In this document: piece by piece, positions 1-62,618 of the stretch | Numbering within the stretch: the stretch's first letter is position 1 | Layout of the letters: each line of letters starts with the position of its first letter | Source: Candidatus Iainarchaeum sp. | GTDB taxonomy: Archaea; Iainarchaeota; Iainarchaeia; Iainarchaeales; VGJJ01 | Assembly (NCBI GenBank): GCA_016198125.1 | Contig: JACQJG010000013.1 | Location: 1 to 62,618, forward strand | DNA length: 62,618 nucleotides | Reading direction: 5' to 3' | Position numbers and translations under genes: made by a program | The notes under the pieces: model-generated | The model's database searches: none | Told to the model about the DNA's origin: nothing | The model's input: the letters and a program-made list of their open reading frames with translations, nothing else

Positions 1-2075
<2,075 letters not shown>

Positions 2076-2429
2076 AAAATCAAGTGCGTTATTGAACCTC
2101 TTTTGTTCTCAGAAAATCACTTGTTTCTTTCGGGCACTTTTCCTATGAACGACGTCATTGATTAAGCAAAGTACAGTAAAGCAAAACGCATTCGCGAAGA
2201 ATTTGAAGTTCCCCGCTTCATTTGCACATTGCCTTTGCACGTTGAATAACCGTTAGTCCTTCACACGCAAAAAAGCTTGCGTGCTGCGTTCAAAAACAGA
2301 AAGGCAAAAGCCCTCCTGAAATGAATGTAAAATTTTTTGGCAATCAATTGCCACGCGCACAATCGTTAGGCCCGTGGGGGTTCTGAAAGAATCCCCCACT
2401 GAACGCGGACCATCCCTACGCAATGGGAT

Positions 2430-2451
2430 ATGGACTCAGCGGGATTCGCAC
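2430..2451 (-). repeat. Partial duplicate of the tRNA-Ala 3' end (16/16 identical, 20/22 overall) in the spacer between tRNA-Ala and 23S
   Basis: tggactcagcgggatt at 2430-2445 is identical to 2539-2554. The next 6 nt are cgcacc versus tgaacc. No matching 5' half or cloverleaf is present. Confidence 0.8.
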
Positions 2452-2538
2452 CAGCCTTTTTACAAAAGCCTGGGGAAAACCCGCCGGGGTATTGCAACGC
2501 AATACCCCCAGTTCGCACCACACAGACGAAACTGTGTA

Positions 2539-2684
2539 TGGACTCAGCGGGATTTGAACCCGCGGCCCCTCCGACGCTTGAAGCTTTTTTTTCGGGTTTT
2601 CTTTTTCCCGAGGCTTTTTCCTTTTTTTAAAAGAAAAAGGCTCTTTTGCAAACGGAGTGCTCTACCAGGCTGAGCTATGAGCCC
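2539..2684 (-). tRNA. tRNA-Ala(TGC) with a ~72-nt intron in the anticodon loop (intron ~2575-2646)
   Basis: Reverse complement reads GGGCTCA TA GCTC AGCCTGGTA GAGC A CTCCG TTTGCA [intron] (T)CGGAG GGGCC GCGGG TTCAAAT CCCGC TGAGTCC A. It has the G3:U70 Ala identity pair and sits in the 16S-23S spacer, as is typical for archaea. Confidence 0.85.
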
Positions 2685-2760
2685 TTTGCGCTGGTAGAAT
2701 GTTGTGCGCGTGTTGGGTTTTAAGGTTATCATGGGTTTGCAGGAGCAAAAGACTTTTGGA

Positions 2761-2781
2761 AGAATTCTTTTGCTCTTTTTT
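2761..2781 (-). other. 16S processing-stem arm (3' flank of 16S)
   Basis: agaattcttttgctctttttt is the reverse complement (20/21) of 4345-4365. A second complementary block is tttgcagga ~2736-2744 versus tcctgcaaa ~4383-4391. This helix-interruption-helix layout is typical of archaeal pre-rRNA processing stems. Confidence 0.6.
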
Positions 2782-2808
2782 GCGGCGTTTTGAATGATTA
2801 TTTTTTGT

Positions 2809-4304
<1,496 letters not shown>

Positions 4305-4344
4305 CAACTGTTCTTAAAGGATTGGACTTTTTTTGCACGCACAC

Positions 4345-4365
4345 AAAAAAAAGCAAAAGAATTCT
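4345..4365 (-). other. 16S processing-stem arm (5' leader of 16S)
   Basis: aaaaaaaagcaaaagaattct is complementary to 2761-2781 (20/21). Confidence 0.6.
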
Positions 4366-4592
4366 CTTGCAATGCCTTTGTGTTCCTGCAAAATGCCCAT
4401 AACCTTAAAACCGATTGCCTCACGCCCAAAAAAGCTTGGGCGCTCATGTCCTTGAATGGAAAGCCAAAAACGGCAGTCCATGCACGTGTCAAGAAAAGGT
4501 TTTTTACCATCCCCTGCTCAAAAGGAGCAGGTTCATCTAATCAGAAAAACCCTTGCATCCATTCCATTGAACCCGGCTCACGGGGCGGAACA

Positions 4593-4601
4593 GGATATAA
4601 A
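4593..4601 (-). promoter_or_regulatory. Candidate TATA box of the rRNA operon
   Basis: The minus strand reads GCTTATAGTTTATATCC, ~290 nt upstream of the 16S 5' end. A second AT-box, GGTTTTTAAACC, lies at ~4619-4630. No transcript data are available. Confidence 0.35.
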
Positions 4602-4698
4602 CTATAAGCCCCTTAACGGGTTTAAAAACCTTGCGATATGCGGGCCGCAAAAGGGCTGCGGAGGCCAATAAATACCCTTTGGCCTGTTAGTGTTTGTC

Positions 4699-5349
4699 AT
4701 GCGCAGGGCCGTTATCTTTGACATGGATGGCGTGCTCGTGGACAGCTGCCCCCTGATTTGGGACTCGTTCATTGTTGCCGCGCGCGAACAGGAATTGAAT
4801 GTTTCAGGCGAATCCATGAAAGACTACCTGGGAATTTCCATTCAGGACTGCCTGACAAGGTGGAAAAAAGCGTATGGCGTTCAACTTAAATTTAAACGGT
4901 TTCGCGCCACGGCATGCGAATACCAAAATACTCATCTCGGGGACAAAGACCTTGCAGTGCCTGGTGTAAAGGAATTTTTAAACACGTTGAAGGCAAATGG
5001 GATTCGCATGGCGGTTGGAACTTCTTCCCACGAGGAACGCGCCCGCTTTTACCTTGAACCCACCAAACTTGCACACTACTTTGACGCCATTGTCACTTCA
5101 ACCAGGGTTCCCAACCACAAACCCTTTCCGGATATTTTCCTGCGCGCGGCAACTGAATTGGGCGTTGCTCCCGGCAAGTGCATTGTAATTGAGGACGCGC
5201 CCATTGGAATTGAAGCCGCGCACCGCGCGGGCATGAAAGCCATTGGCATTACAACGCCTCCAAGCACAAAAGAATTACTGCAAAGCGCAGACATTGTAAT
5301 TGGCGGTTTCTCAGAACTAAGCGTTGAACGCGTGTTGTCCTTTATTTGA
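4699..5349 (+). CDS. HAD-superfamily hydrolase, beta-phosphoglucomutase-like
   Basis: Motif I is VIFDMDGVLVDS, followed by GTSS and a distal EDAPIGIEAA motif. The ATG at 4699 lies ~25 nt after AATAAATA, which suggests a leaderless transcript. The ORF track begins at GTG 4690. Confidence 0.8.
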   Translation: MRRAVIFDMDGVLVDSCPLIWDSFIVAAREQELNVSGESMKDYLGISIQDCLTRWKKAYGVQLKFKRFRATACEYQNTHLGDKDLAVPGVKEFLNTLKANGIRMAVGTSSHEERARFYLEPTKLAHYFDAIVTSTRVPNHKPFPDIFLRAATELGVAPGKCIVIEDAPIGIEAAHRAGMKAIGITTPPSTKELLQSADIVIGGFSELSVERVLSFI

Positions 5350-5371
5350 AAAATTTACTAATGCCTTATCA

Positions 5372-5869
5372 TCACCAATCAATAGTGAAAGGAGAACGCG
5401 CCGTATTCTCTTCATCTTGACGTTCTGCGCTTTCTCTCCGAGCTTTATCTTTATCCCCTTTTCTTCTAGTCCATGCCCCTTTTCGGCGTGATAAAAAATA
5501 TACATACCCTCCAGCAGTTTTAAGGACTTTGGGTTTTTGCCCTTTAAGTGAAACAAATTCTTTCTTTGTCATTTTTATTATGGCATCTCCATAAAATGGG
5601 TCATAACCTGCAATTGTCTCATATGATCTTTTGGCTTCTTTTAGTCTTCGATCAAGCTTTCCCACTCTTCTTTCCGCAGGTCCACGTCTTCGATTCAAAG
5701 CGAGTATCGTTGGATTTTTACCTGCTTTAAGGAAGACTGCTGTTGGTTGTTGACCTTTCAAACGTAAAAAGGAATTAAATGGAAAAGAAACTGCTTTTCT
5801 ACCTTGGTATTGAATAGGCCGTCCTATTTGTTTCTTTCTTCTTGATGGCTTCATGTCGTTATTAATCAT
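5372..5869 (-). CDS. Hypothetical highly basic protein with an internal repeat
   Basis: 165-aa ORF in an AT-rich patch. It has two copies of F[LV]xLKGQxP...LK(A/T)(A)G, and K/R-rich termini. I recognise no family. Confidence 0.5.
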   Translation of the reverse strand: MINNDMKPSRRKKQIGRPIQYQGRKAVSFPFNSFLRLKGQQPTAVFLKAGKNPTILALNRRRGPAERRVGKLDRRLKEAKRSYETIAGYDPFYGDAIIKMTKKEFVSLKGQKPKVLKTAGGYVYFLSRRKGAWTRRKGDKDKARRESAERQDEENTARSPFTIDW

Positions 5870-5927
5870 CTTATCCTATTTAAATATTCCTGCCAAAAAG
5901 TGTGCATCATGAATTTGAAAAGTACGT

Positions 5928-6446
5928 TTACTTTACTATCGCCCGTTCAGTTAGTGGAAACTCTTGCAGTTTTTTGAATGTTGCTTGTTTAAGTTTTCCG
6001 TCCAATACAATGGTTAAAACAGGATTGTGGAAGAGATCAGGGTCATCCACGATTGCTTGACGAACGTTCATGCCATCGTGAAAAAGAATGGTGCTAACTC
6101 CCGCCAACACCCCTCTTAAAGATGCATCGGCATGGATTTCAATAACATCCAATCCCAATTCTTTTCCAGCTTTTCCAAGAAATGCACGGGATTCTAATCG
6201 TGAGAATATCAGAAGAAGTGTTTCATTACTAGAAATTTGATGCACTGTTTCGAGTACTACCCGTCGATCCACCCCCAACGCTTTTCCTATTTTTGCAGGT
6301 GCTTGTTCAATATTCCCAATTCGAATTTTTTTATCACGACTCACGGAAATTCCCAGCTTTAAAAACTCACGTGCGACCTTTTCACGTGCAGGCGATCGAA
6401 CAAATTCAGACCATATTTTCGAGTAAACACTTTTGCGCATAAGCAT
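5928..6446 (-). CDS. ACT-domain regulator-like protein (COG2150-type, predicted regulator of amino-acid metabolism)
   Basis: 172 aa, with an N-terminal HTH-like segment (IAKALGVDRRVV) and a C-terminal ACT-like part (VIEIHADASLRGVLAGVSTIL). The start overlaps the upstream stop by 1 nt (TAATG). Confidence 0.5.
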   Translation of the reverse strand: MLMRKSVYSKIWSEFVRSPAREKVAREFLKLGISVSRDKKIRIGNIEQAPAKIGKALGVDRRVVLETVHQISSNETLLLIFSRLESRAFLGKAGKELGLDVIEIHADASLRGVLAGVSTILFHDGMNVRQAIVDDPDLFHNPVLTIVLDGKLKQATFKKLQEFPLTERAIVK

Positions 6447-7744
6447 TATTTCCTGCTCTTTTTTATCTGGTTCAGAATACTGTCCAATTCTCCTATGGTG
6501 CGTACGGCCAATCCAAGGGGCAATTCATACTCTTTGGGGTTGTGCCACTGGTCATACATCCACCGGCGCTGGAAATAGTTATCCTTAACGGTTGAGTCTT
6601 GGGGTAAAAGATGCGGGGCAAGCGCTTTTCCGGTTTCCTCAAGTTGGGCGTTGATTGTTTTCTCCAACGGGCCTGTTCGCGCCAGCAATGCCTTTTTTTG
6701 CTCCGGAGTCGCGTATTTTAACGCATACTTTGCGCGTTCAATTCGTCTCTTGCGCTGCAGCAAGGCGGCCAGCCTGTTTGTCAAACGGGTTTGCTCTGCG
6801 TTGGATTTGGGGGCCATGATGCGCAAGGGCAGCAGGGGAAACACTTTGAATTCAGATACCAGTGGAAGGTGCGGAAAATCCTCCATGGCTTCGGCAAGTT
6901 TTCCGAACTCTTTCAAGTAGGCTTCGCTTAGCACGTAATTAACCATGTCCGGCCCGGACGCATGGAATACCTGTTGGGACTTCCTCTTTCCATATGCTTC
7001 CAGAACAACGCTCAGCAAGGTAACTGCTTTTACGCTGACCAATAAACCAATGTCTTCATTGGGACGTTTTCCAGTGGATACAATTTTGGCCAGTTCACGG
7101 TTGGCTTTGAGCGCCTGCATCACCCCATCCGATTTTTTGACCCGAATTCCCGTGCCATAAACCAGTTCGTCTTCATTTTCTTTGGCCAGCCTGTGAATAT
7201 TTCCCTCCCTGTCCACATACCGGTCAAATATTTCCCAATGGCCTTTTTGTATGAGATGATCTAAAACGCTTTTGACTCTTCTTTCTTTTTCAGCAAGGTA
7301 CTGGCTGAAAGTGTACACGCGTGCCCCGCGCGCGATGCGCTGCATAATGCGGACATGCAGGGTTGCAAGATTCTCTGGAATTTGTTTCACGCTTACTCCC
7401 AGAAATTCAGCCGCGGCTTTTCGCTGGTCGCCTGAAAGAAACATGAAGGGAGTGAGCCTTTCAGAATTTTCAAAAAAAGAAACATCCTTTCCATTGAAAA
7501 TAATGCGCCCCGGATGGTAGTTCTTGTCTGCCGCAGGCGAAGTCCGGTCATAGAGCTGCAAGGTGATTCCAGTGGTATGCAACCGGCCTCCCTTGGAAGC
7601 AATCCTTCCCAGCGTGCCAGCAATGTTGTACACGGCGAGATTTCCTATGTGCGCTGAACGGAAAACCCTTCCATGAGAGCGCCTGCTCAATTCCCGGGGA
7701 GTGGGATTGGCCTTGCTCACGCGAATGATTTTTTTTCCATTCAT
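6446..7744 (-). CDS. Conserved-looking hypothetical protein (432 aa), family not recognised
   Basis: Long uninterrupted ORF, translationally coupled on both sides: TGA-ATG junction with the M20 gene and TAATG with the ACT gene. Confidence 0.6.
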   Translation of the reverse strand: MNGKKIIRVSKANPTPRELSRRSHGRVFRSAHIGNLAVYNIAGTLGRIASKGGRLHTTGITLQLYDRTSPAADKNYHPGRIIFNGKDVSFFENSERLTPFMFLSGDQRKAAAEFLGVSVKQIPENLATLHVRIMQRIARGARVYTFSQYLAEKERRVKSVLDHLIQKGHWEIFDRYVDREGNIHRLAKENEDELVYGTGIRVKKSDGVMQALKANRELAKIVSTGKRPNEDIGLLVSVKAVTLLSVVLEAYGKRKSQQVFHASGPDMVNYVLSEAYLKEFGKLAEAMEDFPHLPLVSEFKVFPLLPLRIMAPKSNAEQTRLTNRLAALLQRKRRIERAKYALKYATPEQKKALLARTGPLEKTINAQLEETGKALAPHLLPQDSTVKDNYFQRRWMYDQWHNPKEYELPLGLAVRTIGELDSILNQIKKSRK

Positions 7745-8872
7745 TCAACCCAGCCTTCTCGCATAATCATAATACACCTCGGCAGCCGTTTTCAATTCCT
7801 TTATTTCCACATGTTCTTCGGCCGCGTGGCATAAAAAGCTTTTCCCAGGACCGCACACAACGGCTTCCAAACCCGCAGTGGTAAGGAACTTGGCAATGGT
7901 TGCGCCGGATGCAAACCCGTATTCTGCGGGAAGGCCTTTTTCTTTAAGGACTTTTTCCAGCAATTGGATTTTCTCGCTTTTTTTGTTTACAACGTGGGCC
8001 TTGTCGTACCGGTACATGGAAACAGACAGGTTGAACGCAGGGTTTTTTTGTTTAAGGTTTTTCTCTATTGCACGGATGCCATTCATTACATCCGCGTCGG
8101 CCTGGCCTGGCACCAGCCTGAAATCCACGTCCACTTCGCATTCCTTTGGAACAATGCTTTGCTTTATACCCCCGCGTATTACGCCCACGTTCACGGTTGA
8201 GCGCACGTTCATTTGCCTGTAAAAGGAGTTTGGAAAAGAATACGCATTCAACGCTTGGATAAAACCGTTCATCAGGAGAATGGCGTTCACGCCTTTTTCA
8301 GGATTCATGGCGTGGGCTTCCTTTCCCATGCATTTTGCGCGAAACCGTACAATTCCCTTTTCTCCAATGCTGATGTTAAGGCTGTTTGCTTCTGCCACCA
8401 GTGAAAAGTCAGGGTTGTAATTGTATTTGCTTTTTTCCTGCAAAATGGCCTTTGCACCCAGCACACTGCCATTCTCTTCATCGGAAAAAATGGAGAGCAT
8501 GAAATTGGTGTCAAGTCCTGATTCAATCACCATGCGTGCAGTCTCAAATCCTGCCGCAATGGCCCCCTTGTCATCCACGGAACCCCGGCCAAATATTTTT
8601 CCATCTTCTTCAATGGGCTCTGGAGAAATGTTTGACAATGGAACAGTATCCGAGTGGCACACCAAGTTAGTGGTCTTTTTTCCTTTGTTGGTTTCGCCAA
8701 TAATGGAAACCCTGTTGGGCGCAGTTTCAATGCACTGGTATTTCATTCCAAGCTCCTTAAACTTTTCTTCCAAATAATGCACCATTTCCGTTTCATTTCC
8801 AGGCGGATTTTCGCTGTTTATTTTCATCATTTCCTTCGCGTTTTTCCTGAGAGTGTTTTCACTTGCTTCCAT
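7745..8872 (-). CDS. M20-family metallopeptidase (ArgE/DapE/LysK-like deacylase)
   Basis: Motifs LVCHSDTVP, GRGSVDDKG, SDEENGS and the EAHAMNPEKGVNA dimerisation-domain region. I chose the start at the internal Met (MEASENT...) because the track ORF extension to 9004 overlaps the upstream gene. Confidence 0.8.
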   Translation of the reverse strand: MEASENTLRKNAKEMMKINSENPPGNETEMVHYLEEKFKELGMKYQCIETAPNRVSIIGETNKGKKTTNLVCHSDTVPLSNISPEPIEEDGKIFGRGSVDDKGAIAAGFETARMVIESGLDTNFMLSIFSDEENGSVLGAKAILQEKSKYNYNPDFSLVAEANSLNISIGEKGIVRFRAKCMGKEAHAMNPEKGVNAILLMNGFIQALNAYSFPNSFYRQMNVRSTVNVGVIRGGIKQSIVPKECEVDVDFRLVPGQADADVMNGIRAIEKNLKQKNPAFNLSVSMYRYDKAHVVNKKSEKIQLLEKVLKEKGLPAEYGFASGATIAKFLTTAGLEAVVCGPGKSFLCHAAEEHVEIKELKTAAEVYYDYARRLG

Positions 8873-8886
8873 GTTTTCACCTTCTC

Positions 8887-9303
8887 TTATCTTACCACGC
8901 GCAAGAGCACGGATTCCCTGTGGCCCTTGTTGCGGCCTTCGCGCATTTTGAATGTTCCAAAAGGCGCTTTTTTTACTGTGATTCTGTCCCCTAAAGCCGA
9001 GCACAATTTTTTTTGCAGGGACAAAATGATTTCCGCGGCTTTCTCAGGCGCGGCAAGCTTTACCGGAGAATGACAAAAAGGGTAGATAACAATGGACGAA
9101 ACATTGAATTGAAGGGCCTTGGAGTGAATGATTTTCACAGCCCTATCCAATGCCATTTTGTCAGTGTTCTCTACTGTGACATATGCCACCAGGCAATTGT
9201 GCTCAGACCCTTGGCGGTCGCTTTCGCTGTCCTGAATGCTCACCGCACCTTGGCCGTTGGCCATCCAAGTGAAATAGTCCATGTGTTCAAGCAGGACAAT
9301 CAT
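8887..9303 (-). CDS. Free-standing archaeal ThrRS N-terminal editing domain (tRNA-Thr-ED / DTD-like fold)
   Basis: The 138-aa protein aligns by eye with the Pyrococcus ThrRS N-domain: MIVLLEHMDYF.., CLVAYVTVENTD, VIYPFCHSPVKLAAPEKA, KKAPFGTFKMREGRNKGH. An SD GGAGGGGG lies 5-6 nt upstream of the ATG. Confidence 0.7.
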   Translation of the reverse strand: MIVLLEHMDYFTWMANGQGAVSIQDSESDRQGSEHNCLVAYVTVENTDKMALDRAVKIIHSKALQFNVSSIVIYPFCHSPVKLAAPEKAAEIILSLQKKLCSALGDRITVKKAPFGTFKMREGRNKGHRESVLLRVVR

Positions 9304-9788
9304 TCAACCCCCTCCATGGTTTTTGAATGCATAACAGGGTCTTTTGCCTGACTGAAAAGGCAGGGTTTGCCTGCCATGTGCGCGTGCGGGGGCATTGAAG
9401 CAAATATAATCATGCAATTAACCTCTTTGTACTGTTTTTAAAATCTGGCCATTGGAACTACGGTCTCACACCGCTTTCCAATAGGACGGCATTCAGCGCC
9501 AGTGAAAGAAATAGAAATGCGCACCGCTAAACCTGCCATTTGAAAGAATGTCTTTCCCGGCTTGGTTTTTCAGGCACATGAACAACCCTACACACAACTG
9601 GTTTTTATAAATATGCTTAAAAGTCAAAAGGCAGGTGCGGCAAGGGCTATTTGGGTTTAAAGTACAACTTCTTGTACGTGTAATCCCTGTTAATCACGGT
9701 GCCGCACACTTGCAAGCCGTGTTTCTCATGCGCCACCGGCATTCTGCGCCTCCGCAAAAGGTATTGGAATCGAAAGCCCTTTAGTGTC

Positions 9789-10028
9789 ATGGCACGCAGG
9801 CGCTTGAAAATTCCCCGTATGCATGGGGTGTTGGTTGTATTCTGTCTTTTGATGGCAGGAGCATTGCTCATTACCTACCCTTTGCTGAACCTTTCCCTGG
9901 GATTAGATATTTATACTGCCATCGTAGTATTATTTGCAATTGCCATTGCCGTGTTGGAGCATGCAGGCGTGCGGGTTTCAAAATCCGCTGAGCTTGTGCG
10001 TACTATTCTACGGGGGTCAAAAAAGTGA
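9789..10028 (+). CDS. Small membrane protein (hypothetical)
   Basis: MARRRLKIPRMHGVLVVFCLLMAGALL... has two hydrophobic helices. The start was chosen at an internal ATG of track ORF 9699-10028. Confidence 0.4.
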   Translation: MARRRLKIPRMHGVLVVFCLLMAGALLITYPLLNLSLGLDIYTAIVVLFAIAIAVLEHAGVRVSKSAELVRTILRGSKK

Positions 10029-10216
10029 GGAAGCCGCGGTCTCGTTTTGGGGTAATCACCGTATTGTTCACGCTTATTGGCGGCCTTGTAGGAAGCGGCG
10101 TGGGCGCAGTCATTGGCATGGGCGTTGGGTTTTTGGTTGAAAACGACCCGCGCATTCAGTAAACCTGCAGTCTACTCACGGATTCATTTAAATACAAAAA
10201 CCGGGTTGGATAGTGC

Positions 10217-11131
10217 ATGCCCTACATGGAACGCGATGACTTTTGGATACACGTAATAAAACTTCTTCGTCCCGCAGAATGGACTAAAACATTGCTGAAC
10301 ATGGTCATTGGAAGCATTGGTGCGCTGTACGTGTTGTATGGCATGGAATGGAGCCAGCACGTGGACCTTGGCCTGTTTGCATACGCGTTCATTGCCATTG
10401 GGCCTTTGCTGTGGGGCGGGCTTTACGCGTTGAATGATTGGACGGACTGGAAAAAAGACAAATTGCATCCCGTGAAAAAGAACCGCGCCATTCCAAGCGG
10501 AAAAGTGCACCCCAATTTTGCCGTGATCCTTGTAAAAGTCGTGCTCATTCTTGCATTCTTAATTGGACTGCACGTTTCCCTGCTTTTCTTTGTGTGCATG
10601 ATTGCCATGCTGTTGAACCAGCTAATGTACACGCTCAAACCCTTTCGCTTGAAAGAACGCGCGTTTTTAGATTTGGTTTCAGGTTCCATGATTAATCCTT
10701 TTTTCCGGTTTTACGCGGGCTGGGTGCTGTTCCTGCCTGCATTCAACGCCCCGCTTTGGCTGATTTTAATGGTGGTTGGAGGCCAATTTGGAGGCTATGT
10801 CATTTACCGCCTGGCAGGCAAGCACCATGAAAAAGGATTGAATTACAACAGTTCCGTAGTAGTATTGGGCTCGCATGCTATTCGCGTGCTTGCGTACGCG
10901 GCCATGGTGCTTGCACTTCTGGCGTTTGCATATGGAGTACTATTCGCTCCCCAACAGGAACGGTGGCCACTGCAATTACTCTGGCTTGTACCCCTAAACC
11001 TGGTATTCCTTCCAGGGTATTGGAGTGCGTTGCGCAACCCCCAAAAGATGGACTTGCCCAACGTGTACCGTTTATTGTACTGGAATGTGCTTGTGCTCGC
11101 GCTCGCATTCATTGCCTTGTTCCTGCTGTGA
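10217..11131 (+). CDS. UbiA-family prenyltransferase (divergent paralog)
   Basis: Polytopic membrane protein with the first Asp-rich motif LNDWTDWKKD. Confidence 0.7.
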   Translation: MPYMERDDFWIHVIKLLRPAEWTKTLLNMVIGSIGALYVLYGMEWSQHVDLGLFAYAFIAIGPLLWGGLYALNDWTDWKKDKLHPVKKNRAIPSGKVHPNFAVILVKVVLILAFLIGLHVSLLFFVCMIAMLLNQLMYTLKPFRLKERAFLDLVSGSMINPFFRFYAGWVLFLPAFNAPLWLILMVVGGQFGGYVIYRLAGKHHEKGLNYNSSVVVLGSHAIRVLAYAAMVLALLAFAYGVLFAPQQERWPLQLLWLVPLNLVFLPGYWSALRNPQKMDLPNVYRLLYWNVLVLALAFIALFLL

Positions 11132-11350
11132 ATGGCCTTTACTACCTGGCGCGCTGCCTCAAATAGCGTTTCTTTCTGCGCTCGCGGCGCATCTTCTTCT
11201 TGTGCCACTTCCAGCGCTGCCTTGCCCTGGTTTTCTTGAACCGGCTGGTGTCCTTTGCACGCGTTCCCATTCCCATTCACCCATCATCAAAAAGTACTGA
11301 TTTAACGCGCACACGCGTTTAAAAACCATTCGGGTTTGGCCCGAGAATGC

Positions 11351-11363
11351 TTATATTTTAAAA
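11351..11363 (+). promoter_or_regulatory. TATA box for the sigma-like gene
   Basis: TTATATTTTAAAA lies ~20-25 nt upstream of the ATGs at 11373 and 11379, which is leaderless geometry. Confidence 0.45.
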
Positions 11364-11372
11364 CGCCGTGGA

Positions 11373-12035
11373 ATGTGCATGAAAGGAAACGTGCGTACAA
11401 AGACCCTAAAACAAGAAACGTTAAGGAAGACAAAACGCCTGGAGGTAAAGCCCATGCGTCTAACTCCAAAAGACCTTTCTTCTACTTACAATAAAGCCGT
11501 GTGGTGGGCGGTAAGAAGATACTGGCCATATCCCCCAAAAAGGACTGTTCAAGGGTATGGCATTGAGGACGTGCACCAATTGGCGGTAAGCAAAATGATA
11601 GAAGACCTGCACGCAAACAAATACGACCCTGCACGTTCATCGCCTGGCACGTGGATTCCCCTGCGGGTAAAGTCAATCATAAACAATGTGCTTGATCACA
11701 TTCATGCAAAGCACCATCCAAAACCTCTTTCCAGCAATGCCTTGCGTCTTATTCCAGACCCGAACGGGCATCCATCACGCGTAGAAGTGCAAGAATTAAT
11801 GGACGCGATAAAACAATTTCCGCGTGCAGAACAGGAGGTATTGCTGGGTTGGGCCCAGGGGTTCAGCACTGAAGAGATTGCGCATAAGCATGCACGCTTT
11901 CGAACACGCCAACGCGTGAAGCAGATTTTCCGGAGGGCCATTAACGAACTTCAATACTATTATAAAAACGGCAGGCTTCCTTCAAGCGTCGCTCAACGGC
12001 GCACAACGCAAGCGCGCATTAAAAAATCCGCGTGA
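11373..12035 (+). CDS. Sigma-70/ECF-like protein (region 2-like plus region 4-like HTH)
   Basis: IEDVHQLAVSKMIEDLHANKYDPARSSPGTWIPLRVKSIINNVLD resembles sigma region 2 (AEDLxQExF...FDPxRGSFxTWLxxIARNxxxD). FPRAEQEVLLGWAQGFSTEEIAHKHARFRTRQRVKQIFRRAINEL resembles region 4 (LPxRxRxVxxLxxxEGLSxxEIAxxLGxSxGTVKSRLxRAR). Confidence 0.5.
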   Translation: MCMKGNVRTKTLKQETLRKTKRLEVKPMRLTPKDLSSTYNKAVWWAVRRYWPYPPKRTVQGYGIEDVHQLAVSKMIEDLHANKYDPARSSPGTWIPLRVKSIINNVLDHIHAKHHPKPLSSNALRLIPDPNGHPSRVEVQELMDAIKQFPRAEQEVLLGWAQGFSTEEIAHKHARFRTRQRVKQIFRRAINELQYYYKNGRLPSSVAQRRTTQARIKKSA

Positions 12036-12054
12036 AAAAAAAACGTTCAGCCTT

Positions 12055-13314
12055 TCATTGTGGAGGCCACACGCTTGTACCCGGATGAAAAGCCGTCCAC
12101 GCAAACCAGAACGTGCGAATGCTTGGAACAACTGAAAGCGTTTTTCCCTTAAGCGGGCCTTCAAGACCCTGGCCTGAAAAAGACCATTTTGTTTGAGTGG
12201 CAGTGTCCACAAGGACTCCATCCTTCAACTCGAACTCCAGTTCCTGGCCATCCAATACGCGGTCAAATAATTTTATGGCTTGCGCGTCATTGCTCCATAC
12301 GACAAGAATTTTTTGACCCTTGAACGTGTCATTCACAATCCCTGTTTTTTGCACTTCCATTTCCACCCAAGCCTTAAACTGGCCTTCCAATTCAATCCCC
12401 TGCACCCACGCTTTGGAATGATACTTGGAACTGCCGGAAGCTGGAAATAGTGTGGAATCCTCGGACTCATAGTTTCCATAGGGATAACTCTCATACGTGC
12501 CAGGACTGTAAATGTCCTGGACGTTGGACAATACCTTTGTGTCAGGGTGCACTTCTTTCCACTCTTTCCACGTTGTAACGCTCAATGGAATCCATTGCAA
12601 CCGATAGCCGCTCAAAGGCCCCTGAATGCCTTCCCCTGAAATCTGCGACCAGTACGTTTCCGTTTTTCGGTCGTACATGATTAAATCGGATTGGTAGAGT
12701 TTGCCTGAAACCCCCAATTTAACGGGTTCACTTAAAACGATGCGGTGGAATGCAACGCCGCTCCCGCACAACGGACAATACGTTACTGCAAACGGTTTTT
12801 CATTTATTTCATCGTTTACAATTTCATGGTAATCCAAAATTTTTACCGGGTACGCGCGCGCTACCCCGTCAATTTCAATGCCCAGGATGCGCGCGCCTTC
12901 TTCAAGCCATGCACTGGCTTCTTGAACGCCCACGAATTTTGGCTGATCAATGGAAGGAATGCAGTCTTTGCCTCCAAAACAGCCCTGCAAAATCTCGCTT
13001 TGAGAAACAGTCTTCAAGTATTCTGTTCCACTCCCATCAATCCCGATGGCTTCTTTGCCGTACACTTTTTTTGCAGAAAATTTTTTGAAGTATTCAACAT
13101 CCACCTTCACACCTGAAGGGCTTTCCAATGTAGGCAAAGAAGAAGGTCCTATTTTCCCATTGCTGGATTGAGGGAAAACAGAAGAGGAATTGTTTGAATT
13201 TTGAGGCCCTATTTTGAGGGTTGAATCCTGGAGGACTGCAGGCGAGCCCTCAGGCGAACCCAAACACCCAAGAAAAACCAGGCCCCCCAGGAGAACAAAC
13301 AAGAGCACTTTCAT
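12055..13314 (-). CDS. DUF3179-domain secreted or lipid-anchored protein
   Basis: It has the AYPVKILDYHEIVND...VTYCPLCGSGVAF signature. The N-terminus MKVLLFVLLGGLVFLGC looks like a lipobox signal. The start is placed at Met26 of the track ORF. Confidence 0.7.
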   Translation of the reverse strand: MKVLLFVLLGGLVFLGCLGSPEGSPAVLQDSTLKIGPQNSNNSSSVFPQSSNGKIGPSSLPTLESPSGVKVDVEYFKKFSAKKVYGKEAIGIDGSGTEYLKTVSQSEILQGCFGGKDCIPSIDQPKFVGVQEASAWLEEGARILGIEIDGVARAYPVKILDYHEIVNDEINEKPFAVTYCPLCGSGVAFHRIVLSEPVKLGVSGKLYQSDLIMYDRKTETYWSQISGEGIQGPLSGYRLQWIPLSVTTWKEWKEVHPDTKVLSNVQDIYSPGTYESYPYGNYESEDSTLFPASGSSKYHSKAWVQGIELEGQFKAWVEMEVQKTGIVNDTFKGQKILVVWSNDAQAIKLFDRVLDGQELEFELKDGVLVDTATQTKWSFSGQGLEGPLKGKTLSVVPSIRTFWFAWTAFHPGTSVWPPQ

Positions 13315-13413
13315 ATTAAACCCGCGCAACCGATAAATAAATGCATTTCCCCAAATTGAAGGCAGGCCCCAAAGAGAATGGCTTTTCATTTTTTGGGTTA
13401 GAGAACGGCGTTT

Positions 13414-14268
13414 CTACGGCGCTAATACTTCACGCAACACGCGGTTCACAAAGTCCATGGGCCCGTCACCAGAGATAAGAGCATCATAACGCTCCTTATA
13501 CAACAAAAGGTTAACATTATTTCTTTCATTCAAGAAACCAATTTTCAGGACTGTTTTATGCGGCAGGCCTTCTACCATATCAATGTCTTCCAAGGAATCC
13601 CCTAACAGCAAGACATTGGGCCGGTTCAAAACCTCCTTTTCATAAGGGGTTCCCTTCACGTGGCCTTCATTCTTGCTAAGCGTGTGAATAATATGAGAAG
13701 CATTCTTGTATCCTAGCACGCGGCCTTGCGCATCCAATTCATAAAAATTGGCTAACACGTGAACGTTGGAAGTCAAGCATTTTTTTAAGGTCAGAAAGCG
13801 CGTAATCATGTCCCCAGAAGCCGCAGAAAAAACAAGCACGGGAATGTTATGCGTCTCTAGAATCTTAAAAAAGTCAATAACCCCTTCACGCAGAGGGATC
13901 AACTCTTTTTCAAGAATGTCCTCCCAAATGCCCATGTTCATTCCATACTTGTGCAAAACCTGAATATGCACACTCCACCATTCATTCATTTTTTTCGAGC
14001 GCTCAGCCAGTGAAAGACTCTGATTCTCTTCAAACGGATGATAGTAGTCAAACAACCGCTTGTATTCTCTGGCATATTCTGGCCCCAAGTAATTCCCTTC
14101 CATGACTAATTGAATGGCTCCTGGAAGTTTCTTGGCATTCACAAACGCTTTGGTGAGCGTGCTGTCAAAGTCTGCCACTACGTGCAATGCACGAGCCCCC
14201 CCTGCAACCAATGCGCGCTTTTTTTCTTCGAATGCACGCGGAGTGTACGGAACCCAGTTATTTGACAT
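13414..14268 (-). CDS. Pyrimidine 5'-nucleotidase, eukaryote-type (UMPH-1 / NT5C3 family HAD)
   Basis: Motif I is VVADFDSTLTK. IPVLVFSAASGDMI matches PVFIFSAGIGD of NT5C3, and LLLGDSLEDIDMVEG matches ILLGDSQGDLRMADG. Confidence 0.75.
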   Translation of the reverse strand: MSNNWVPYTPRAFEEKKRALVAGGARALHVVADFDSTLTKAFVNAKKLPGAIQLVMEGNYLGPEYAREYKRLFDYYHPFEENQSLSLAERSKKMNEWWSVHIQVLHKYGMNMGIWEDILEKELIPLREGVIDFFKILETHNIPVLVFSAASGDMITRFLTLKKCLTSNVHVLANFYELDAQGRVLGYKNASHIIHTLSKNEGHVKGTPYEKEVLNRPNVLLLGDSLEDIDMVEGLPHKTVLKIGFLNERNNVNLLLYKERYDALISGDGPMDFVNRVLREVLAP

Positions 14269-14494
14269 AAAATACCCCCACCCCTTTTGGGATATAAACA
14301 GACCTGATTAAAAACAACGCCGGGGTTCACAGCCCATGAAAAGGTGTATGGCCGTTATTGATGGGCCAACAGGTCAGGAAAAACAACGTGAGAACATGAG
14401 CTGTAAAGTTAAGCGTCACTTAAATCTTTTCAAAAACCAAAAGTTGGGCTAAAACCAAAACGTTAATAAATGTCCAAAACTAAAATAACACATT

Positions 14495-15064
14495 ATGACA
14501 AAGAGAAATAAAAAGGAGTTTTCATCCGAACCACATATAGAACTGCTCATCGCATTGAAAGCCCGTTTTGAGAAAAACATGAACCGCCATAAAGGCCTTG
14601 AATGGGCTAAAGTACAAGCAAAGGTGGAGGCTAATACTGAAAAACGGTGGTCGCTCAATGAAATGGAACGAACGGGCGGCGAACCCGACGTGGTTGGCCA
14701 CGATAAAAAGACGGGTGAATACATTTTTTATGATTGTTCAGCGGAAAGTCCTAAAGGCCGCAGAAGTCTTTGTTACGACCGTAAAGCACTGGAAGAAAGG
14801 AAAGAATTCAAACCCAAAGACAGCGCTGTTGATATGGCAGCCGCCATGGGCATTGAGCTTTTAACGGAAGAACAATATCGAGAGTTGCAGAAGCTGGGAG
14901 CGTTCGATACGAAAACGTCGAGCTGGGTGAAAACCCCTTCCAATATTAGAAAACGCGGCGGCGCCCTCTTTTGTGACCGCCGCTACGACACCGTCTTTGT
15001 GTACCACAACGGCGCAGAATCCTACTATGCCGCTAGGGCATTCCGCGGCGCGCTAAGGGTTTAA
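14495..15064 (+). CDS. DUF4256-like protein
   Basis: RFEKNMNRHKGLEWAKVQAKVEAN...WSLNEMERTGGEPDVV matches my recollection of the mostly bacterial DUF4256 family. The surrounding DNA is AT-rich. Confidence 0.5.
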   Translation: MTKRNKKEFSSEPHIELLIALKARFEKNMNRHKGLEWAKVQAKVEANTEKRWSLNEMERTGGEPDVVGHDKKTGEYIFYDCSAESPKGRRSLCYDRKALEERKEFKPKDSAVDMAAAMGIELLTEEQYRELQKLGAFDTKTSSWVKTPSNIRKRGGALFCDRRYDTVFVYHNGAESYYAARAFRGALRV

Positions 15065-15262
15065 TTTTGGAAGATGAATGAAACAAAAAAAGCGATAAAA
15101 TAAATTTACAACCCGGATTAATAATTCTGGACACACTCGTTCTGATTTTGCAGTCAAGATATGTTGGAAGGATATTTTTCCCCTCCATTCAAGTGCATTA
15201 GGAACCATCCGGTCATTTTTGGATAATGGTTAATATTTTTAATGAATCCCGTGCATTGTTCA

Positions 15263-16078
15263 TTATTTTGTGAGTTGAATGAGTGCCTGGGGGTTATTAA
15301 TGTCTCGCTTGTTTGGAAAGCCAAAATAGCGTGTTTTCACACGATATCCCATTCTTTCACATAATTTTGTCCACTCCTCGGTTGTTCGGTACGAGTAAGG
15401 CATTGGAATTTTAGCGCGGCCTGAAAGAACCTTATTGGCAACCCAATCGAGCATGGACATTACTTTCTGTCTCTCCCTTGGTTTTAGTCTCATAAATTTT
15501 GCCCATGTTCTGGCACCCTTTAAAGGCCTCTTTTTTGTCGAATAGGAGTCTTCGAGAATAATTACCTTTCCTTCATTGGGAAGGGCATCATATATTCCTT
15601 GCAAGTAACTCTTTTGATTGATCTTGGGCATATGGTGCAAACTCCAAGTTAGTGTAACTACATCAGGATGAAAGCTTTTCAGAATATTCTCAAGGGAATT
15701 TGGATTTATTTGTATGAATTCTGTTTTTGCATTTGAAAACAACTTCCATTCGGGGTACTGAGTTACATCGACTCCAATGATTTTTTTGAATCGATTATAT
15801 TTGGATAAGCGATAAGGTAATGCGCCTGTTCCACACCCAACATCTATTATCAGTTTAGCTGACGGAATATGGGGAATAAACTCGTTTTCAAGGAAACTTG
15901 GAGCGACCTTCTGTCGAAAACCAATCACATATTTTTTAGTAATTTCATTGAAGTGTTTATTTCTGAATTTTTTAATTTGGTCTTTTTCTAATGCTTTTAT
16001 TAGGTCTTTCCTAAAAACTTTTGAGAAACCAATCGAATGAAGACTTGCATTTACATCTTCAAAAATATATTTTCTCAA
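15263..16078 (-). CDS. Class I SAM-dependent methyltransferase
   Basis: Motif I is IIDVGCGTGALPYRL, followed by GVDV and VILEDSY. The gene is AT-rich. Confidence 0.75.
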   Translation of the reverse strand: MRKYIFEDVNASLHSIGFSKVFRKDLIKALEKDQIKKFRNKHFNEITKKYVIGFRQKVAPSFLENEFIPHIPSAKLIIDVGCGTGALPYRLSKYNRFKKIIGVDVTQYPEWKLFSNAKTEFIQINPNSLENILKSFHPDVVTLTWSLHHMPKINQKSYLQGIYDALPNEGKVIILEDSYSTKKRPLKGARTWAKFMRLKPRERQKVMSMLDWVANKVLSGRAKIPMPYSYRTTEEWTKLCERMGYRVKTRYFGFPNKRDINNPQALIQLTK

Positions 16079-16217
16079 CTATTCATTTGCCAAAATGGAG
16101 CGAATTTTAATGTCAAAGTTCAAGGAATGGTCAAAACGTTTTGTTGCCATTGATGAGGCCACCCAATCATTGTTTTTGTTACATTAGTGAAAACCTTTTC
16201 GACTTTTTGATTAAACC

Positions 16218-16233
16218 AGTGCCCCGAGCGGGA
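16218..16233 (-). repeat. Direct repeat of the tRNA-Glu 3' end (att-like, distal copy)
   Basis: agtgccccgagcggga is identical to 18455-18470, which covers the last 14 nt of tRNA-Glu plus 2 flanking nt. Confidence 0.85.
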
Positions 16234-16278
16234 AGTCGCACCGCCAGTCCGCATAACATCCCATGTTAGGGAGCCAAT

Positions 16279-16689
16279 CTATCTCTCTTTGCTGATTATT
16301 TCTTTGGTTGTCAATACTTTTACTGCGGATTGTTCCTGAAGGGCTTTATCATTGGACCATAGTGGGCAGTTCAAATGAAGAGCTAACGCAATATACGCGA
16401 TGTCCTTTTCATCAGGGGTAACTTCTATTGCTCTTTTCTTCTGACTTTTGAAATCCTCGAATGGAATAAGCGTAATGCCTGCCGCTTGAACAAGTTCATC
16501 AACCAATTCGTTCAACTCCTCCTCGCTCAACTTGGTTTTCTTCGTCAATTCGGGAATCTTTTCCTGAAATTCTTTCAGGGTGTATTCGGGTGCATAAAAA
16601 TCGTGTCCTGAAAAGAGTAGAATGGAACGAGTGGTGCCGTCCCTTATGAGCGCGGCAAACAAGATGTTAGCGTCAACAACTAGAATCAT
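16279..16689 (-). CDS. vapC: PIN-domain ribonuclease toxin (VapC-like)
   Basis: MILVVDANILFAA provides the first acidic residue. Later acidic positions are in TPDEKDIAYIALA and SNDK. It lies 6 nt downstream of the antitoxin gene. Confidence 0.8.
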   Translation of the reverse strand: MILVVDANILFAALIRDGTTRSILLFSGHDFYAPEYTLKEFQEKIPELTKKTKLSEEELNELVDELVQAAGITLIPFEDFKSQKKRAIEVTPDEKDIAYIALALHLNCPLWSNDKALQEQSAVKVLTTKEIISKER

Positions 16690-16695
16690 GGGGAA

Positions 16696-16920
16696 TCATC
16701 TTTCCATGAATCGTTTGGACACATTACTCTTTATCTTCCCACCTAAGGAAATGGCATCGGCTTCCGTCAATTCACTTTTGGAAAGCAACTTATCCATCTT
16801 TTCCATCAGACGAATCCGCTCCAAAATAGCCTTCCGCGCCACCGCGCTCCAATTCATCTCTGGAAACTGATGCATTTTGGCTTTCATCTCATCCGAAACC
16901 GAAATCGTAACCGTAGACAT
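16696..16920 (-). CDS. vapB: VapB-type antitoxin (archaeal RHH-like)
   Basis: MSTVTISVSDEMKAKMHQFPEMNWSAVARKAILERI... is a typical archaeal PIN-partner antitoxin. An SD GGAGGT lies 8 nt upstream. Confidence 0.7.
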   Translation of the reverse strand: MSTVTISVSDEMKAKMHQFPEMNWSAVARKAILERIRLMEKMDKLLSKSELTEADAISLGGKIKSNVSKRFMER

Positions 16921-16950
16921 AAAAGAACCTCCAATAGTAACTGTGTTAGC

Positions 16951-16967
16951 ACAGTATTTAATACTGT
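16951..16967. promoter_or_regulatory. 8+1+8 palindrome overlapping an AT-box; putative VapB operator or bidirectional promoter
   Basis: acagtatt-t-aatactgt lies 31-47 nt upstream of the vapB ATG and ~70 nt upstream of the small plus-strand ORF. Confidence 0.45.
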
Positions 16968-17037
16968 CTCCAAAAACGGATTAAAGGATAGGAAACAATA
17001 CGCAAAATCAGGTATTGAAAAAGCGTTTGGAGAGGCA

Positions 17038-17175
17038 ATGCCGGGATACCCAGCAGCCATCCTCACGGTTGGTATCATTATCCTTTCAGCAGTCGCGTTG
17101 ATTTATGGTGTCCTAAAAGATCCTCTTTTCTCTGGAATATGTTTGATTGCCGGATTCATAGTGGGGCTACTTTGA
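17038..17175 (+). CDS. Possible 45-aa two-TM hydrophobic peptide
   Basis: MPGYPAAILTVGIIILSAVALIYGVLKDPLFSGICLIAGFIVGLL is preceded by GGAGAGG 3 nt before the ATG. It is convergent with the TIR gene and overlaps its end by 9 nt. It is too short for strong support. Confidence 0.3.
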   Translation: MPGYPAAILTVGIIILSAVALIYGVLKDPLFSGICLIAGFIVGLL

Positions 17176-18408
17176 TTCGTTTAGCTGGACCAAAAATCCA
17201 GAAATGAGCGATTGCATATCCAAGACAACCCATTTCGTGATAATATTCTTGGATATATTTTGATTATAAGTTCGAATTTTATGAAGCAATGCGATATAAT
17301 CCTTCATTAGATTCTTTTTCCTCAGAAAGGATTCCAAAATTTCACCCTTCCTTTCTAACAAGTCATGAGCAATTGGTCGAATTTCATCAAGGTTATTATG
17401 ACTGAAGGAAATCGCGTTGGCTTGCGCTTCATGGCTAAGGCCTTCCAGTAACTGCTTGAAATCGACAAGATTTTCGTTTTCATCAGCCTCTTGGACGGGT
17501 GAAAAAAGAGGCGAAGGTAGGGCGACTTCGGTGAATTCAAATTGCATTCCTAGAGCTCGATTTATTTTTTCAGAAACAATCTTGTGAAAATTTGACTCAT
17601 TGATATCCGTAGCTTGTAATTCGAACAACATCCCGCTCGGCCTCTTTCCTTCAAAACAAAAATGAGTTATTTCTGGAATCCCTGCCTTTCGAAGTTGTCC
17701 ATGAGCGAATCCAACTTCTTGATTTCCATATGTAGAACGATGAAAATCACCCGTTACAATAACGAAAACATGAGTGCTCTCTTCAAGTTTCTCAGTTATC
17801 TGAGGATTCCATGGTTTATCATCAACAATGTCCTCGTGGGCGACAAATCCAACAATATTCACTTGTGCCAAATACTCTTTGAGGACTTTGGCAATATGTT
17901 TGTCATTGTGGTGATGACTGATAAATACAAATGGTAGGCGGGCAGTCGCAGTCCCAGTGAACTGGTCAAAAATGTCCGATTTCGTTTGAGTTAGTGCCTC
18001 GAGAGACATTATCCTTTCACTTTCTTGAATATCTATTGTTAGTTTTTGACTTGGGGATTTGGCCCGTAATTCAACCAGGTCATCATGGTAAACCTTCAAG
18101 GCACTTTTCACGACTTCTTTATGTTCGCTGACAGTATCGGAGTCCAAAATAGTTGTTTTATCGCTCCAATCTTTGGCGTCTTCCATTGCTTTCTCAATTT
18201 TTGATCGAACTTCTTTCCAATGGGCGGCGATATGAGCCCTTGTTTCGGGGGAGGCATTGGTCAAACGTGAACGAGTAATCTCGGCAAATTTGATTCTGGC
18301 AAATTTCAACGCTTCGAGAATTGTCGAAACGCTTTCTTCGTGAAACCCAACATAGTTTATGTTTGGCATAATATCGCCCGCTTCCATCCGTTTTTTAACC
18401 GCCGTCAT
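17167..18408 (-). CDS. TIR-domain protein with helical N- and C-terminal domains
   Basis: Residues ~158-275 read FVFISHHHNDKHIAKVLKEYLAQVNIVGFVAHEDIVDDKPWNPQITEKLEESTHVFVIVTGDFHRSTYGNQEVGFAHG. This matches the TIR_2 pattern (FISHxxxD ... W...I...l..s...vvl.S.....S.w...E...A), with the conserved Glu at E231. The start could instead be Met8 or Met14. Confidence 0.7.
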   Translation of the reverse strand: MTAVKKRMEAGDIMPNINYVGFHEESVSTILEALKFARIKFAEITRSRLTNASPETRAHIAAHWKEVRSKIEKAMEDAKDWSDKTTILDSDTVSEHKEVVKSALKVYHDDLVELRAKSPSQKLTIDIQESERIMSLEALTQTKSDIFDQFTGTATARLPFVFISHHHNDKHIAKVLKEYLAQVNIVGFVAHEDIVDDKPWNPQITEKLEESTHVFVIVTGDFHRSTYGNQEVGFAHGQLRKAGIPEITHFCFEGKRPSGMLFELQATDINESNFHKIVSEKINRALGMQFEFTEVALPSPLFSPVQEADENENLVDFKQLLEGLSHEAQANAISFSHNNLDEIRPIAHDLLERKGEILESFLRKKNLMKDYIALLHKIRTYNQNISKNIITKWVVLDMQSLISGFLVQLNESK

Positions 18409-18456
18409 CCATATCCAGTCCGGATTCCCGGACGTTATTCGGACTGGAAGGTAAAG

Positions 18457-18531
18457 TGCCCCGAGCGGGATTTGAACCCGCGTTACCGGCTTGAAAGGCC
18501 GGTGTCCTTGGCCGGGCTGGACGATCGGGGC
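18457..18531 (-). tRNA. tRNA-Glu(TTC)
   Basis: Reverse complement reads GCCCCGA TC GTCC AGCCCGGCCAA GGAC A CCGGC CTTTCAA GCCGG TAAC GCGGG TTCAAAT CCCGC TCGGGGC A. CCA is not encoded. Confidence 0.9.
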
Positions 18532-18938
18532 AAGCCCTTGCGTGAGCTTGCGACGCGTTCAGTTGGGGATTCCTGTTGGAACCCCAACGAAACTGCCATA
18601 TCTGTTTGCATGAAGGTTGCGACAGGGGTCTTGCAAACCCCTTGGCAAGCCTTTGCGAGCTGCCATGGAATGGGCCTTGGAATGCTTTTTAAACGTATAC
18701 TCTACCCCAAATAGTGCATGGCACGTTTTCCTGAAGCAGAAAACAGGCTTTTCGCCAACATTTGGGTGTGCATGGCATGCAATGCCCGCCACCGCATGGG
18801 AGTTGGAAAAAAGCCCAAGCGGTGCAGAAAATGCAAGAGCACGCGCATGCGCTTAAAGAACAAGGTCAAAACCGGGGCATAAAAAACACTTTAAAAACTT
18901 CAATCCTTTTAAACCCCCTTCTTTCCAATTCATATCCT

Positions 18939-19757
18939 ATGCATGCATTTCTTGAAATCACGCGGCCCTTCAACTGTCTCATGGCGGGCATTGCAACATT
19001 CATTGGAAGCAGCGTGGCACTGGGAAGCATGGCATTCAACAGCCAAACATTTTACGCAATCATAGCCGTTATGCTCGTGTGCGCAGGCGGTCAAACAATC
19101 AACGATTACTTTGACCGCCGCGTGGACAAAAAACTCAGCCCAAAAAAGCCCATTCCAAGCGGGCGCATCTCTCCTTTTGCGGCATTGGGATATGCACTGG
19201 TATTATTTGTACTCGGCATTTGGGTGGCCTCTCTTATACACTTCACGGCATGGCTGATTGCCCTTGGGTTTTCCGTGCTGCTTTTTGCGTATTCGGCTTT
19301 CATGACCCGCGTAAAATACCTGGGCAACATTGTAGTAGCATTGGGGACTGCGTTTACGTTCATCTTTGGTGCAAGCGTAGTTGGAAACTATTACCTGGTA
19401 GGTATTTTTGCAGGAATGGCATTCCTTGCAAACTGGGCGCGCGAAATTGCCAAGGACTTGGCAGACATGAAAGAAGACAAAGGATATAAGAGAACGTTGC
19501 CTTTGATGGCAGGAGAGCGGTTTGGAGTGAATGCTGTGTATGTTCTCACGATGGCCACCATGGCATTGGCCTATTATCCCTTTCTTGCAGGGTTGACCCA
19601 TTGGATTTATGTTGTGCTTGCAACCCTGGCCAACTGGGGGTTTTACTGGTCCCTGGTACAACTGCGCAAAAAACATTACGCGATTTCGCATAATGCATCC
19701 AAGAAATCCATGGCATTTGCATTAATCGCGTTTCTTTCAACACTAATCGGAAGGTAA
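18939..19757 (+). CDS. UbiA-family prenyltransferase, DGGGP-synthase-like
   Basis: MHAFLEITRPFNCLMAG..., NDYFDRRVDK and KDLADMKED Asp-rich motifs. AT-boxes at 18886-18913 fit a leaderless start at 18939. The 59-codon upstream extension in the track looks non-coding. Confidence 0.75.
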   Translation: MHAFLEITRPFNCLMAGIATFIGSSVALGSMAFNSQTFYAIIAVMLVCAGGQTINDYFDRRVDKKLSPKKPIPSGRISPFAALGYALVLFVLGIWVASLIHFTAWLIALGFSVLLFAYSAFMTRVKYLGNIVVALGTAFTFIFGASVVGNYYLVGIFAGMAFLANWAREIAKDLADMKEDKGYKRTLPLMAGERFGVNAVYVLTMATMALAYYPFLAGLTHWIYVVLATLANWGFYWSLVQLRKKHYAISHNASKKSMAFALIAFLSTLIGR

Positions 19758-19760
19758 GGC

Positions 19761-20690
19761 ATGCGTGAACACCTTCTATTAAAACTCGTTCAAATTCTGC
19801 AACACGCACACTTTGAAGTGAGCACGTTTCTGCAGTCAGACAACTGCTTTGACCTTATTGCAAAAAAACAAGGCTTACTGCTTGTTGTCAAAGTCTACTC
19901 AAACATTGATGGTATTCGGCCTGAACAGGCCTCTGAGCTTAAACGCATGGCCTCGCTTTTCAACGCGCACTGCATAATCGTTGGACAACATTCAAAAGCC
20001 TTTGAACTGCAGGAAGGAACGCTTTATGACAGGTATGGGATTCCTGTAGTGAGTACAAAAACATTTGAATGGGTCCTGGCAAGCAAGGAACCATTCTCCA
20101 AATATTTCAAGGGAAAAAACATTGTTGAACTGGATGCAGAAAAACTGCGCAGAATGCGCATCAAGAAAAAGCTCACCCTCAACGAACTAGCACATTATAC
20201 AGGGTCAAGCACGGAATCCATTCACCGGTACGAAAAAGGTTTTCCTGCAACTATTGAAACCGCCCACAAGCTCGAGCACGCGCTTTCCACCCAACTCATA
20301 CAAGGATTCGATTTATTCAAAAACCAAGACCTGGAAAAGCCCGAAAAAAATGAAACCATGCACATTGAAGACACGGCACTGGAAAAAATCCATGAACTGG
20401 GCTTGAAACTAAGTGTATTCGACCACGCTCCATTCAAAGCCGTGTCATTGAACGAATCCATCCTTATTTCCAAAGGAAAAAAGAAAAACGAAATCAGGAG
20501 AAAAGCCGAACTGCTCAAACGCACGCGCACGCTCTTTCACACGGATTCACTGATCGTTGCATCCGAAGAAGTCCATGTTAAAAGCGTTGACGGAACCCCA
20601 GTCATCGAAGAAAAAGAGCTTGACTCTCTTTCCAAAGCCAAGGATTTAATCCAATTGCTGCGCGAGCGAAAAAAAGAAGGCAGAACATGA
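19761..20690 (+). CDS. Archaeal HTH (XRE-type) regulator, COG1395-like
   Basis: It has an N-terminal nuclease-like domain and a central LTLNELAHYTGSSTESIHRYEKG helix-turn-helix. The ATGA overlap with pcm indicates an operon. Confidence 0.55.
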   Translation: MREHLLLKLVQILQHAHFEVSTFLQSDNCFDLIAKKQGLLLVVKVYSNIDGIRPEQASELKRMASLFNAHCIIVGQHSKAFELQEGTLYDRYGIPVVSTKTFEWVLASKEPFSKYFKGKNIVELDAEKLRRMRIKKKLTLNELAHYTGSSTESIHRYEKGFPATIETAHKLEHALSTQLIQGFDLFKNQDLEKPEKNETMHIEDTALEKIHELGLKLSVFDHAPFKAVSLNESILISKGKKKNEIRRKAELLKRTRTLFHTDSLIVASEEVHVKSVDGTPVIEEKELDSLSKAKDLIQLLRERKKEGRT

Positions 20691-21382
20691 ACTCATTAGA
20701 CGCCAATGGCCTTTTGCCGCAGAGCAGTTTTGAGCGCAAGCGCGCGCAACTCGTTGAATATTTGAAGAGCACGCATGCCCTTGTATCCAAGGACATTGAG
20801 GAAGCCTTCGCACGCGTCCCGAGGGAGTTGTTCCTGCCGTTTTCCCTGCGCACGCAGGCATATGAGGATGAAGCCATTCCCTTGCTGGCAAGCCAAACGG
20901 TTTCCCAGCCCAGCACGCTTGCAACCATGCTTGAAGCACTCCAAGTAAAAAAGGAAATGAACGTACTCGAGGTAGGAAGCGGTTCAGGATACGTTTGCGC
21001 GTTACTCGCAGAACTCGTAGGCCCTAAAGGCCGCGTAACAGGAATGGAATTACTCCCTGCACTGGCTGAAACCGCGCAATCCAATTTACGCCAAACGCCC
21101 TACACAAACATACAAACCGTTCAAGGAGACGGAACACTTGGATTCGAACCCAATACCCCCTATGACCGCGTTCTTGTGAGCGCCGCTGCCCCTTTTGTGC
21201 CCAAACCCTTGTTCAGCCAATTAAAGGAAGGCGGACGCATTGTAGCCCCAGTAGGCGAAAAGTTTGTTCAAACCCTTCAAATCGTTGAAAAGAAAAACGG
21301 AAAGCTCCTCAAGAAAGACGTTCATCCCTTCACCTACCAGTTCGTACCATTGAAAGGAAAACACGGGTGGAATGAGCAATGA
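20687..21382 (+). CDS. pcm: Protein-L-isoaspartate O-methyltransferase
   Basis: AIPLLASQTVSQPSTLATMLE, VLEVGSGSGYVCALLAELVG and DRVLVSAAAP. Confidence 0.9.
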   Translation: MNSLDANGLLPQSSFERKRAQLVEYLKSTHALVSKDIEEAFARVPRELFLPFSLRTQAYEDEAIPLLASQTVSQPSTLATMLEALQVKKEMNVLEVGSGSGYVCALLAELVGPKGRVTGMELLPALAETAQSNLRQTPYTNIQTVQGDGTLGFEPNTPYDRVLVSAAAPFVPKPLFSQLKEGGRIVAPVGEKFVQTLQIVEKKNGKLLKKDVHPFTYQFVPLKGKHGWNEQ

Positions 21383-21954
21383 TGCTGAAGCGAAAGAAAA
21401 ACCTTGAAAAAAGAGGGCTTGCAAAGAAACCCCTCATTCTTGGCAAGCTAAAGTTAACTGGAAAAGGCAAAACTCATTTGGCCCACCTGCGCTACCTGGA
21501 ACTTGCGCGTGCAGTTGAACGCAGGGGGACAAGAGAATATTCTCCAGCCGCGCGCAGTAAAATCAACAGGCTCCTTGCATACCTGCACAACCCTTCTACC
21601 CCGCCCCAACACATACTACAAATGGCCATTGATGTGTTCGAAGCCCACCTGCACTGGGCGCGGAATGAAACAGAATTCTTTCAAAAAGCACTGGAAAAAT
21701 GGGATGCATTTGAAGCAAGAAGGCACAAAGACTCTGAAAATTATTTTGTGCTGAATCCAAGAGAGAAAACCTGCATGCTGGACTGGCTTGCAAAACTACA
21801 ACACTACGAGATTTCCACCAACCGCTTGCTGGGGGGTCTAAGCACTGCATACCGCTTTTACCTGGAAGGAGTGTATTCAAAAAAACAATTGGAAGCATTG
21901 CACGCCATGCTCTTGAAACGTGTTTACCTCATAGCCCCTAAACTGCGACCATGA
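21379..21954 (+). CDS. Hypothetical basic protein
   Basis: 191-aa ORF coupled to pcm by a 4-nt overlap. I recognise no family. Confidence 0.5.
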   Translation: MMLKRKKNLEKRGLAKKPLILGKLKLTGKGKTHLAHLRYLELARAVERRGTREYSPAARSKINRLLAYLHNPSTPPQHILQMAIDVFEAHLHWARNETEFFQKALEKWDAFEARRHKDSENYFVLNPREKTCMLDWLAKLQHYEISTNRLLGGLSTAYRFYLEGVYSKKQLEALHAMLLKRVYLIAPKLRP

Positions 21955-22009
21955 ATGCGTGCAAAGCCAAAACACGTAAAGTTAAATACTCCCGCTTCTT
22001 GTTTCCTGC

Positions 22010-23311
22010 ATGAAACACAAGGGAAGCCCGCTCAAACTCAAAAAAGCCTTGGGCCTTGTGGACCTTACATTTTACGGGGTTGGAATCATTTTGGGCGCGG
22101 GCATTTACGCGCTCATTGGAGAAGGCGCAGGCATTGCGCACAACAGCCTGTGGCTTTCATTTGTGATTGCAGGAATTATTGCCGCGTTCACAGGCCTGAG
22201 TTTTTGCGAACTTTCCTCCAGGTATTCAAAAGATGCCGCAGAATACAATTACATGCAACAAGGCTTTCGGCGCAGAAGCTGGTCGTTTTTAATCCAATGG
22301 GCGCTGATCGTTTCAGGAGTGATTGCCATTGCAACCGTAAGCCTTGGCTTTGGCGGCTATTTGGCTTTCATGGCTGGAGGCGACAAAGTCTTTTACGCAG
22401 GCCTCCTCATCCTTGCATTGTCGGCCCTTAACTATTATGGAATAAAAGAATCCGCCCGGTTCAACATGGTTTCAACGCTCATTGAAGGCGGAGGACTTGT
22501 ACTCATTGTCCTCATCGGCGCATGGATTGCAGTGCAAGGCCAACTGGTTGCACCCTTGTTTGAATGGCCCGGCAAAGGATTGGACGGCGTGCTGGCAGCC
22601 GTTGGACTCATCTTTTTTGCCTACATCGGCTTCGAAGACGTTGTGAATATCTCAGAGGAAACAAGGAACGCGCGCAAGACTGTTCCAAAAGCCCTGTTAC
22701 TTTCCATTGGCGTTTCAACTTTGTTGTACATCCTTGTGAGCGTGCTTGCAACCAGCGCGGTTGGATGGGAAGTGTTAAGTGCCACGCCTGCACCCCTTGC
22801 AAAAATGGCAGAAAACTCCATTCCACAGGCTGCCCTGCTCATGGGCCTTATCGCGTTGTTTGCAACCGCCAACACCGTGCTCGCACTCCTTGTAAGCGTT
22901 TCGCGCATGGTCTATGGAATGGCCTGCCAAAACTCCATTTCAAAAGTATGCAGTACGGTGAGCCAGCGCGGAACCCCCCACGTGGCCATTGCCCTGGCAG
23001 GCCTTTTCTCATTACTAGGCTTAGGACTTGGAGGCATTGGAACGGTTGCAAAACTCGCAGACATTGGAGTGTTCATAACCTTTTTTGGCGTGAACATGGC
23101 CCTCATCGCAATAAGATACAAGCACCCTGATTCAAAACCCTTCTTCAAAACGCCCTTCAACCTTGCATGGTTTCCAGTCCTCGCAGGACTCGGCGCGCTC
23201 TCCTCCATTGGAATGCTCTTGTACTTTGAATGGGAACTGCTTGCACTGGAACTGGGCGTGCTCATTGCAGGTTACATAGTCTACTGGTGGTATGCCCACC
23301 ACAAAGACTAA
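22010..23311 (+). CDS. APC-family amino-acid permease
   Basis: About 12 TM segments. The N-terminus reads LGLVDLTFYGVGIILGAGIYALIGEG, and FAYIGFEDVVNISEE is also present. Confidence 0.85.
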   Translation: MKHKGSPLKLKKALGLVDLTFYGVGIILGAGIYALIGEGAGIAHNSLWLSFVIAGIIAAFTGLSFCELSSRYSKDAAEYNYMQQGFRRRSWSFLIQWALIVSGVIAIATVSLGFGGYLAFMAGGDKVFYAGLLILALSALNYYGIKESARFNMVSTLIEGGGLVLIVLIGAWIAVQGQLVAPLFEWPGKGLDGVLAAVGLIFFAYIGFEDVVNISEETRNARKTVPKALLLSIGVSTLLYILVSVLATSAVGWEVLSATPAPLAKMAENSIPQAALLMGLIALFATANTVLALLVSVSRMVYGMACQNSISKVCSTVSQRGTPHVAIALAGLFSLLGLGLGGIGTVAKLADIGVFITFFGVNMALIAIRYKHPDSKPFFKTPFNLAWFPVLAGLGALSSIGMLLYFEWELLALELGVLIAGYIVYWWYAHHKD

Positions 23312-23327
23312 CGCAACCTTAAATATT

Positions 23328-24359
23328 TTACCCCCACGCACTCAGACTGCTTTGCGCGCCTTTTTCGTTCAGCTTTGAAACAAGTTTGTCCAGCGTGCCT
23401 TCCACCCGCTCCCGGGAAAAAGAATGCTCTTCCACCAAAAACTCAAGAATTTTTTCACGGTCAGGAGGCCTGAATTGAGTGGAATACTCAAGGGATTGCA
23501 CGGGCTTCAAAAAAATGCCCTGCACTTCCCTGTAATCAAAATTAGGCACAAAACCAACCGCCTCCGCAATGGATTCAAACGAGTCATGTTTTTGCACCAA
23601 CTTCAATGCAGTCTTCGGGCCAACCTTTGGAAACTTTTCATTGAAATCCGTTCCAACCAAAAGGGCCAGCCATACAAGCTTTTCACGTGAAATGGAAAGC
23701 GCGGAAAGCACTTTGCCTAACTCCAGCAATTCAGGTTCCACATCCACATAAAAATTCTTTCCAGGTGCTTTGCGTTTTCCAGTAACGGCCAGGTTTCTAA
23801 TGACACGCGGACAGCCAAAGAGCAGCGCATCATAGTCCTGGGAAGCGCCTGCAAACGCGTCGCCCTTGGAAACAAGCAACGCCATTTGGGCTTCCCCTTC
23901 GGAAGGGGCATGAATAACCGGCAAGCCCATGAACGAAACGAGTTCTTTTGCGCTTTCAATCATTTCAGGAGTGAGTTTGAGCGCCCGACTGCCCCACAGC
24001 CGCGCTTTCTCTAAATCCCCTGATTCCACGGCTTTTTTATGCTCTTCAAATGCGTGCGTGCGAATCGCGTGGCGTTCGGAAAGCGTTTTGGATTTGAGCT
24101 CATGGGGTTTGCCGTCAAACACGAACAACGGGCGCATGCCTTTTTGCACCCATTGATTAGTACGATAAAATAATCCGGACAAATGGCTTGTAACGCGGCC
24201 CTGCGCGTCCATCAATGGGGAACCATCTTCTCCCCGAATGCTGGAAAGAAACTGGTACAACACGTTATACGCGTCCACTGCAATTTTCTTTCCATCCAAT
24301 GCCCCCCAATCCAAGGGAGCACGTTCCAATATCTCTCCAATAGGCGTGCCCATAAGCAT
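23328..24359 (-). CDS. fen: Flap endonuclease 1
   Basis: The XPG-N and XPG-I regions include AVDAYNVLYQFL, FVFDGKPHELK, APSEGEAQMA and SQDYDALLFG, plus an H3TH segment (VGTDFN). Confidence 0.92.
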   Translation of the reverse strand: MLMGTPIGEILERAPLDWGALDGKKIAVDAYNVLYQFLSSIRGEDGSPLMDAQGRVTSHLSGLFYRTNQWVQKGMRPLFVFDGKPHELKSKTLSERHAIRTHAFEEHKKAVESGDLEKARLWGSRALKLTPEMIESAKELVSFMGLPVIHAPSEGEAQMALLVSKGDAFAGASQDYDALLFGCPRVIRNLAVTGKRKAPGKNFYVDVEPELLELGKVLSALSISREKLVWLALLVGTDFNEKFPKVGPKTALKLVQKHDSFESIAEAVGFVPNFDYREVQGIFLKPVQSLEYSTQFRPPDREKILEFLVEEHSFSRERVEGTLDKLVSKLNEKGAQSSLSAWG

Positions 24360-25286
24360 TCACCGCTGGCGAGACGCTACCGCCTTTTGACCAGATTCAA
24401 AGGCAGGCAATTTAAGTTCTTGCCTGACAAAATCGTCCAAGGAAATGGAAGACTCAAATACGTTCTCAAACACACTCATGTACGCGTTCACCAATGCCTT
24501 GGATTCCACTTTAAGGGCAATGAACTGGTCTTCCAAGTAAAACAGGCTGATGAACCGCTTATCGGTTATAACTGACCGGTTAGCCACCAATCCCACTTTG
24601 ACACGCAGTTCAATGTTATACTGCTTCATGTACCTGAAAATATCCTGCAAGCGGTTAATCAAATACGCTTCTCCAAAGGCTCTTCGCACGGCGTTAAAAT
24701 AATTGGTGGCACAATCCATTGTAATAATATGCTTTTCATTGGGAAGCCTGTCCAAGTTCTTCCAAAAACGCTCGCGGTTCCTGTGCCTTGCCTCCGTGTA
24801 ATGATAATTGGGGTAAAAAGCGCGTATGACACGCACCGCTTCCACCTCTTTGCGGGGCAAAAAGATAAGGGGAACCGCAGTGCCCACATCCACGTAATAG
24901 GAGAACGTGCTGTCTTTGAGAAACCCGTAAAATTTGTCCTTGAACTCGTCCACGTTGGTAAAAATTTCAACCTTTTCAGGAAGAGAAAGTTCTTCCAGCA
25001 AGGACTCGCGCTTGCGGTTCAACAACTGGTATTGGCGGTCCAAAAAATCAGTGACGCGCTGGTCCAGGTTTTCCGCCGAATACATAGACGGGTGAAAACG
25101 CTTTTCAATGAGCTGCCAGGAAACAAGGTCATTCAAATACCCATAAATCCGTCCCATGGGCAGATTGGTTTTTTGCGCGACATCCTCAGCCGCAAAGTTC
25201 CCATGCATCAAAACCTTGAGGATTTGAACGTGCTGGTCCTTTAAATCAAAGTCCGCCTTCAAAAGGTCAAAAACCCTTTCATTCAT
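24360..25286 (-). CDS. TrmB-like transcriptional regulator
   Basis: The N-terminal wHTH reads QILKVLMHGNFAAEDVAQKTNLPMGRIYGYLNDLVSWQLIEK, followed by a coiled coil and a C-terminal TrmB-type domain. The start is at Met13 of the track ORF. Confidence 0.6.
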   Translation of the reverse strand: MNERVFDLLKADFDLKDQHVQILKVLMHGNFAAEDVAQKTNLPMGRIYGYLNDLVSWQLIEKRFHPSMYSAENLDQRVTDFLDRQYQLLNRKRESLLEELSLPEKVEIFTNVDEFKDKFYGFLKDSTFSYYVDVGTAVPLIFLPRKEVEAVRVIRAFYPNYHYTEARHRNRERFWKNLDRLPNEKHIITMDCATNYFNAVRRAFGEAYLINRLQDIFRYMKQYNIELRVKVGLVANRSVITDKRFISLFYLEDQFIALKVESKALVNAYMSVFENVFESSISLDDFVRQELKLPAFESGQKAVASRQR

Positions 25287-25647
25287 GGTTATACTCACTC
25301 CCCCAACTCCACTTAAAACCAAGGGTTTTTACTCTAAAAAACCCTCAAAAAAAACACGTTTTTTGTGTTAATTGTGGGATGAATAGGTATATTTAAATAC
25401 AACCTGCGATGCCGTTAGTATCTTAGACGATTGTAATGGTCGTCTATGAACTTAGTATGGTGAGCCTATCCAATTCTATATCTAAGTTCAACCAACTCTC
25501 TTAGAAAAGCAGTGCGTTTTTGCACTGCTTTCCTAATTCATGTGCTCTTACGTTGCACGTTCAAAAGCAACTTTCAACACACGCGCAAAGGCTTTTGCCC
25601 GAACAAATAATCACCTTTTTTAAGCGCGCGCCCTCTCTTAATCTAGT

Positions 25648-27141
25648 ATGCCTGCAACCCCTTCAAAAGTACTGCCGCTTGTGCTTGCAGGCGCGTTTGC
25701 CCTTACCTATATTTTTTCCAAACTCCAAGACCCTGCTCCCACTATAACCGATTGGATTGTGTTGGTCATTGCCCTTCTTGCCATATTCACGTGGGCCATC
25801 AAGAAAGGAGTGCCCAATGCCCAAACATATGGAATAGTGTCCATGGTGCGGTTTCAAAAACCCCTGAAATGGCTGGATGCCATTCCCCATCGGCCAAGAT
25901 TGTGGGGCTGGTTTTCCGATCTTGGAATGGTGCTGGGTTTTGGGGGCATTGGAGCGGATTATTTGTGGGGGCGCGCCTTCAAATCAAGAATTAAACGCTT
26001 GGCATTGTTTGCAGGCGTGTTTTTAGGGCTTGGGCTTCTCTTGGGCAACCAGTCCAATCCCCTCATTCCGATTTCCCCCCTGGCTTTGCAGGCTTCGTTT
26101 GGACTGTTTGGATTTGCAGGGTTTGTCATCACCAGCCTGTTTTACAGCGGGATAGACATCCTGGAAAAAATGTTCCTGGGAAAAAGTGCATGCGCGGCCG
26201 TGGCGCCTGTAATCCCCGGAGTCAGCCTGCCCAATGTGCCATTAACCGTGCCTTTGCATGGATGGCTGTCCTTTCTCATCATCCTCATCCTCCATGAAGG
26301 CGCGCACGGCGTGCTTGCACGCCAAGTAGGCGCAAAACTCAAAAGCTGCGGCCTCTTACTGGCAGGCATTCTCCCCATTGGAGCCTTTGTTGAACCCGAC
26401 GAAAAAGACATTCAGCGATTGGAATCAAAAAACCCAAAAGAAGCTTTGCGCGTTTATGCCGCTGGCGCAAGCGCGAACACCTTCTTTTTCATCCTTGGAA
26501 CCATTCTTTCCCTCCTAGCAGGGGCATTCATTATAACCCCCTTTATTGCCCCCTATTTTGACCATGTACAACGCGAACGCACAGAAGGATTGTACGTGCA
26601 AAGCGTGGAAAGCCAAATAGATTTGTGCGGAAGCGTGTTTCCAGCGCCTGCTGCAGGCATACTTGAACCCGGAATGCAGGTACTCGCAGTAAACGAAACC
26701 CCTATTCACATTCTAAATGACTACCGAAAGGCCGTGGAAGGAAAAAAAGAATTCCAACTGACCTATTCCATAAATGGCCAGACCCAAACACACCCATTCA
26801 AAGTAAACGAGTTGGGCCGGATTGGAGTGGTATTCGAAGAACGGGAAAAGCCTGGTTACACGCCCCCGCAAAATTATGAATGGTTTGCAGGAATCTTTTC
26901 ATTCCTGGCCAGCTTCATTGCATGGCTTCTCCTCCTGAACTTTCTTGTGGGAGTAGCAAACTTCATGCCCATGGAACCCTTTGACGGGGGCAAAATCGCA
27001 AAAATCATGTTGACTCCCTACCTTGCATTCCTCCAATTGCCTGAAAAGGACACCATGAAACTTGTAAGCAAAATTTTTGTAGGCGTGCTGTTGGTGCTTT
27101 TCATCATTAACGCATTGCCTTTGTTTTTTCCAGCATCGTGA
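25648..27141 (+). CDS. M50 site-2-protease-family membrane metalloprotease with a PDZ-like insert
   Basis: HEGAHGVLAR provides HExxH in a TM segment, and a distal NFMPMEPFDGGKI motif is present. An AT-box at 25614-25624 fits a leaderless start. Confidence 0.85.
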   Translation: MPATPSKVLPLVLAGAFALTYIFSKLQDPAPTITDWIVLVIALLAIFTWAIKKGVPNAQTYGIVSMVRFQKPLKWLDAIPHRPRLWGWFSDLGMVLGFGGIGADYLWGRAFKSRIKRLALFAGVFLGLGLLLGNQSNPLIPISPLALQASFGLFGFAGFVITSLFYSGIDILEKMFLGKSACAAVAPVIPGVSLPNVPLTVPLHGWLSFLIILILHEGAHGVLARQVGAKLKSCGLLLAGILPIGAFVEPDEKDIQRLESKNPKEALRVYAAGASANTFFFILGTILSLLAGAFIITPFIAPYFDHVQRERTEGLYVQSVESQIDLCGSVFPAPAAGILEPGMQVLAVNETPIHILNDYRKAVEGKKEFQLTYSINGQTQTHPFKVNELGRIGVVFEEREKPGYTPPQNYEWFAGIFSFLASFIAWLLLLNFLVGVANFMPMEPFDGGKIAKIMLTPYLAFLQLPEKDTMKLVSKIFVGVLLVLFIINALPLFFPAS

Positions 27142-27882
27142 CTAGGCATTGCCTTTTACTGTGCGGTAAAAAGATTCATTAAACCAGTGCATGCACGCAA
27201 CCTGGGAATTCAAAAAAACAGGAAAACCTGCACGCGTTGCATCCATGCAGAAAAAGATGTCATCCCATGCCGGTTTTCCTTCCTCAAACCTAAAACACGT
27301 TTTTTCCAGCACGCTGCATGAAATAAGCATGCATCCCAAACCCGTGTGGCTTACTTCCATTAAACGGCCCGGCAGGCAGTCCACCAGGCGCAGGCTTGCA
27401 ATCAAAGGCTCTCCTTTATTGTCCACGCCACGCTGTTGAAAAGCCACTGCTCTAAGCTGGCCAGGGCCCTGCAATTCATTCAAGTACAACGCACTGCAAA
27501 GGCCTTTTTTGCAGGCAAGCAATTGCTCAATGGCATTTGCTGGAGGTATAACATCCTGCTCCAGCGACAAAAAGTATTCAAAGCCTTCGTGTAACGCCTT
27601 TTCGCGCAGAAAGTTCCTGCAGTCCACGATGCGCCTGCGCACGGGTTCCACGTTTTCAGCCATGCGGTGCACGCCAAACTTTTTGCCTGTGCGATCAGAC
27701 CAGTCTCTTGCCTTTTCCTCTAGCAGGCGGGCATATTCCCCGGTTTTTGAATTGTCCACCAGGTACACTTCAGCGTTTTGACAGGTAAGTGATTCCAAAC
27801 CTTCCAGGTACTCATTCAGGCAATAGGCTTTTCCCTGAAAAGTCGGGCATCCAACCAGCACGCGCGGTTCAACCATGTACAC
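27142..27882 (-). CDS. GT-A fold glycosyltransferase (GT2-like)
   Basis: VLVGCPTFQGKAYCLNEYLEGL...VYLVDNS, then LSLEQDV (DxD-like). Confidence 0.5.
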   Translation of the reverse strand: MYMVEPRVLVGCPTFQGKAYCLNEYLEGLESLTCQNAEVYLVDNSKTGEYARLLEEKARDWSDRTGKKFGVHRMAENVEPVRRRIVDCRNFLREKALHEGFEYFLSLEQDVIPPANAIEQLLACKKGLCSALYLNELQGPGQLRAVAFQQRGVDNKGEPLIASLRLVDCLPGRLMEVSHTGLGCMLISCSVLEKTCFRFEEGKPAWDDIFFCMDATRAGFPVFLNSQVACMHWFNESFYRTVKGNA

Positions 27883-27931
27883 TTCCTTTTATTGAGAAGA
27901 ATTATAAAACGCGCACGCATTAAAGGCACTC

Positions 27932-28243
27932 ATGCCTGCGCCAAACGTGTTCAAACAATTGGACAAGGGAATGCCCAACGGGTTCAATGTAATCGTGCAG
28001 AACAAAAACGTTGTCATAGGCGTTTCGCGCATGCAAGGCAAGTGGCCTTTTACTGAGTACAGTTTCCATGGCCAAGACGAAGTCCTTTTGGTGCTGAAAG
28101 GAAAAGTGGAAGTGGAATATTCCAACGGCCAGCGCACGGTTTTGCGCGCAGGGGATGTGGAAATCATGCCTGGAACGCTTGGACATAAAGTACACAACGC
28201 CCAAAAAAAACCAAGCGACACCCTGCTTATTTTTTACGGGTAA
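27932..28243 (+). CDS. Cupin-domain protein
   Basis: FHGQDEVLLVLKGKVEVEY...LRAGDVEIMPGTLGHKVHN is a cupin_2 pattern. Confidence 0.7.
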   Translation: MPAPNVFKQLDKGMPNGFNVIVQNKNVVIGVSRMQGKWPFTEYSFHGQDEVLLVLKGKVEVEYSNGQRTVLRAGDVEIMPGTLGHKVHNAQKKPSDTLLIFYG

Positions 28244-28247
28244 AAAA

Positions 28248-28820
28248 ATGGGGTCTTCAATGAACTTCGTAAAAAAAGGGATAATACGATTAAAACGCAA
28301 AATCAAGCGTGCGTGGTTTGTGCTGGGACAACGCAAGATAAAACGCGTCCATTCGAGAATAAAACGTACCCCCCGAATTAAAGGAAAGCGCCTTGTATTG
28401 AAAAGGGCGCACGAAAAACCAGAAATAGAAAGGGCTTGGCGAAAAAGGATTGCAGAATGGCATGCACGCCACCAAGCAAGAACCTATACCCTTGCACTTT
28501 CCAAACGCTTTCCGCCCATACAAGGCCAGCGGGTTGAGGTCTTTCGCGACCTGCCAACGTTGGGGGACGTACTGCTATCTGATGTTGGTTATCAAAAACC
28601 TGGCTCACGCGTTTTGACATTTTTGAAAAAAAATAATGTAGATGCGCACGCGGCCGTGAAGATGGGCACACGAGTGTGGCATGAATTTGACCACAACTTG
28701 GAAAACATCTTGCGGGGCGCTGGCAACCCTCGTTTTCCAATGGACCTTCACCCCTACCAATTCCTGGTAGAACGCATTGAAAAAAATGGGCGCATGCACC
28801 TGATTCTTGTGGACGTTTAA
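28248..28820 (+). CDS. Hypothetical protein with a very basic N-terminus
   Basis: The internal ATG lies 1 nt after the cupin stop. The first ~70 aa are K/R-rich. No family recognised. Confidence 0.45.
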   Translation: MGSSMNFVKKGIIRLKRKIKRAWFVLGQRKIKRVHSRIKRTPRIKGKRLVLKRAHEKPEIERAWRKRIAEWHARHQARTYTLALSKRFPPIQGQRVEVFRDLPTLGDVLLSDVGYQKPGSRVLTFLKKNNVDAHAAVKMGTRVWHEFDHNLENILRGAGNPRFPMDLHPYQFLVERIEKNGRMHLILVDV

Positions 28821-28886
28821 CACAAAAAAATAGGAAAAGGGAGCACTGGTTTCTACCCCCAGTGCCCTTGGCAAAAAAGGTTTTCA

Positions 28887-29999
28887 TTACAAGGACGCAA
28901 TGCCCAGGTCCCCGCGGCTTGAACCGCGTGGCCGTTGGTCCCTGCGGTCGCGCGCCACTTCACTGGCAGGCCCGCGAATGTAGGGAGAATGAACCCCGGT
29001 GAAAATGGAAATGACTTCCACTTTGTTTTCAAAGGTTGGATCCACTCTTGCCCCCCAAATCACGGAAGCCCGTGGATCGATTTGCTCGGTGAGCATTTCG
29101 CCAATCTGATTGGCTTCTCCAAGAGTCAATTCAGGTCCGCCGGTGATATGGATAAGGCATCCCGAAGCCCCGTTGATATCCACATCAAGAAGGGCGTTTT
29201 TGAGGGTGTCTTCCACTACTTCATTCACTTTATCCACAGACTTGGATTCCCCCACTGCAATGACTGAAAGCCCCTGGTTGCTCATGACACTGCGCACATC
29301 CGCATAATCCAGGTTGATGAGCGAAGGCTGGGTAATGGTTTCCGTAATTCCGCGCACAGTGCGTGCAATGACTTCGTCTGCAACCTTGAACGCGTCCTGA
29401 ATAGGCAGGTTGGGCACCAATTCCACCAAACGGTTATTGTCAATAACCACCACCGTATCACACACGTTCTTCAAACTGTTGATTCCTTCTTCGGCCTTGA
29501 TGAGGCGCGCTTTTTCCAATGCAAATGGATAGGTAACAATGGCAATAACAATGGCCCCTTGTTCTTTTGCAATTTCCGCGATGATGGGAGAAGCCCCTGT
29601 TCCTGTTCCCCCGCCCATTCCAGTGGAGATAAACAGCATGTCAACTCCTGAAAGCACTTCTTCCAACGCCTGCCTTGAAACCTCTGCGGCCTTGGCGCCA
29701 ATTTCAGGATATCCCCCTGCCCCCAATCCGCGGGTAACAGACTTTCCAATTAAAACCTTGGTCAATTCATCGTTAATAATAGACAAGTGCTGTTTGTCGG
29801 TGTTCACAGCCACCAATTGAGCACCTGAAACACCCATGTTTGCAATGCGGTTTACTGCATTACACCCTGCGCCCCCCACTCCAATGACCATAATCTTGGG
29901 TGCACCAAACTCTTCAAGCTTGTCTTCAGTCCCGCTTGAAGAACCAGAATGTACGGCATTATCAATAATAGATTTCAATACAATCACCCCTATACTCAC
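28887..29999 (-). CDS. ftsZ: Cell-division GTPase FtsZ
   Basis: IMVIGVGGAGCNAVNRI, the tubulin signature GMGGGTGTGASPIIA, and NLDYADVRSVM. Confidence 0.95.
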   Translation of the reverse strand: MSIGVIVLKSIIDNAVHSGSSSGTEDKLEEFGAPKIMVIGVGGAGCNAVNRIANMGVSGAQLVAVNTDKQHLSIINDELTKVLIGKSVTRGLGAGGYPEIGAKAAEVSRQALEEVLSGVDMLFISTGMGGGTGTGASPIIAEIAKEQGAIVIAIVTYPFALEKARLIKAEEGINSLKNVCDTVVVIDNNRLVELVPNLPIQDAFKVADEVIARTVRGITETITQPSLINLDYADVRSVMSNQGLSVIAVGESKSVDKVNEVVEDTLKNALLDVDINGASGCLIHITGGPELTLGEANQIGEMLTEQIDPRASVIWGARVDPTFENKVEVISIFTGVHSPYIRGPASEVARDRRDQRPRGSSRGDLGIASL

Positions 30000-30173
30000 T
30001 CAAAAAAGCCTCGTTGAGACCTTTTACGGGTTAAAACATTTCCAAAAAAGCACATGCAAAAAGTCTTTTGAAAAGTTTTAACGCTACTATTACAGTTAAA
30101 GTCCTTTAAATACATTCCTTTTTATGTATATGGCGCTAATTACGCTTCTTTTTGTTAACAACAACCCGATTGG

Positions 30174-30180
30174 TTTAAAG
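30174..30180 (+). promoter_or_regulatory. TATA-like box upstream of SRP RNA
   Basis: TTTAAAG lies 23-29 nt upstream of the inferred SRP RNA 5' end. Confidence 0.4.
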
Positions 30181-30202
30181 TGTTAATGGCCTTTATGTAG
30201 TT

Positions 30203-30476
30203 GGGCTAGGCTGGCGGGTTAGCAGTCCGCTGTCACCTGAAACCTGCTTTACGCAGGAGCCGAACGCGGAAAGGCGTTGCACGTTCATGTGCAGGTCCGC
30301 GCAGAAGGCTGTAGACCTTTTGTCCCCCAAGATTGAGTGAATGGGCCAACTCCGCCAGGTTCGGAAGAAAGCAACGGCAACCCAGGCATTGAATGCTTAG
30401 GGTACACAAAAGCGAGACCCCTGTGCGGAATCACTTGCATGCGGGTATGCAACCACTTTCCGTCCGCCCACTCCAT
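30203..30476 (+). ncRNA. ffs: Signal recognition particle RNA (7S, archaeal type)
   Basis: CCAGGTTCGGAAGAAAGCAACGGCAACCC matches the conserved helix-8 motif (CAGGUCCGGAAGGAAGCAGC). The 5' GGGCTAGGCTGGCGGG is complementary to the 3' CCGTCCGCCCACTCC. It is GC-rich, ORF-free and ~275 nt. The ends are approximate. Confidence 0.8.
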
Positions 30477-30784
30477 TTAACCCCACAAAACAAATTAAAA
30501 TAAGAGTATTCTATGCTTTTTTTTAATTTTAAAGCGTATTCATTATTTTTTTAGATTGAATAACAGTCTAAACGCCTTCTAAGGTGCGCTTCTATACCCC
30601 TTCTTTGTACCCGTTAACCCTCGCTTAAAAGCGAAAAAAAAGACGTTGAAAAACACCCGTATTTGCACAAATTTTTGGACACCCAACAGGGGCATACCTC
30701 AAATTCCAACGGTTTCAAGCGCAACCAGGCATTTCTTTTTTAAGTGTTCCCGCGTCCAAGTTCTAAACACTAACACGTGTTTTT

Positions 30785-30858
30785 GCCTCGGTAGCTCAGA
30801 CTGGTAGAGCGCCCGGCTGTTAACCGGTAGGTCGGCAGTTCAAATCTGCCCCGAGGCG
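30785..30858 (+). tRNA. tRNA-Asn(GTT)
   Basis: GCCTCGG TA GCTC AGACTGGTA GAGC G CCCGG CTGTTAA CCGGT AGGTC GGCAG TTCAAAT CTGCC CCGAGGC G. Confidence 0.9.
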
Positions 30859-30860
30859 CT

Positions 30861-32027
30861 TCAAGGCTTTCCGGTAGGATAAACCACGTCATCCAATTTA
30901 ATGGACGCATCGCTTGTTTCTTCGCGCAAGGCATTCAAAAACAAGTCATTCTTTTCTTTTATGGAAAGCCCTTCCAAGGTCAGGGACCCTTGAGTTTCCA
31001 GCATGCGGTTTAACACGTTTGGAATCACGCTTTCCTTGTACTTTTCTGCCATCTTACTAATTGCAAAACCTGCGTGCGCCGTAGGCTGTTCCACATACAA
31101 AGTATCTATGGTTGGGTCCCAGGTTTCAAGGCCGCCAAAGGGAAGAGCACCAGGCACCACGCGGTCTAAAGCCGTATAGGCCCCATACTCAGCGATCCCA
31201 GCTTCCAACCAGGGTTGAAGTTTTAATCCTTGAATGGCCTGCCGGTTCAGTGCATGCGAGAGAAGCAATTCAAACGCGCCTGTTTTGAAAGTAGATTCAT
31301 CCAATGCATACGCATTGCTGACCACTAAAGCATTCAAGCCCACGTATTCCAATTCTTTACCGGGAATAGGCAAGAACCCCAAGGCCAGCGTGGAATACGG
31401 CTTGAATCCAGTAATTTCCTTTACCCTGGACTTGGCTGTACAAATAGAGTCAAAAGTACTCTCATGGCCTTCATAGTATTTGACTTTTTGGACTTGAGAA
31501 AACCGCAGCCCGCAATTTACATCCGCTCTTTCTTCCGGGCTTAAAACAAATGCCACTTGCGTTGTATGCGCAGTCAATAACGGAGTTTCGTTCAACGCAT
31601 GCTGGCCTTCTTCAACACTCACATTCCACTCCACTCCAGGGATTGCGCCCCAGTCAAAGGCGTCCAAAACACATAGGTCATCGATGCACCGCTTGCCCAA
31701 ACAGGTCCCAGTAGTACAATCCTTTTTGTTTTTAACCACTTCAAATGAAGTGACTGCCCCCACTGGAAAGGGAGTAACTGTTACCTTTTCCAAGGAAACC
31801 AGGACGTTGACTTGTTGAACAGTTTCCGCAGGTTCAACGGGCACAGGGGGCTCAACCCCTTCTATTCCACTCGGAACTTCGGGTAAGGCATTGACGGTGT
31901 TCTGTACGTTGGCAGGCCCTTCAGGTCCCTGAAGGCATCCAACCACCAAGAGTACCACTGCCCCTGCCATTATTTCATACCGCATGCCCCCCCATGGTTT
32001 TTCAAGCATAAAATAGTTTCGCTTCAC
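30861..32027 (-). CDS. Hypothetical secreted or lipoprotein
   Basis: The N-terminal hydrophobic segment ends in VVGC (lipobox-like). No catalytic motif recognised. Confidence 0.55.
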   Translation of the reverse strand: MKRNYFMLEKPWGGMRYEIMAGAVVLLVVGCLQGPEGPANVQNTVNALPEVPSGIEGVEPPVPVEPAETVQQVNVLVSLEKVTVTPFPVGAVTSFEVVKNKKDCTTGTCLGKRCIDDLCVLDAFDWGAIPGVEWNVSVEEGQHALNETPLLTAHTTQVAFVLSPEERADVNCGLRFSQVQKVKYYEGHESTFDSICTAKSRVKEITGFKPYSTLALGFLPIPGKELEYVGLNALVVSNAYALDESTFKTGAFELLLSHALNRQAIQGLKLQPWLEAGIAEYGAYTALDRVVPGALPFGGLETWDPTIDTLYVEQPTAHAGFAISKMAEKYKESVIPNVLNRMLETQGSLTLEGLSIKEKNDLFLNALREETSDASIKLDDVVYPTGKP

Positions 32028-32042
32028 ACGACTAAAAACTTA

Positions 32043-32867
32043 GGTGATTGGGTAGAAAACGGAGCAATTTAACTACTTTTTTGGCTTTTTTACGTCTATG
32101 GTTGTGGGTTCGGCCATGTATGAACATGGTCGTAAGTGCTGGTTTTGCTGCTCGTATGGCTTGTCGCGTTTGCGCGACAAGCGAGTTTGGTGTAGCGCTT
32201 GTCGTTCGAAATATAGTTTGAGAAAATTGAAACGCGATCTAAAAGTCTTATACTATTTCTATTTGGAAGTGAGCGCACGAAAGTGCGCTCGTGAACTCGG
32301 ATTGAATTACAAAACAATTGCAAAAAGATACATGCAATATCGCGAAGCGATATTGCGTTACTCCGAGAATGATTTCAAAAAGTTGCACGGAAAAATAGAA
32401 GCAGATGAATCTTATTTTGGTGGTAAACGAAAAGGTAATCGTGGCAGGGGTGCTTTCAATAAACAAGCCGTATTCGGCATTCTTGAACGTAATGGGCGGG
32501 TTTACACGGCCGTCGTAGAAAATGTTTCAGCAAAAACATTGTTCAATCACATCAAAAAGAAAACGAGAAAGGGGAGCGTATTCTATACCGATTGTTTCAA
32601 ATCCTATAAAGATTTGAAGCAATACGGAAAACACAATCGGGTAAAACACTCAAAAACGTTCGGAAAAGGACACAATCACATCAACGGAATAGAAGGATTC
32701 TGGTCATTCGCAAAAGAACGATTCCACAAATACCACGGAATAAACAAACAGAATTACCCGCTTTACATCAAAGAAATGGAATTCCGATTCAACAACAGAA
32801 AAGAAAATCTGTACGCCAGATTAATTGGCGTAATACGCCAATTTGCTCCGAAAAATACCTAATCACC
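32043..32867 (+). mobile_element. IS1595-family insertion sequence, complete, with an 8-bp target-site duplication
   Basis: Imperfect 25-bp terminal inverted repeats match 19/25: GGTGATTGGGTAGAAAACGGAGCAA at 32043-32067 versus the reverse complement of 32843-32867. Flanking direct repeats AAAACTTA lie at 32035-32042 and 32868-32875. The element is AT-rich compared with its flanks. Confidence 0.85.
32098..32862 (+). CDS. IS1595-family (ISXO2-like) DDE transposase
   Basis: It has an N-terminal Zn-ribbon (CWFC...CSAC). EADESYFGGKRKGNRGRGA..KQAVFGILERNGRVY, FYTDCFKSYKDL and INGIEGFWSFAKERF are the hallmark DDE_Tnp_IS1595 blocks. Confidence 0.88.
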   Translation: MVVGSAMYEHGRKCWFCCSYGLSRLRDKRVWCSACRSKYSLRKLKRDLKVLYYFYLEVSARKCARELGLNYKTIAKRYMQYREAILRYSENDFKKLHGKIEADESYFGGKRKGNRGRGAFNKQAVFGILERNGRVYTAVVENVSAKTLFNHIKKKTRKGSVFYTDCFKSYKDLKQYGKHNRVKHSKTFGKGHNHINGIEGFWSFAKERFHKYHGINKQNYPLYIKEMEFRFNNRKENLYARLIGVIRQFAPKNT

Positions 32868-32903
32868 AAAACTTATATTAATTAAGTAAAACGTTTCCAT
32901 ATT

Positions 32904-34544
32904 ATGCCTCTTTCAAACACGCCCCCACTCAAATTCATTGTAGTCACTGGCGGCGTGCTTTCAGGCCTTGGGAAAGGCATTGCCGCTGCATCCATTGGCC
33001 ACTTGTTTTCTTCTGCCCTGAAAGTGGTGCCCATGAAATTGGACGGGTACTTGAATGTAGACCCTGGAACCATGAATCCTATTGAACATGGCGAAGTATT
33101 CGTTCTCGATGATGGGGGCGAAGTGGACATGGACTTTGGACACTATGAACGCTTTCTGGGCGTGACCTGCAAGTCCGACTGGAATCTCACCATGGGAAAA
33201 GTATTTGAGTCCGTGCGCGACAAGGAACGCAAAGGAGATTACCTTGGAAAAACAGTACAATACATTCCCCACGTGGTTAATGCCATTAAAGAAAAAATCC
33301 GAGCCATCGCCCACGCAGAACACGCAGACCTCATGGTCATTGAAGTGGGCGGAACGGTGGGAGACATGGAAAGCGAATTGTATGTAGAGGCGTGCAGGCA
33401 ACTCCGCAACGAGGCAGGCCCCAAAAACATTGCGTACGTGCACTTAACCTATGTGCCCATCCTGCACTCGGTCGGAGAACAAAAATCAAAGCCCACCCAA
33501 CAATCAGTGGCATTACTGAGGCAACGAGGCATCCAGCCGGATGTTGTCATCGGCAGGTGCCGCAAGCACTTGGATGAGCACTTAAAAGAACGGATATCCA
33601 TGTTCTGCGACCTGCCAAAAGAAGGAGTGATAACCGGTTTAGATGTAGACAACGTGTACAAAATTCCATTGGTGTTCAACGAAGAAGGCATTATAAATAT
33701 TCTCAACCAAAAACTTGGGCTAAATGTTCAACCCAACCTGGCACGATGGGAACAACTCCTTCACAATGCCGAGAACCCCCAGCGCGAGGTTGTAATTGCC
33801 ATGTGCGGCAAGTACACGCGCCTCATGGACTCCTATGCATCCGTAATAGAAGCCCTCAACCATGCGGCAGCACACCTCCACGCAAAACCAGTCATCAAGT
33901 GGATTGAAACCACTGACATTGAAAATGAACAACGCCCCATTGAAGAGGCCCTGCACGACGTTCAAGGAATCATTGTCCCCGGGGGCTTTGGGGCACGCGG
34001 CGCAGAAGGAAAAATACAAGTCGTCCGTCATGCAAGGAAAAACGGCATTCCATTCCTCGGCCTGTGCTATGGACTGCAATTGGCTGTAATCGAGTTCGCA
34101 CGCAATGAATGCCATTTAGCTGAAGCCAACAGCACGGAAATAAACCCCCACACGTCAAACCCCGTCATCGACCTTTTGCCTGAACAACTCCACGTAACCC
34201 AAAAAGGAGCCACCATGCGCCTGGGAGGCCAAAACATTGAAGTAAAAAAAGGCACGCGCGCGCACGCGTTGTTTGGAGACAGTGTAAGGCTACGCTTCCG
34301 GCACCGGTACGAGGTCAACCCTGTTTACATTCAAACCCTGGAAAAGCACGGCCTTGTATTCTCAGGCAAAGCCCCTGGAAGAGAAATCATGCAAATCCTG
34401 GAATTACCCCACCACCCCTTCTTCATGGCCACACAGGCCCACCCCGAACTCACTTCCACGTTGGACAAGCCCAATGCGTTCTTTTATGAATTTTTGAAAA
34501 CTGCCATGCAACCCCTAACAGAAAAAGAAAAAGTGACTGCGTGA
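32904..34544 (+). CDS. pyrG: CTP synthase
   Basis: FIVVTGGVLSGLGKGIAAASIG is followed by the GATase domain (GIIVPGGFGARGAEGK, LGLCYGLQ, HRYEVN). Confidence 0.95.
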   Translation: MPLSNTPPLKFIVVTGGVLSGLGKGIAAASIGHLFSSALKVVPMKLDGYLNVDPGTMNPIEHGEVFVLDDGGEVDMDFGHYERFLGVTCKSDWNLTMGKVFESVRDKERKGDYLGKTVQYIPHVVNAIKEKIRAIAHAEHADLMVIEVGGTVGDMESELYVEACRQLRNEAGPKNIAYVHLTYVPILHSVGEQKSKPTQQSVALLRQRGIQPDVVIGRCRKHLDEHLKERISMFCDLPKEGVITGLDVDNVYKIPLVFNEEGIINILNQKLGLNVQPNLARWEQLLHNAENPQREVVIAMCGKYTRLMDSYASVIEALNHAAAHLHAKPVIKWIETTDIENEQRPIEEALHDVQGIIVPGGFGARGAEGKIQVVRHARKNGIPFLGLCYGLQLAVIEFARNECHLAEANSTEINPHTSNPVIDLLPEQLHVTQKGATMRLGGQNIEVKKGTRAHALFGDSVRLRFRHRYEVNPVYIQTLEKHGLVFSGKAPGREIMQILELPHHPFFMATQAHPELTSTLDKPNAFFYEFLKTAMQPLTEKEKVTA

Positions 34545-34549
34545 AAAAG

Positions 34550-34966
34550 TCATGCGAATGTCTTTTGAAGAAGCGCTGCCACGCGCTTCAATTCTTCCTG
34601 CGAGGCCCCACGTGCCCTCAATGGATTCAACTCATTTCTATGATTAACAGGAACCAAATGTACGTGAACATGAGGCACCCCAAACCCCTCAATGGCCATT
34701 CCCACGCGCTTGGAGTTCATGGCCTTCTTCAAAAGAGGGCCCAACCTTTTTGCAGCGTTGAAAAGCCCCTGATAGGAATCATCGTCCAAGTCAAACACGA
34801 AGTCCACGTGCTTCTTTGGAATCAACAGGACGTGCCCTGGGTTAACGGGATTAATGTCCAGGAACGCGTAAAACGATTCACCCTCCCACACTTTATAGGA
34901 TGGAACCGCTCCCTCAATGACACGGCAGAAAATGCACGCTTGCATGCCATTCAAAAACAACCCCAT
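34550..34966 (-). CDS. HIT-family (histidine triad) protein
   Basis: CIFCRVIEG... and the triad GVPHVHVHLVP. Confidence 0.85.
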   Translation of the reverse strand: MGLFLNGMQACIFCRVIEGAVPSYKVWEGESFYAFLDINPVNPGHVLLIPKKHVDFVFDLDDDSYQGLFNAAKRLGPLLKKAMNSKRVGMAIEGFGVPHVHVHLVPVNHRNELNPLRARGASQEELKRVAALLQKTFA

Positions 34967-35006
34967 TCCTTTTAAAACCTCGTGCAGGTTAAAATCTTGA
35001 AACCCT

Positions 35007-35090
35007 GCGGGGTTGGCAGAGTGGTCTATAGCGGCAGCCTGCTAAGCTGTTCTGGGAAACCAGGCGAGGGTTCGAATCCCTCACCCCGCG
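35007..35090 (+). tRNA. tRNA-Ser(GCT)
   Basis: Anticodon arm GCAGC CTGCTAA GCTGT, long variable arm TCTGGGAAACCAGGC, T-arm GAGGG TTCGAAT CCCTC, and acceptor GCGGGGT/ACCCCGC. Confidence 0.9.
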
Positions 35091-35168
35091 TTAATGCGCA
35101 ATTGGAATTAGGGTCTACAGTGGCAGACAAAGGATTTACAGGCGAAAAAAAGGCAGAAATGGTTTAAT

Positions 35169-35873
35169 ATGAAAACAGTGGGAATAATTGGGGGTCTTGG
35201 ACCAGAAACAACTTCGGAATTTTACTTAGACTTGGTCTTCTCTTGTCAAAAAAAGGATAGAACCCACAGACCAGCCATAATAATTACAAGTGTGCCTATG
35301 CCTTATTCAATAGAAGAAGATGCAATTTCAAAAAATAGTGGAATTGAAAGGTGCCTGCCTTTTTTGATAGATGAAGCGAGAAGATTAGAAAAATCTGGCG
35401 CTGATTTTATTGTAATGCCTTGTAATTCTCTTCATATTTTCCTCAAAGAAATCAGAAACGCCGTCAAAATTCCTGTTTTAAGCATTGTTGAAGAAACAAT
35501 AAAATTTCTAAAGAAAAATGAATTCAAGAGGGTTGGCATAGTCTCAACTTCTGCAACAATCAGAAACAAATTGTATGAAAACGCGTTTGAAGAAAACAAG
35601 ATTTCTTATGCGACTCCAACTGATTTTGAACAGGAAAAAATGGGAAAAATCATCCTGAACCTTGTTACTGGAATGCAAAACAACAAAGACAGGGAAGAAA
35701 TAATCAGAATAATAGGCGGTTTTGAAAGCAGAAATGTCGATTGTGTCGTACTCGCATGCACGGACCTGCAGTTACTCATCCCAAAGTATCCCCCGCTGAA
35801 GGTATTTGACACTATGACGATTTTTGCAGATGCGACAGTTGATTACATGCTGCAAAACAACAGCAGCACATAG
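35169..35873 (+). CDS. Aspartate/glutamate racemase-family protein
   Basis: MKTVGIIGGLGPETTSEFY, with the two catalytic Cys contexts MPCNSLH and LACTDLQ. The gene is markedly AT-rich. Confidence 0.8.
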   Translation: MKTVGIIGGLGPETTSEFYLDLVFSCQKKDRTHRPAIIITSVPMPYSIEEDAISKNSGIERCLPFLIDEARRLEKSGADFIVMPCNSLHIFLKEIRNAVKIPVLSIVEETIKFLKKNEFKRVGIVSTSATIRNKLYENAFEENKISYATPTDFEQEKMGKIILNLVTGMQNNKDREEIIRIIGGFESRNVDCVVLACTDLQLLIPKYPPLKVFDTMTIFADATVDYMLQNNSST

Positions 35874-35974
35874 CGGACTCGAATGCTGGTTAGAATATCA
35901 TACATGGCATTAAAGTGATACTGAATGCTCCCTCCTAAAGGCCGAGGTATTCATAACCCAAAACGTTCAATCAA

Positions 35975-36211
35975 TTAGTCATACACGCGAGGCCGTTTAT
36001 CTATTTTGGTCACTAACACTATCTTTCCAGCATGTTTAACTTTGTAGAGTGCGCGATAACCACCGATACGAAAACGATAAACCGGTTCGCCATTGTCCCG
36101 GGTAATAAACTTTGAATCGGGAGGAACAGGATCATCGGCTAGCCGCTTTAATCGCTCAGTAATTCGTTCACGATCTTTGTCTTGCCGGCTTTCAACTCTT
36201 TTTCCGCTTCC
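35975..36211 (-). pseudogene. RelE/ParE-family toxin remnant with no usable start codon
   Basis: A 78-codon open frame translates ...RQDKDRERITERLKRLADDPVPPDSKFITRDNGEPVYRFRIGGYRALYKVKHAGKIVLVTKIDKRPRVYD*. It is bounded upstream by TAA, has no ATG/GTG/TTG until Val65, and lacks the first ~10-15 residues of typical RelE. It overlaps the antitoxin gene by 64 nt. Confidence 0.55.
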
Positions 36212-36336
36212 TTAATTGACTCAACATCATCATCTGTCAATAGCATATCCGAATCCGCCAAATGGGATTTAATGTAATCTAAATCTGACCGTATAGTTCT
36301 TAGCTCTTTTAAAATAGCCTTTGTTTCTGCTTCCAT
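36148..36336 (-). CDS. Small antitoxin-like protein (partner of the RelE remnant)
   Basis: 62 aa. ...LTDDDVESIKEAEKELKAGKTKIVNELL resembles archaeal antitoxins of RelE-type modules. Confidence 0.5.
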   Translation of the reverse strand: MEAETKAILKELRTIRSDLDYIKSHLADSDMLLTDDDVESIKEAEKELKAGKTKIVNELLSD

Positions 36337-36446
36337 AACTATTACCCCTTACTTTTAACTTAGAAAGCTATTCTAAAAAAGCCATTGAATAGAATCTGTT
36401 ATTTACTTTGAAATAGGCGCGCTCGCCCGTACAATATCTTATTAAG

Positions 36447-37019
36447 TTAAGGGCACGGCCAGTTTTCCGGGGAATAAATGTCATACACGTATACCCATGA
36501 AAGCGTGCTCGCGGGGTCTGCAGGCGTGAAAACAAGCAAACCGGATTCTTCTGCGTTGTCCATGGGCTTGTTGAAGGGAGTCATGACTCCCAAGGCCAGC
36601 TGAAAGTCTGCAATCGTCCCTCCTATGGGAATAATAAGCCCAACAAGTTTTGTAATCAGGCCTTCTTTTCGAATGTCTCCAAAACCCCATTTCAAGTTTT
36701 GGTCAAATGGAAACTGTTTTCCATACCAGACAGGGGAATCCTCAAAAAATAAAATGGCGCCAACCGGGTATTTCACGTAATCAGGCCCCAGCCAAGACAC
36801 CTGCACAACCTTTGAAACAGGCGGGGGCTCATACCCCAAAGCGCTTGCTGCATCCGCGTGCAGGCCACTCAATACATTGTCACAGGCCGTGAAAAAGGTT
36901 TGCTCCTTAGCAACCGTATTTTGTTCGCGTGCCTCGGCAAAAAAACGTTCAGCCAAACCCGTACTGGACAAAACCAGCAGGCATGCCACCCACACCAGGA
37001 AACGCATGCTTACATCCAA
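36447..37019 (-). CDS. Hypothetical secreted protein
   Basis: The signal-like N-terminus reads MRFLVWVACLLVLSSTGLA. No family recognised. Confidence 0.5.
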   Translation of the reverse strand: MDVSMRFLVWVACLLVLSSTGLAERFFAEAREQNTVAKEQTFFTACDNVLSGLHADAASALGYEPPPVSKVVQVSWLGPDYVKYPVGAILFFEDSPVWYGKQFPFDQNLKWGFGDIRKEGLITKLVGLIIPIGGTIADFQLALGVMTPFNKPMDNAEESGLLVFTPADPASTLSWVYVYDIYSPENWPCP

Positions 37020-37111
37020 GCAAAAAACCCCTATATAAGGTTTTACGCGCTTTGAATGGGAAACAACTCACGCACACCTTTAAATGCGTTATTCCATACG
37101 TGTTGGTTGCC

Positions 37112-37195
37112 GCGCGGGTACCAAAGCGGCTAAATGGACCAGACTCAAGATCTGGTGGCTTAGTGCCTTCGACGGTTCGAATCCGTCCCCGCGCA
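37112..37195 (+). tRNA. tRNA-Leu(CAA)
   Basis: GCGCGGG...CCAGA CTCAAGA TCTGG, long variable arm, GACGG TTCGAAT CCGTC CCCGCGC A. The box CTTTAAATGC lies ~30 nt upstream. Confidence 0.9.
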
Positions 37196-37270
37196 TACAC
37201 AGTTTCGTCTGTGTGGTGTGACATTCAGCAAGGAATTCCTATTGGAACCTAACAGGCCAGCTGCGGCTGT

Positions 37271-38032
37271 TCAATTTTTTTCCAGCCAGTCAATTACCGT
37301 GTTCATTAAATCCGGGTTGGCAACAAACAGGTTGGTTCCATGGCCCACGTTTTTGAGTTGAACAAACGCATGAGGCCCGGCAGCCGAAGCCTCCAATTCC
37401 CCTGAAGAATCAAACGAATACGCGTCTTCCATGCTGGCCATTACGAGTACAGGGCCTTCAAATGATTCCAGTGCAGGTTTGGGTTGCACGCCCTTGTAAT
37501 CCAAACCAGGAGACAACAGCACAAGGCCCTGCACGCGTTCAGGGTTTTGGCCTGCGTACAGTGCGGCAAGGTTTGCGCCAATGCTTGCCCCCACCACAAA
37601 CACTTTTTGCGCCTTCAGAAAATCCTGGCCGGCTTGAATGTCTTTCACCGCATCATTCCATTGCGCAGAAGAAAAAGACTGGTAGGAAATTTTTTTCCCA
37701 TCCCCCTGCGTACTTTCACCATGGCCTCGCACGTCCAACGCAAGCACGCGAAAGCCTTTTTCTTGGAGGCGCTGGGCAAACACATTAAATGTAGAACGCG
37801 TGTGCCCCATCATGGGAATCAAAACAACGGATTTTCCAGTGGGCGTTAAAGGCTCAAAGAGCGTGGCGCCAATAACGACATGATCGGAAGTAGAAAAAGA
37901 AACGTTCTTCACACCGTCACCTGCCGACTCCTCCAACGCATTTGGCGGCTGGACACAGCCCCCTGAAACTACAATGAACGCAAAAAACCCTGCCAGGAGG
38001 GGTTTACTGCCACGCATGACCATTGGATGCAT
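37271..38032 (-). CDS. Alpha/beta hydrolase with a lipoprotein-type signal
   Basis: N-terminus ...FAFIVVSGGC, the GxSxG nucleophile elbow VVGASIGAN, DVRGHGES, and a distal GHG. Confidence 0.75.
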   Translation of the reverse strand: MHPMVMRGSKPLLAGFFAFIVVSGGCVQPPNALEESAGDGVKNVSFSTSDHVVIGATLFEPLTPTGKSVVLIPMMGHTRSTFNVFAQRLQEKGFRVLALDVRGHGESTQGDGKKISYQSFSSAQWNDAVKDIQAGQDFLKAQKVFVVGASIGANLAALYAGQNPERVQGLVLLSPGLDYKGVQPKPALESFEGPVLVMASMEDAYSFDSSGELEASAAGPHAFVQLKNVGHGTNLFVANPDLMNTVIDWLEKN

Positions 38033-38038
38033 TAAAAG

Positions 38039-38077
38039 ATTTAAATGTGCCGGTATTCTAAAGGCACATCTTTAAAT
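38039..38077. promoter_or_regulatory. Divergent promoter: two TTTAAAT boxes within an inverted repeat
   Basis: ATTTAAATGTGCC (38039-38051) and GGCACATCTTTAAAT (38063-77) form a 7-bp stem (ATGTGCC/GGCACAT). Each arm carries an AT-box and they face the two divergent genes. Confidence 0.4.
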
Positions 38078-38114
38078 GGTTTTTGGGGGCAAAAGCTAAG
38101 TGAGTTGCATTCAG

Positions 38115-38417
38115 ATGGAAGCCACTACCTGCAAAGTCAAAGACCTGCGCCCACGCCTCGGTAATGTGAATATTGAATTAGAAATTGTAAGCATCTCCGA
38201 ACCAAGGGAATTTGCCACTGCAAGAGGCCAGGGAAAAGTGGCCAGCGCAGCAGGAAAAGACGACACAGGGGAAGTGCAGTTGAGCTTGTGGAACGAGCAA
38301 ATAAGCCAAGTCAAGGAAGGAAACAAGATTCGCATTGAAAACGGCTGGGTCTCGGAATACAATGGACGCGTACAATTGTCCACAGGAAAGTTTGGCACGC
38401 TCACAGTGCTTGAGTAA
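38115..38417 (+). CDS. OB-fold single-stranded nucleic-acid-binding protein (SSB-like)
   Basis: VKDLRPRLGNVNIELEIVSISEPREF....GKVASAAGKDDTGEVQLSLWNEQI..VKEGNKIRIENGWVSEYNGRVQLSTG is the typical short archaeal OB-fold pattern. Confidence 0.65.
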   Translation: MEATTCKVKDLRPRLGNVNIELEIVSISEPREFATARGQGKVASAAGKDDTGEVQLSLWNEQISQVKEGNKIRIENGWVSEYNGRVQLSTGKFGTLTVLE

Positions 38418-38486
38418 GCCTCTTCCAGCAAGCCGCGTCACCCCTAAACTTAAATAATCGTTCAGCGTGCAGGTACGTGGACTGTT

Positions 38487-39452
38487 ATGAACCTTCAAGA
38501 ACGCCTGGAGCTCATTCAACGCAACACTGCAGAAATTATTACACTCCCTGAAATGCGTGCACTGCTTGAACGCAAAAAAAAGCCCCGGGTGTATTGCGGG
38601 TATGAACCTTCAGGGCCTATGCACGTAGGCCACTTTGTCACGTGCACAAAATTATTGGACTTGGAAAAGGCAGGGTTTGAAACCGTTGTATTGCTGGCAG
38701 ACTGGCACGCGTGGCTGAACAAAAAGGGAAGCTGGGAAGACATTTGGAACACGGCAAAAACCTATGAAAAAGCCATGAAAGGACTGGGATTAAAAAACAC
38801 GGAGTTCGTTTTGGGCACCAGCTTTGAACGCAAGGCCGAGTACATGGACGATGTATTAACACTTGCGTTGAACACTACGCTGAACAGGGGGTTGCGAAGC
38901 ATGCAGGAAGTGGCACGCGACATTGAAAATGCAACGGTTTCACAAGCCGTTTATCCATTAATGCAAATTGCAGACATGAAGCACTTGAAATTGGACGCGG
39001 CAGAGGCAGGACTTGAGCAACGCAAAATCCACATGCTGGGAAGGGAAAGCTTTCACCACATTGACTACCAAAAAGTTGCTTACGTGCACACGCCTCTTAT
39101 AACTGCACTCACCGGACCGGGAAATAAAATGTCTTCCTCAAAACCTGAAACCATGATATCGGTGTTAGATGGAGAAGAAGAAATAATGAAAAAACTCAAC
39201 AAAGCGTACTGCCCGGAAGGCATTTCCATTGAAAACCCCGTGCTCCAATTATGCCAGCTCCTTGTATTTCCCCACCAAGAAACCTTGAATGTCAAACGTT
39301 CTGCAAAATTCGGCGGAGACAAAACATTCCATTCCTATGCAGAAGTGGAACAGGCCTTTGTGAAAAAAGAACTGCATCCTGCAGACCTGAAAAACGCAGT
39401 GGCCTTGGCGTTAAGCCAAATCCTTGAACCTGCACGCAAGGCGTTCAAATAA
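38487..39452 (+). CDS. tyrS: Tyrosyl-tRNA synthetase (archaeal type)
   Basis: YCGYEPSGPMHVGH is HIGH-like, KMSSSKP is KMSKS-like, and the length is typical of archaeal TyrRS. Confidence 0.92.
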   Translation: MNLQERLELIQRNTAEIITLPEMRALLERKKKPRVYCGYEPSGPMHVGHFVTCTKLLDLEKAGFETVVLLADWHAWLNKKGSWEDIWNTAKTYEKAMKGLGLKNTEFVLGTSFERKAEYMDDVLTLALNTTLNRGLRSMQEVARDIENATVSQAVYPLMQIADMKHLKLDAAEAGLEQRKIHMLGRESFHHIDYQKVAYVHTPLITALTGPGNKMSSSKPETMISVLDGEEEIMKKLNKAYCPEGISIENPVLQLCQLLVFPHQETLNVKRSAKFGGDKTFHSYAEVEQAFVKKELHPADLKNAVALALSQILEPARKAFK

Positions 39453-39517
39453 CGTACAGCACAAAGAACGTTGTACAGAGCCAATGCCATTCAACAAGGT
39501 TTAAATACTTTAAAGGA

Positions 39518-40171
39518 ATGGATTCATGCATGTCCCTGGTAGGAGACCTCTTCTTTAAACCCAAACAAGTTGTGCAGGACGCCTTCAAAAAACCTGCACT
39601 CGGGCAGGCCGTTGTGTTTGTCCTGCTCCCAACCCTTGCGTTAATCCTTGGAAAATTCATCCTGCAATCTGTTATACCTCTTGCCACGTTTGCGCTTTTT
39701 TTTGCCAATGACATTCTCATCTGGGCCATAACCGGCGCGTTATTATATTTAGGCGTGTGGGTATTCAACCAGAAGAATGCAAGCAGGGAAACCTTTGCAG
39801 GTATTTTGACTGCATTGGCGTTGCGCGGATTTTACCTGGCCTTATTCTACCTCGTTTTTTTTGCCGTCTTATTGCTTGTATTTCCCGCTTTCGTGGCAGC
39901 CACCCAAGGCCTTGTGGAAGGAGTCCTTTCAGCACCCGATTACCTGGACATCTTCCAAGAAACCCTTGAAGAAATTTCGCTCGTGCAAGCCCTGGTGTTT
40001 TTGGCTTTAATGCTGGTCATGCTCCTGCTGTACGCGTACGCACTTTACACATTGTATTTAACCGTAGCCAATGCGTTAAAGAAAACCGTGGCCGTGCACG
40101 TACTTGCCCTTATCCTCCTTTTGATTGCGTCCAGCCTCATTACAAGCCTCTTTTCACTGGTGGGCCACTAG
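39518..40171 (+). CDS. Yip1-domain-like polytopic membrane protein
   Basis: About 5 TM helices and an N-terminal ...FFKPKQVVQDAFKKP motif region. Confidence 0.45.
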   Translation: MDSCMSLVGDLFFKPKQVVQDAFKKPALGQAVVFVLLPTLALILGKFILQSVIPLATFALFFANDILIWAITGALLYLGVWVFNQKNASRETFAGILTALALRGFYLALFYLVFFAVLLLVFPAFVAATQGLVEGVLSAPDYLDIFQETLEEISLVQALVFLALMLVMLLLYAYALYTLYLTVANALKKTVAVHVLALILLLIASSLITSLFSLVGH

Positions 40172-41295
40172 AAGAACAACAAGAGCAAACTTCCAATGCC
40201 TGCAGCCAAAATGCTTGCATTAAGATTATTCAAGTACAATGCAAGAAGAATAAAGCACACCACTCCCAGTTGAATGAACACCTCGCGCAAAACCGTGTAT
40301 TCAACCAAATTGGACCGCTTGGCCCTTGAATAGCCCAATGCACTGGACGCAATGTTCGTGCTCGTATCAAATGCCTCTCCTGATGCATTCGCGGCAAAGT
40401 ATGCAGAATATGTAGAAGCAGACGAACGCAGCACCCAGGAAAAAGCATCTCCCAGCGCGCTTGACTTCAAAACCAACCGTTTTCCCACAGTGTCCACGAG
40501 CACGCCTGAAAGCCCTGTGACAATAAGTCCGACCACAAAACCCATGGTAAGAATGAAACCAAAAGAAAGATACGTTGAAACGCCCAAAAACAAGGCCAAA
40601 CGCCACAACACAATGGCCCCGGTATCCTTAAACCCCAATCCAAAGAACCCGATCATGTTGCGCACGTTTCTGGGGTCCTTCAAAGAGAACGCATTAAGAA
40701 AAGAAAAAGTGGAAGGGGCGTGAAGGTCACGCGAATAAAAAAGCGGGATTGAAGACACTAAGAGGATAAGGCTGGCAACAAGAAAAAGGACGTTGAATCC
40801 AAACAAGGTAAGAATGACCGCTCCAACCAAAGGGCCTACAAACACTGCAAGCATGCGTGCAAGCACGGCCAAGCTCACGTCCTCGCCAATTTCACGCTGC
40901 TTGGTAATGCGGCCCAAGTCCAGGTGGTACGCCATCCAAAAAAAATTCCAGTACACTCCCTGGACAAGTCCAATAAAAAAAAGCGGCCAACGAAAGCCAG
41001 GCAGAGAGTACAGCAAAACCATGAACACGATTAAGAGGGGCTTGCTGAGCATCATGGAATGCTTAAAGCCCCTGCGCACAATCCAGGGAGTAAAAACAAA
41101 AATGCATCCCAGGTACGTGAGCGCTGCCACCAGGTACGATTGGAGGATTTCGGCAATGGCATATCCTTGTTCAAACAAGTACACAGGTACGAAGACCATT
41201 ACAAGGGCCAATGCAAAAAAATGCAGGGCAATACTAAAATAAGTAAGGCCCAATTCCCTGGTTAAATGAAAGCGAATAACGTGGCGAAATTGCAT
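40168..41295 (-). CDS. MFS-type transporter
   Basis: About 11-12 TM segments with basic loop motifs between TM2 and TM3. Confidence 0.6.
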   Translation of the reverse strand: MQFRHVIRFHLTRELGLTYFSIALHFFALALVMVFVPVYLFEQGYAIAEILQSYLVAALTYLGCIFVFTPWIVRRGFKHSMMLSKPLLIVFMVLLYSLPGFRWPLFFIGLVQGVYWNFFWMAYHLDLGRITKQREIGEDVSLAVLARMLAVFVGPLVGAVILTLFGFNVLFLVASLILLVSSIPLFYSRDLHAPSTFSFLNAFSLKDPRNVRNMIGFFGLGFKDTGAIVLWRLALFLGVSTYLSFGFILTMGFVVGLIVTGLSGVLVDTVGKRLVLKSSALGDAFSWVLRSSASTYSAYFAANASGEAFDTSTNIASSALGYSRAKRSNLVEYTVLREVFIQLGVVCFILLALYLNNLNASILAAGIGSLLLLFF

Positions 41296-41447
41296 GCCAA
41301 CAATACCCCTTCCCGCTTAAAAAAACCCCTTGTTCATACGTTTATTGCCGTCAAAAACCCGAAAAGTTACGTTTTTAACCTTTTTGGTTGGCGAGTGGTT
41401 TAAGGCTCATCATAAAAAAAACTTTTCTAAGAGGAGTTGGACCCAGT

Positions 41448-41639
41448 ATGCGCATGACCAAAGTAAAATGTCCTGAGTGCGAGGAACGATTCGACTTGGA
41501 CGTCATTGAATACGATGACAATGACACTGTTGAATGCCCTGAATGCTACGCCGCCCTTCTTGTGAGAGTGCAGGAAGGAAAAGTACGCGTGGTTCCTGAA
41601 ACCGAAAAGTACGAGGACATTACAATAGAAGAAGAGTAA
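41448..41639 (+). CDS. LysW-like zinc-ribbon protein with an acidic C-terminal tail
   Basis: 63 aa: VKCPECEERFDL....DTVECPECYAALLVRV...PETEKYEDITIEEE. The CPEC-x18-CPEC ribbon and terminal Glu run are as in amino-group carrier proteins. An SD GAGGAG lies 11 nt upstream of the ATG. Confidence 0.4.
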   Translation: MRMTKVKCPECEERFDLDVIEYDDNDTVECPECYAALLVRVQEGKVRVVPETEKYEDITIEEE

Positions 41640-41840
41640 ACGTAAACCCAATAAGCTACCCAATCTTTATCGCTCTTCACCGGCAATTCCCGCCTTCAAA
41701 GACTATTTATCGTACCCTGGGCCCAACTCCTTCCAGGGCTTTTCATCAAGGCTCACCTCACCCCATCCGGGCGGGGGCACGCGCTCCCGCCTTTCCTTTT
41801 CCCAAACGCTTTTATTTGAGCAAATCATTCAACTGCCAAT

Positions 41841-42323
41841 ATGCCCCGGAAAAAGGAAAGAAGCTTCCGCACATATTGGGCGCACCCTACATTCAAAGGC
41901 AGCAAGCCTGCCCGGCGGTTAACGGCCGTGCATTTTTTGCGGGATTACTTGGAAGCAAGGCGCATGCTTTCAGAAGCCCACGAATCTCTGAGAGGCGCGC
42001 GCGGAGACCCGGACACCATTAGAGAGGCAAAACAAAACCAACAAGAAGCCCTTCAACGCATGCAGCGCGCCGAGACATTCTTTTCCCAACAGGCAGTAAT
42101 TGACAGGTATCATGCACACGTGTTCAGCCCGCATGAATTAGGTGATTTGGCACGCATGCAGGGTGTTCTAACCATGCTGTGCAAACTCCAAAAGCCAAAC
42201 TCCAAGCTGAACAGGCTTGTAATCCAGCGCACCAAAACCTACAAAGCCTTTGGCATCCCTGAAACATATATCCCCATGTTTTTATTGGCTGAAGCACGCC
42301 AGAAAGGAATACTCAAGAAATGA
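41841..42323 (+). CDS. Hypothetical basic helical protein
   Basis: 160-aa ORF. No family recognised. Confidence 0.45.
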   Translation: MPRKKERSFRTYWAHPTFKGSKPARRLTAVHFLRDYLEARRMLSEAHESLRGARGDPDTIREAKQNQQEALQRMQRAETFFSQQAVIDRYHAHVFSPHELGDLARMQGVLTMLCKLQKPNSKLNRLVIQRTKTYKAFGIPETYIPMFLLAEARQKGILKK

Positions 42324-42380
42324 CTCAATCCTACGCGCACTTTAAAATAAAATACGTGCCCATTCGTACAAGGAAACTCC

Positions 42381-43832
42381 ATGCCCCAAATAAGATTGTA
42401 TAATACGCTCACAAGAAAAAAACAGGCATTAAAACCCATTAATGACAAGCAGATTAAGTTGTACACGTGCGGACAAACAGTGTATTATTACACGCACATT
42501 GGAAACTTGCGCACGTATTTCTTTGAAGACGTTCTCCGGAAAACCTTGGAATACGTTGGGTACACTGTAAAACACGTGATGAACATCACCGATGTCGGGC
42601 ACTTGACATCAGACCAGGACGAAGGAGAAGACAAGCTTGAAAAAGGCGCGAAGCGCGAAGGAAAAACAGTGTGGGAAATCGCGGAGCATTACACGCAGGA
42701 CTTCCTGGAAAACCTGGACGCCATGAAAATCAAGCGCGCAGACATTGTCTGCAAGGCCACGGAACACATTCCGGAAATGATCGCCTTAATCCAACGCCTT
42801 GAAAAAAAAGGCTTTACCTATGCCACCCCCACCGGGATTTATTTTGACGTCACCCGCTTCAAAAATTATGGCATTCTCACCGGCCAAAAACTCCACGAAA
42901 AAAAGAAAGGCGTGCGAGGGGAAGTGGTTGTGGATTCAACCAAAAAGCACCCCGCGGATTTCAGGCTGTGGCAACTCAGCCAACCCAACCATGCCATGCA
43001 ATGGGATTCCCCCTGGGGACGCGGCTACCCCGGATGGCACATCGAATGCAGTGCCATGGCCATGAAATACCTTGGAGAAGAATTGGACATTCACTGCGGA
43101 GGAATGGACCACATTCCTGTGCACCATACAAACGAAATCGCGCAATCCGAAGGAGCAACTGGAAAACGCTTCTCCAAACTTTGGCTGCACGGCGCGTTCA
43201 TGCTCATTGAAGGCGAACGCATGGGAAAATCCAAAAACAATTTTTACAGGTTAACCGACCTTCAAGTCAAAGGATATTCCCCATTGGACTACCGCATGGC
43301 CCTGCTCCAAGCCCATTACAGGTCCCAGTACAATTTCACGTGGAAAGGGCTTGAAGACGCCAAAAGCACGCGCCAACGTTTGAATGTACTCATTCAGCGT
43401 CTAAAAGAACAGACAGGAAAAGAAAACCCTGCAATCCCTGGACTCATACAAAAAACGCGCAGCACCATAAACAAACACCTGGCCAACGACCTCAACACAC
43501 CTTACGCACTATCAGAGTTGATAGCATTCACACGCAAAACAAATACTTACATTGAAAAAGGAAAAATTGGAAGGGAAAATGCGGAAAATATTCTTTCATT
43601 TTTGCACAAACTAGACCGCGTGTTTGGCGTCATGGACTTTGAATCTAAAACATTCAAAATACCCAAAGAAGTCAGCGAACTCGTGCAAAAGCGCGAACAA
43701 TCTAGAAGGGACAAAAAGTGGGCAGAAGCCGATGCACTACGCAAACAAATCCATGAAAAGGGATGGGGTGTGCAGGACACCCCCCTAGGTCCAAAAGTAA
43801 AGCCTGCAAAAGAGCAAAGCTCTTCCTTCTAA
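42381..43832 (+). CDS. cysS: Cysteinyl-tRNA synthetase
   Basis: YTCGQTVYYYTHIGNLR (HIGN), WHIECS and KMGKSKNN (KMSKS-like). Confidence 0.93.
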   Translation: MPQIRLYNTLTRKKQALKPINDKQIKLYTCGQTVYYYTHIGNLRTYFFEDVLRKTLEYVGYTVKHVMNITDVGHLTSDQDEGEDKLEKGAKREGKTVWEIAEHYTQDFLENLDAMKIKRADIVCKATEHIPEMIALIQRLEKKGFTYATPTGIYFDVTRFKNYGILTGQKLHEKKKGVRGEVVVDSTKKHPADFRLWQLSQPNHAMQWDSPWGRGYPGWHIECSAMAMKYLGEELDIHCGGMDHIPVHHTNEIAQSEGATGKRFSKLWLHGAFMLIEGERMGKSKNNFYRLTDLQVKGYSPLDYRMALLQAHYRSQYNFTWKGLEDAKSTRQRLNVLIQRLKEQTGKENPAIPGLIQKTRSTINKHLANDLNTPYALSELIAFTRKTNTYIEKGKIGRENAENILSFLHKLDRVFGVMDFESKTFKIPKEVSELVQKREQSRRDKKWAEADALRKQIHEKGWGVQDTPLGPKVKPAKEQSSSF

Positions 43833-43966
43833 CGGAACCAGTTCCCAATGGCCTTAAAAATAAAGTCCAGTGGAGACTTCCTGTCCTCTTTCAACGTCGC
43901 AAAACCATACTGCATTTCTTTTGGCATAAATAAACCAATGCTTTGCACATTAAAAAGGCTTTTGAT

Positions 43967-44272
43967 TCAGAACCTGAATAATCTGCGCTCAAAATCAACA
44001 ATTTTTCCATTATGCACGCGCACGCCCTCGTGTATAAGAAGTGCTTTTTTTCGTTTAACCCCCTGCGCATAGCCTCCAATCGAACCATCACTTTTGACTA
44101 TGCGGTGACAGGGTACTTTGGGCGCAAAAGGATTGGCATTGCATGCATTGCCTACTGCACGCGCCCCTTTTGGTTTGCCCACTGCACGCGCAAGCAGTGC
44201 ATAGGTAGTAATCTTTCCCCGCGGAATGCGTTTCATTGCTTTCCAAACGCGCTCAAAAAAAGAAGATGCCAT
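43967..44272 (-). CDS. ogt: Methylated-DNA-protein-cysteine methyltransferase, short form (C-terminal domain only)
   Basis: ITTYALLARAVGKPKGARAVGNACNANPFAPKVPCHRIV contains the PCHR active site. The start is placed at internal Met94 because the track extension overlaps the divergent kinase gene. Confidence 0.75.
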   Translation of the reverse strand: MASSFFERVWKAMKRIPRGKITTYALLARAVGKPKGARAVGNACNANPFAPKVPCHRIVKSDGSIGGYAQGVKRKKALLIHEGVRVHNGKIVDFERRLFRF

Positions 44273-44324
44273 GAACCAACTGCCGGGTAAATGTTTAAAA
44301 GCCTGCGGGTTGTTTTGGGGTGTG

Positions 44325-44921
44325 ATGAGAGTCAAACACGTTGTGGTAATCTCAGGCTTCATTGGCTCTGGAAAGAGCACGCTTGCCAAAGGCCTTGCAA
44401 AAGCATTCCATTTAAAACGCGTTTCAGGGTCTGAATTGCTTAAAAAACCCATGGAAAAAAAACTGCGCACGCACAACAAAACCCCTGTAAGAAAAGGCTT
44501 CTGGGAAACCCCAGAAGGAAAGGCATTCATGAACGCGCGCGTGCGCAACAAGAAATTCGACTACGAATTGGACGCGTACATACTAGAATACATTAATAAG
44601 CATGACAACGTTGTAATCGAATCGCGCACCATGCCCTGGCTCTACCCATTCGGATTCAACATTTGGCTGAAGGTTTCATTAAGAGAATCCTGCAAACGCG
44701 TGGCTGAACGTGACAGTATTTTCCTTAAAGAAGCCACGCGCGCAGTACGAGAACGCCGAGCCAAAGAAGTAAAATTGTACAGGGACTTGTACGGCATTCG
44801 CATGGGAAAGGATTTGAAGCCATTCAACTTAGTGTTGAATACAGAAAAACTCAAGCCTCATGAGACGCTTGCACGCGCAAAAAAAGCCATCCAGAAGCAT
44901 TGGCAAAAAAAGAAGGAATGA
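44325..44921 (+). CDS. cmk: Archaeal-type cytidylate kinase-like P-loop kinase
   Basis: VVVISGFIGSGKSTLAKGLA is the P-loop. ..VVIESRTMPW....NIWLKVSLRESCKRVAERD...RRAKEVKLYRDLYGI resembles archaeal CMP kinases. Confidence 0.6.
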   Translation: MRVKHVVVISGFIGSGKSTLAKGLAKAFHLKRVSGSELLKKPMEKKLRTHNKTPVRKGFWETPEGKAFMNARVRNKKFDYELDAYILEYINKHDNVVIESRTMPWLYPFGFNIWLKVSLRESCKRVAERDSIFLKEATRAVRERRAKEVKLYRDLYGIRMGKDLKPFNLVLNTEKLKPHETLARAKKAIQKHWQKKKE

Positions 44922-45565
44922 ACATGACTGAGATCAAGCGGTTTGTTTTACTTGTGCACCCCTTTTTCACGCTCATCAATGATTCGCAAAAAGACATTTT
45001 AAAAATTACCCCCTTGGACTTAATCCAACGAAACAGCGCTTTTTTGCTTGGGCGGTGGGGGCGCGCAATCAATCAAGCAGCCAAAAGGCCTGACACATTT
45101 GTCATCATCGTAAGACCAGTGCCCCCAAAAAAATATTACCCCCACACTCCACCGAGCCCAGCACTTTTATCGCTGGGGGTTGAAAAACTTGGGCGTTTAC
45201 TTGGGCACGCGCAACGCGTGCTGGGCAACAGGCTTTTAATGGTGAACGACGCCATTGACCCATACGAGCCATTCTTGCTTAATGAAATAAAAAGTAGAGG
45301 ATTCTCCATAAGCCCAAACTGGACTGCCAAATCCTTTGGAGAATACTGGAATGATTGTGTTAACTATCAATCAGATGCATTAAAGCGGAAACTGCCTCGC
45401 AGTAGAACAATGGCGCGGTTCCACACTATTGAAAAACTTCCTGGTTTATCTTTGATCCAACCTACCAAATATTTTTCTCTTTTTTCAAACCCCTTGCTGG
45501 GTGCCATGAACGTGGATTTGCGCAAGCATGTCCGAAAACGCCGCGGAACCAGGCGCAAAAAATGA
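44918..45565 (+). CDS. Hypothetical protein with a basic C-terminus
   Basis: The ATGA overlap with the kinase stop suggests coupling. No family recognised. Confidence 0.45.
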   Translation: MNMTEIKRFVLLVHPFFTLINDSQKDILKITPLDLIQRNSAFLLGRWGRAINQAAKRPDTFVIIVRPVPPKKYYPHTPPSPALLSLGVEKLGRLLGHAQRVLGNRLLMVNDAIDPYEPFLLNEIKSRGFSISPNWTAKSFGEYWNDCVNYQSDALKRKLPRSRTMARFHTIEKLPGLSLIQPTKYFSLFSNPLLGAMNVDLRKHVRKRRGTRRKK

Positions 45566-45593
45566 AAAAACGAACGCCTTCCAATGACATTCT

Positions 45594-45650
45594 CCCCTGC
45601 CTAAAGGCAGGGGTATCTTCATTGATGAAAGCGCGCCCTAAAGGGCGCGG
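45594..45650 (+). repeat. Two tandem GC-rich hairpins with identical TAAA loops and the same GTATC tail
   Basis: CCCCTGCC-TAAA-GGCAGGGG-TATC at 45594-45617 and CGCGCCC-TAAA-GGGCGCG-GTATC at 45632-45654. They are followed by a GTTTTT run at 45661. Confidence 0.6.
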
Positions 45651-45778
45651 TATCAAACCCGTTTTTCGCAGGCCTCCAAGTAAAACTCTTGTTTTACGAG
45701 GCCAGCAAAACAATTGTTTTGCCTGGTTTTCCAAAAGGCCTAATCAGCTTTAAAAAGCATTTGCATGGCGAATGATGC

Positions 45779-46339
45779 ATGAACAAGAACATTGGAATCG
45801 CGGTTTTGGCATTGGCAGTGCTGTCCATTGGATGCATTCAGCCCAATTCCCCCACTACCGGACAGGTGACCTTGGTGAAAGAACAAATTCCTGCAACCGG
45901 TCTTTTAAAAACCGTGGAAGCCGGAGACACTATAGAAGTGGAATACACTGGATTGTTGGACGATGGCAGCGTGTTTGACCAAACGCCACCCAATGAAACG
46001 GTTTCATTTTCTGTTGGAGTAGGCCAGCTCATTCAAGGATTTGACGAGGCATTAATTGGAATGAAGGAAGGCGAAACCAAGAACATTGTAATACCCCCTG
46101 CAAAAGCCTATGGAGAAGTGAACAACGAATTATTTGTTGATGTGAACTACGACCAACTTGCCCAGGGGGGTTTTCCCATTGAACCTGGCATAAAATTACG
46201 AGACGAACTTGGAAGGCCCGTGACCATTGTAACAGCCGACCAGAATGCAAACAAGGTTGTATTGAACTACAACCACCCCCTTGCAGGAAAAACCCTGCAC
46301 TTCCAAGTTACCATTACCAAAATCAGCAAGAAAAAGTGA
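45779..46339 (+). CDS. FKBP-type peptidyl-prolyl cis-trans isomerase, lipoprotein-anchored
   Basis: The signal is AVLALAVLSIGC. The FKBP core reads GDTIEVEYTGLLDDGSVFD...GQLIQGFDEALIGMKEGE. Confidence 0.85.
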   Translation: MNKNIGIAVLALAVLSIGCIQPNSPTTGQVTLVKEQIPATGLLKTVEAGDTIEVEYTGLLDDGSVFDQTPPNETVSFSVGVGQLIQGFDEALIGMKEGETKNIVIPPAKAYGEVNNELFVDVNYDQLAQGGFPIEPGIKLRDELGRPVTIVTADQNANKVVLNYNHPLAGKTLHFQVTITKISKKK

Positions 46340-46344
46340 AAGGC

Positions 46345-46731
46345 ATGCGCACCGTTGTCTTGTGTGGAAGCAGGAAGTTCAAATCCGAAATCCGCGAATT
46401 TGAAAAAAAGCTCAAGGACTTGGGGGTCGTGGTTTTTGAACCGTACCTGCACTCAGGCCAAGACGATTGGGCATCGCTTTCAGAAGACTATAAAAAATTC
46501 ATTGCCCTTGGGCTGAGCCATGACCATTTTTATAAAATACGAATGGCCGACGTGGTGTTCGTATACAATAAAGGCGGATACATTGGAAACAGCACCACCT
46601 TGGAGATTGGATATGCGGTTGCACTCGGAAAACCGTTGTATGCCCTGGAAAAAGACGGCGAACTTTGCAGGCACGTATTGTTTCGGGAGTTTATTACTTC
46701 TCCTGAAGACCTTGCAAAAAAACTTGCATAA
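46345..46731 (+). CDS. Nucleoside 2-deoxyribosyltransferase-like small protein
   Basis: MRTVVLCGSRKF... and GNSTTLEIGYAVALGKPLYAL give a Rossmann-like pattern. Confidence 0.4.
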   Translation: MRTVVLCGSRKFKSEIREFEKKLKDLGVVVFEPYLHSGQDDWASLSEDYKKFIALGLSHDHFYKIRMADVVFVYNKGGYIGNSTTLEIGYAVALGKPLYALEKDGELCRHVLFREFITSPEDLAKKLA

Positions 46732-46742
46732 AAAGACAAGGC

Positions 46743-46946
46743 CTATTTTTTAGTGGCCAGCCTTATGTCTGCATCGGTGATGGTTTTGCGGTTGGCGTGT
46801 TTGGCATACACCGAGGCTTCGCGGCTCACGTTCATTCCAACTTCCTCCAAGTAATCCGTCAACGCCTTTGCAGCTTCCTCGCTCACACGAATACCGGTTG
46901 CCTTGCGAATGATGCGGTCAACAGCCGCCAATGGAAGTTCAACCAT
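46743..46946 (-). CDS. Archaeal histone
   Basis: 67 aa: ELPLAAVDRIIRKATGIRVSEEAAKALTDYLEEVGMNVSREASVYAKHANRKTITDADIRLA, a canonical HMf-type histone fold. Confidence 0.93.
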   Translation of the reverse strand: MVELPLAAVDRIIRKATGIRVSEEAAKALTDYLEEVGMNVSREASVYAKHANRKTITDADIRLATKK

Positions 46947-47146
46947 ACAACAACGCCCTCCTAAAACAAGTAAAACAACTTTGAACCGAGAAGTATTTAA
47001 ACATACGCCTTATTTTTAACTAAGAAGCCTTAAATGGGCTTAAAAGGTAATACGAAGTGTTTTGAAAGCAAATTTTTTGTAAAGGTTTTTAATTTTGAAC
47101 GGCGAGGGCTTTAAAAGTCATTTGGGCTTTTCTTTAAACGAATAAC

Positions 47147-49411
47147 ATGCCTGCATTTGTGTCTCACCCTTTACTCAAAGAAAACACCCTTGAAAGCCGC
47201 GTGTACCAGGAAGTGCTGGTCGCACGCGTTCTTGAAAAAGGAAACTCCCTGGTAGTGGCGCCCACGGCGTTGGGAAAAACCGTTGTGGGCGTGCTGCTGG
47301 CTGCCCACGTGCTCATGCAACGCCCATCTGAAAAAGTAGTATTCTTATCCCCCACCAAACCCTTGGCCGTGCAACACCAAAAATCCCTTCAATCCTTTCT
47401 TAACATTGAAAACGCACGCGTCAACTGCCTTACTGGAACCATTTCCCCTGAGGAACGCAAATTGGTTTGGCAGGAAAGCACTGTTATTTCTGCAACCCCC
47501 CAGACCATAGAGAATGACATTATCAATGGAACCATTTCCTTTGAAGACGTTGGCCTTCTCGTCATTGATGAAGCGCATCGTGCCACTGGAGAATACAGTT
47601 ACGTGTTCATTGCCCAACAATACGTGAAACATGCACGAAACCCCTTGGTACTGGCCTTAACCGCCTCTCCGGGAAGCACAGAAGAAGAAATCCAAGACGT
47701 GTGCAGAAACCTGTTCATTAAAAACATTGAAGTTAAAACCCTGCAGGACACAGACGTAAAATCCTACACGCATGACATTGAAATGGAATGGGTGCGGGTA
47801 CAACTGCCCCCTGCATTCTTGACTATTCGCCATGACCTCAAGTCGTTTGTACGCGAGCAAATCCTGTTCCTAAAAAAAATCGGACTGGGGCAGGGAATCA
47901 TTCCAAACCTGTACAGAAAAAAAGACCTGCTCCTGCTGCAGGTACGCATCCGCAAAGAACTTGCACAAAACGCACGCGAAAAACCCTACTTATTTCAAGC
48001 CGCTTCGCGCGTGGCCGCGCTCATGAAAGTCACGCACGCCATCACCTTGCTTGAAAGCCAGGGCGTACGCGCGTTAAATGAATACTTTGAAAAAATGCAC
48101 GCGGAAAGCCTCAAACCAGGTTCTTCCAAAGCCGTTAAAATGGTCATGAATGATGAAGAAATTCAAAAAGCCCTGCGCCTTGCACGCACCCTCAAAGAAC
48201 AAAACATTGAACACCCAAAACTAAAAAAACTCCGCGAAATCCTGCTCGCACAATTTTCCCTGAACCCGGAGTCAAGGGTCATTGTGTTCAACCATTACCG
48301 GGATTCAGTCAAAGCCCTGGCTGACCATTTAAACGGATACGCGCCCATCAAGGCAAAAAGGTTTGTAGGCCAGGCCACCCGGGAAAAAGACAAAGGAATG
48401 AGCCAAAAAGAGCAAATTCAAAGCATTCAACTGTTCAAAGAAGGCCATTACAATACGCTTGTTGCCTCCAGCGTGGCCGAAGAAGGATTGGACATTCCAT
48501 CCGTAGACCTTGTAATATTTTTCGAGCCTGTGCCCTCAGAGATCCGCCTCATTCAGCGAAGGGGGCGTACAGGCCGGAAAGGAAAAGGCAAAGTCATTGT
48601 ACTCATCGCTGAAAAAACCATGGACGAGGGCATGTACTGGGCATCCAAGACAAAAGAAAAACGCATGCATGAAACGCTGCATAAACTCCAAGGGGCAAGC
48701 GCTCCTGCCCTGCCCCAGCAGACCACCCTCCTTGGGTACCCAGAAGAGCTCAGTGAACAAGTGCTTGTTTACTGCGACCACCGGGAACAAGCCTCCGGGG
48801 TTGTAAGAACGCTCAAAGACCATGCGGACGTGCTCATAAAAGTAAAACAACTAGAAGTGGGCGACTTTGTGCTGAGCGATGACATCGTAGTCGAACGCAA
48901 AACCGTACAAGACTTTCTGAATTCCATGCTTGACGGGCGCCTAACCCAACAACTGGCATACATGGCCTCCAACTACAAAGCGCCGCTTATTTTGCTGGAA
49001 GGGGACGCGCGCGAATTGTTTTCCACGCGAAATGTACACCACAGCGCAGTCATTGGCATGCTCACCAGCATTGCAGTGGACTACCGCGTTCCCCTGCTGT
49101 TCACCCAAGGCCCTGAAGAAACTGCGCACTACCTATACGTGATTGCCAAGCGCGAGCAACTGGGAAAAGAAAAAAACATTCGGCTGCGCGTTGGACGAAA
49201 GGGTTTCACGCTGAATGAACAGCAACGATTTATCATAGAAAGCCTGCCCAGCGTTGGTCCAACGCTCGCCAAAAGCCTTTTGCACCACTTCAAAACCATT
49301 CAACGCCTTGCAAACGCAAGCACGAAAGAACTGCAAAACGTGGAAAAAATTGGCGAGAAGAAGGCCAAGCAGATCAAAGACGTATTTGAAAAAGAGTTCA
49401 AGGAAACGTAG
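47147..49411 (+). CDS. hef: Hef: SF2 helicase fused to an XPF/ERCC4 nuclease and HhH2
   Basis: Helicase motifs APTALGKT, VIDEAH, LTASPG and QRRGRTGR. Nuclease motif GDFVLSDDIVVERKTVQDF. C-terminal HhH region LPSVGPTLAKSLL...IGEKKAKQI. Confidence 0.9.
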   Translation: MPAFVSHPLLKENTLESRVYQEVLVARVLEKGNSLVVAPTALGKTVVGVLLAAHVLMQRPSEKVVFLSPTKPLAVQHQKSLQSFLNIENARVNCLTGTISPEERKLVWQESTVISATPQTIENDIINGTISFEDVGLLVIDEAHRATGEYSYVFIAQQYVKHARNPLVLALTASPGSTEEEIQDVCRNLFIKNIEVKTLQDTDVKSYTHDIEMEWVRVQLPPAFLTIRHDLKSFVREQILFLKKIGLGQGIIPNLYRKKDLLLLQVRIRKELAQNAREKPYLFQAASRVAALMKVTHAITLLESQGVRALNEYFEKMHAESLKPGSSKAVKMVMNDEEIQKALRLARTLKEQNIEHPKLKKLREILLAQFSLNPESRVIVFNHYRDSVKALADHLNGYAPIKAKRFVGQATREKDKGMSQKEQIQSIQLFKEGHYNTLVASSVAEEGLDIPSVDLVIFFEPVPSEIRLIQRRGRTGRKGKGKVIVLIAEKTMDEGMYWASKTKEKRMHETLHKLQGASAPALPQQTTLLGYPEELSEQVLVYCDHREQASGVVRTLKDHADVLIKVKQLEVGDFVLSDDIVVERKTVQDFLNSMLDGRLTQQLAYMASNYKAPLILLEGDARELFSTRNVHHSAVIGMLTSIAVDYRVPLLFTQGPEETAHYLYVIAKREQLGKEKNIRLRVGRKGFTLNEQQRFIIESLPSVGPTLAKSLLHHFKTIQRLANASTKELQNVEKIGEKKAKQIKDVFEKEFKET

Positions 49412-49481
49412 GCCTGCAAGTTCCCATCACCGGCAACGCACCAACAGCGCTTTTTTAAATCCGTTGGAAAAAAAATATTTC

Positions 49482-50345
49482 ATGCCCGTCTTGGAAGTAA
49501 AGGAGATACAGGCAAAATCCATTCTCAACCCTTCACGCATCCCAGGAGTGGATTATGCCATCAACCCATACATGGGATGCGCGTTTGGGTGCACATATTG
49601 TTATGCAACGTTCATGGGGCGCATGGCAAAAAAACCCGTGGAAAGCTGGGGCGGCTATGCGTACCCAAAAACCAATGCCATTGAAGTGCTGCATGCCCAA
49701 GTGCGCAAACTCAAAGACAAGGGAAAAAATGCATGCGTGCTCTTCAGCACGGTAACAGACCCTTACCAAGGCATAGAAGCAAAATACACGCTTACCCGGC
49801 AGTGCATGGAAACCCTGCTTGAAGAAGGATTCCAAGGCCGTGTGAGCGTGCTCACCAAATCCCCTTTGGTGTTGCGCGACATGGACGTGTTAAAAAAATT
49901 CAACGAAACAGATATTGGACTCACCATTACAACTACAAATGACGCACTATCGCGGTTCTTTGAAAAAAACGCGCCCCCTGCATCCAAACGCCTGGAAGCC
50001 CTTAAAACGTTGAACGAGAACGGTTTTCGCACGTATGCATTCGTAGGACCCTTACTCCCGCACTTTGCAGCAAAAGAACAGGAATTGGACGCTTTATTCA
50101 AGGCCATTGCAGATACTGGAACGCGTGAAATATTTGTGGAGCACATAAACCTAAGCCCCTACATTTTGCGCCGTGTGCAAGAACAATTCTCATCCATGGA
50201 ACCATCGGCCGTACACGCATTTGATGCCTCGCAATGCATGGAATACAGAAAAAAATTAGACGAAGTAGTGTACACGCTCACGGATAAGCATGGCCTTTCC
50301 ATTCGTTCCAAGCATACCCTCTACCATCCAACGTCTACCCATTAA
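49482..50345 (+). CDS. Radical SAM protein, SplB/COG1533-like
   Basis: INPYMGCAFGCTYCYA contains CxxxCxxC. The start is at the internal ATG preceded by CTTTTTTAAATCC. The track extension overlaps hef. Confidence 0.75.
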   Translation: MPVLEVKEIQAKSILNPSRIPGVDYAINPYMGCAFGCTYCYATFMGRMAKKPVESWGGYAYPKTNAIEVLHAQVRKLKDKGKNACVLFSTVTDPYQGIEAKYTLTRQCMETLLEEGFQGRVSVLTKSPLVLRDMDVLKKFNETDIGLTITTTNDALSRFFEKNAPPASKRLEALKTLNENGFRTYAFVGPLLPHFAAKEQELDALFKAIADTGTREIFVEHINLSPYILRRVQEQFSSMEPSAVHAFDASQCMEYRKKLDEVVYTLTDKHGLSIRSKHTLYHPTSTH

Positions 50346-51789
50346 ATTCCAGCACGCGCGCATCATCCGACGCGTAAACCGAAGAAAGTGAAGGGCAACG
50401 CGCTTCCAGAATCCCATTCTGGTACTGCCGGTCCTTCAATGCACTCCTATGGACAAAAAAATAATCTGCATCCCACTTGTTCATGTGCAATGCAATCTTG
50501 GAACAATTGGCAGTGGTAATAATCTCCCACATGCTTCTGTTGCGCTCAACCAATTGAGGCGCAAACTCAAAGTACCCGTCAATGACTACCGGCCTGCGCG
50601 TAAAATATGCAATCTGGTGCCCCCGATCCCAAGCCGAAAAAATACTTGCATTGAACGGCGTATTCTCTTTCACCCACTCCATGGCCCTGCCTTCCCCAAG
50701 AGACTGGTAAGGCCCCCGGGCACTCAACCCCGCAATTAAAGTCACCAAGAAAAGCACTGCACACACGCCCACAAACGCCTTGTAATAGGGCCTCACACGC
50801 TCAAATGCGTGCACCAATCCCAACCCTGCAAGAATGGACAATGGAAGTGAAAGGTACAACCCCAAACGCAGTCCCCAAAACGCAAAGGCCAGGCACACCA
50901 CCAACCACAACCCCAGAAAAGCCTTGGATGTTTGTTCAACAGGAATTTTATTCCTCCCGACAAGTACAGCAAGGGCAAAAACCCATGAAACGCTGAAGAA
51001 TACAGCAAAATCCAGCAAGGCAAAGCGCGCGAATTCCGAGGATTCAAATGAAAGTTTGGACGCATAATTTTCCAACGGCAACCCAAACGAAAATGCCCAC
51101 AACACCCACACACCAAAAACAAGTAATACCAGCCCAAGAACTGGAACGCGGGTATTTCCACTGCCCCACTTTTTAACCCTGGTCAAAACCACCCACGCCA
51201 ACAAGAACACAAGTATATGAATGGTAGAAAGCGGGTGGAGCAGAACAAGGGCAATTCCAGAAAGGTATGCAAGCACCCACTTGTGCTCGAGAACAGCCAA
51301 CAATACAAAAGGGATAAAAGCCAAGGCCATTCCGTCCGGGCGTGTAAATGCGTCCGTGCGAAGCACGTGCAACAAAGTGGCGCTGACAAACAACGCGCTT
51401 GCAAGCGCTATCCGCGCATTAAACAAACGCCGCGCCACCAAAAAAACCCCTAAGACACTCAGGGTTCCATACAATGCTGAAAAAAGTTTTATCACCCAAA
51501 ACACGGAAAGCCCGGAGAAAATGGAAAGCCCGGCAAGAGCAACATGGAGCAGTGCAGGATACGTGTACACGCGGCCCTGCATGGACAATGCATCCCATGC
51601 AGGAACACGCTGTTCAGTTATTATTTGCTCGGCCATGCGCGCATGAAAATGCGCATCCGGGTCCACAAGGTTTTCAAACGATCCCGGAAAAACGCGCACC
51701 AAAAATGCAACCCCAAGCAGGAGCGCAAGAGCCAAGTACGTGCGTTGACCTTCATTCATGGTAACGTACTCCAAAAGAATGAAATGCAT
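50335..51789 (-). CDS. aglB: Short STT3/AglB-like oligosaccharyltransferase
   Basis: About 13 TM segments. The first-loop DxD is LVDPDAHFHAR. AMEWVKENTPFNASIFSAWDRGHQIAYFTRRPVVIDGY aligns with the STT3 WWDYG block. The soluble C-terminal domain is short (~95 aa). Confidence 0.6.
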   Translation of the reverse strand: MHFILLEYVTMNEGQRTYLALALLLGVAFLVRVFPGSFENLVDPDAHFHARMAEQIITEQRVPAWDALSMQGRVYTYPALLHVALAGLSIFSGLSVFWVIKLFSALYGTLSVLGVFLVARRLFNARIALASALFVSATLLHVLRTDAFTRPDGMALAFIPFVLLAVLEHKWVLAYLSGIALVLLHPLSTIHILVFLLAWVVLTRVKKWGSGNTRVPVLGLVLLVFGVWVLWAFSFGLPLENYASKLSFESSEFARFALLDFAVFFSVSWVFALAVLVGRNKIPVEQTSKAFLGLWLVVCLAFAFWGLRLGLYLSLPLSILAGLGLVHAFERVRPYYKAFVGVCAVLFLVTLIAGLSARGPYQSLGEGRAMEWVKENTPFNASIFSAWDRGHQIAYFTRRPVVIDGYFEFAPQLVERNRSMWEIITTANCSKIALHMNKWDADYFFVHRSALKDRQYQNGILEARCPSLSSVYASDDARVLEFNG

Positions 51790-52090
51790 GCAGAGCAGGT
51801 TTCCATTCCACGTTGGAATGGGAAATCATAAAACGCTGGTGAAGCTCGCGAAGAAATGCCTCCAAATCCTCCCTGGAACCTTCAGCCACTATTTTAACAC
51901 TGCCATTGGAAAGGTTTTGCACGAATCCTGAAACATGCATGCGGCGCGCAACCGCACACGCATACCCCCTTAATCCTACGCCTTGAACCATGCCTTCCAA
52001 CACGCACGCTACGCGTGCCTCCTTGTTTAAAGCCGGCCTTTTCCGCGAACGCGACAAAGACTCATCTCCTCCAACGTTGCATAGACCCAA
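51752..52090 (-). CDS. acyP: Acylphosphatase
   Basis: VLEGMVQGVGLRGYACAVARRMHVSGFVQNLSNGSVKIVAEG. The start is uncertain because the ORF overlaps the upstream gene by 64 nt. Confidence 0.75.
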   Translation of the reverse strand: MGLCNVGGDESLSRSRKRPALNKEARVACVLEGMVQGVGLRGYACAVARRMHVSGFVQNLSNGSVKIVAEGSREDLEAFLRELHQRFMISHSNVEWKPALHAFHSFGVRYHE

Positions 52091-52539
52091 GCCCCTACCG
52101 TAAAGCCCTTGCGCACGTTTTTCAATTCCGCCTGCCTTGCAAGACCCAAAAGTTCTTTTTCAACGCGCTTCAAGGGCCCTAATCCAAGCAAAACCACGCG
52201 TTGGGCTTGCATTTTCCGGTCAATGCCTATCCACCCCAAGGCACGTTCAAGCTGGGTATCCTGGGCCAACCACAGCACCCATTCCAGAGAAAGCGTTTCC
52301 GCGATATTGGAATGATCCTCAAACGCATGCACGGCGTGCAAAGCGGCTGCACACGCATAAGCAGGAAAAGGCACTGCGCGCGCTTGAACGATTTGAATGC
52401 CAGGCAAACAAACGCTTTTAAGGGCATTCAGGGCTGTTAAACAATTGGAAGCATGCAATTCCCCAAAAAGGCCGCCCACCCCCCAAGGGCTTTCTTCTTG
52501 GGAAATAGGTTCAGAAAAAGAATACGAGAAAGAAATCAT
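52027..52539 (-). CDS. cgi121: KEOPS subunit Cgi121-like
   Basis: IQIVQARAV..PAYACAAALHAVHAFEDHSNIAETLSLEWVLWLAQDTQLERALGWIG resembles the Cgi121 pattern (..H...A...AF..g.nia....lE.lLy.sg.rQI..Ai...G). Confidence 0.5.
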   Translation of the reverse strand: MISFSYSFSEPISQEESPWGVGGLFGELHASNCLTALNALKSVCLPGIQIVQARAVPFPAYACAAALHAVHAFEDHSNIAETLSLEWVLWLAQDTQLERALGWIGIDRKMQAQRVVLLGLGPLKRVEKELLGLARQAELKNVRKGFTVGAWVYATLEEMSLCRVRGKGRL

Positions 52540-52629
52540 ATACGTTTAAAAGGTTGAAGGTATTAAAAATGCTTATCAGCCTTGAAAGCAAGGTTTTAAC
52601 GCATTTTAAGGCACAAAAGGGATTCTTTA

Positions 52630-53148
52630 ATGACCAGTTGGCACATGAAATCTGAAAAATACGCCACTGGAGGCCACCGTGGAACTGTGGAAGCCAGCAA
52701 GAAAAAGCTTTCCTGGAAAGGCGGAGAGTTTGCGGCTACCCGAATGGATGCCGCCGATCAGGTAAAACTCGTGAAAGTCATGGGAAACCATGTAAAGGCC
52801 AAGCAGACGCATGCCCACACTGCCAATGTCACAAACCCTGAAACCCGTAAAACCATGAAAATGGAAATCACGTGGGTGCATGAAAACAACGCCAACCGCC
52901 TTTTTACAAGGAGAAACATCATCACCAAAGGCGCGGTCATTGAAGTAAGCCTTGACGGCATCAAAGCCTTTGCGCGCGTGGCCAGCCGGCCAGGCCAGCA
53001 AGGCCAGGTCAACGCCCTCATGCTGCCTTCCACCTTTAAACCGGAAAAAATGGTGTTAAAAGAAGAAAAAGCCCAAAACACTAAAACACGCAAAACCGCA
53101 AAGACAGCCAAGCGCACACCCCCTTCAAATCCCAAAAAAGAAGCGTAA
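52630..53148 (+). CDS. rps8e: 30S ribosomal protein S8e
   Basis: SWHMKSEKYATGG..., ANVTNPETRKTMKMEITWVHENNANRLFTRRNIITKGAVIEV and ARVASRPGQQGQVNALML. Confidence 0.85.
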   Translation: MTSWHMKSEKYATGGHRGTVEASKKKLSWKGGEFAATRMDAADQVKLVKVMGNHVKAKQTHAHTANVTNPETRKTMKMEITWVHENNANRLFTRRNIITKGAVIEVSLDGIKAFARVASRPGQQGQVNALMLPSTFKPEKMVLKEEKAQNTKTRKTAKTAKRTPPSNPKKEA

Positions 53149-53336
53149 AGCCCATGCAAAGGTTTTAAACAACCCACCAAAACATTTAAATATATCCCCC
53201 GCGGCATAGTGTATTATACCATACTTTTTTCTCCGACAAAGATTCTTTCAAAAGAGCTTTTTTCGGTTTAAATGGGCAGAATGGGTTGATAAAGGCCTTT
53301 TAAAATGCATGCATTCAAGGCAGGGGGGAGTAAAAC

Positions 53337-54245
53337 ATGACAGAAAACGTGTGTCCCGAGTGTAAAAGCAAGCGTTTAACCCACGACTATGAAAAGGGAG
53401 AAGTCGTGTGCCAAAACTGCGGACTCATTGTAAACGAAGATGAAATGGACTTGGGAAAAGAATGGCGCAGCTTTGACTCGGACCAGTTTGAGGACACGGC
53501 ACGCACCGGCAGCCCCATGAAATACGTGAAATTAAACAAAGGCCTTGTAACCATGATCGACCGGAGGGGCGCAGACTCCAGGGGAAACAAGCTCAGCTCC
53601 AAAAGCAAAGCCCAAATGTACCGGTTAATCAAATGGCATAAACGCGCTTCCATTTCAAGTTCCATGCAACGCAACCTCAGCATTGCACTCACTGAACTGC
53701 GAAGAGTAGCCAGCTACTTGAACATTCCTGAACAACTCGTAGAAGCCGCGGCCTTGCTGTACAGGAAAACTGTAAAGAAAGGACTCATCCGCGGACGCTT
53801 AATCGAAGCAGTAGTGGCCGCAGTGCTGTACACGGTATGCAGGACCTATCAAGTGCCCCGCACGCTCAATGAAATGGCCGAAGCCTCGGGTTTGACCAAA
53901 AAGGAAATTGGAAGGACGTACAGGTTTTTGGTGCGCGAACTCAAACTCGAAGTACCCTTAACCAACCCCATCCACTACATTCCAAGGTTTGCAAGCGAAC
54001 TCAACCTGAGCGGGGAAGTCCAAGAAGAAGGGCGCAAAATCCTTGAAGACGCCATTGGACGCGGACTCATTTCAGGCCGAGGCCCCACCGGAGTTGCAGC
54101 AGCCGCCGTGTACATTGCCGGCCTGTTGAAAGGCGAACGGCGCACGCAAAAAGAAGTGGCCAACGTGGCAGGCGTTACAGAAGTAACGATCCGCAACCGC
54201 TACCGCGAGTTAAAGAAACGATTGGATATTGAGGTCTCTGCATAA
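53337..54245 (+). CDS. tfb: Transcription initiation factor TFB (TFIIB)
   Basis: The N-terminal Zn ribbon is CPECKS...VCQNCGLIV, followed by a B-finger region and two cyclin-fold repeats, ending ...VAGVTEVTIRNRYREL. Confidence 0.95.
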   Translation: MTENVCPECKSKRLTHDYEKGEVVCQNCGLIVNEDEMDLGKEWRSFDSDQFEDTARTGSPMKYVKLNKGLVTMIDRRGADSRGNKLSSKSKAQMYRLIKWHKRASISSSMQRNLSIALTELRRVASYLNIPEQLVEAAALLYRKTVKKGLIRGRLIEAVVAAVLYTVCRTYQVPRTLNEMAEASGLTKKEIGRTYRFLVRELKLEVPLTNPIHYIPRFASELNLSGEVQEEGRKILEDAIGRGLISGRGPTGVAAAAVYIAGLLKGERRTQKEVANVAGVTEVTIRNRYRELKKRLDIEVSA

Positions 54246-54318
54246 TTAAGCGGAGCCTCTGATTATTTTTTTCTTTTTTTGGGGTTTATTTAAATAATAC
54301 ATTCTCATTCAACCCTCT

Positions 54319-55461
54319 ATGGTTTCTTCACGCCGATTACTAGGACGTATTCATCCAAAGGGACGTTTGTCTGCGCAAGAGCGAGCCGCACGATTAGTCG
54401 CACGAAAAATTCGTTTTGGAAGACATATCCAACTCCATCAAGTGGGAACCGTGCCTCAAACCCCCTTTGAAAAAGGAGAATATGTTAAACGACTCAGGGC
54501 GATTGTCCAAAAAAGGCGCACGCTAAAGAAAACCTCTTCTCAGTACGAAAAACTAACAACAAAAGTACGGGTACTCCAGCTCAGCCGCCAAATTGGAATG
54601 TTAAAGGGCGGAAGAAGACCCAACATCCATCAACTTTTTGCTACTATTCTTTTGATGAATGGATTAAGCTCCGCGAAAAACGCTGAAATAGCTCGTGCAT
54701 TGATTAATATTTGGAATAGGGATAAACAGAATATTATTTGGGAAGGAGCCCCCCATAATGTTTATTACATTGCCACTCATTTTGATTCCCAAGGCCGAAC
54801 ATTTTTTGAACTACTGGAACGGGTTTTGCATCACGCCAAAAATCGGGCCGTTGATAGCCGGACTCTCGCTGATAAAATTGGACTAAAATGGACGCGCAAA
54901 AATCAGCAAATGATTAATGTTGCTCTTCAGACGATTGAAACCGCTGGGCTGATACGAAAAATGCCTTTCATGATGAAGAGGACTGGTGGAGGAATTTCGG
55001 TTTGGGTCCATACAACCTATAGAAATCCTGCTATTTTGTATCAAAATCCAGAAATGGAAATTCTTAACGTATTGAATACACGTGGACCTCAACGAGTCAG
55101 CGATTTGCATCATCCCCAGCAGCAAAGAAAATATTGGGTGGGAAATGAATACGCTACGTTTTCAGGTAAAACTGTTTATATGAACTTAATAAAATTGGAA
55201 GCCGACGAAGTGATACAAAGACGAAAAATACCAGGCCGACAAATAAAAGGAAAAATGAGTGTTGAAGTCAGCCTCACACCCGAAGGAAAAAAACTCATGG
55301 AGGAATACCATAAGACAGGGCATTTACCCGAAAAGCTCCGAAAAATTTTACTCGGAGAAAAAGAAACCCCTATTTCTTCCGAGGTCAAGGAAAAATACAA
55401 AGAAATCGTTCAATTAATTGATGCGCTTCTCCGCCAAAAAACCAAAGAACTCCAACCATGA
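54319..55461 (+). CDS. Hypothetical protein with two winged-helix-like segments and a basic N-terminus
   Basis: SRTLADKIGLKWTRKNQQMINVALQTIETAGLIRK and EILNVLNTRGPQRVSDL...VYMNLIKLEADEVIQRRK look like wHTH units. It is more AT-rich than its neighbours. Confidence 0.45.
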   Translation: MVSSRRLLGRIHPKGRLSAQERAARLVARKIRFGRHIQLHQVGTVPQTPFEKGEYVKRLRAIVQKRRTLKKTSSQYEKLTTKVRVLQLSRQIGMLKGGRRPNIHQLFATILLMNGLSSAKNAEIARALINIWNRDKQNIIWEGAPHNVYYIATHFDSQGRTFFELLERVLHHAKNRAVDSRTLADKIGLKWTRKNQQMINVALQTIETAGLIRKMPFMMKRTGGGISVWVHTTYRNPAILYQNPEMEILNVLNTRGPQRVSDLHHPQQQRKYWVGNEYATFSGKTVYMNLIKLEADEVIQRRKIPGRQIKGKMSVEVSLTPEGKKLMEEYHKTGHLPEKLRKILLGEKETPISSEVKEKYKEIVQLIDALLRQKTKELQP

Positions 55462-55550
55462 ACTTTTCCCAACAAGGCATGAAGAATCTGCTTTTGACGG
55501 ATGATTAGCAGTGCGTTTTTAAAACCTCAAGCGCAACGCTTTTAACTTCT

Positions 55551-55868
55551 GTGCACACTTATAATGGCATGCAAAGTCCTTTGGACCAGGCCATGAACAG
55601 CGCCAAGAAGAACTGCAAGCTCTGCCACGCGCGCAGAACCCTTCGCGCCACAGACGCTGAACGCGCCCTGGCACGCGAAGGCGTACAAGACTTGATTTCC
55701 TATTTTGCCCAGCATTACCAGGACTTGCGCGATGAAAATGCGAGCGGAACAGAAATACAACAGGCACTGCAAAACAAGCGCGCGTGCATGGACCTTTTAA
55801 GTACATGCGACTCCTGCGACAAACAAGTGGACCAGGTAAACAGGGCACTGCTCAAATTAAAAGCGTGA
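55551..55868 (+). CDS. Hypothetical helical protein with two CxxC pairs
   Basis: CKLC ... CDSC are separated by ~70 helical residues. The competing antisense ORF (55519-55848) looks less protein-like. The start is uncertain. Confidence 0.35.
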   Translation: MHTYNGMQSPLDQAMNSAKKNCKLCHARRTLRATDAERALAREGVQDLISYFAQHYQDLRDENASGTEIQQALQNKRACMDLLSTCDSCDKQVDQVNRALLKLKA

Positions 55869-55923
55869 AACTTTTGCGAAACGGCCACTCCATTTTTATT
55901 CCCTTTTCCCATATCTGGTACGT

Positions 55924-56571
55924 ATGCTTTTCGGCGGAATAGATGAAGCTGGAAGAGGCCCTGCGCTTGGGCCCATGGTCCTTGCCGTTGCAGTGGCAGA
56001 AAAACAACACGAAGAACGCCTCATCGAATTAGGCGTTAAAGACTCCAAACTGCTTTCACCCCAAGAACGGGAACGACAATACAAAGAAATTGTAAAAATC
56101 GTCCCTGCGTATGCAAGCGTGCACATCCACGCACCGGAAATGGACGCCCTCATGGACAGGCACAGCTTGAACGAAATCGAAGCCATGAAAATAGGAGGCC
56201 TGTTAAACGCACTGAATCAAAAGCCCGAAGTGGTGTGGGTGGATTCCCCGGACCCTGTGCAACACTTTTTTTCTACACGAATCAGCAAGTACATTTCATT
56301 CTCCTGCACCATTAAATCAGAGCACAAAGCAGACATCAATCACCCCATTGTAAGCGCGGCCAGCATCATCGCCAAAGTCCAACGCGACGAAGAAATACAA
56401 AAGCTTGCAAACACTTACGGAGAAATGGGTTCCGGGTATTCTCACGACCCTTTGACCATTGCATTCATTCAACGCTGGCTGAAAGAACATGGAACGCTTC
56501 CCCCCTTTGCGCGCAAGCAATGGGAAACCAGCCAGCGATTGCTGGATGAAAGATATCAAACAAAACTTTGA
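55924..56571 (+). CDS. rnhB: Ribonuclease HII
   Basis: GIDEAGRGPALGPMVLA, DSKLLSP, VDSPD and SAASIIAKV. Confidence 0.93.
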   Translation: MLFGGIDEAGRGPALGPMVLAVAVAEKQHEERLIELGVKDSKLLSPQERERQYKEIVKIVPAYASVHIHAPEMDALMDRHSLNEIEAMKIGGLLNALNQKPEVVWVDSPDPVQHFFSTRISKYISFSCTIKSEHKADINHPIVSAASIIAKVQRDEEIQKLANTYGEMGSGYSHDPLTIAFIQRWLKEHGTLPPFARKQWETSQRLLDERYQTKL

Positions 56572-56584
56572 GGTGAACGTCCAC

Positions 56585-57037
56585 ATGCCAATGAACTGTA
56601 TATTCTGCGACAAGAAACTGGAAGACCATTTAATCAAAAAGTACGCACACTGGAACGTGTACTTGAGCGAAAATCAAAGCTATTTTTGCGATTGCGTAGT
56701 GGCCCTGAACAGGCATGGCGTGGACAGGCTGTACCAATTGCAGGAACCCGAACGAAAAGAATTCTTTGAAGTCATGGAAAAATTAACGCTTGCCATTGAA
56801 AGCCATTTCATTCCGGACATTTTCAATGCATTCATTCTGGGAAACAGGGACCGAAACCACCTGCACCTGCACTTGATTCCAAGGTATGGAAGGGAAATTG
56901 AATTTGAAGGGGAAGCGTTTGAAGACCTGGACACCACCCAGCCCGTGCAATTTCCAAAGCCTAAACGGGAAACGCCCATTGAGTGGAAGAAAAAACTCAT
57001 TGCCCTGTTAAAAAAAGAATTGGACGCACAAGGATAA
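56585..57037 (+). CDS. HIT-like nucleotide hydrolase/transferase
   Basis: CIFCDK... and HLHLHLIPRY provide the histidine triad. The start is at the internal ATG because the track extension overlaps rnhB. Confidence 0.65.
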   Translation: MPMNCIFCDKKLEDHLIKKYAHWNVYLSENQSYFCDCVVALNRHGVDRLYQLQEPERKEFFEVMEKLTLAIESHFIPDIFNAFILGNRDRNHLHLHLIPRYGREIEFEGEAFEDLDTTQPVQFPKPKRETPIEWKKKLIALLKKELDAQG

Positions 57038-57053
57038 AAGGAAGTGGAAACGC

Positions 57054-57719
57054 TCATCCATTCTCTTTTCTAGAATCATCTACCTGATCGATGGGCGTGA
57101 GCTTCAAGGGTTTCTCCCCAAAGTACTGCACGAATTTCTGCGTGGTGCGCACCACAAAGCTTCGCCCCTTGGGCGCCTTGGAAACAAAACCCTTTTCCTC
57201 CAACACCTTCAAATGGTCGTATGCTTTATTGGAGCGCACTTTCACAAGCGTGCTTTGAAGGACGGGCTGTTTATACGCAATGAACGCCAATGTCTTCATG
57301 ATTCCTTTTCCAAACTCGCTTTCTGCGGCCAGGTGGGATACGTGCTCTCCAAAGTGCGGCCGCACACGCATGCGATAACCTCCTGCGTCTTCAATGATTT
57401 CAAGCGCAGAGTCGCGCCCATTGAACGCGTCTATCAAAGCATTCAATGCCGTGCGCGTTCCCTGTACGCCCAGCGTTGAAAGTTTGAGAAAGTCTTCAAA
57501 CGACAGGGGATTGGCAGACATGAAAAGCGCGGCCTCCAAGACCCGCATGGCATGATTTTGGGCTTCTGAAAAAGATTCCTTTTCCTCTTCGCGCGACTCC
57601 TGCACTTCTTCCCTCAAAAAGCCCACGTCTTCGGGTTTTATTTCAAGGGCCTCTGCGTGAATGTGGGGATTGGCAGGCTTTTTTTTCCAAAACAGCTTTT
57701 TTAAGAACCCCACCGGCAT
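57054..57719 (-). CDS. scpB: Segregation and condensation protein B
   Basis: VLEAALFMSANPLSFEDF... gives two wHTH repeats, followed by LAFIAYKQPVLQSTLVKVRSNKAYDHLKVLEEKGFV. Confidence 0.8.
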   Translation of the reverse strand: MPVGFLKKLFWKKKPANPHIHAEALEIKPEDVGFLREEVQESREEEKESFSEAQNHAMRVLEAALFMSANPLSFEDFLKLSTLGVQGTRTALNALIDAFNGRDSALEIIEDAGGYRMRVRPHFGEHVSHLAAESEFGKGIMKTLAFIAYKQPVLQSTLVKVRSNKAYDHLKVLEEKGFVSKAPKGRSFVVRTTQKFVQYFGEKPLKLTPIDQVDDSRKENG

Positions 57720-57774
57720 TAAAAGAACCTCTCCATTAACAAAAAGGGGCGTTTATTAAAACTTAACGCGGCAG

Positions 57775-58533
57775 TCAGCCCAATGAAAGCAAGGCCACCA
57801 TGACCCCTATTCCCAGGAGAACGGCCAGTATTTGAAAGGCTGACTCTATGGGCTGGGTTTGCTTGTGCAATTCAGGGATAAGGTCTGCGCCTGCAATGTA
57901 AATGAAGTTTCCAGCCGCAAAAGGCACCAAGAAAAAAGACACGGATGCAGACACGCTGCCCAAGAACAGTCCCATTAGCGCTCCCACCACTGCGGTGAGG
58001 GCAGTTAAAAAATTGAACGTCAAGGCTTTCCTGGAAGTAAAGCCTCCATGAAGGAGCACGCCAAAGTCCCCGATTTCCTGCGGGATCTCGTGAAATACAA
58101 CCGCAAGCGTGGTTGCCACTCCCAAGGGAAATGAAACCAGGTAACTTGCGGCAATGATAAGGCCGTCAATAAAATTGTGCACGGCATCCCCGTACAAGTT
58201 CAACAGCGCAAAGGGATGCGCATGGTTTTTTGAAGGCAGAACATGGCAGTGCTGCCAGTGAATGAATTTTTCGATGACAAAAGACACCAATATTCCAGAA
58301 AGCACGTACAAAGACACTTCCAGGCCAAACCCTTGCGTTTCAACACTCTCAGGCAAGAGGTGAATAAAGGCGTCCCCCAAAAGACTGCCGGTTGAAAAAC
58401 TTACCAGGTACAGCAGAATTCTGTGCAGCCGCGCCTGGTTTAAGTACAATGCAAACGCACCCACAAAGGAAATAAGGCTCACAATTACAACGCTTGCAAG
58501 GGTAAAAGTCCAGGCATCCAACATGGTATGCAC
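57775..58533 (-). CDS. ZIP-family metal transporter
   Basis: About 8 TM segments. GDAFIHLLPE and HEIPQEIGDF are ZIP signatures. Confidence 0.85.
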   Translation of the reverse strand: MHTMLDAWTFTLASVVIVSLISFVGAFALYLNQARLHRILLYLVSFSTGSLLGDAFIHLLPESVETQGFGLEVSLYVLSGILVSFVIEKFIHWQHCHVLPSKNHAHPFALLNLYGDAVHNFIDGLIIAASYLVSFPLGVATTLAVVFHEIPQEIGDFGVLLHGGFTSRKALTFNFLTALTAVVGALMGLFLGSVSASVSFFLVPFAAGNFIYIAGADLIPELHKQTQPIESAFQILAVLLGIGVMVALLSLG

Positions 58534-58554
58534 TCCTCATTCAGCCAAGGGTTT

Positions 58555-60078
58555 TTATTTCCATGCCGCATGCACTGCAAAATCCACTAAAAGGCGCACG
58601 CCCACCCCAGTACCTCCCTTTGGTATATAGGCTTGGGGAGTTTGAAGGAACGCAGGACCTGCAATGTCCACGTGCACCCAGGAAGTATCACCGACAAACG
58701 CGCCCAAGAATGCAGAGGCCGTGAGCATGCCTGCCATTTTTGAATTCCCCATGTTCTTCAAATCCGCGTAATCGCTCTTAATGTCATCCGCATACTCCTG
58801 ATACAAGGGCAACTCCCACACACGCTCAAACGTGCGCTGGCCTGATTCAAATACTTGGCGCGCATAAAAAGAGTCATTGGAAGCCAAACCGCTTACCCAC
58901 GGGCCAAAAGTATTGACGCAACTTCCTGTAAGCGTGGCCAAATCCACTATAAGCGAAGGCTTGAGGTGGGCCACTGTATACGCAAGCGCGTCCCCCAACA
59001 CCAGCCGGCCTTCTGCATCCGTATTCCCAATTTCAACGGTTTTGCGTGCAAAAGAATCAATAACATCGCCAGGCTTGTAAGACTTGGCGTCAATGATGTT
59101 CTCGCACACTGGAATTACTGCCACTGCATTCACCTTGGCTTTCAACTCGGCCAATGCATTCAACGCGCACACGCAAGATGCGGCGCCTGCCATGTCTGAT
59201 TTCATGGCCTCAATGCCAAAACCAGGCGGGGTTGCAGGGGAAGCCACCTTCAAATTCAATCCGCCTGAGTCAAACGTAATTCCCTTGCCTACAAATGCCA
59301 TGCGCTTTGAACTTTTTGGATTGCCCTTGTACTCCAAAATAATAAGGCGCGGAGGCACTTGCGCAGCCTTTGCAACCGCTAAAATCATGTGAAAGCCCAT
59401 GCGCTTCAACTGCTTTTCGTTGAACACCGTGCAGCGCAGTTTGTTCTTTTGCGCCAAGCCGCGCGCCTGCTTTTCAAAGAACAGGGAATTGGCCACATCT
59501 GCGTTCTCGTTCACCCAATCCCGGGCCCTGCACACGTTCTCGCAAACAATTCCGGTTTCATGCAGAACGGTTTCAAGCGCATGCACAGACAACTTTCTAT
59601 TAGCATCCAAAAATCCAAAATAGGCCTGGCCGACACCCACATAACGGTCTTTTCCTGCGCGCTTGTACTTTGTAAACAAATAATTTCCAAGGTACACGCC
59701 TTCTCCTGCGGCTTTCAACGAATCTTCCATTGAAATTGCTTTGGAATTAAGGTCCGGCAGTGCGCATGAAATAGTGGATTGTTTTAACTCTCTGGCTTTT
59801 TTCACGCCCGCATCAAATGCCCTTCGAACGCGCTCTGCGTCCACGTCTTTTTCTGCGCCCAGCCCCACTGCAAACACACGTGTACAGGGCCCCTCAAGGG
59901 GGTACACGAGCGTGGCCGCGCCGGCTTCGCCTGAAAAATCATGCAACTCCACTTGAATGCTGCTCCCCTCAAGGTGAAACGGTTTTTCTTTATGCGCGCC
60001 TGCCTGCTCTTGAGTCAGAGGCACGATCAGGAACCCGCTTTCCTTTGAAAGAATATGGGAATCAAAGTAAAGGTTCAC
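58555..60078 (-). CDS. pepA: Leucyl aminopeptidase (M17)
   Basis: VGKGITFDSGGLNLK, MKSDMAGAA and the NTDAEGRLVLGDAL signature. Confidence 0.93.
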   Translation of the reverse strand: MNLYFDSHILSKESGFLIVPLTQEQAGAHKEKPFHLEGSSIQVELHDFSGEAGAATLVYPLEGPCTRVFAVGLGAEKDVDAERVRRAFDAGVKKARELKQSTISCALPDLNSKAISMEDSLKAAGEGVYLGNYLFTKYKRAGKDRYVGVGQAYFGFLDANRKLSVHALETVLHETGIVCENVCRARDWVNENADVANSLFFEKQARGLAQKNKLRCTVFNEKQLKRMGFHMILAVAKAAQVPPRLIILEYKGNPKSSKRMAFVGKGITFDSGGLNLKVASPATPPGFGIEAMKSDMAGAASCVCALNALAELKAKVNAVAVIPVCENIIDAKSYKPGDVIDSFARKTVEIGNTDAEGRLVLGDALAYTVAHLKPSLIVDLATLTGSCVNTFGPWVSGLASNDSFYARQVFESGQRTFERVWELPLYQEYADDIKSDYADLKNMGNSKMAGMLTASAFLGAFVGDTSWVHVDIAGPAFLQTPQAYIPKGGTGVGVRLLVDFAVHAAWK

Positions 60079-60575
60079 GGTTGCACCTCCTTAAGCGCAG
60101 CCAGCACTTCAAGCGCATGCCCCTCGGGTTTTACTTTTTCAAATACACGTGCAATGCGCCCGCGGGTGTCAATAATGAACGTAGTGCGCAGCACTCCAAA
60201 ATACTTTCGCCCATACATGGATTTTTCCCCCCACGCTCCAAATGCCTTGCACAATGCAAGGTCTTTGTCCACAAGTAACGGAAACGTAAGGTCATGCTTT
60301 TCAGAAAATTTCTTGTGAGAATCTGCAGAATCAGGGCTTACCCCCAACACCACGGCCCCTGACTCCAAGATTTGTGCGTGCGCGTCCCGAAACGCGCACG
60401 CTTCCACGGTACAACCCGAAGTCATGTCCTTGGGGTAAAAGTATAATACAATTTTTCTTCCCTTGAAATTCTGCAAGCCCACATTGTTTCCCTGCGTGTC
60501 TTTTGCGTTAAACAAAGGGGTCTTTTCTCCCGCTTTTGGAATTCCTGTAGAGGTCATGCCCACACCCATTCGCAC
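60075..60575 (-). CDS. bcp: Peroxiredoxin, Bcp type
   Basis: VLYFYPKDMTSGCTVEACAFRD. The 4-nt overlap with pepA suggests co-transcription. Confidence 0.9.
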   Translation of the reverse strand: MRMGVGMTSTGIPKAGEKTPLFNAKDTQGNNVGLQNFKGRKIVLYFYPKDMTSGCTVEACAFRDAHAQILESGAVVLGVSPDSADSHKKFSEKHDLTFPLLVDKDLALCKAFGAWGEKSMYGRKYFGVLRTTFIIDTRGRIARVFEKVKPEGHALEVLAALKEVQP

Positions 60576-60636
60576 TGCAACCCATGATTACGAAAAACCA
60601 TAAAGACCTTAAAACAGTGCCTTCCACACCTCATTT

Positions 60637-62343
60637 ATGAACGAATCAACTTCCATTCGGTGGCAGGAATGGACTCCCAAGGCTTTTGCGCAAAGCAAGT
60701 CCAGCGGCAAGCCCATCCTCTTGGATTTGACTGCGGTATGGTGCCATTGGTGCCACCGCATGGACCAGGACAATTACGAACGATTGGATATCATACGACT
60801 TGTCAATGAACACTTTATCCCTGTACGCGTGGATGTGGACAAGCACCCTGAAATTGCAAACCGATACCATTTCGGGGGTTTTCCAACTACCGCGTTCCTG
60901 GATTCAAATGGAAACATTGTAACCGGCGCTACCTATGTCCCCCCCGGCCAGTTTGAGGCACTCCTCCACCATGTGAAGTCCATTTACCGGCCGCCTCCTG
61001 CAAAGACTGACTCGAAAGAAGAACAACTGGGTTTTCAGGCCCCGCCCGAAGAACTTTCCATGGAAGGAACAGGCCATGCATTGAACGCGCTTAAATCCCA
61101 ATTCGACCATGCGCATGGCGGATTCGGCTTTGCTCCCAAATTTCCACTGCCAGACGCCATGGACCTGTTATTGCTTGAATACGTGCGCACGAAAGACCCT
61201 GTACTGCTGGGAATGGCCGTGCAAACACTTAACGCCATGCGCACACTCCAAGACCCTGTTGAAAAAGGGTTTTACAGGTACGCCACTCAAGCGGACTGGA
61301 CCGAACCCCACTATGAAAAAATGACTGAAACCCATGCAGGCTTAATCCTTGCGTACACCCACGCCTTTGCGCTTACCCAAAACCCTGCATTCAGGCAAAC
61401 CGTACAAGACACTTTAATGTATGTTCAGGCCCATTTGCAGAGTCCTGATGGATGGTTTTACGCAAGCCAGGATGCGGATGAAGAATATTATTCGTTGAAC
61501 GAACTGCAACGAACCCAACGCAAAGCCCCTCATGTAGACCCAACATTTTTCACCCACTTGAACGGAATGATGACCTGTGCCTTCCTGGAAGCTGGAACGT
61601 ACTTGGGCGAAAAAAAATGGATTGAATCCGGGCTGCGTGCGTTGGAATACACGTTAACACACGCATGGAAAAAAAGACAAGGGCTTGCCCATTTCCTTGA
61701 AAATAATACGCGCGCAAAACCTGCATTGCTCGCAGACTATGCATGGGCCCTCCGCGCGGTTTTGAGTGCATGCGAGTACGCACGCAAAACAGAGTACGTA
61801 AAACACGCCATACAATTGTTCAAGGAATGCACGCACTTGTTGTACGACCCGCACAAAAAAGTATTTTATGACGTTGCACCATCCAAAAACGCCCTTGGGC
61901 TGGTGGCCAGGCGTGAAACTCCTTTAAACGAGAACAGTTTAATGGCATTGAATGCATTAAAACTTCATGCGTTTACCGGCGAAGAAAAATACGCTACCCT
62001 TGCCCAACACGTGCTAAAAGCCACGGCTTTTCAGGCACAGGATGCAGGTTATTTGGGGGCCTTGCACGCGACTGCATGCAAGGGTGTATTAAACCCCATG
62101 GGAGTGTGCATTATTGGGCACCCCAATCAGGAATTTAATGATTTGTGGCACACCGCCATTACTCCCTGGGACCCGCGAAAAACGATCGTGGCACTGGATG
62201 CGCAAGCCCAAAAAGGGATCATTCAACGCAAAGGATTCATTGCAACCCAGTTGCCTGCCGGCTTTGTGTGCCTGGGCACGAGATGCCTGCCCCCGGCCTT
62301 TACTTCACTAGAACTAGAAAAAAGAATGCAGGAGCGCGCGTAA
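60637..62343 (+). CDS. Thioredoxin-domain protein, DUF255/YyaL family
   Basis: KPILLDLTAVWCHWCHRMD..., then FGGFPTTAF, then a long alpha/alpha-toroid-like C-terminal region. Confidence 0.85.
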   Translation: MNESTSIRWQEWTPKAFAQSKSSGKPILLDLTAVWCHWCHRMDQDNYERLDIIRLVNEHFIPVRVDVDKHPEIANRYHFGGFPTTAFLDSNGNIVTGATYVPPGQFEALLHHVKSIYRPPPAKTDSKEEQLGFQAPPEELSMEGTGHALNALKSQFDHAHGGFGFAPKFPLPDAMDLLLLEYVRTKDPVLLGMAVQTLNAMRTLQDPVEKGFYRYATQADWTEPHYEKMTETHAGLILAYTHAFALTQNPAFRQTVQDTLMYVQAHLQSPDGWFYASQDADEEYYSLNELQRTQRKAPHVDPTFFTHLNGMMTCAFLEAGTYLGEKKWIESGLRALEYTLTHAWKKRQGLAHFLENNTRAKPALLADYAWALRAVLSACEYARKTEYVKHAIQLFKECTHLLYDPHKKVFYDVAPSKNALGLVARRETPLNENSLMALNALKLHAFTGEEKYATLAQHVLKATAFQAQDAGYLGALHATACKGVLNPMGVCIIGHPNQEFNDLWHTAITPWDPRKTIVALDAQAQKGIIQRKGFIATQLPAGFVCLGTRCLPPAFTSLELEKRMQERA

Positions 62344-62381
62344 AAAAAAAAAAGGCGCGCATGAAAAGGATTCAAAACGAT

Positions 62382-62618
62382 TCAACCCATGCTCACCAAT
62401 ATAACGCTCATGACCAGGAGCGCAAGCAAATGGTATCCATTAGCAAGCAACCACCAATTCCAGGACTTGCCTTCCCAGGCCACGCCTCCGGCAGTGAGCG
62501 TTGCCACAAAGCCCAGCCACACCCAAAACGCGCCTTGAAGGCCGTCCACCACACTGGTAGCACCTGAATATTTTAGGATGTGGGCAAACACGTAGGCCAT
62601 GAGGAGCGCGCCCACCAA
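62382..62618 (-). CDS. DUF1761-like membrane protein (partial, N-terminus beyond the window end)
   Basis: The hydrophobic C-terminal fragment reads ...GFVATLTAGGVAWEGKSWNWWLLANGYHLLALLVMSVIL. The ORF is open to the window edge. Confidence 0.4.
   Translation of the reverse strand: MVGALLMAYVFAHILKYSGATSVVDGLQGAFWVWLGFVATLTAGGVAWEGKSWNWWLLANGYHLLALLVMSVILVSMG

Follow-up and report, generated by a model that had tools for sequence, protein, structure and literature searches.

The open reading frame at 11373-12035 of the window, i.e. of the whole 62,618-nucleotide stretch of DNA that was analysed, encodes a sigma2-sigma4 protein of bacterial ancestry which is native to an archaeon whose only visible RNA polymerase is archaeal. 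The gene is a native, intact and very fast-evolving member of the sigma-70 family with the ECF (group 4) architecture, and we hold with high confidence that its product is a homologue of the sigma fold. Transcription initiation is defined by sigma factors in bacteria, whereas in archaea it depends on TBP, TFB and TFE. If archaea with reduced genomes retain, duplicate and diversify a sigma family, either the sigma fold lends itself to re-use as a common DNA-binding regulator or a bacterial-type factor is able to steer an archaeal polymerase, and the second of these, if true, would bear on the divergence of the two initiation systems.

The existence of sigma genes in DPANN archaea is already published, and to this the present gene, which is a further and unusually diverged copy, adds little; it shows the extent of divergence with the core-binding motif kept, and it draws attention to two candidate features of the family, namely K/R-rich arms at both ends of the protein and the region 2.2 D..Q pair as the best-conserved feature. 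In its passage on these genes, Castelle 2021 (Front Microbiol, PMC8204110) describes sigma-70 genes (fam00359) in many DPANN genomes, with mis-binning ruled out and no anti-sigma factors found, and calls their mechanism unclear, while a 2018 review (PMC6126073) credits, in the part concerned, Rinke et al. 2013 with the first description of archaeal sigma factors. A literature search returned no functional study of DPANN sigma-like genes. As far as that passage of PMC8204110 goes, our case shares with fam00359 a contig with archaeal markers, a small DPANN genome, the lack of an anti-sigma factor and the presence of TBP and TFB. It differs in lineage, as Castelle et al. stress Woesearchaeota and the present genome belongs to Iainarchaeota, in missing the Pfam and NCBIfam cut-offs, and in having two basic arms and about five paralogues, neither of which the passage mentions.

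Domain architecture and sigma homology

The sequence-only reading had called the product a sigma-70/ECF-like protein with segments of regions 2 and 4, and both peptide stretches that it quoted are found in the frame (aa 66-108 and aa 149-193). The assignment is borne out by hhalign, by the NCBIfam family TIGR02937, by the predicted structure and by relatives that pass Sigma70_r2. Its proposed check against profile libraries gave a divided answer. TIGR02937 (sigma70-ECF) matches at E 5.5e-8 over model positions 8-162 of 165, with a score of 32.6 bits that lies below the curated cut-off of 42.9, and PHROG 1740 (sigma factor) matches at E 2e-6. Pfam searched with the single sequence shows no Sigma70_r2 match, however, and reaches Sigma70_r4 only at E 0.16 (12 bits against a cut-off of 24.1) and GerE at E 0.059 (13.5 bits against 23.5, over 19 residues only). 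Every curated Pfam and NCBIfam cut-off is thus missed, and homology is still significant by E-value and by profile-profile comparison.

Indeed, when a profile of the sigma2 halves of our protein and two of its closest relatives was compared by hhalign with a profile of 19 bacterial ECFs, the two aligned over 70 columns covering regions 2.1-2.4 with 97.35% probability and E 1.6e-11. A ten-member DPANN profile including our protein retrieved solved ECF sigmas over their full length at E ~1e-15 (AlgU, SigE, RpoE, SigW), and the C-terminal domains of NarL and VraR rank low in the same search. Single-sequence comparisons give far less: phmmer against the PDB gave no match, identity to bacterial ECFs is only 15-25%, and among 1.8 billion representatives three proteins were found at E <= 0.001, one of them being the product of the gene itself. 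In that collection a truncated bacterial ECF (P0003) matches at E 2.3e-4. The bacterial proteins that match best bear PF07638, an ECF signature of PVC type. A 1611-aa repeat protein (P0002) that also matched was rejected as a spurious, low-complexity hit.

The Pfam result on the single sequence, with GerE and Sigma70_r4 both weak and no region 2, is what a reading of the protein as no sigma relative at all, i.e. as an ordinary LuxR/GerE-type or other HTH regulator, can draw upon. The sigma4 domain is indeed a related tetrahelical HTH, to which the weak GerE match corresponds. Here, however, the module ahead of the HTH is a sigma2 domain in place of a receiver or a ligand-binding domain, sigma factors reach much higher scores, TIGR02937 is aligned over its full length, and the sigma2 homology at 97% probability goes beyond the generic LuxR or terminase HTH which the sequence-only reading had set as the alternative. 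Taken together with a bacterial contaminant or chimeric join, for which the evidence is given in the next section, this explanation is largely refuted and we regard it as very improbable.

An AlphaFold2 model of the protein (pLDDT 84.6) displays two helical domains and a disordered linker, so that the product can be divided as follows.

11373-11453, + strand: possible basic N-terminal arm (aa 1-27, 9 K/R, pLDDT 55-76)
11454-11720, + strand: sigma2 domain, regions 2.1-2.4 (aa 28-116, pLDDT ~89-98)
11721-11771, + strand: disordered sigma2-sigma4 linker without secondary structure (aa 117-133, pLDDT 49-67)
11772-11975, + strand: sigma4 domain, region 4.2 helix-turn-helix (aa 134-201)
11976-12032, + strand: basic C-terminal tail (aa 202-220, predicted helix 204-219)

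There is no region 1.1 and no sigma3 domain, and a flexible linker at aa 117-133 joins the two domains, which is the ECF architecture. All 50 of the top 50 Foldseek matches of the model are sigma factors, with weak E-values for the whole model (best 2e-3), since the mutual placement of the two domains differs; a per-domain VIA alignment was used instead. By VIA the sigma2 domain fits E. coli sigmaE sigma2 (4lup_A) and Bartonella RpoE (5uxx_C) with Z 8.3-8.7 and an rmsd of 2.3-2.5 A over 77-79 residues. The sigma4 domain fits SigD4 (3vfz_A) and CnrH (4cxf_A) with Z 9.2 and an rmsd of 1.2-2.5 A over 61-66 residues, the SigD4 fit being the one of 1.2 A over 61 residues. For helical domains such Z values of 8-9 are of medium strength, and since bacterial ECFs were part of the AlphaFold2 input alignment, the structural match partly depends on the sequence evidence.

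Among the closest known counterparts are the bacterial ECF (group 4) sigma factors, such as E. coli sigmaE/RpoE (1or7, 4lup, 6jbq), P. aeruginosa AlgU (6in7, 8z6g), B. subtilis SigW (5wuq) and M. tuberculosis SigD/SigL. Our protein shares with them the sigma2-linker-sigma4 order without regions 1.1 and 3, the D..Q pair, the YDP....TW pattern, the HTH of region 4.2 and a length of ~200 aa. In bacteria the region 2.2 D..Q grips the beta-prime clamp coiled-coil. The corresponding residues, D66 and Q69, stand in the two columns with the highest conservation in the DPANN set (85% and 79%), and these columns are also among the best conserved of the bacterial set (89% and 95%). Moreover, Y84/P86 and T93/W94 of the YDP....P.TW loop (aa 84-94) are kept, as are G163, E168-I169-A170, V182 and L193 in sigma4. 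By contrast, positions that are near-invariant in the bacterial ECFs compared are altered (F72V, W76I, N101S, D105N and R108D), several of them within the -10-reading helix, and the likewise near-invariant G-T pair at the turn of the HTH (180-181) is changed as well. The sequence-only reading had asked whether the recognition and core-binding surfaces are retained: both folds and D66/Q69 are, whereas several residues of the -10 helix and the G-T of the HTH turn are not. Further differences from the bacterial factors are the K/R-rich N- and C-terminal arms, the archaeal-type putative promoter, and a genome in which neither a bacterial core polymerase nor an anti-sigma factor was found.

Start codons, upstream signals and genomic setting

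The frame has three candidate starts, and two upstream signals were read from the sequence.

11373-12035, + strand: open reading frame of the sigma-like protein, 220 aa, coordinates including the stop codon
11379, + strand: alternative start ATG (218 aa)
11454, + strand: alternative start ATG (193 aa)
11441-11446, + strand: GGAGGT, a Shine-Dalgarno-like hexamer 7 nt before ATG 11454
11351-11363, + strand: TATA-like box TTATATTTTAAAA, 10-16 nt upstream of ATG 11373/11379

Public gene calls begin at the internal ATG 11454 (P0001, 193 aa), a rival start that is supported by the GGAGGT at 11441-11446. Were translation to begin there, the "basic N-terminal extension" described earlier would lie outside the protein. 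The relatives carry 11 to 25 mostly basic residues ahead of a conserved LTPE motif, which in our protein begins at aa 30, and this comparison would favour the upstream start, short of proof. The archaeal-style TATA-like box that the sequence-only reading had described was recovered, and the spacing of this putative element to ATG 11373/11379 fits the geometry typical of leaderless or near-leaderless archaeal genes. Two paralogues of the same genome, L001 and L005, have a similar A/T box ~20-30 nt before their likely starts. Three SNPs (11345, 11348 and 11350) lie just 5' of the box in one sample. The sequence-only reading concluded from box and geometry that the gene looks expressed, but a look-up of sequencing runs gave no RNA run that contains the locus.

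The gene sits on a contig of plainly archaeal character, with archaeal LSU (1-2080) and SSU (2809-4304) rRNAs, an archaeal SRP RNA (30199-30473), four or five tRNAs, and the TFB gene noted earlier at 53337, which was confirmed at 53337-54245 by its TFIIB repeats (E 4.9e-43) and Zn ribbon. The assembly measures 0.85 Mb in 20 contigs and is 71% complete. The GC content of the sigma-like gene is fully ameliorated (48.4% against 48.1% for the genome). Furthermore, contigs from four groundwater samples, which belong to one study and two of which may be the source of the assembly, bridge both borders of the gene: the border from UbiA into the sigma-like gene is spanned by X3 record 10, and the one from the sigma-like gene into DUF3179 by X2 record 5 and X4 record 21. 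Among the bridging contigs, K198E is the sole variant in the coding sequence. Archaeal rRNA, SRP RNA and TFB on the same contig, independent contigs across both flanks and a GC equal to that of the genome all speak against contamination or a chimeric join.

The sequence-only reading had also considered a transfer from a virus. Searches of phage records and viral contigs with the sigma-like gene gave no match, a result in which distant relatives would be missed, and a viral origin is not supported.

The gene is monocistronic and its downstream neighbour, a DUF3179 gene at 12055-13389 on the minus strand, is convergent with it. The full-length paralogues L001, L002 and L004 of the same genome likewise have convergent downstream neighbours (3/3). 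Neither a co-transcribed anti-sigma nor a downstream partner gene was found at the locus, and zf-HC2 anti-sigma domains had no match in the genome, at its 71% completeness. As for the upstream side, a search of the family's 17 other genomes gave no close homologue (E <= 1e-10) of the UbiA neighbour, to which a UbiA gene close to the G190 orthologue bears no more than a distant relationship, and synteny is thus left without support.

Paralogues, distribution and rate of change

Besides this gene, the genome holds four further sigma-like paralogues, about five in all, and three of the four pass Pfam r2 or r4.

L002, contig C18: 189 aa, passes Sigma70_r2 with 38 bits
L001, contig C2: passes Sigma70_r4 with 46 bits
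L004, contig C2: Sigma70_r2 with 20 bits
L005, contig C8: 330 aa, r4 only, ~20 kb from RNA polymerase genes

With our protein alone as the query, no related loci were found in a collection of genome contigs. The phylum comprises 215 species genomes, of which 196 belong to the order concerned, and about one genome in four of this order has sigma-like genes: Sigma70_r2 above the Pfam cut-off was found in 44 of the 196, including the single-contig genomes G179 and G084, and in none of four control archaea (0/4). The distribution that the sequence-only reading had wanted traced takes in archaeal genomes of the order, and phage records and viral contigs gave no match at the reach of the search.

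The closest relatives of our protein come from three genomes of the same family, at 28% identity and E ~1e-7, and their frames pass Pfam Sigma70_r2 with 32-33 bits. One further match, L011 (E 2.5e-4), was dropped as probably a ribosomal-protein-like basic protein and not a sigma. In a rough FastTree phylogeny, which was read for nearest neighbours only, with support values left aside and no claim made on donor or monophyly, our protein groups with those of G190 and G193, while L002 and L004 pair with genes from other genomes of the family. Because of this pairing across genomes, the paralogue lines look older than the family, as far as such a tree suggests.

These comparisons bear on the possibility that the gene passed from a bacterium to an archaeon long ago and survives as a relic, in decay or without function, its frame open but drifting. 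The identity of 28% to the best family relatives may be set against 75% for the N-terminal half of Rpo1N in G179, a genome of the same family, and this gap also fits relaxed constraint. The three proteins at E <= 0.001 among 1.8 billion representatives, own product included, the scores under curated cut-offs, the loss of several bacterial consensus residues and the patchy distribution would all agree with decay. However, the 220-codon frame is intact and its fold is confidently predicted, the D..Q, YDP/TW and HTH core positions are retained, and the paralogue lineages are common to other genomes of the family in the tree. The GC is fully ameliorated, and a reduced genome of ~0.85 Mb is not expected to retain five dead genes. 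In addition, the genes of G190 and G195, the closest pair of orthologues, differ by 5 synonymous and 4 non-synonymous changes, i.e. a pN/pS of ~0.26 which, from such small counts, may be taken as a weak hint of constraint on the sigma-like gene. On these grounds we find a dead or dying gene improbable.

Polymerase partners and possible mode of action

The genome encodes one Rpo1N (Rpb1-type, in an 891-aa frame) and one split Rpo2 (Rpb2-type) on a single contig, and one Rpo3/alpha-like match only. TBP was found too. The only RNA polymerase found is thus of archaeal type, in agreement with the earlier remark that a sigma factor has no canonical partner here. No bacterial-type core polymerase (beta or beta-prime) was found in the assembly, at its 71% completeness.

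Action on a bacterial RNA polymerase, be it that of a partner or host cell or an unassembled bacterial-type enzyme, would account for the retention of D66 and Q69, which bind the core enzyme in bacteria, and the 71% completeness leaves some room for it. Yet the assembly holds no bacterial beta or beta-prime, related single-contig genomes carry sigma-like genes too, and the protein comes without a signal peptide or a secretion context. The known hosts of DPANN archaea are moreover archaea, according to the relevant part of Castelle 2021 (PMC8204110). We therefore give this explanation very little credence.

The segment of Rpo1N that forms the clamp coiled-coil is strongly conserved in the order, as seen in an alignment. 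This coiled-coil corresponds by homology to the beta-prime clamp helices, and TFE and Spt5 use it as their site. We take it to be visibly alignable to the bacterial clamp helices, and presumably it does not preserve the two residues of beta-prime that matter most when sigma-70 binds. The protein could be a true sigma-like accessory initiation factor of the archaeal polymerase, its sigma2 domain docking on the Rpo1N clamp coiled-coil; promoter DNA would be read by both domains, and initiation that depends on TBP and TFB would be redirected or modulated. Such a role is in keeping with the D..Q, which no other feature of the DPANN sigma-like proteins exceeds in conservation, with a sigma2 domain kept whole beyond the HTH alone, with the high conservation of the Rpo1N coiled-coil in the order, and with multiple paralogues per genome, which resemble the bacterial use of alternative sigmas. 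Against it stand the changes in several residues of the -10-reading helix of our protein and the patchiness of the genes, which, being found in 44 of 196 genomes, cannot be general factors. We judge it unlikely for our protein, and a degree less likely again that the DPANN sigma-like proteins, ours included, are working accessory initiation factors whose D..Q docks on the Rpo1N clamp coiled-coil in competition with TFE or Spt5, sigma4 and the lineage-specific basic arms selecting the DNA. If true, promoters would be under a hybrid bacterial/archaeal control in which each 1-Mb genome has about five alternative "sigmas".

Taken as a whole, the best explanation is in our view that of a native sigma-fold gene acting as a DNA-binding regulator, which we believe and doubt in equal measure. 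Given that only an archaeal RNA polymerase, TBP and TFB were found, and no anti-sigma factor, the mechanism that seems most likely, and that we put forward tentatively from the sequence comparisons, would be that of a stand-alone, gene-specific DNA-binding transcription regulator. The helix-turn-helix of sigma4 would bind DNA, and the basic arms at both ends would help the free protein to hold it. Since nothing in the archaeal set is better conserved than the D..Q, region 2.2 of this regulator may possibly contact the homologous Rpo1N clamp coiled-coil as well.

As regards these arms, at least seven K+R in the first 25 residues are found in 17 of 33 DPANN sigma-like proteins, compared to 8.6% of 615 frames of the same genome and 0 of 46 bacterial ECF hits, and many of the N-terminal arms start with MPKPR, MPRPK or similar. 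With related genomes being non-independent samples, this apparent enrichment of K/R-rich N-terminal arms is suggestive only. At the other end, the clade relatives L008, L010 and L038 likewise finish in K/R/S-rich C-terminal tails, unlike the bacterial ECFs, which end soon after region 4.2.

Basic arms and further copies of the sigma-like proteins

A Pro/Lys/Arg-rich N-terminal arm (MPKPR, MPKPK, MPRPKK, MPRRKR and similar) is frequent among the DPANN sigma-like proteins at the loci L013, L015, L018, L020, L023-L025, L027, L028, L035 and L036, taken together with two paralogues from the target's own genome, L002 and L004. At least 7 K/R residues lie within the first 25 positions in 17 of the 33 DPANN sigma-like proteins versus none of the 46 bacterial ECF hits. 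C-terminal tails rich in K/R/S are also present in the clade of the target.

A further own-genome paralogue, 330 aa long, shows a Sigma70_r4 match above the cut-off in the middle of the protein (aa 185-237) and no recognisable sigma2, and its N- and C-terminal parts are unassigned. About 20 kb of contig C8 separate this paralogue from the RNA polymerase genes. In some related genomes two sigma-like genes are located near each other or in tandem on one contig.

L005 1219-2211 (minus strand), 330-aa paralogue; G000:C8:34852-35052
G163:C20:4912-5982, paired sigma-like genes
G161:C7:3061-4492, paired sigma-like genes
G193:C8:24243-32991, paired sigma-like genes

In G211, a genome of the same class and another order, a 491-aa open frame matches Sigma70_r2 very strongly, at 85 bits (G211:C75:1758-1967). 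This frame is by far nearer to the bacterial consensus than all copies of the target's order; it may have been imported recently or be a larger sigma of group 1/2 type.

Surroundings and variation of the sigma-like gene

The sigma-like gene is adjoined by three genes with strong Pfam matches, and a tiny, very basic ORF lies between it and the UbiA prenyltransferase gene upstream.

11142-11276 (-), ORF of 44 aa
12055-15064, DUF3179 (lipoprotein-like signal), UMPH-1-type pyrimidine 5'-nucleotidase and DUF4256

Since none of the family's 17 other genomes has a close UbiA homologue, the stretch formed by UbiA and the 12055-15064 genes around the sigma-like gene may be accessory gene content.

The 44-aa ORF resembles ribosomal protein L41e with a Pfam Ribosomal_L41 E-value of 0.06, under the cut-off. 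Its 36-nt piece 11187-11222 is also found in short, far deeper contigs (91-146x versus about 17-22x) which then run on into unlike sequence, and so is conserved beyond this organism, among others that are more abundant in the groundwater samples. The promoter of this ORF would be divergent from that of the sigma-like gene, inside the 96-nt gap 11277-11372.

Three SNPs within 6 nt (11345, 11348 and 11350), observed in one groundwater sample, X3, lie directly 5' of the TATA-like box, at the BRE position. The coding region of the sigma-like gene varies at one site, A>G at 11964 (K198E, sample X2).

A tRNA match in the rRNA spacer

The spacer between the SSU and LSU rRNA contains an Rfam match.

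2539-2684 (-), tRNA match of 146 nt

Unlike Rfam, ARAGORN reported no tRNA at this position; the match presumably corresponds to an intron-containing tRNA.

Follow-up and report, generated by a model that had tools for sequence, protein, structure and literature searches.

How did a TIR-domain gene, a toxin-antitoxin pair and a possible membrane peptide come to lie between an intact tRNA-Glu(UUC) gene and a second copy of that tRNA's 3' end, and do these genes belong together? The question is raised by a contig of 62,618 nucleotides from Candidatus Iainarchaeum sp. (JACQJG010000013.1), which in its full length is called the window here. The explanation that we favour, and hold to be probable judging from sequence, is that a decayed or non-autonomous, integrase-less integrative islet occupies the tRNA-Glu(UUC) site of this DPANN Iainarchaeota-like chromosome, that the 16-bp direct repeat is a scar of site-specific recombination, and that the cargo consists of two independent modules. 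The features are collected in Table 1; the interval between the repeat copies (16234-18454) measures 2,221 bp.

Table 1. Features of the tRNA-Glu(UUC) locus in window coordinates.
Feature	Position	Strand	Basis and remarks
Class I SAM methyltransferase, outside the repeats	15263-16078	-	Pfam; lowest gene GC of the region, 0.365
Direct repeat, distal displaced copy	16218-16233		Exact; sole other copy in the window; also in L113 and L114
Inverted copy of the repeat-proximal arm of the 18414-18448 palindrome, 16/18 nt	16244-16261		10 nt inside the distal repeat
136-aa PIN_2 toxin, VapC-type	16279-16689	-	Pfam PIN_2, E=4e-24
74-aa ribbon-helix-helix antitoxin, VapB-type RHH_12	16696-16920	-	Identical protein annotated PF26688 RHH_12
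Overlapping palindromes ACTGTG-N4-CACAGT and ACAGTATT-T-AATACTGT	16940-16967		Read from the sequence
45-aa hydrophobic ORF, candidate gene	17038-17175	+	ORF list; two predicted helices
Stand-alone TIR-domain protein (TIR_2)	17167-18408	-	Pfam TIR_2, E=1.6e-12
Palindrome CCAGTCCGAAT-N11-ATCCGGACTGG	18414-18448		Inverted repeat I23; 7-9 nt inside the proximal repeat
Direct repeat, tRNA-proximal copy	18455-18470		Exact; last 14 nt of tRNA-Glu(UUC) plus 2 nt
tRNA-Glu(UUC), intact	18456/18457-18531	-	ARAGORN; Rfam tRNA, 66.1 bits

The case for an insertion begins with the repeat. The 16-mer AGTGCCCCGAGCGGGA occurs exactly twice in the window, at both places where the initial annotation had put it, and ARAGORN and Rfam agree with the assignment of the second copy to the tRNA end. 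That copy spans the last base of the T-loop, the 3' strands of the T-stem and acceptor stem, the discriminator A and two further nucleotides, while the displaced copy lies 2,237 bp downstream, the tRNA's 3' end pointing toward the cassette. A scan of the window at up to two mismatches gave no third copy, and neither looser matching nor local alignment revealed decayed extra copies of the tRNA end in it. A given 16-mer is expected on the same strand of 62.6 kb about 1.5e-5 times by chance, and dinucleotide-preserving shuffles gave a mean of 0.04 matches, with two or more copies in 0 of 100, so the repeat is indeed non-random. A direct repeat of the 3' part of a tRNA (16/16 match) flanks the cassette and the tRNA is kept whole, which is the layout of site-specific insertion at a tRNA 3' end. 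Sublocations of integration within tRNA genes were reportedly set out by Williams in 2002. Two assemblies made independently, L113 and L114 (99.9-100% identity), reproduce the left junction. Both assemblies represent the window's own population and are confirmatory only, and the ends of L114 are sequencing adaptors.

Related contigs, which are short (1.4-5.8 kb), place the same tRNA end beside other arrangements. L115 has a 14/14 repeat of its own, CCCGCTCGGGGCAT, which begins 1 nt further in than the repeat of the window, ends 1 nt short of it and brackets different genes; weaker remnants of the tRNA end come next, between Fic/VapBC and AbiEii cassettes, and the copies decay with distance from the tRNA. 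In L112, a TIR gene 71% identical to that of the window directly follows the same tRNA end, with an intergenic region about 80% identical and a tRNA body that differs from the window's. The integration into the tRNA-Glu 3' end that had been proposed for this locus is supported, indirectly, by the repeat layout, by L115 and L112, and by the subterminal inverted repeat described below. The TIR gene lies beside the tRNA in two genomes, an arrangement that vertical inheritance could also produce. On the 5' side of the tRNA, the order tRNA-Glu, L40e, UbiA and HTH gene is kept in distant Iainarchaeota MAGs, whereas the 3' side is not; in L002 the latter holds an HsdR-like gene and an HNH gene. By UbiA, the nearest relatives in the genome and metagenome collections reach at most 44% identity, and as the searched collections contain no close relative, no empty site could be found among the relatives; no circular or excised form was seen. 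There was no match to the exact tRNA-Glu sequence in genome_contigs, to the tRNA end or the palindrome in viral_contigs, or to the whole cassette by blastn against the plasmid and phage collections, and exact-protein look-ups of L40e and the TIR protein returned no record. A motif match in L002, 76 nt past tRNA-Glu and inside the start of a membrane-protein ORF, was treated as coincidental, and the synteny of window positions 1-4200 with L005 comprised only the rRNA operon.

The description of the cassette as integrase-less also stood. Its ORFs are those for the TIR, RHH and PIN proteins and the 45-aa ORF, with no integrase, replication or virion genes, and a Pfam scan of the cassette and of about 50 larger ORFs of the window detected neither an integrase, whole or split, nor a casposase. 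An SSV-type integrase split across the repeats was rejected, since the ORFs that cross the repeats are at most 44 aa long or run antisense to the tRNA. Two ORFs, each beside another tRNA, were rejected as integrase candidates in the absence of a Pfam match; the one at 30861-32027 resembles a secreted protein and the one at 54319-55461 an HTH protein. No integrase or casposase was found in L115 either. An integron-like cassette array was likewise rejected, with no integrase and a single cassette in the window. Repeated hairpins at cassette borders were seen in L115 only, and no R''/R' core motifs were recognised by eye.

Composition sets the cassette apart and does not mark its left boundary. 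The bracketed DNA had been described as more AT-rich than the core, and a check of GC and k-mer deviation had been proposed. When run, it gave a GC of 0.418 for the cassette against 0.470 for the window (sd 0.023 among 2.2-kb windows), and 0 of 249 non-overlapping windows reached so low a GC or so strong a tetranucleotide deviation. The low-GC tract does not stop at 16218: it reaches about 1.15 kb beyond the left repeat, to about 15065, with a GC of 0.358 at 15065-16217, where the methyltransferase gene lies, and composition therefore does not mark that boundary. DUF4256, the next gene past the methyltransferase, has a native GC of 0.481. Other AT-rich genes are present elsewhere in the window. 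The best homologue of the methyltransferase (69%) belongs to an unrelated metabolic cluster of L124, and when the methyltransferase was used to look for a relative whose site is unoccupied, the search led to the homologue in that cluster only. The methyltransferase could have been gained earlier at the same site.

Inverted repeats lie near both ends of the cassette. The palindrome next to the proximal repeat is closely followed downstream by a TATA-like TTAAAAAA and the TIR gene, and L112 has kept it ahead of its TIR homologue; proteins may bind it, either as a recombinase arm site or as an operator. Its repeat-proximal arm (18430-18447) pairs with the inverted copy at the distal end as inverted repeat I3, the two arms lying 7 and 10 nt inside their respective repeat copies, and the arm motif was found nowhere else in the window. 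A similar motif, GTNATNCGGACT, occurs in L115, 17-19 nt inside its distal repeat. The outermost 7-10 nt of the two cassette ends do not match each other.

The cargo includes a toxin-antitoxin pair. The RHH_12 gene stops 6 nt ahead of the PIN start, and its product matches NCBIfam VapB_Sulfo at E=4e-6, under the cutoff of the model, and is 92% identical in amino acids to the copy in L115. Candidate acidic active-site residues of the PIN_2 protein, assigned from sequence, are D6, the Glu of APEYTLKE, D93/D96 and D114. PIN_2 has 596 homologues, and RHH_12 was the partner every time the context was read. The overlapping palindromes upstream of vapB surround a TATA-like box, are kept upstream of vapB in L115 and are likely the autoregulated promoter and operator of the pair. 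With its small RHH antitoxin gene directly upstream of the PIN toxin gene, the palindromic operator at the promoter and the candidate acidic active-site residues, the pair resembles VapBC type II systems, and by all appearances it is an ordinary member of a family widespread in DPANN archaea. The 45-aa ORF has GGAGAGG ahead of its ATG, a mean hydropathy of 1.84 and only a sub-threshold match to DUF7512 in Pfam; it has no counterpart in the 69 bp that follow the TIR gene in L112, and the homology of L115 to the window ends short of it.

The likely true start of the TIR gene is the ATG at 18369, which would give a protein of 400 aa with an N-terminal helical domain (aa 14-155), the TIR domain (aa 156-290) and a C-terminal helical domain. 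Glu231 is invariant in the alignment of the TIR family (motif NQE(231)VG); its counterpart in tir-1/SARM1 and SpbK is the WVHKE/CLNE Glu, which is catalytic in known NADases. The AlphaFold model (pLDDT 80) has a TIR fold with a TM of 0.7 to AbTir and the SARM1 TIR, and no fold match was obtained for the N- and C-terminal helical domains. Identity to the homologue P0002 amounts to 43% in the N domain, 92% in the TIR domain and 88% in the C domain. The family has at least one further member from a named DPANN archaeon, and the protein can be placed in this DPANN family, whose members are stand-alone and have a helical domain at the N-terminus.

The low-GC tract raises the question of whether the cassette is the newest, tRNA-proximal unit of an island of about 3.4 kb (15065-18454) formed by tandem accretion, in which an older, methyltransferase-carrying insertion has lost its outer repeat. 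This scenario, which would refine the islet explanation and not replace it, is possible in our estimation and falls short of probable: the methyltransferase region has the lowest GC, against the native value of DUF4256, the nearest methyltransferase homologue stands in a different context, and L115 has just such a stack, with repeat copies decaying away from the tRNA. Nevertheless, a mismatch scan and local alignment found no decayed copy of the tRNA end between 14000 and 16217, and the homologues of the methyltransferase appear metabolic, not mobile. The repeat itself could alternatively be a target-site duplication made by a transposase-type enzyme, e.g., a casposase (Cas1-family integrase) cutting 14-18 bp apart beside the T-loop, which would make the cassette a non-autonomous transposon with inverted-repeat ends and not the att product of a tyrosine integrase. 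Casposons insert beside tRNA 3' ends with duplications of 15 +/- 2 bp, the T-loop region is their leader-like recognition element, and mini-elements with terminal inverted repeats only are integrated in vitro (PMC5137440). Their insertion site and duplication length resemble those of this locus (PMC5137440), whose 16-bp repeat starts at the last T-loop base, in keeping with a casposon-type duplication of about 14-15 bp beside the tRNA T-loop. Repeats of 16 bp (tRNA-Glu), 18 bp (tRNA-Ala, 2429-2446) and 14 bp (L115) all start from the T-loop end, a 19-nt T arm is common to tRNA-Glu and tRNA-Ala, and there are inverted repeats near both cassette ends. We nonetheless regard this origin as unlikely: no Cas1 or PolB was detected in the cassette, the scanned window ORFs or L115, the tips of the two ends are unmatched, and the duplication in A. 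boonei overlaps the tRNA by just 5 bp, against 14 bp here.

The proposal of a single new defence system made up of the TIR protein, the VapB/PIN pair and the membrane peptide found no support in the comparison with other loci and is now very improbable. The three main genes run in one direction with the repeats closely enclosing them, and no known TIR partner such as ThsA lies nearby. RHH_12/PIN_2, however, has its own promoter and operator and stands without TIR in unrelated contexts (L115, L117, L122, L126, L127 and L129). Members of the TIR family also occur without VapBC: in L112 the 69 bp past the gene are unlike the window, and the member in L128 has an HTH gene and housekeeping genes for neighbours. 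Moreover, a gap of 246 bp, in which a divergent ORF lies, stands between the TIR gene and vapB. We give hardly any credence to the opposite extreme, that nothing was inserted, that vertical inheritance has kept native genes next to tRNA-Glu, and that the 16-mer arose by chance or from a decayed duplicate tRNA. The TIR gene beside the tRNA in two genomes, the failure to find an empty site in relatives and the AT-rich genes elsewhere in the window would fit it, but the chance expectation and the shuffles speak against coincidence, a duplicate tRNA in decay would not shrink to a flawless 16-mer with no other remnant adjoining, the independent repeat of L115 has the same limits, and the composition is deviant.

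Under the explanation of an integrase-less islet, the attachment site of the element would have corresponded to the tRNA's T-stem and acceptor end, and recombination would have restored the tRNA and pushed the old 16 bp to the far end; any further movement would need a recombinase supplied from elsewhere. By analogy with SpbK (PMC12847820), the variable N-terminal helical domain of the TIR protein may sense a viral or foreign protein, after which the TIR domain could cluster and destroy NAD+, leading to abortive infection; the suggested NAD+ depletion follows from the architecture, the conserved catalytic Glu and the mosaic conservation. RHH_12/PIN_2, which has a palindromic promoter of its own, is probably either an addiction module that keeps the islet in place or an independent module for stress or defence.

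The genomes of DPANN archaea are tiny, and their mobile elements and immunity are little known. The locus suggests that tRNA-Glu is, even in a tiny genome, a variable spot stocked by horizontal transfer, whose cargo would be an addiction module and a TIR defence gene that likely depletes NAD. Among DPANN archaea, the TIR family offers a concrete candidate for a first tested TIR defence; it is stand-alone, with an N-terminal domain that diverges fast and a TIR domain that stays at 92%. A bolder generalisation, which we consider doubtful, is that in this DPANN lineage tRNA 3' ends serve as platforms on which very small integrase-less cassettes (0.1-2 kb) stack up, each framed by a copy of the tRNA end 14-18 bp long with short arm motifs or hairpins and moved in trans by a recombinase (tyrosine integrase or casposase-like). 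If it were true, reduced archaeal genomes would collect toxin-antitoxin and defence genes in an integron-like or CRISPR-leader-like manner, and the mobilisation of small cassettes in trans would be a new route of gene flow in DPANN archaea.

A decayed integrative islet with toxin-antitoxin and defence cargo beside a tRNA is a familiar pattern. The CIMEs (cis-mobilisable elements) of streptococci are integrase-less, keep both att-type ends, have lost the recombination module and can be mobilised in trans. The islet would likewise keep both att-type ends with the recombination module lost, and may be mobilisable in trans; it differs in that no helper element or integrase was found for it. With the elements that integrate at tRNA 3' ends (PYG1 of Pyrococcus yayanosii, TKV/SSV-type) it shares the succession of intact tRNA, element and displaced tRNA 3' copy, the atypical composition and the accessory cargo genes, but it measures 2.2 kb with a 16-bp repeat, against 9-23 kb and 44 bp (PMC9897764), and has no intact or split integrase, replication or virion genes. 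Casposons resemble it in their site at the T-loop/3' tRNA end, the direct repeat of about 15 bp, the inverted repeats near the ends and possible tandem stacking (PMC5137440), and differ in that the islet is without Cas1 or PolB and its end tips mismatch. In PADLOC, the TIR protein matches Thoeris ThsB (E=1.7e-5) and the candidate PDC-S66 (E=1e-5) through its TIR domain, and shorter family members, e.g., P0135, match PDC-S66 over almost their full length. Unlike Thoeris, the locus has no adjacent ThsA-type effector, none of the six PADLOC-scanned ORFs at 14495-18408 being ThsA-like (SIR2 or Macro with SLOG), and the matches to ThsB and PDC-S66 score low. SpbK of Bacillus subtilis ICEBs1 combines in one protein a sensor domain at the N-terminus and, after it, a TIR NADase with a catalytic Glu, and its gene is carried on an integrated mobile element (PMC12847820, PMC8880864); the TIR protein of the window has the same succession of an N-terminal non-TIR domain and a TIR domain with the catalytic Glu. 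Sequence similarity is weak in PADLOC spbK (E=1.7e-3 for the protein of the window, 5e-6 for P0002), and the family profile matches SpbK chain 9phb at E=4.4e-5, mainly over the TIR part. The protein of the window differs in its additional helical C-terminal domain of about 120-130 aa and its archaeal host, and in architecture and presumed mode of action SpbK appears to be its closest known parallel.

The contig is chromosomal and comes from a DPANN archaeon, with an rRNA operon at 1-4304, an SRP RNA and housekeeping genes for FtsZ, TFB, aminoacyl-tRNA synthetases and ribosomal proteins. The direct repeat of the tRNA-Glu 3' end on which the initial annotation was built holds: the 16-mer AGTGCCCCGAGCGGGA has exact copies at 18455-18470 and 16218-16233, no third copy exists in the window with two mismatches allowed, and two matches occurred in none of 100 dinucleotide-preserving shuffles. 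In tRNA sense it reads TCCCGCTCGGGGCACT and spans the last T-loop base, the 3' strands of the T-stem and the acceptor stem, the discriminator and two further nucleotides. Looser scans and local alignment detected no decayed copies of the tRNA end elsewhere in the window. The left junction is not an assembly artefact, since it was recovered in two independent assemblies of the same population, L113 and L114, at 99.9-100% identity.

Between the repeats lie only the three genes and the small ORF listed in the table. The cassette lacks an integrase gene, as initially annotated, and a split integrase of the SSV type is also absent, because the ORFs spanning the repeats are at most 44 aa long or run antisense to the tRNA. 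Among about 50 of the larger window ORFs, those covered by the Pfam scan, the only recombinase-like gene was that of an IS1595-family (ISXO2-like) transposase (32098-32862, GC 0.40), the sole transposase seen in the window. The antitoxin is VapB-like in NCBIfam with E=4e-6, which is under the cutoff of that model, and candidate acidic active-site residues were found in the PIN protein.

Positions of tRNA-Glu and of the genes and ORF enclosed by the 16-bp repeat
Feature	Position	Strand	Support
tRNA-Glu(UUC)	18457-18531	minus	
TIR_2 protein	17167-18408	tRNA strand	Pfam, E=1.6e-12
74-aa ribbon-helix-helix antitoxin	16696-16920	tRNA strand	precomputed Pfam annotation, on an identical protein, as RHH_12
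PIN_2 protein	16279-16689	tRNA strand	E=4e-24
45-aa hydrophobic ORF	17038-17175	opposite to the three genes	

The exact tRNA-Glu was not found in species-representative genomes, and genomes and JGI metagenomes held no close relative, with UbiA identity of 44% at most; the best UbiA matches, at only 44%, are Candidatus Iainarchaeum MAGs. The window itself has two UbiA-family prenyltransferase genes, at 10217-11131 and 18939-19757, with less than 9 kb between them. Distant relatives keep the order on the 5' side (tRNA-Glu, L40e, UbiA, HTH protein, PCMT), and the 3'-side content of the window is absent from them. The 3' flank of tRNA-Glu in L002 (3846-9437), a distant, very AT-rich Iainarchaeota-like MAG, carries one gene for a type I restriction subunit resembling HsdR and one for an HNH endonuclease, and given this contig the 3' side of tRNA-Glu may be a wider defence spot.

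The informative related sequences were three short Logan contigs, L112, L115 and L116. L112 (1.4 kb) starts within a tRNA whose last 27 nt are those of the window tRNA-Glu and whose body is different, and the TIR gene follows directly after an intergenic region ~80% identical to ours; it encodes P0002, the only close TIR homologue (71% identity). L115 (5.8 kb) and L116 (4.0 kb) also encode the VapBC pair, with 80% of nucleotides identical over a stretch confined to 16272-16995 of the window. L115 begins within the same tRNA end (27/27 nt) and has a second exact CCCGCTCGGGGCAT 1,141 bp downstream, with a Yip1-like gene and a peptidase fragment between the copies. Fic and VapBC come next, then a weaker copy of the tRNA end (11/14), AbiEii with a partner gene, a T-arm copy (18/18) and a Na/Ca exchanger gene, and a ~45-nt hairpin (GCATTTTTATCACCACC..GGTGGTG) follows each later copy. 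Positions 1-4700 of L115 hold three small cassettes stacked after tRNA-Glu, with progressively weakening tRNA-end copies and no integrase on the contig. Relative to the window repeat, that of L115 is shorter by 1 nt at either end. The same tRNA segment was therefore duplicated independently in two genomes around different cargo, which is our strongest evidence that it is a recombination site.

The ends of the cassette are themselves structured. An inverted repeat matches at 16 of 18 nt between 16244-16261 and 18430-18447, 10 and 7 nt inside the direct repeats. Its right arm forms one half of the local palindrome CCAGTCCGAAT-N11-ATCCGGACTGG (18414-18448), which is kept in L112 and lies upstream of a TATA-like TTAAAAAA and of the ATG at 18369. 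That ATG is probably the real start of the TIR gene, and the TIR family members including P0002 align from about there. The end motif does not recur in the window; on L115 a comparable GTNATNCGGACT is located 17-19 nt inward of the distal repeat, with a probability by chance at that spot roughly estimated at ~0.002 for a pattern set after both sequences had been viewed. Joining the cassette ends through one repeat would give an att-like region with a tRNA-identical core between inverted sites. These sites could serve a recombinase, as its arm sites, or act as a transcriptional operator.

The AT-rich composition assigned to the cassette by the initial annotation was borne out, with GC of 0.418 in the cassette and 0.470 in the window as a whole (sd 0.023, 2.2-kb windows), and none of 249 non-overlapping windows equally low in GC or equally deviant in tetranucleotides, but the low-GC tract runs on past the left repeat. 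The adjoining 15065-16217, which encodes a class I SAM methyltransferase, has GC of 0.358, and native composition resumes only at the DUF4256 gene (GC 0.481). Composition thus points to foreign DNA next to the tRNA but leaves the boundary at 16218 unmarked, because GC is lower still outside it. The methyltransferase gene (15263-16078) has the lowest GC in the region, 0.365, and a homologue (69%) in an inositol-1-phosphate synthase/SOD/carotenoid cluster on another contig, L124. Low GC is also seen in an Asp/Glu racemase gene (35169-35873, GC 0.37) directly downstream of tRNA-Ser, a tRNA whose end was not found repeated, and at 5372-6446, where two ORFs of 165 and 172 aa (GC 0.39-0.41, no Pfam match) adjoin the rRNA operon.

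These data support an integration layout, no empty site being part of it, and the insertion probably arose by site-specific recombination at the T-stem/acceptor end of the tRNA, leaving either a remnant that lacks an integrase or a non-autonomous derivative. Tandem accretion that included the methyltransferase, compatible with such recombination, is a tentative extension that agrees with the course of GC and with the stacked cassettes of L115, although it comes without an outer repeat. It is unlikely that a casposase-like enzyme made the duplication. Casposons end in inverted repeats and generate duplications of 15 +/- 2 bp beside a tRNA T-loop (PMC5137440). A further repeat of this kind is present in the window: 18 bp of the 3' end of tRNA-Ala recur at 2429-2446, at a distance of 108 bp on the downstream side of this tRNA, which has a 19-nt T arm in common with tRNA-Glu. 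However, neither Cas1 nor PolB was seen among the window ORFs scanned, and the outermost bases are unlike at the two cassette ends. Chance or vertical inheritance is poorly supported and can hardly be credited. We consider the locus best filed as a small tRNA-linked islet, decayed or non-autonomous, with defence and addiction cargo, notable for its DPANN host, its very small size and the stacked cassettes in a relative.

The tRNA-Ala repeat, AATCCCGCTGAGTCCATA (2429-2446 and 2539-2556, minus strand, 108 bp apart), is the 3' end of an intron-containing tRNA in the 16S-23S spacer and takes in the portion of the tRNA that is also repeated at tRNA-Glu. After each copy come a 16-nt hairpin, whose stem sequence differs between the two, and then TGGTSCG; the repeat may be the scar of a miniature insertion, or else a processing element that was duplicated. 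A hairpin-forming 24-nt trailer, TACACAGTTTCGTCTGTGTGGTG, is shared by two tRNAs, following tRNA-Leu at 37196-37221 and tRNA-Ala at 2513-2538. The 18-nt motif GCGTTCAGTKGGGGATTC opens a hairpin (..GAACCCC) in the rRNA spacer (2389-2406, minus) and just 5' of tRNA-Glu (18555-18572, plus), with a weaker version after tRNA-Leu; two matches were seen in no shuffle.

The initial grouping of TIR, VapBC and the membrane ORF into a single three-gene system did not stand; such a system is poorly supported and very improbable. The RHH_12/PIN_2 pair has 596 detectable homologues, adjoins Fic in L115 and, in the other contexts that were read, occurs alone among unrelated genes (L117-L121, L122-L123, L126, L127 and L129), with no TIR gene or tRNA nearby in these contigs. 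A separate promoter probably serves VapBC; its palindromes (16940-16967) overlap and are kept in L115. A TIR family member in the DPANN archaeon Candidatus Norongarragalina has an HTH gene as its neighbour and housekeeping genes around it, and the 69 bp after the TIR gene on L112 hold no counterpart of the 45-aa ORF. The cargo is two ordinary, separable modules.

The TIR protein belongs to an uncharacterised stand-alone family that is notable for its hypervariable N domain. An exhaustive search gave ~25 representatives of roughly 270 aa with N-terminal helical and TIR domains, and the C-terminal helical extension is shared only with P0002 and a further member, P0127. In the AlphaFold model (pLDDT 80) the TIR domain is canonically folded (TM ~0.7 to the TIR domains of AbTir, SARM1 and MyD88), and the helical N and C domains are without a structural match. 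Glu231 (motif NQEVG) is invariant in the family and aligned to the Glu of tir-1/SARM1 (WVHKE) and SpbK. PADLOC matches were weak (TIR-TM, PDC-S66, ThsB and spbK), and no ThsA-type partner was found. Identity to P0002 is 43% in the N domain, 92% in the TIR domain, 88% in the C domain and 44% in the last 18 residues; at the nucleotide level it is roughly 50-60% in the N domain versus 85-93% in the two conserved domains. Such mosaic conservation fits a conserved effector whose attached sensor evolves fast or has been exchanged. In mechanism, SpbK is the closest analogue: this single protein is carried by an element and binds the portal protein of a phage through its N-terminal domain, whereupon its TIR domains cluster and begin to break down NAD+ (PMC12847820). 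By the same logic, the N domain of the islet protein would act as the sensor, followed by TIR clustering and NAD+ breakdown.

Follow-up and report, generated by a model that had tools for sequence, protein, structure and literature searches.

The locus and its genes

The DNA analysed here (the window) is a contig of 62,618 nucleotides from Candidatus Iainarchaeum sp., and the archaeal 16S and 23S rRNAs and the SRP RNA that it carries identify it as archaeal. The genomes nearest to it are MAGs of Ca. Iainarchaeum (DPANN), at about 40% amino acid identity. The region of interest runs along the minus strand from a tRNA gene through a gene for a TIR-domain protein to a toxin-antitoxin pair, and its features are as follows, in the direction of transcription.

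18456..18531, minus strand: tRNA-Glu(UUC), directly upstream of the TIR-protein gene (ARAGORN; Rfam, 66 bits).
18455..18470, minus strand: direct repeat 1, TCCCGCTCGGGGCACT, made up of the final 14 nt of tRNA-Glu and 2 further nt.
18435..18447, minus strand: terminal inverted repeat on the left, CCAGTCCGAATAA, lying 7 nt inward of direct repeat 1.
18391-18398, minus strand: TATA-like box TTAAAAAA, which precedes the M14 ATG by 21 nt and is kept at the locus of the closest homologue (L001).
17167..18369, minus strand: TIR-protein gene, 400 amino acids from M14 (the annotated open reading frame reaches 18408).
16696..16920, minus strand: VapB-like antitoxin gene, 74 amino acids, with GGAGG upstream of its ATG; cargo of the putative cassette.
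16279..16689, minus strand: PIN_2 (VapC-like) toxin gene, 136 amino acids, beginning 6 nt past the VapB stop.
16244..16256, plus strand: terminal inverted repeat on the right, CCAGTCCGCATAA, lying 10 nt inward of direct repeat 2.
16218..16233, minus strand: direct repeat 2, 45 nt past the PIN stop codon.

The open reading frame for which an earlier note on this DNA had proposed a TIR protein (17167..18408) is real: it is intact and encodes 413 amino acids. However, its translation probably starts at M14 (ATG at 18369) to give a product of 400 amino acids, because the ATG at 18408 precedes the TATA-like box and neither upstream ATG is usable in L001, where the equivalent of the 18408 ATG is missing and the intermediate ATG is out of frame. 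Residues are numbered from M14 below, so that the catalytic glutamate, E231 in the 413-residue frame, is E218. Judged by archaeal promoter geometry, the TATA-like box would provide the gene with its own promoter and a leaderless transcript. A scan for bacterial sigma-70 promoters and intrinsic terminators was uninformative, the host being an archaeon. The composition of the gene is atypical, with a GC3 of 0.38 versus about 0.5 in host genes.

The TIR domain

The predicted protein is divided into five segments, all encoded on the minus strand.

17989..18369: N-terminal four-helix domain (N-domain), residues 1-127, a putative sensor with an invariant S89/L91/Y94 motif.
17932..17988: flexible linker, residues 128-146, of low pLDDT.
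17545..17931: TIR domain, residues 147-275, with the codon of the catalytic E218 at 17716-17718.
17482..17544: proline-rich connector, residues 276-296, probably disordered (no secondary structure; low pLDDT around 290-294).
17170..17481: C-terminal helical module, residues 297-400, present only in P0001, P0002 and P0007.

The central region had been assigned to the TIR domains with a conserved catalytic glutamate, and both parts of this assignment stand. Pfam TIR_2 (PF13676) matches residues 161-270 of the 413-residue frame (nt ~17599-17928; profile positions 1-109 of 122) with 48.4 bits (E = 1.6e-12; gathering cut-off 28), and Pfam ThsB_TIR also matches the protein, weakly. Both FISHHHNDK, on strand A, and STYGNQEVGFA lie within the domain. 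Across an alignment of 22 family sequences E218 is invariant, as are F149 on strand A and W187 near the beginning of the helix that follows strand B. The family profile, which matches Cat1, AbTir, SpbK and SARM1 among PDB sequences, places NQE-V-G on N191/E192 of SpbK, and E218 thereby corresponds to the catalytic E192 of that protein.

An AF2 model built from the 22 sequences (a two-sequence run gave a pLDDT of 43 and was discarded) has a mean pLDDT of 81 and comprises four helices, a linker, an α/β TIR domain and a helical tail; its pTM is 0.47, and therefore the packing of the domains against each other is not resolved in it. Residues 147-275 form the alternating strands and helices of the α/β TIR fold. 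The top Foldseek match of the model is the TIR filament of SpbK (9phb_A, probability 1.0), and further matches with probability 1.0 are the TIR domains of MyD88, TRR-2, SARM1 and AbTir; the target-normalised TM scores of these matches, SpbK included, are 0.6-0.74. The NADase Cat1 is also among the structural matches. By these resemblances the domain would be a catalytically competent NADase.

The flanking modules and their divergence

The N-domain is modelled as helices 11-38, 41-66, 78-104 and 108-121, mostly with pLDDT 83-94. The earlier note had stated that this region matches nothing recognisable, which is right for curated families, as it has no match in Pfam or the PDB (a profile of the N-domain alone finds nothing in the PDB), but not for uncurated sequences: the domain is common to a rare family of "N-domain + TIR" proteins of about 270 residues. 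A HEPN-like identity was considered and rejected; sub-threshold matches occur in a single relative (E ~0.01-0.05), and the conserved motif is S-x-L-x-x-Y, with K in place of R here and no Rx4-6H. A search for the N-domain fused to non-TIR effectors gave one additional match, a truncated family member. The linker is the least conserved segment of the protein, with 26% amino acid identity to P0002.

The C-terminal module is modelled as helices 297-323, 336-351, 355-373 and 379-399 (pLDDT 83-94); of 1.84 G representatives, just three proteins cover it. It has no match in Pfam or the PDB, which bears out the description of the C-terminal helical region (~125 residues) as unlike anything known. When the two closest proteins were made into a profile, PDB sequences gave nothing except non-significant, apolipoprotein-like helical noise. 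A metagenome scan using the three full-length proteins found nothing. Duplication of the N-domain was rejected as its origin (hhalign probability 2.5%), and the alignment of further TIR families (such as P0056 and P0078) past the TIR domain was too unconvincing for us to claim that they share the module.

These modules have diverged very unequally from the closest homologue. The N-domain and linker show a pS of 0.83-0.97, the synonymous sites of the N-domain being saturated, whereas the TIR domain shows a pS of 0.47 with an omega of 0.05 and the core of the C-terminal module a pS of 0.29 with an omega of 0.12. Compared with this relative the protein is a mosaic, in which the N-domain and the last helix have been swapped and the TIR domain and C-terminal core conserved. 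Such a pattern looks like the evolution of a sensor, and a swap between two natural alleles points to the site of specificity. A diversity-generating retroelement was rejected as the source of the N-domain divergence: the window contains no template repeat, and the divergence covers about 440 nt, synonymous saturation included.

The same comparison bears on whether the TIR domain acts as an enzyme at all. An adaptor role is common among TIR domains, and decay would be in keeping with the rarity of the family and with a truncated member, P0163, that ends behind its first TIR strand. However, the catalytic glutamate and other core residues are invariant, the omega of 0.05 points to strong purifying selection on the TIR domain, the reading frame is intact and the promoter-like region is conserved, and we therefore regard a non-enzymatic scaffold or a decaying gene without function as highly improbable.

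Comparison with known TIR systems

The closest parallel is SpbK (YddK), a single-protein TIR abortive-infection system of the Bacillus subtilis element ICEBs1, whose trigger is the SPbeta portal protein YonE. SpbK consists of a four-helix bundle (residues 1-94), an 18-residue linker and a TIR domain; its N-domain senses the phage portal, and clustering of the TIR domains activates it (PMC12847820). The window protein has the same plan of four helices, linker and TIR domain, with a flexible linker of ~18-20 residues in both, and both are single genes that ride on a mobile element and have no dedicated partner (PMC12847820; PMC11984713). The family profile matches SpbK at E = 1.7e-5, with the catalytic glutamates aligned. 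The window protein differs in that it adds the C-terminal helical module of ~125 residues behind a proline-rich connector, and its host is a DPANN archaeon, whereas that of SpbK is a Firmicute. The parallel is architectural, because in sequence the two N-domains show no detectable homology: SpbK aligns with the family profile only from profile position 111 on (last helix, linker and TIR domain), and the PADLOC spbK match of the window protein is weak (E = 1.7e-3).

The PADLOC candidate system PDC-S66 gives a weak and partial match (residues 54-232 against profile positions 44-223 of 282, E = 1e-5). Its profile is matched by 13 of the 22 family members (best E = 1.9e-11) and lacks the C-terminal module; in the literature the name occurs only as an annotation label. 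The view that the architecture is unlike all known types is overstated: the part from the N-domain to the TIR domain mirrors SpbK and in part PDC-S66, and the C-terminal module alone is unmatched. Cat1 (CRISPR-associated TIR 1) is the top match of the family profile among PDB sequences (E = 2e-7), through its TIR domain; it is a filament-forming NADase, and some family members adjoin Cas1. The cA4 sensor of Cat1 is a CARF domain, and no such domain was detected in the window protein.

We consider that the gene encodes an SpbK-type, single-chain immune sensor-effector carried as cargo of a mobile element, a reading to which we give a somewhat better than even chance.

Neighbourhoods of the family and the VapBC pair

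A census was made of 30 family loci, the window and 29 others, the latter with about 119 kb of flanks; statements on neighbouring domains refer to 12 loci with Pfam annotation, plus additional scans. The sole named host in the family is a Bathyarchaeia MAG, and several other contexts look archaeal. Viral contigs contained no family member, and together with a viral structure library they gave only generic matches to the TIR/deoxyribosyltransferase fold; we know of no virus of the host. Recurrent neighbours belong to mobile elements or defence, namely tyrosine integrases, solo Cas1 genes without a CRISPR array, a T4SS pilin and a Schlafen-like helicase with MazG. One locus (L055) combines tRNA-Lys, a tyrosine integrase and the TIR gene, another (L101) has the family member within an element that contains Cas1 and has terminal inverted repeats at its ends, and in a third (L073) a ParE-like pair lies near the TIR gene.

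No partner ORF is conserved among the 30 loci. Within the protein, searches with Pfam, NCBIfam and PADLOC found no SIR2, SLOG, STING, NB-ARC or other partner domain, as had been stated before. The TIR gene behaves as a single-gene unit without a dedicated partner, and therefore, of the two options offered by the earlier note, a self-contained sensor-effector fits best.

The other option was a signal producer acting through the PIN RNase. The co-oriented neighbours are those that had been named: the PIN gene is matched over its full length by Pfam PIN_2 (E = 4e-24), and the gene before it by NCBIfam TA_anti_VapB_Sulfo (E = 4e-6), the assignment to the VapB family being tentative because the score is 27 bits against a cut-off of 60. 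A PIN toxin gene directly behind a small, tightly spaced antitoxin gene is the arrangement of VapBC. The pair is separated from the TIR gene by 246 nt, within which lies a convergent small ORF; the VapB-like gene has its own Shine-Dalgarno sequence, and GC3 is 0.38 for the TIR gene, 0.55 for VapB and 0.46 for PIN. VapBC would be a transcription unit separate from the TIR gene.

ThsB proteins of the Thoeris systems produce a signal and are not stand-alone killers. The window TIR domain is likewise of the prokaryotic TIR_2/ThsB type, and ThsB profiles give the strongest and most frequent PADLOC matches in the family (19 of 22 members, best E = 6e-13), although ThsB proteins lack the N-terminal four-helix domain seen here. 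SpbK itself makes N1-cADPR (PMC12847820). These matches, and the presence of PIN and VapB in the same orientation and the same cassette, would suit a TIR protein that makes a messenger of the cADPR-isomer or His-ADPR type for an effector elsewhere or for the PIN RNase. We nevertheless think this unlikely. A ThsA effector (SIR2-SLOG or Macro-TM) is found neither within 5 kb in the window nor in the 12 Pfam-annotated loci, where SIR2, SLOG and Macro are all missing from the Pfam families of the called genes. The census did not show the co-occurrence with PIN or an RHH antitoxin that it might have revealed: no relative of PIN or VapB occurs at any of the 29 other loci, and the sequence 3′ of the closest homologue has neither and bears no relation to the window. 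Finally, the PIN protein is a bare PIN_2 domain of 136 residues without a ligand- or nucleotide-sensing domain (Pfam). Together with the gap and the unlike composition, these findings speak against the PIN RNase as the downstream effector of the TIR protein.

A cassette at tRNA-Glu

The genes lie between repeats. The exact 16-nt direct repeat is present twice in the window, a number of matches reached in none of 100 shuffles. The 13-mer CCAGTCCGMATAA likewise has only two copies in the window, in inverted orientation and each adjoining a direct repeat; the left copy extends to 16 matches out of 18 (by eye) and is also kept in L001, a locus that opens with the 3′ end of this same tRNA, ahead of its TIR gene. 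The cassette ends carry CCAGTCCGMATAAC, and the flank beyond direct repeat 2 reads ...GGTTTAATC at 16217. From these ends, the TIR gene and VapBC appear to occupy a repeat-bounded, transposon-like cassette of 2.2 kb at the 3′ end of tRNA-Glu. A second, 19-nt match to the T-arm of tRNA-Glu was set aside; it is the tRNA-Ala of the rRNA operon.

There is no integrase or transposase gene between the repeats, and movement would have to depend on an enzyme supplied in trans, unless the cassette is a relic. A tblastn search of the whole 62-kb window found neither Cas1 nor a relative of the integrase-like gene of L084. An IS1595 transposase gene at 32098-32862 is unrelated to the cassette. Of 185,579 GTDB species genomes, none contains the exact tRNA-Glu sequence. 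In distant Iainarchaeum relatives the synteny of tRNA-Glu and UbiA is kept and the cargo beyond the tRNA is different; no partial tRNA copies were found past the cargo in these relatives or in L055.

In casposons, target-site duplications of 14-16 bp at tRNA 3′ ends flank the terminal inverted repeats (PMC5137440). Like casposons and tRNA-integrating tyrosine-integrase elements, the cassette has direct repeats, here of 16 nt, of which one overlaps the 3′ end of a tRNA next to the T-loop, with inverted repeats just inside them. It differs in having no Cas1, PolB, integrase or transposase, and its inverted repeats, at 13-18 nt, are short and lie 7-10 nt inward of the direct repeats.

That mobile elements carry the gene beside toxin-antitoxin modules, VapBC here and the ParE-like pair in L073, raises the question of whether the TIR protein serves the cassette as a selfish stabilising toxin, by addiction or exclusion; alternatively it could be a housekeeping enzyme that removes the NAD cap from NAD-RNA (deNADding). 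Both seem quite unlikely to us: no antitoxin-like small gene is conserved beside the TIR gene, a hypervariable N-domain with a conserved catalytic core is typical of immune receptors, and defence-type genes are found among the family neighbours.

A possible mechanism and its meaning

An SpbK-type sensor-effector could work as follows. In the resting cell the TIR domains would be held apart or as an inactive dimer. The variable N-domain, possibly joined by the equally variable last C-terminal helix, would bind a multimeric protein that belongs to an invader, either a virus or a mobile element, and binding would cluster the TIR domains head to tail and so complete a composite active site. Cleavage of NAD+ dependent on Glu218 would then yield ADPR, possibly a cADPR isomer, and the depletion of NAD+ would arrest the infected cell, an antiviral outcome of the abortive-infection kind. 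No dedicated partner would be needed for this, VapBC being presumably an independent toxin-antitoxin pair in the same cassette.

A more far-reaching reading joins the cassette to the mosaic: a non-autonomous cassette targeting tRNA-Glu would carry a three-module receptor with exchangeable recognition in DPANN archaea. The cassette could then be a mini-casposon moved by a solo Cas1 or an islet dependent on a tyrosine integrase, and the N-domain with the last C-terminal helix a recognition surface swapped in modules between DPANN lineages, with the TIR domain and the C-terminal core remaining fixed. We find this reading doubtful as a whole; if true, it would mean a portable, re-targetable NADase immune receptor of ultra-small archaea.

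New here are the TIR and VapBC cassette with its repeats at tRNA-Glu and the module-swap mosaic; the kind of defence is already known, and the locus reveals no new principle of immunity. To our knowledge, bacteria (SpbK) and eukaryotes are the only groups in which the mechanism of single-protein TIR NADase sensors has been dissected, and little is known about the antiviral immunity of DPANN archaea. The family-specific N-domain, the orphan C-terminal module and the swap mosaic of the two alleles provide experimental handles, and the cassette, with the links of the family to solo Cas1 and small tyrosine integrases, would be a further case of defence cargo on minimal archaeal elements. The locus suggests that the logic of SpbK, with a helical sensor, a linker and a TIR domain activated by clustering, also operates in DPANN archaea, whose reduced metabolism would make NAD+ depletion especially costly.

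The TIR gene and the fold of its product

The gene under study encodes a TIR-domain protein on the minus strand.

17167..18408, minus strand: TIR-protein ORF, 413 aa

The description of the ORF and of its TIR domain in the earlier note is correct except for one coordinate, the start, which is placed at 18369, not 18408. The contig of the closest homologue (L001) is devoid of an ATG at the site equivalent to 18408 and its intermediate ATG is out of frame, and in both the window and L001 a TATA-like TTAAAAAA box lies 21 nt 5′ of the second in-frame ATG. As read from the sequence, the gene probably starts at M14 (18369) to give a 400-aa protein, and the transcript is probably leaderless; residues are numbered from M14. 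Pfam TIR_2 matches the ORF product at residues 161-270 with 48.4 bits (E = 1.6e-12; gathering score 28), and the TIR-type matches from PADLOC and NCBIfam are all weak (TIR-TM, SAVED-TIR, ThsB, PDC-S66, spbK, ThcB4 and retron-TIR). None of the three finds SIR2, SLOG, STING, NB-ARC or another partner domain in the protein, which bears out the earlier note.

An AlphaFold2 model was built from a 22-sequence alignment (mean pLDDT 81.4, pTM 0.47).

Segments of the TIR protein in the AlphaFold2 model
aa 11-38, 41-66, 78-104, 108-121: four long N-terminal helices
aa 128-146: linker, low confidence
aa 147-275: TIR, alpha/beta
aa 276-296: connector, Pro-rich, unstructured
aa 297-323, 336-351, 355-373, 379-399: C-terminal helical module

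A structure search puts TIR folds first: the top Foldseek match of the whole-protein model in PDB is 9phb_A, the cryo-EM filament of the Bacillus subtilis SpbK TIR (probability 1.0), followed by MyD88, TRR-2, SARM1, AbTir, Cat1 and SPARTA TIRs. A family profile searched against PDB sequences matches Cat1 (2e-7), an AbTir-like TIR (5e-6) and SpbK (1.7e-5) as well as SARM1 and plant TIRs, in all cases via the TIR, with NQE aligned on N191/E192 of SpbK. The glutamate proposed as catalytic (E218, numbered E231 in the 413-aa form) is invariant across the 22-sequence alignment. Its sequence places the protein in the TIR superfamily, with predicted NADase-type catalytic features.

SpbK consists of an N-terminal four-helix bundle (1-94), an 18-residue linker and a TIR (113-266). 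When the N-domain of SpbK binds the phage portal YonE, the TIR domains cluster, and this turns on the NADase (PMC12847820). The window protein has the same N-domain/linker/TIR plan but adds a C-terminal module. Since profile comparisons detect no sequence homology between the two N-domains, it is not demonstrably an SpbK family member, and the likeness is architectural only. By analogy, it seems somewhat likely that the protein works like SpbK.

A rare family with a conserved N-terminal domain

A word-indexed search of 5.8 G proteins gave one full-length relative, P0002 (71% identity), the others being TIR-only. When 1.84 G representatives were searched exhaustively with HMMER, 1561 matched at E < 1e-3; the whole protein is covered only by P0002 and P0007 (395 aa, E = 2e-51), and the N-terminal helical region and TIR together (query 18-287) are matched by at least about 20 proteins of ~270 aa. 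In the 22-sequence alignment, S89, L91 and Y94 are invariant in the N-domain (motif "RSALEIY", VKSALKVY in the window protein), as are F149 (strand A), F175/A177/H178 (strand B), W187, T206, S212, Q217-E218-G220 and Q252 in the TIR. As judged from this alignment, the N-terminal region is a real conserved domain. Both flanking helical regions had been taken for orphans; the N-terminal one has relatives, although no Pfam or PDB family matches it, and only the C-terminal one keeps that status. The C-terminal module, found in the same HMMER search in P0001, P0002 and P0007 only, has no Pfam or PDB match; this orphan module is a new feature. Its origin as a duplicate of the N-domain was rejected (hhalign probability 2.5%).

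The N-domain+TIR family is rare: 185,579 species-representative genomes yielded a single full-length member, from a Bathyarchaeia MAG, and IMG/VR viral contigs yielded none. No fusion of the N-domain to a non-TIR effector was found, the sole extra match being a truncated family member.

Mosaic evolution of the gene

The window gene was compared codon-wise with that of L001 by segment.

Window TIR gene versus L001
Codons 1-127, N-domain: nt identity 0.53, pS 0.83, omega not computable (saturated)
Codons 128-146, linker: nt identity 0.40, pS 0.97, omega not computable (saturated)
Codons 147-275, TIR: nt identity 0.88, pS 0.47, omega 0.05
Codons 276-372, C-core: nt identity 0.90, pS 0.29, omega 0.12
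Codons 373-400, last helix: nt identity 0.60, pS 0.76, omega not computable (saturated)

The two share 84% identity in the 5′ flank. Saturation at synonymous sites sets the N-domain, linker and last helix apart from the core in their history, a sequence pattern which indicates module exchange by recombination at the ends of the gene, beyond fast protein evolution. Identities to the distant P0007 are 0.22 for the N-domain, 0.47 for the TIR and 0.23 for the C-extension; the last value means that the C-core is not intrinsically hyper-conserved. A conserved catalytic core with a variable recognition module is the pattern expected of an immune receptor, and the sequence suggests that the last helix may cooperate with the N-domain. 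Evidence that family copies decay comes from the truncation of P0163 (L076 4001-4492), a 163-aa member ending after the first TIR strand, ~1.8 kb from a gene for a 465-aa Phage_integrase; for the window gene, with its low omega in the TIR, a scaffold role or decay is very improbable.

Neighbourhoods and the question of a partner

The earlier note left two options, a self-contained sensor-effector or a signal producer for the adjacent PIN RNase. In a census of 30 family loci with ~119 kb of flanks, in which all neighbouring ORFs were clustered, no ORF family is common to the neighbourhoods in general, and no other member has a neighbour that phmmer relates to the window PIN or VapB. SIR2, SLOG and Macro are absent from the Pfam families of called genes in 12 annotated loci, the rest being covered by ORF clustering and the PIN/VapB search only. 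In the window itself, TIR and VapB are 246 nt apart with a convergent 45-aa hydrophobic ORF inside, VapB is preceded by its own GGAGG, GC3 differs (TIR 0.38, VapB 0.55, PIN 0.46), and L001 diverges completely from the window directly after the TIR stop codon. Therefore PIN as downstream effector is unsupported, and the self-contained option fits better: the behaviour of the gene is that of a single-gene system. With no ThsA nearby, it does not qualify as Thoeris; a ThsB-like signal producer whose receptor is unlinked, to which the weak ThsB match might point, is unlikely.

Genes of mobile elements and of defence, by contrast, turn up repeatedly near family members. In L055 4038-5822 (also L056), tRNA-Lys(UUU) is followed in the same orientation by the gene for a 244-aa tyrosine recombinase that contains a zinc-ribbon insertion (Phage_integrase 29.6 bits, cut-off 27.1) and then by a family TIR gene. 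The arrangement resembles a minimal tRNA-integrating element whose first cargo is TIR; in the 7.2 kb available, no distal repeat was detected. L084 has a related integrase-like gene (26.6 bits, slightly below the 27.1 cut-off), L076 a 465-aa integrase and L073 a Schlafen-like helicase with MazG plus a ParE-like pair, and P0007 is adjoined by a TrbC/T4SS pilin. Cas1 or Cas1 C-terminal remnants occur in four independent loci, at which no CRISPR arrays were found: in L057 815-1552, a 245-aa Cas1 overlaps the start of the TIR gene, and 50-aa C-terminal remnants abut it in L076 3845-3997 and L099 1035-1187. In L101 (SMTZ1_10002996), a 31-nt terminal inverted repeat (444-474 / 7595-7625, 94% complementary) surrounds a 7.2-kb segment containing a solo Cas1 (Pfam 1.8e-47), a weak AEP-like primase match, unknown ORFs and a family gene; the segment has no CRISPR array, PolB was not detected and its ends have no obvious target-site duplication. 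It is a candidate unusual casposon-like element carrying a TIR gene.

A repeat-bounded cassette at tRNA-Glu

The window is archaeal chromosome (16S and 23S rRNA, SRP RNA, L40e, UbiA/DGGGPS, FtsZ, FEN1, CTP synthase); among named genomes, Candidatus Iainarchaeum (DPANN) MAGs come closest, with a UbiA protein identity of only 36-44%. The TIR gene lies beside a tRNA gene.

Cassette ends
18456-18531, minus strand: tRNA-Glu(UUC), 3′ end 86 nt upstream of the M14 ATG
18455-18470: direct repeat 1, 16-mer TCCCGCTCGGGGCACT, the last 14 nt of tRNA-Glu plus 2 nt
16218-16233: direct repeat 2, exact copy of TCCCGCTCGGGGCACT, 45 nt beyond the PIN stop codon
18435-18447 and 16244-16256: inverted repeats CCAGTCCG(A/C)ATAA, 7 and 10 nt inside the direct repeats

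The direct repeat is present exactly twice in the window (two matches in 0/100 shuffles). The inverted-repeat 13-mer has no other occurrence there and by eye extends to 16/18 matches, and a third CCAGTCCG copy forms a hairpin on the tRNA-proximal side. Between the direct repeats, 2,221 nt hold the TIR gene, a small ORF and VapB-PIN, and nothing else; no recombinase gene is among them, and tblastn across the 62-kb window found no Cas1 and no relative of the L084 integrase-like gene. This tRNA 3′ end and the left cassette end recur at the start of L001 (84% identity over 104 nt).

In casposons, the terminal inverted repeats are bordered by a target duplication of 14-16 bp, which overlaps the 3′ end of a tRNA beside the T-loop (PMC5137440). 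The cassette ends agree with this anatomy, and also with the core sites of an att site for a tyrosine recombinase; elsewhere, family members are carried by elements of either kind (L101 and L055). It is likely that the segment is a discrete mobile cassette, either non-autonomous or a relic. A role as a cassette-stabilising toxin, or as an NAD-RNA decapping enzyme, is quite improbable for the TIR protein.

The small ORF (17038-17175, plus strand; 45 aa, MPGYPAAILTVGIIILSAVALIYGVLKDPLFSGICLIAGFIVGLL) encodes two hydrophobic helices, is preceded at 5 nt from its ATG by GGAGAGG, and converges on the TIR gene with a 9-nt overlap at the TIR stop; its product may be a small membrane protein. Distant Iainarchaeum relatives retain the tRNA-Glu/UbiA synteny with other cargo beyond the tRNA: AbiEii, a DUF6088 (AbiEi-like) gene and an IS3 transposase in L004 264-2875, and an HNH endonuclease gene with unknowns in L003 6747-9437. 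The tRNA-Glu 3′ flank appears to be a variable hot spot in the Iainarchaeum-like lineage.

Just beyond the cassette, a SAM-dependent methyltransferase (15263-16078, minus strand) has the region's lowest GC (0.365; GC3 0.34) and matches the PADLOC mad2 (MADS) methyltransferase profile (7.8e-11), which makes it a possible part of an older adjoining islet. The low-GC region is adjoined by a DUF4256 protein (14495-15064, plus strand; E = 9e-94) and a UMPH-1-type pyrimidine 5′-nucleotidase (13414-14268, minus strand; E = 9e-56), of a mostly eukaryotic family. Elsewhere, an IS1595-family (ISXO2-like) transposase gene (32098-32862, plus strand) lies ~1.2 kb from tRNA-Asn (30785-30859). A 146-nt Rfam tRNA match between the 16S and 23S genes (2539-2684, minus strand), uncalled by ARAGORN, suggests by its length an intron-containing tRNA, presumably tRNA-Ala from its rRNA-operon position; it has a 19-nt T-arm in common with tRNA-Glu.

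A possible mode of action

How might such a protein act? On balance, we lean towards an SpbK-like single-chain sensor-effector. Binding of a multimeric viral or mobile-element protein would fall to the N-domain, perhaps assisted by the C-terminal helix; TIR clustering would then complete the active site, Glu218-dependent cleavage would deplete NAD+, and the infected cell would arrest. The repeat-bounded cassette at a tRNA gene is part of what is new here, and so is the family of putative N-terminal sensors, so far apparently restricted to uncultured archaea.
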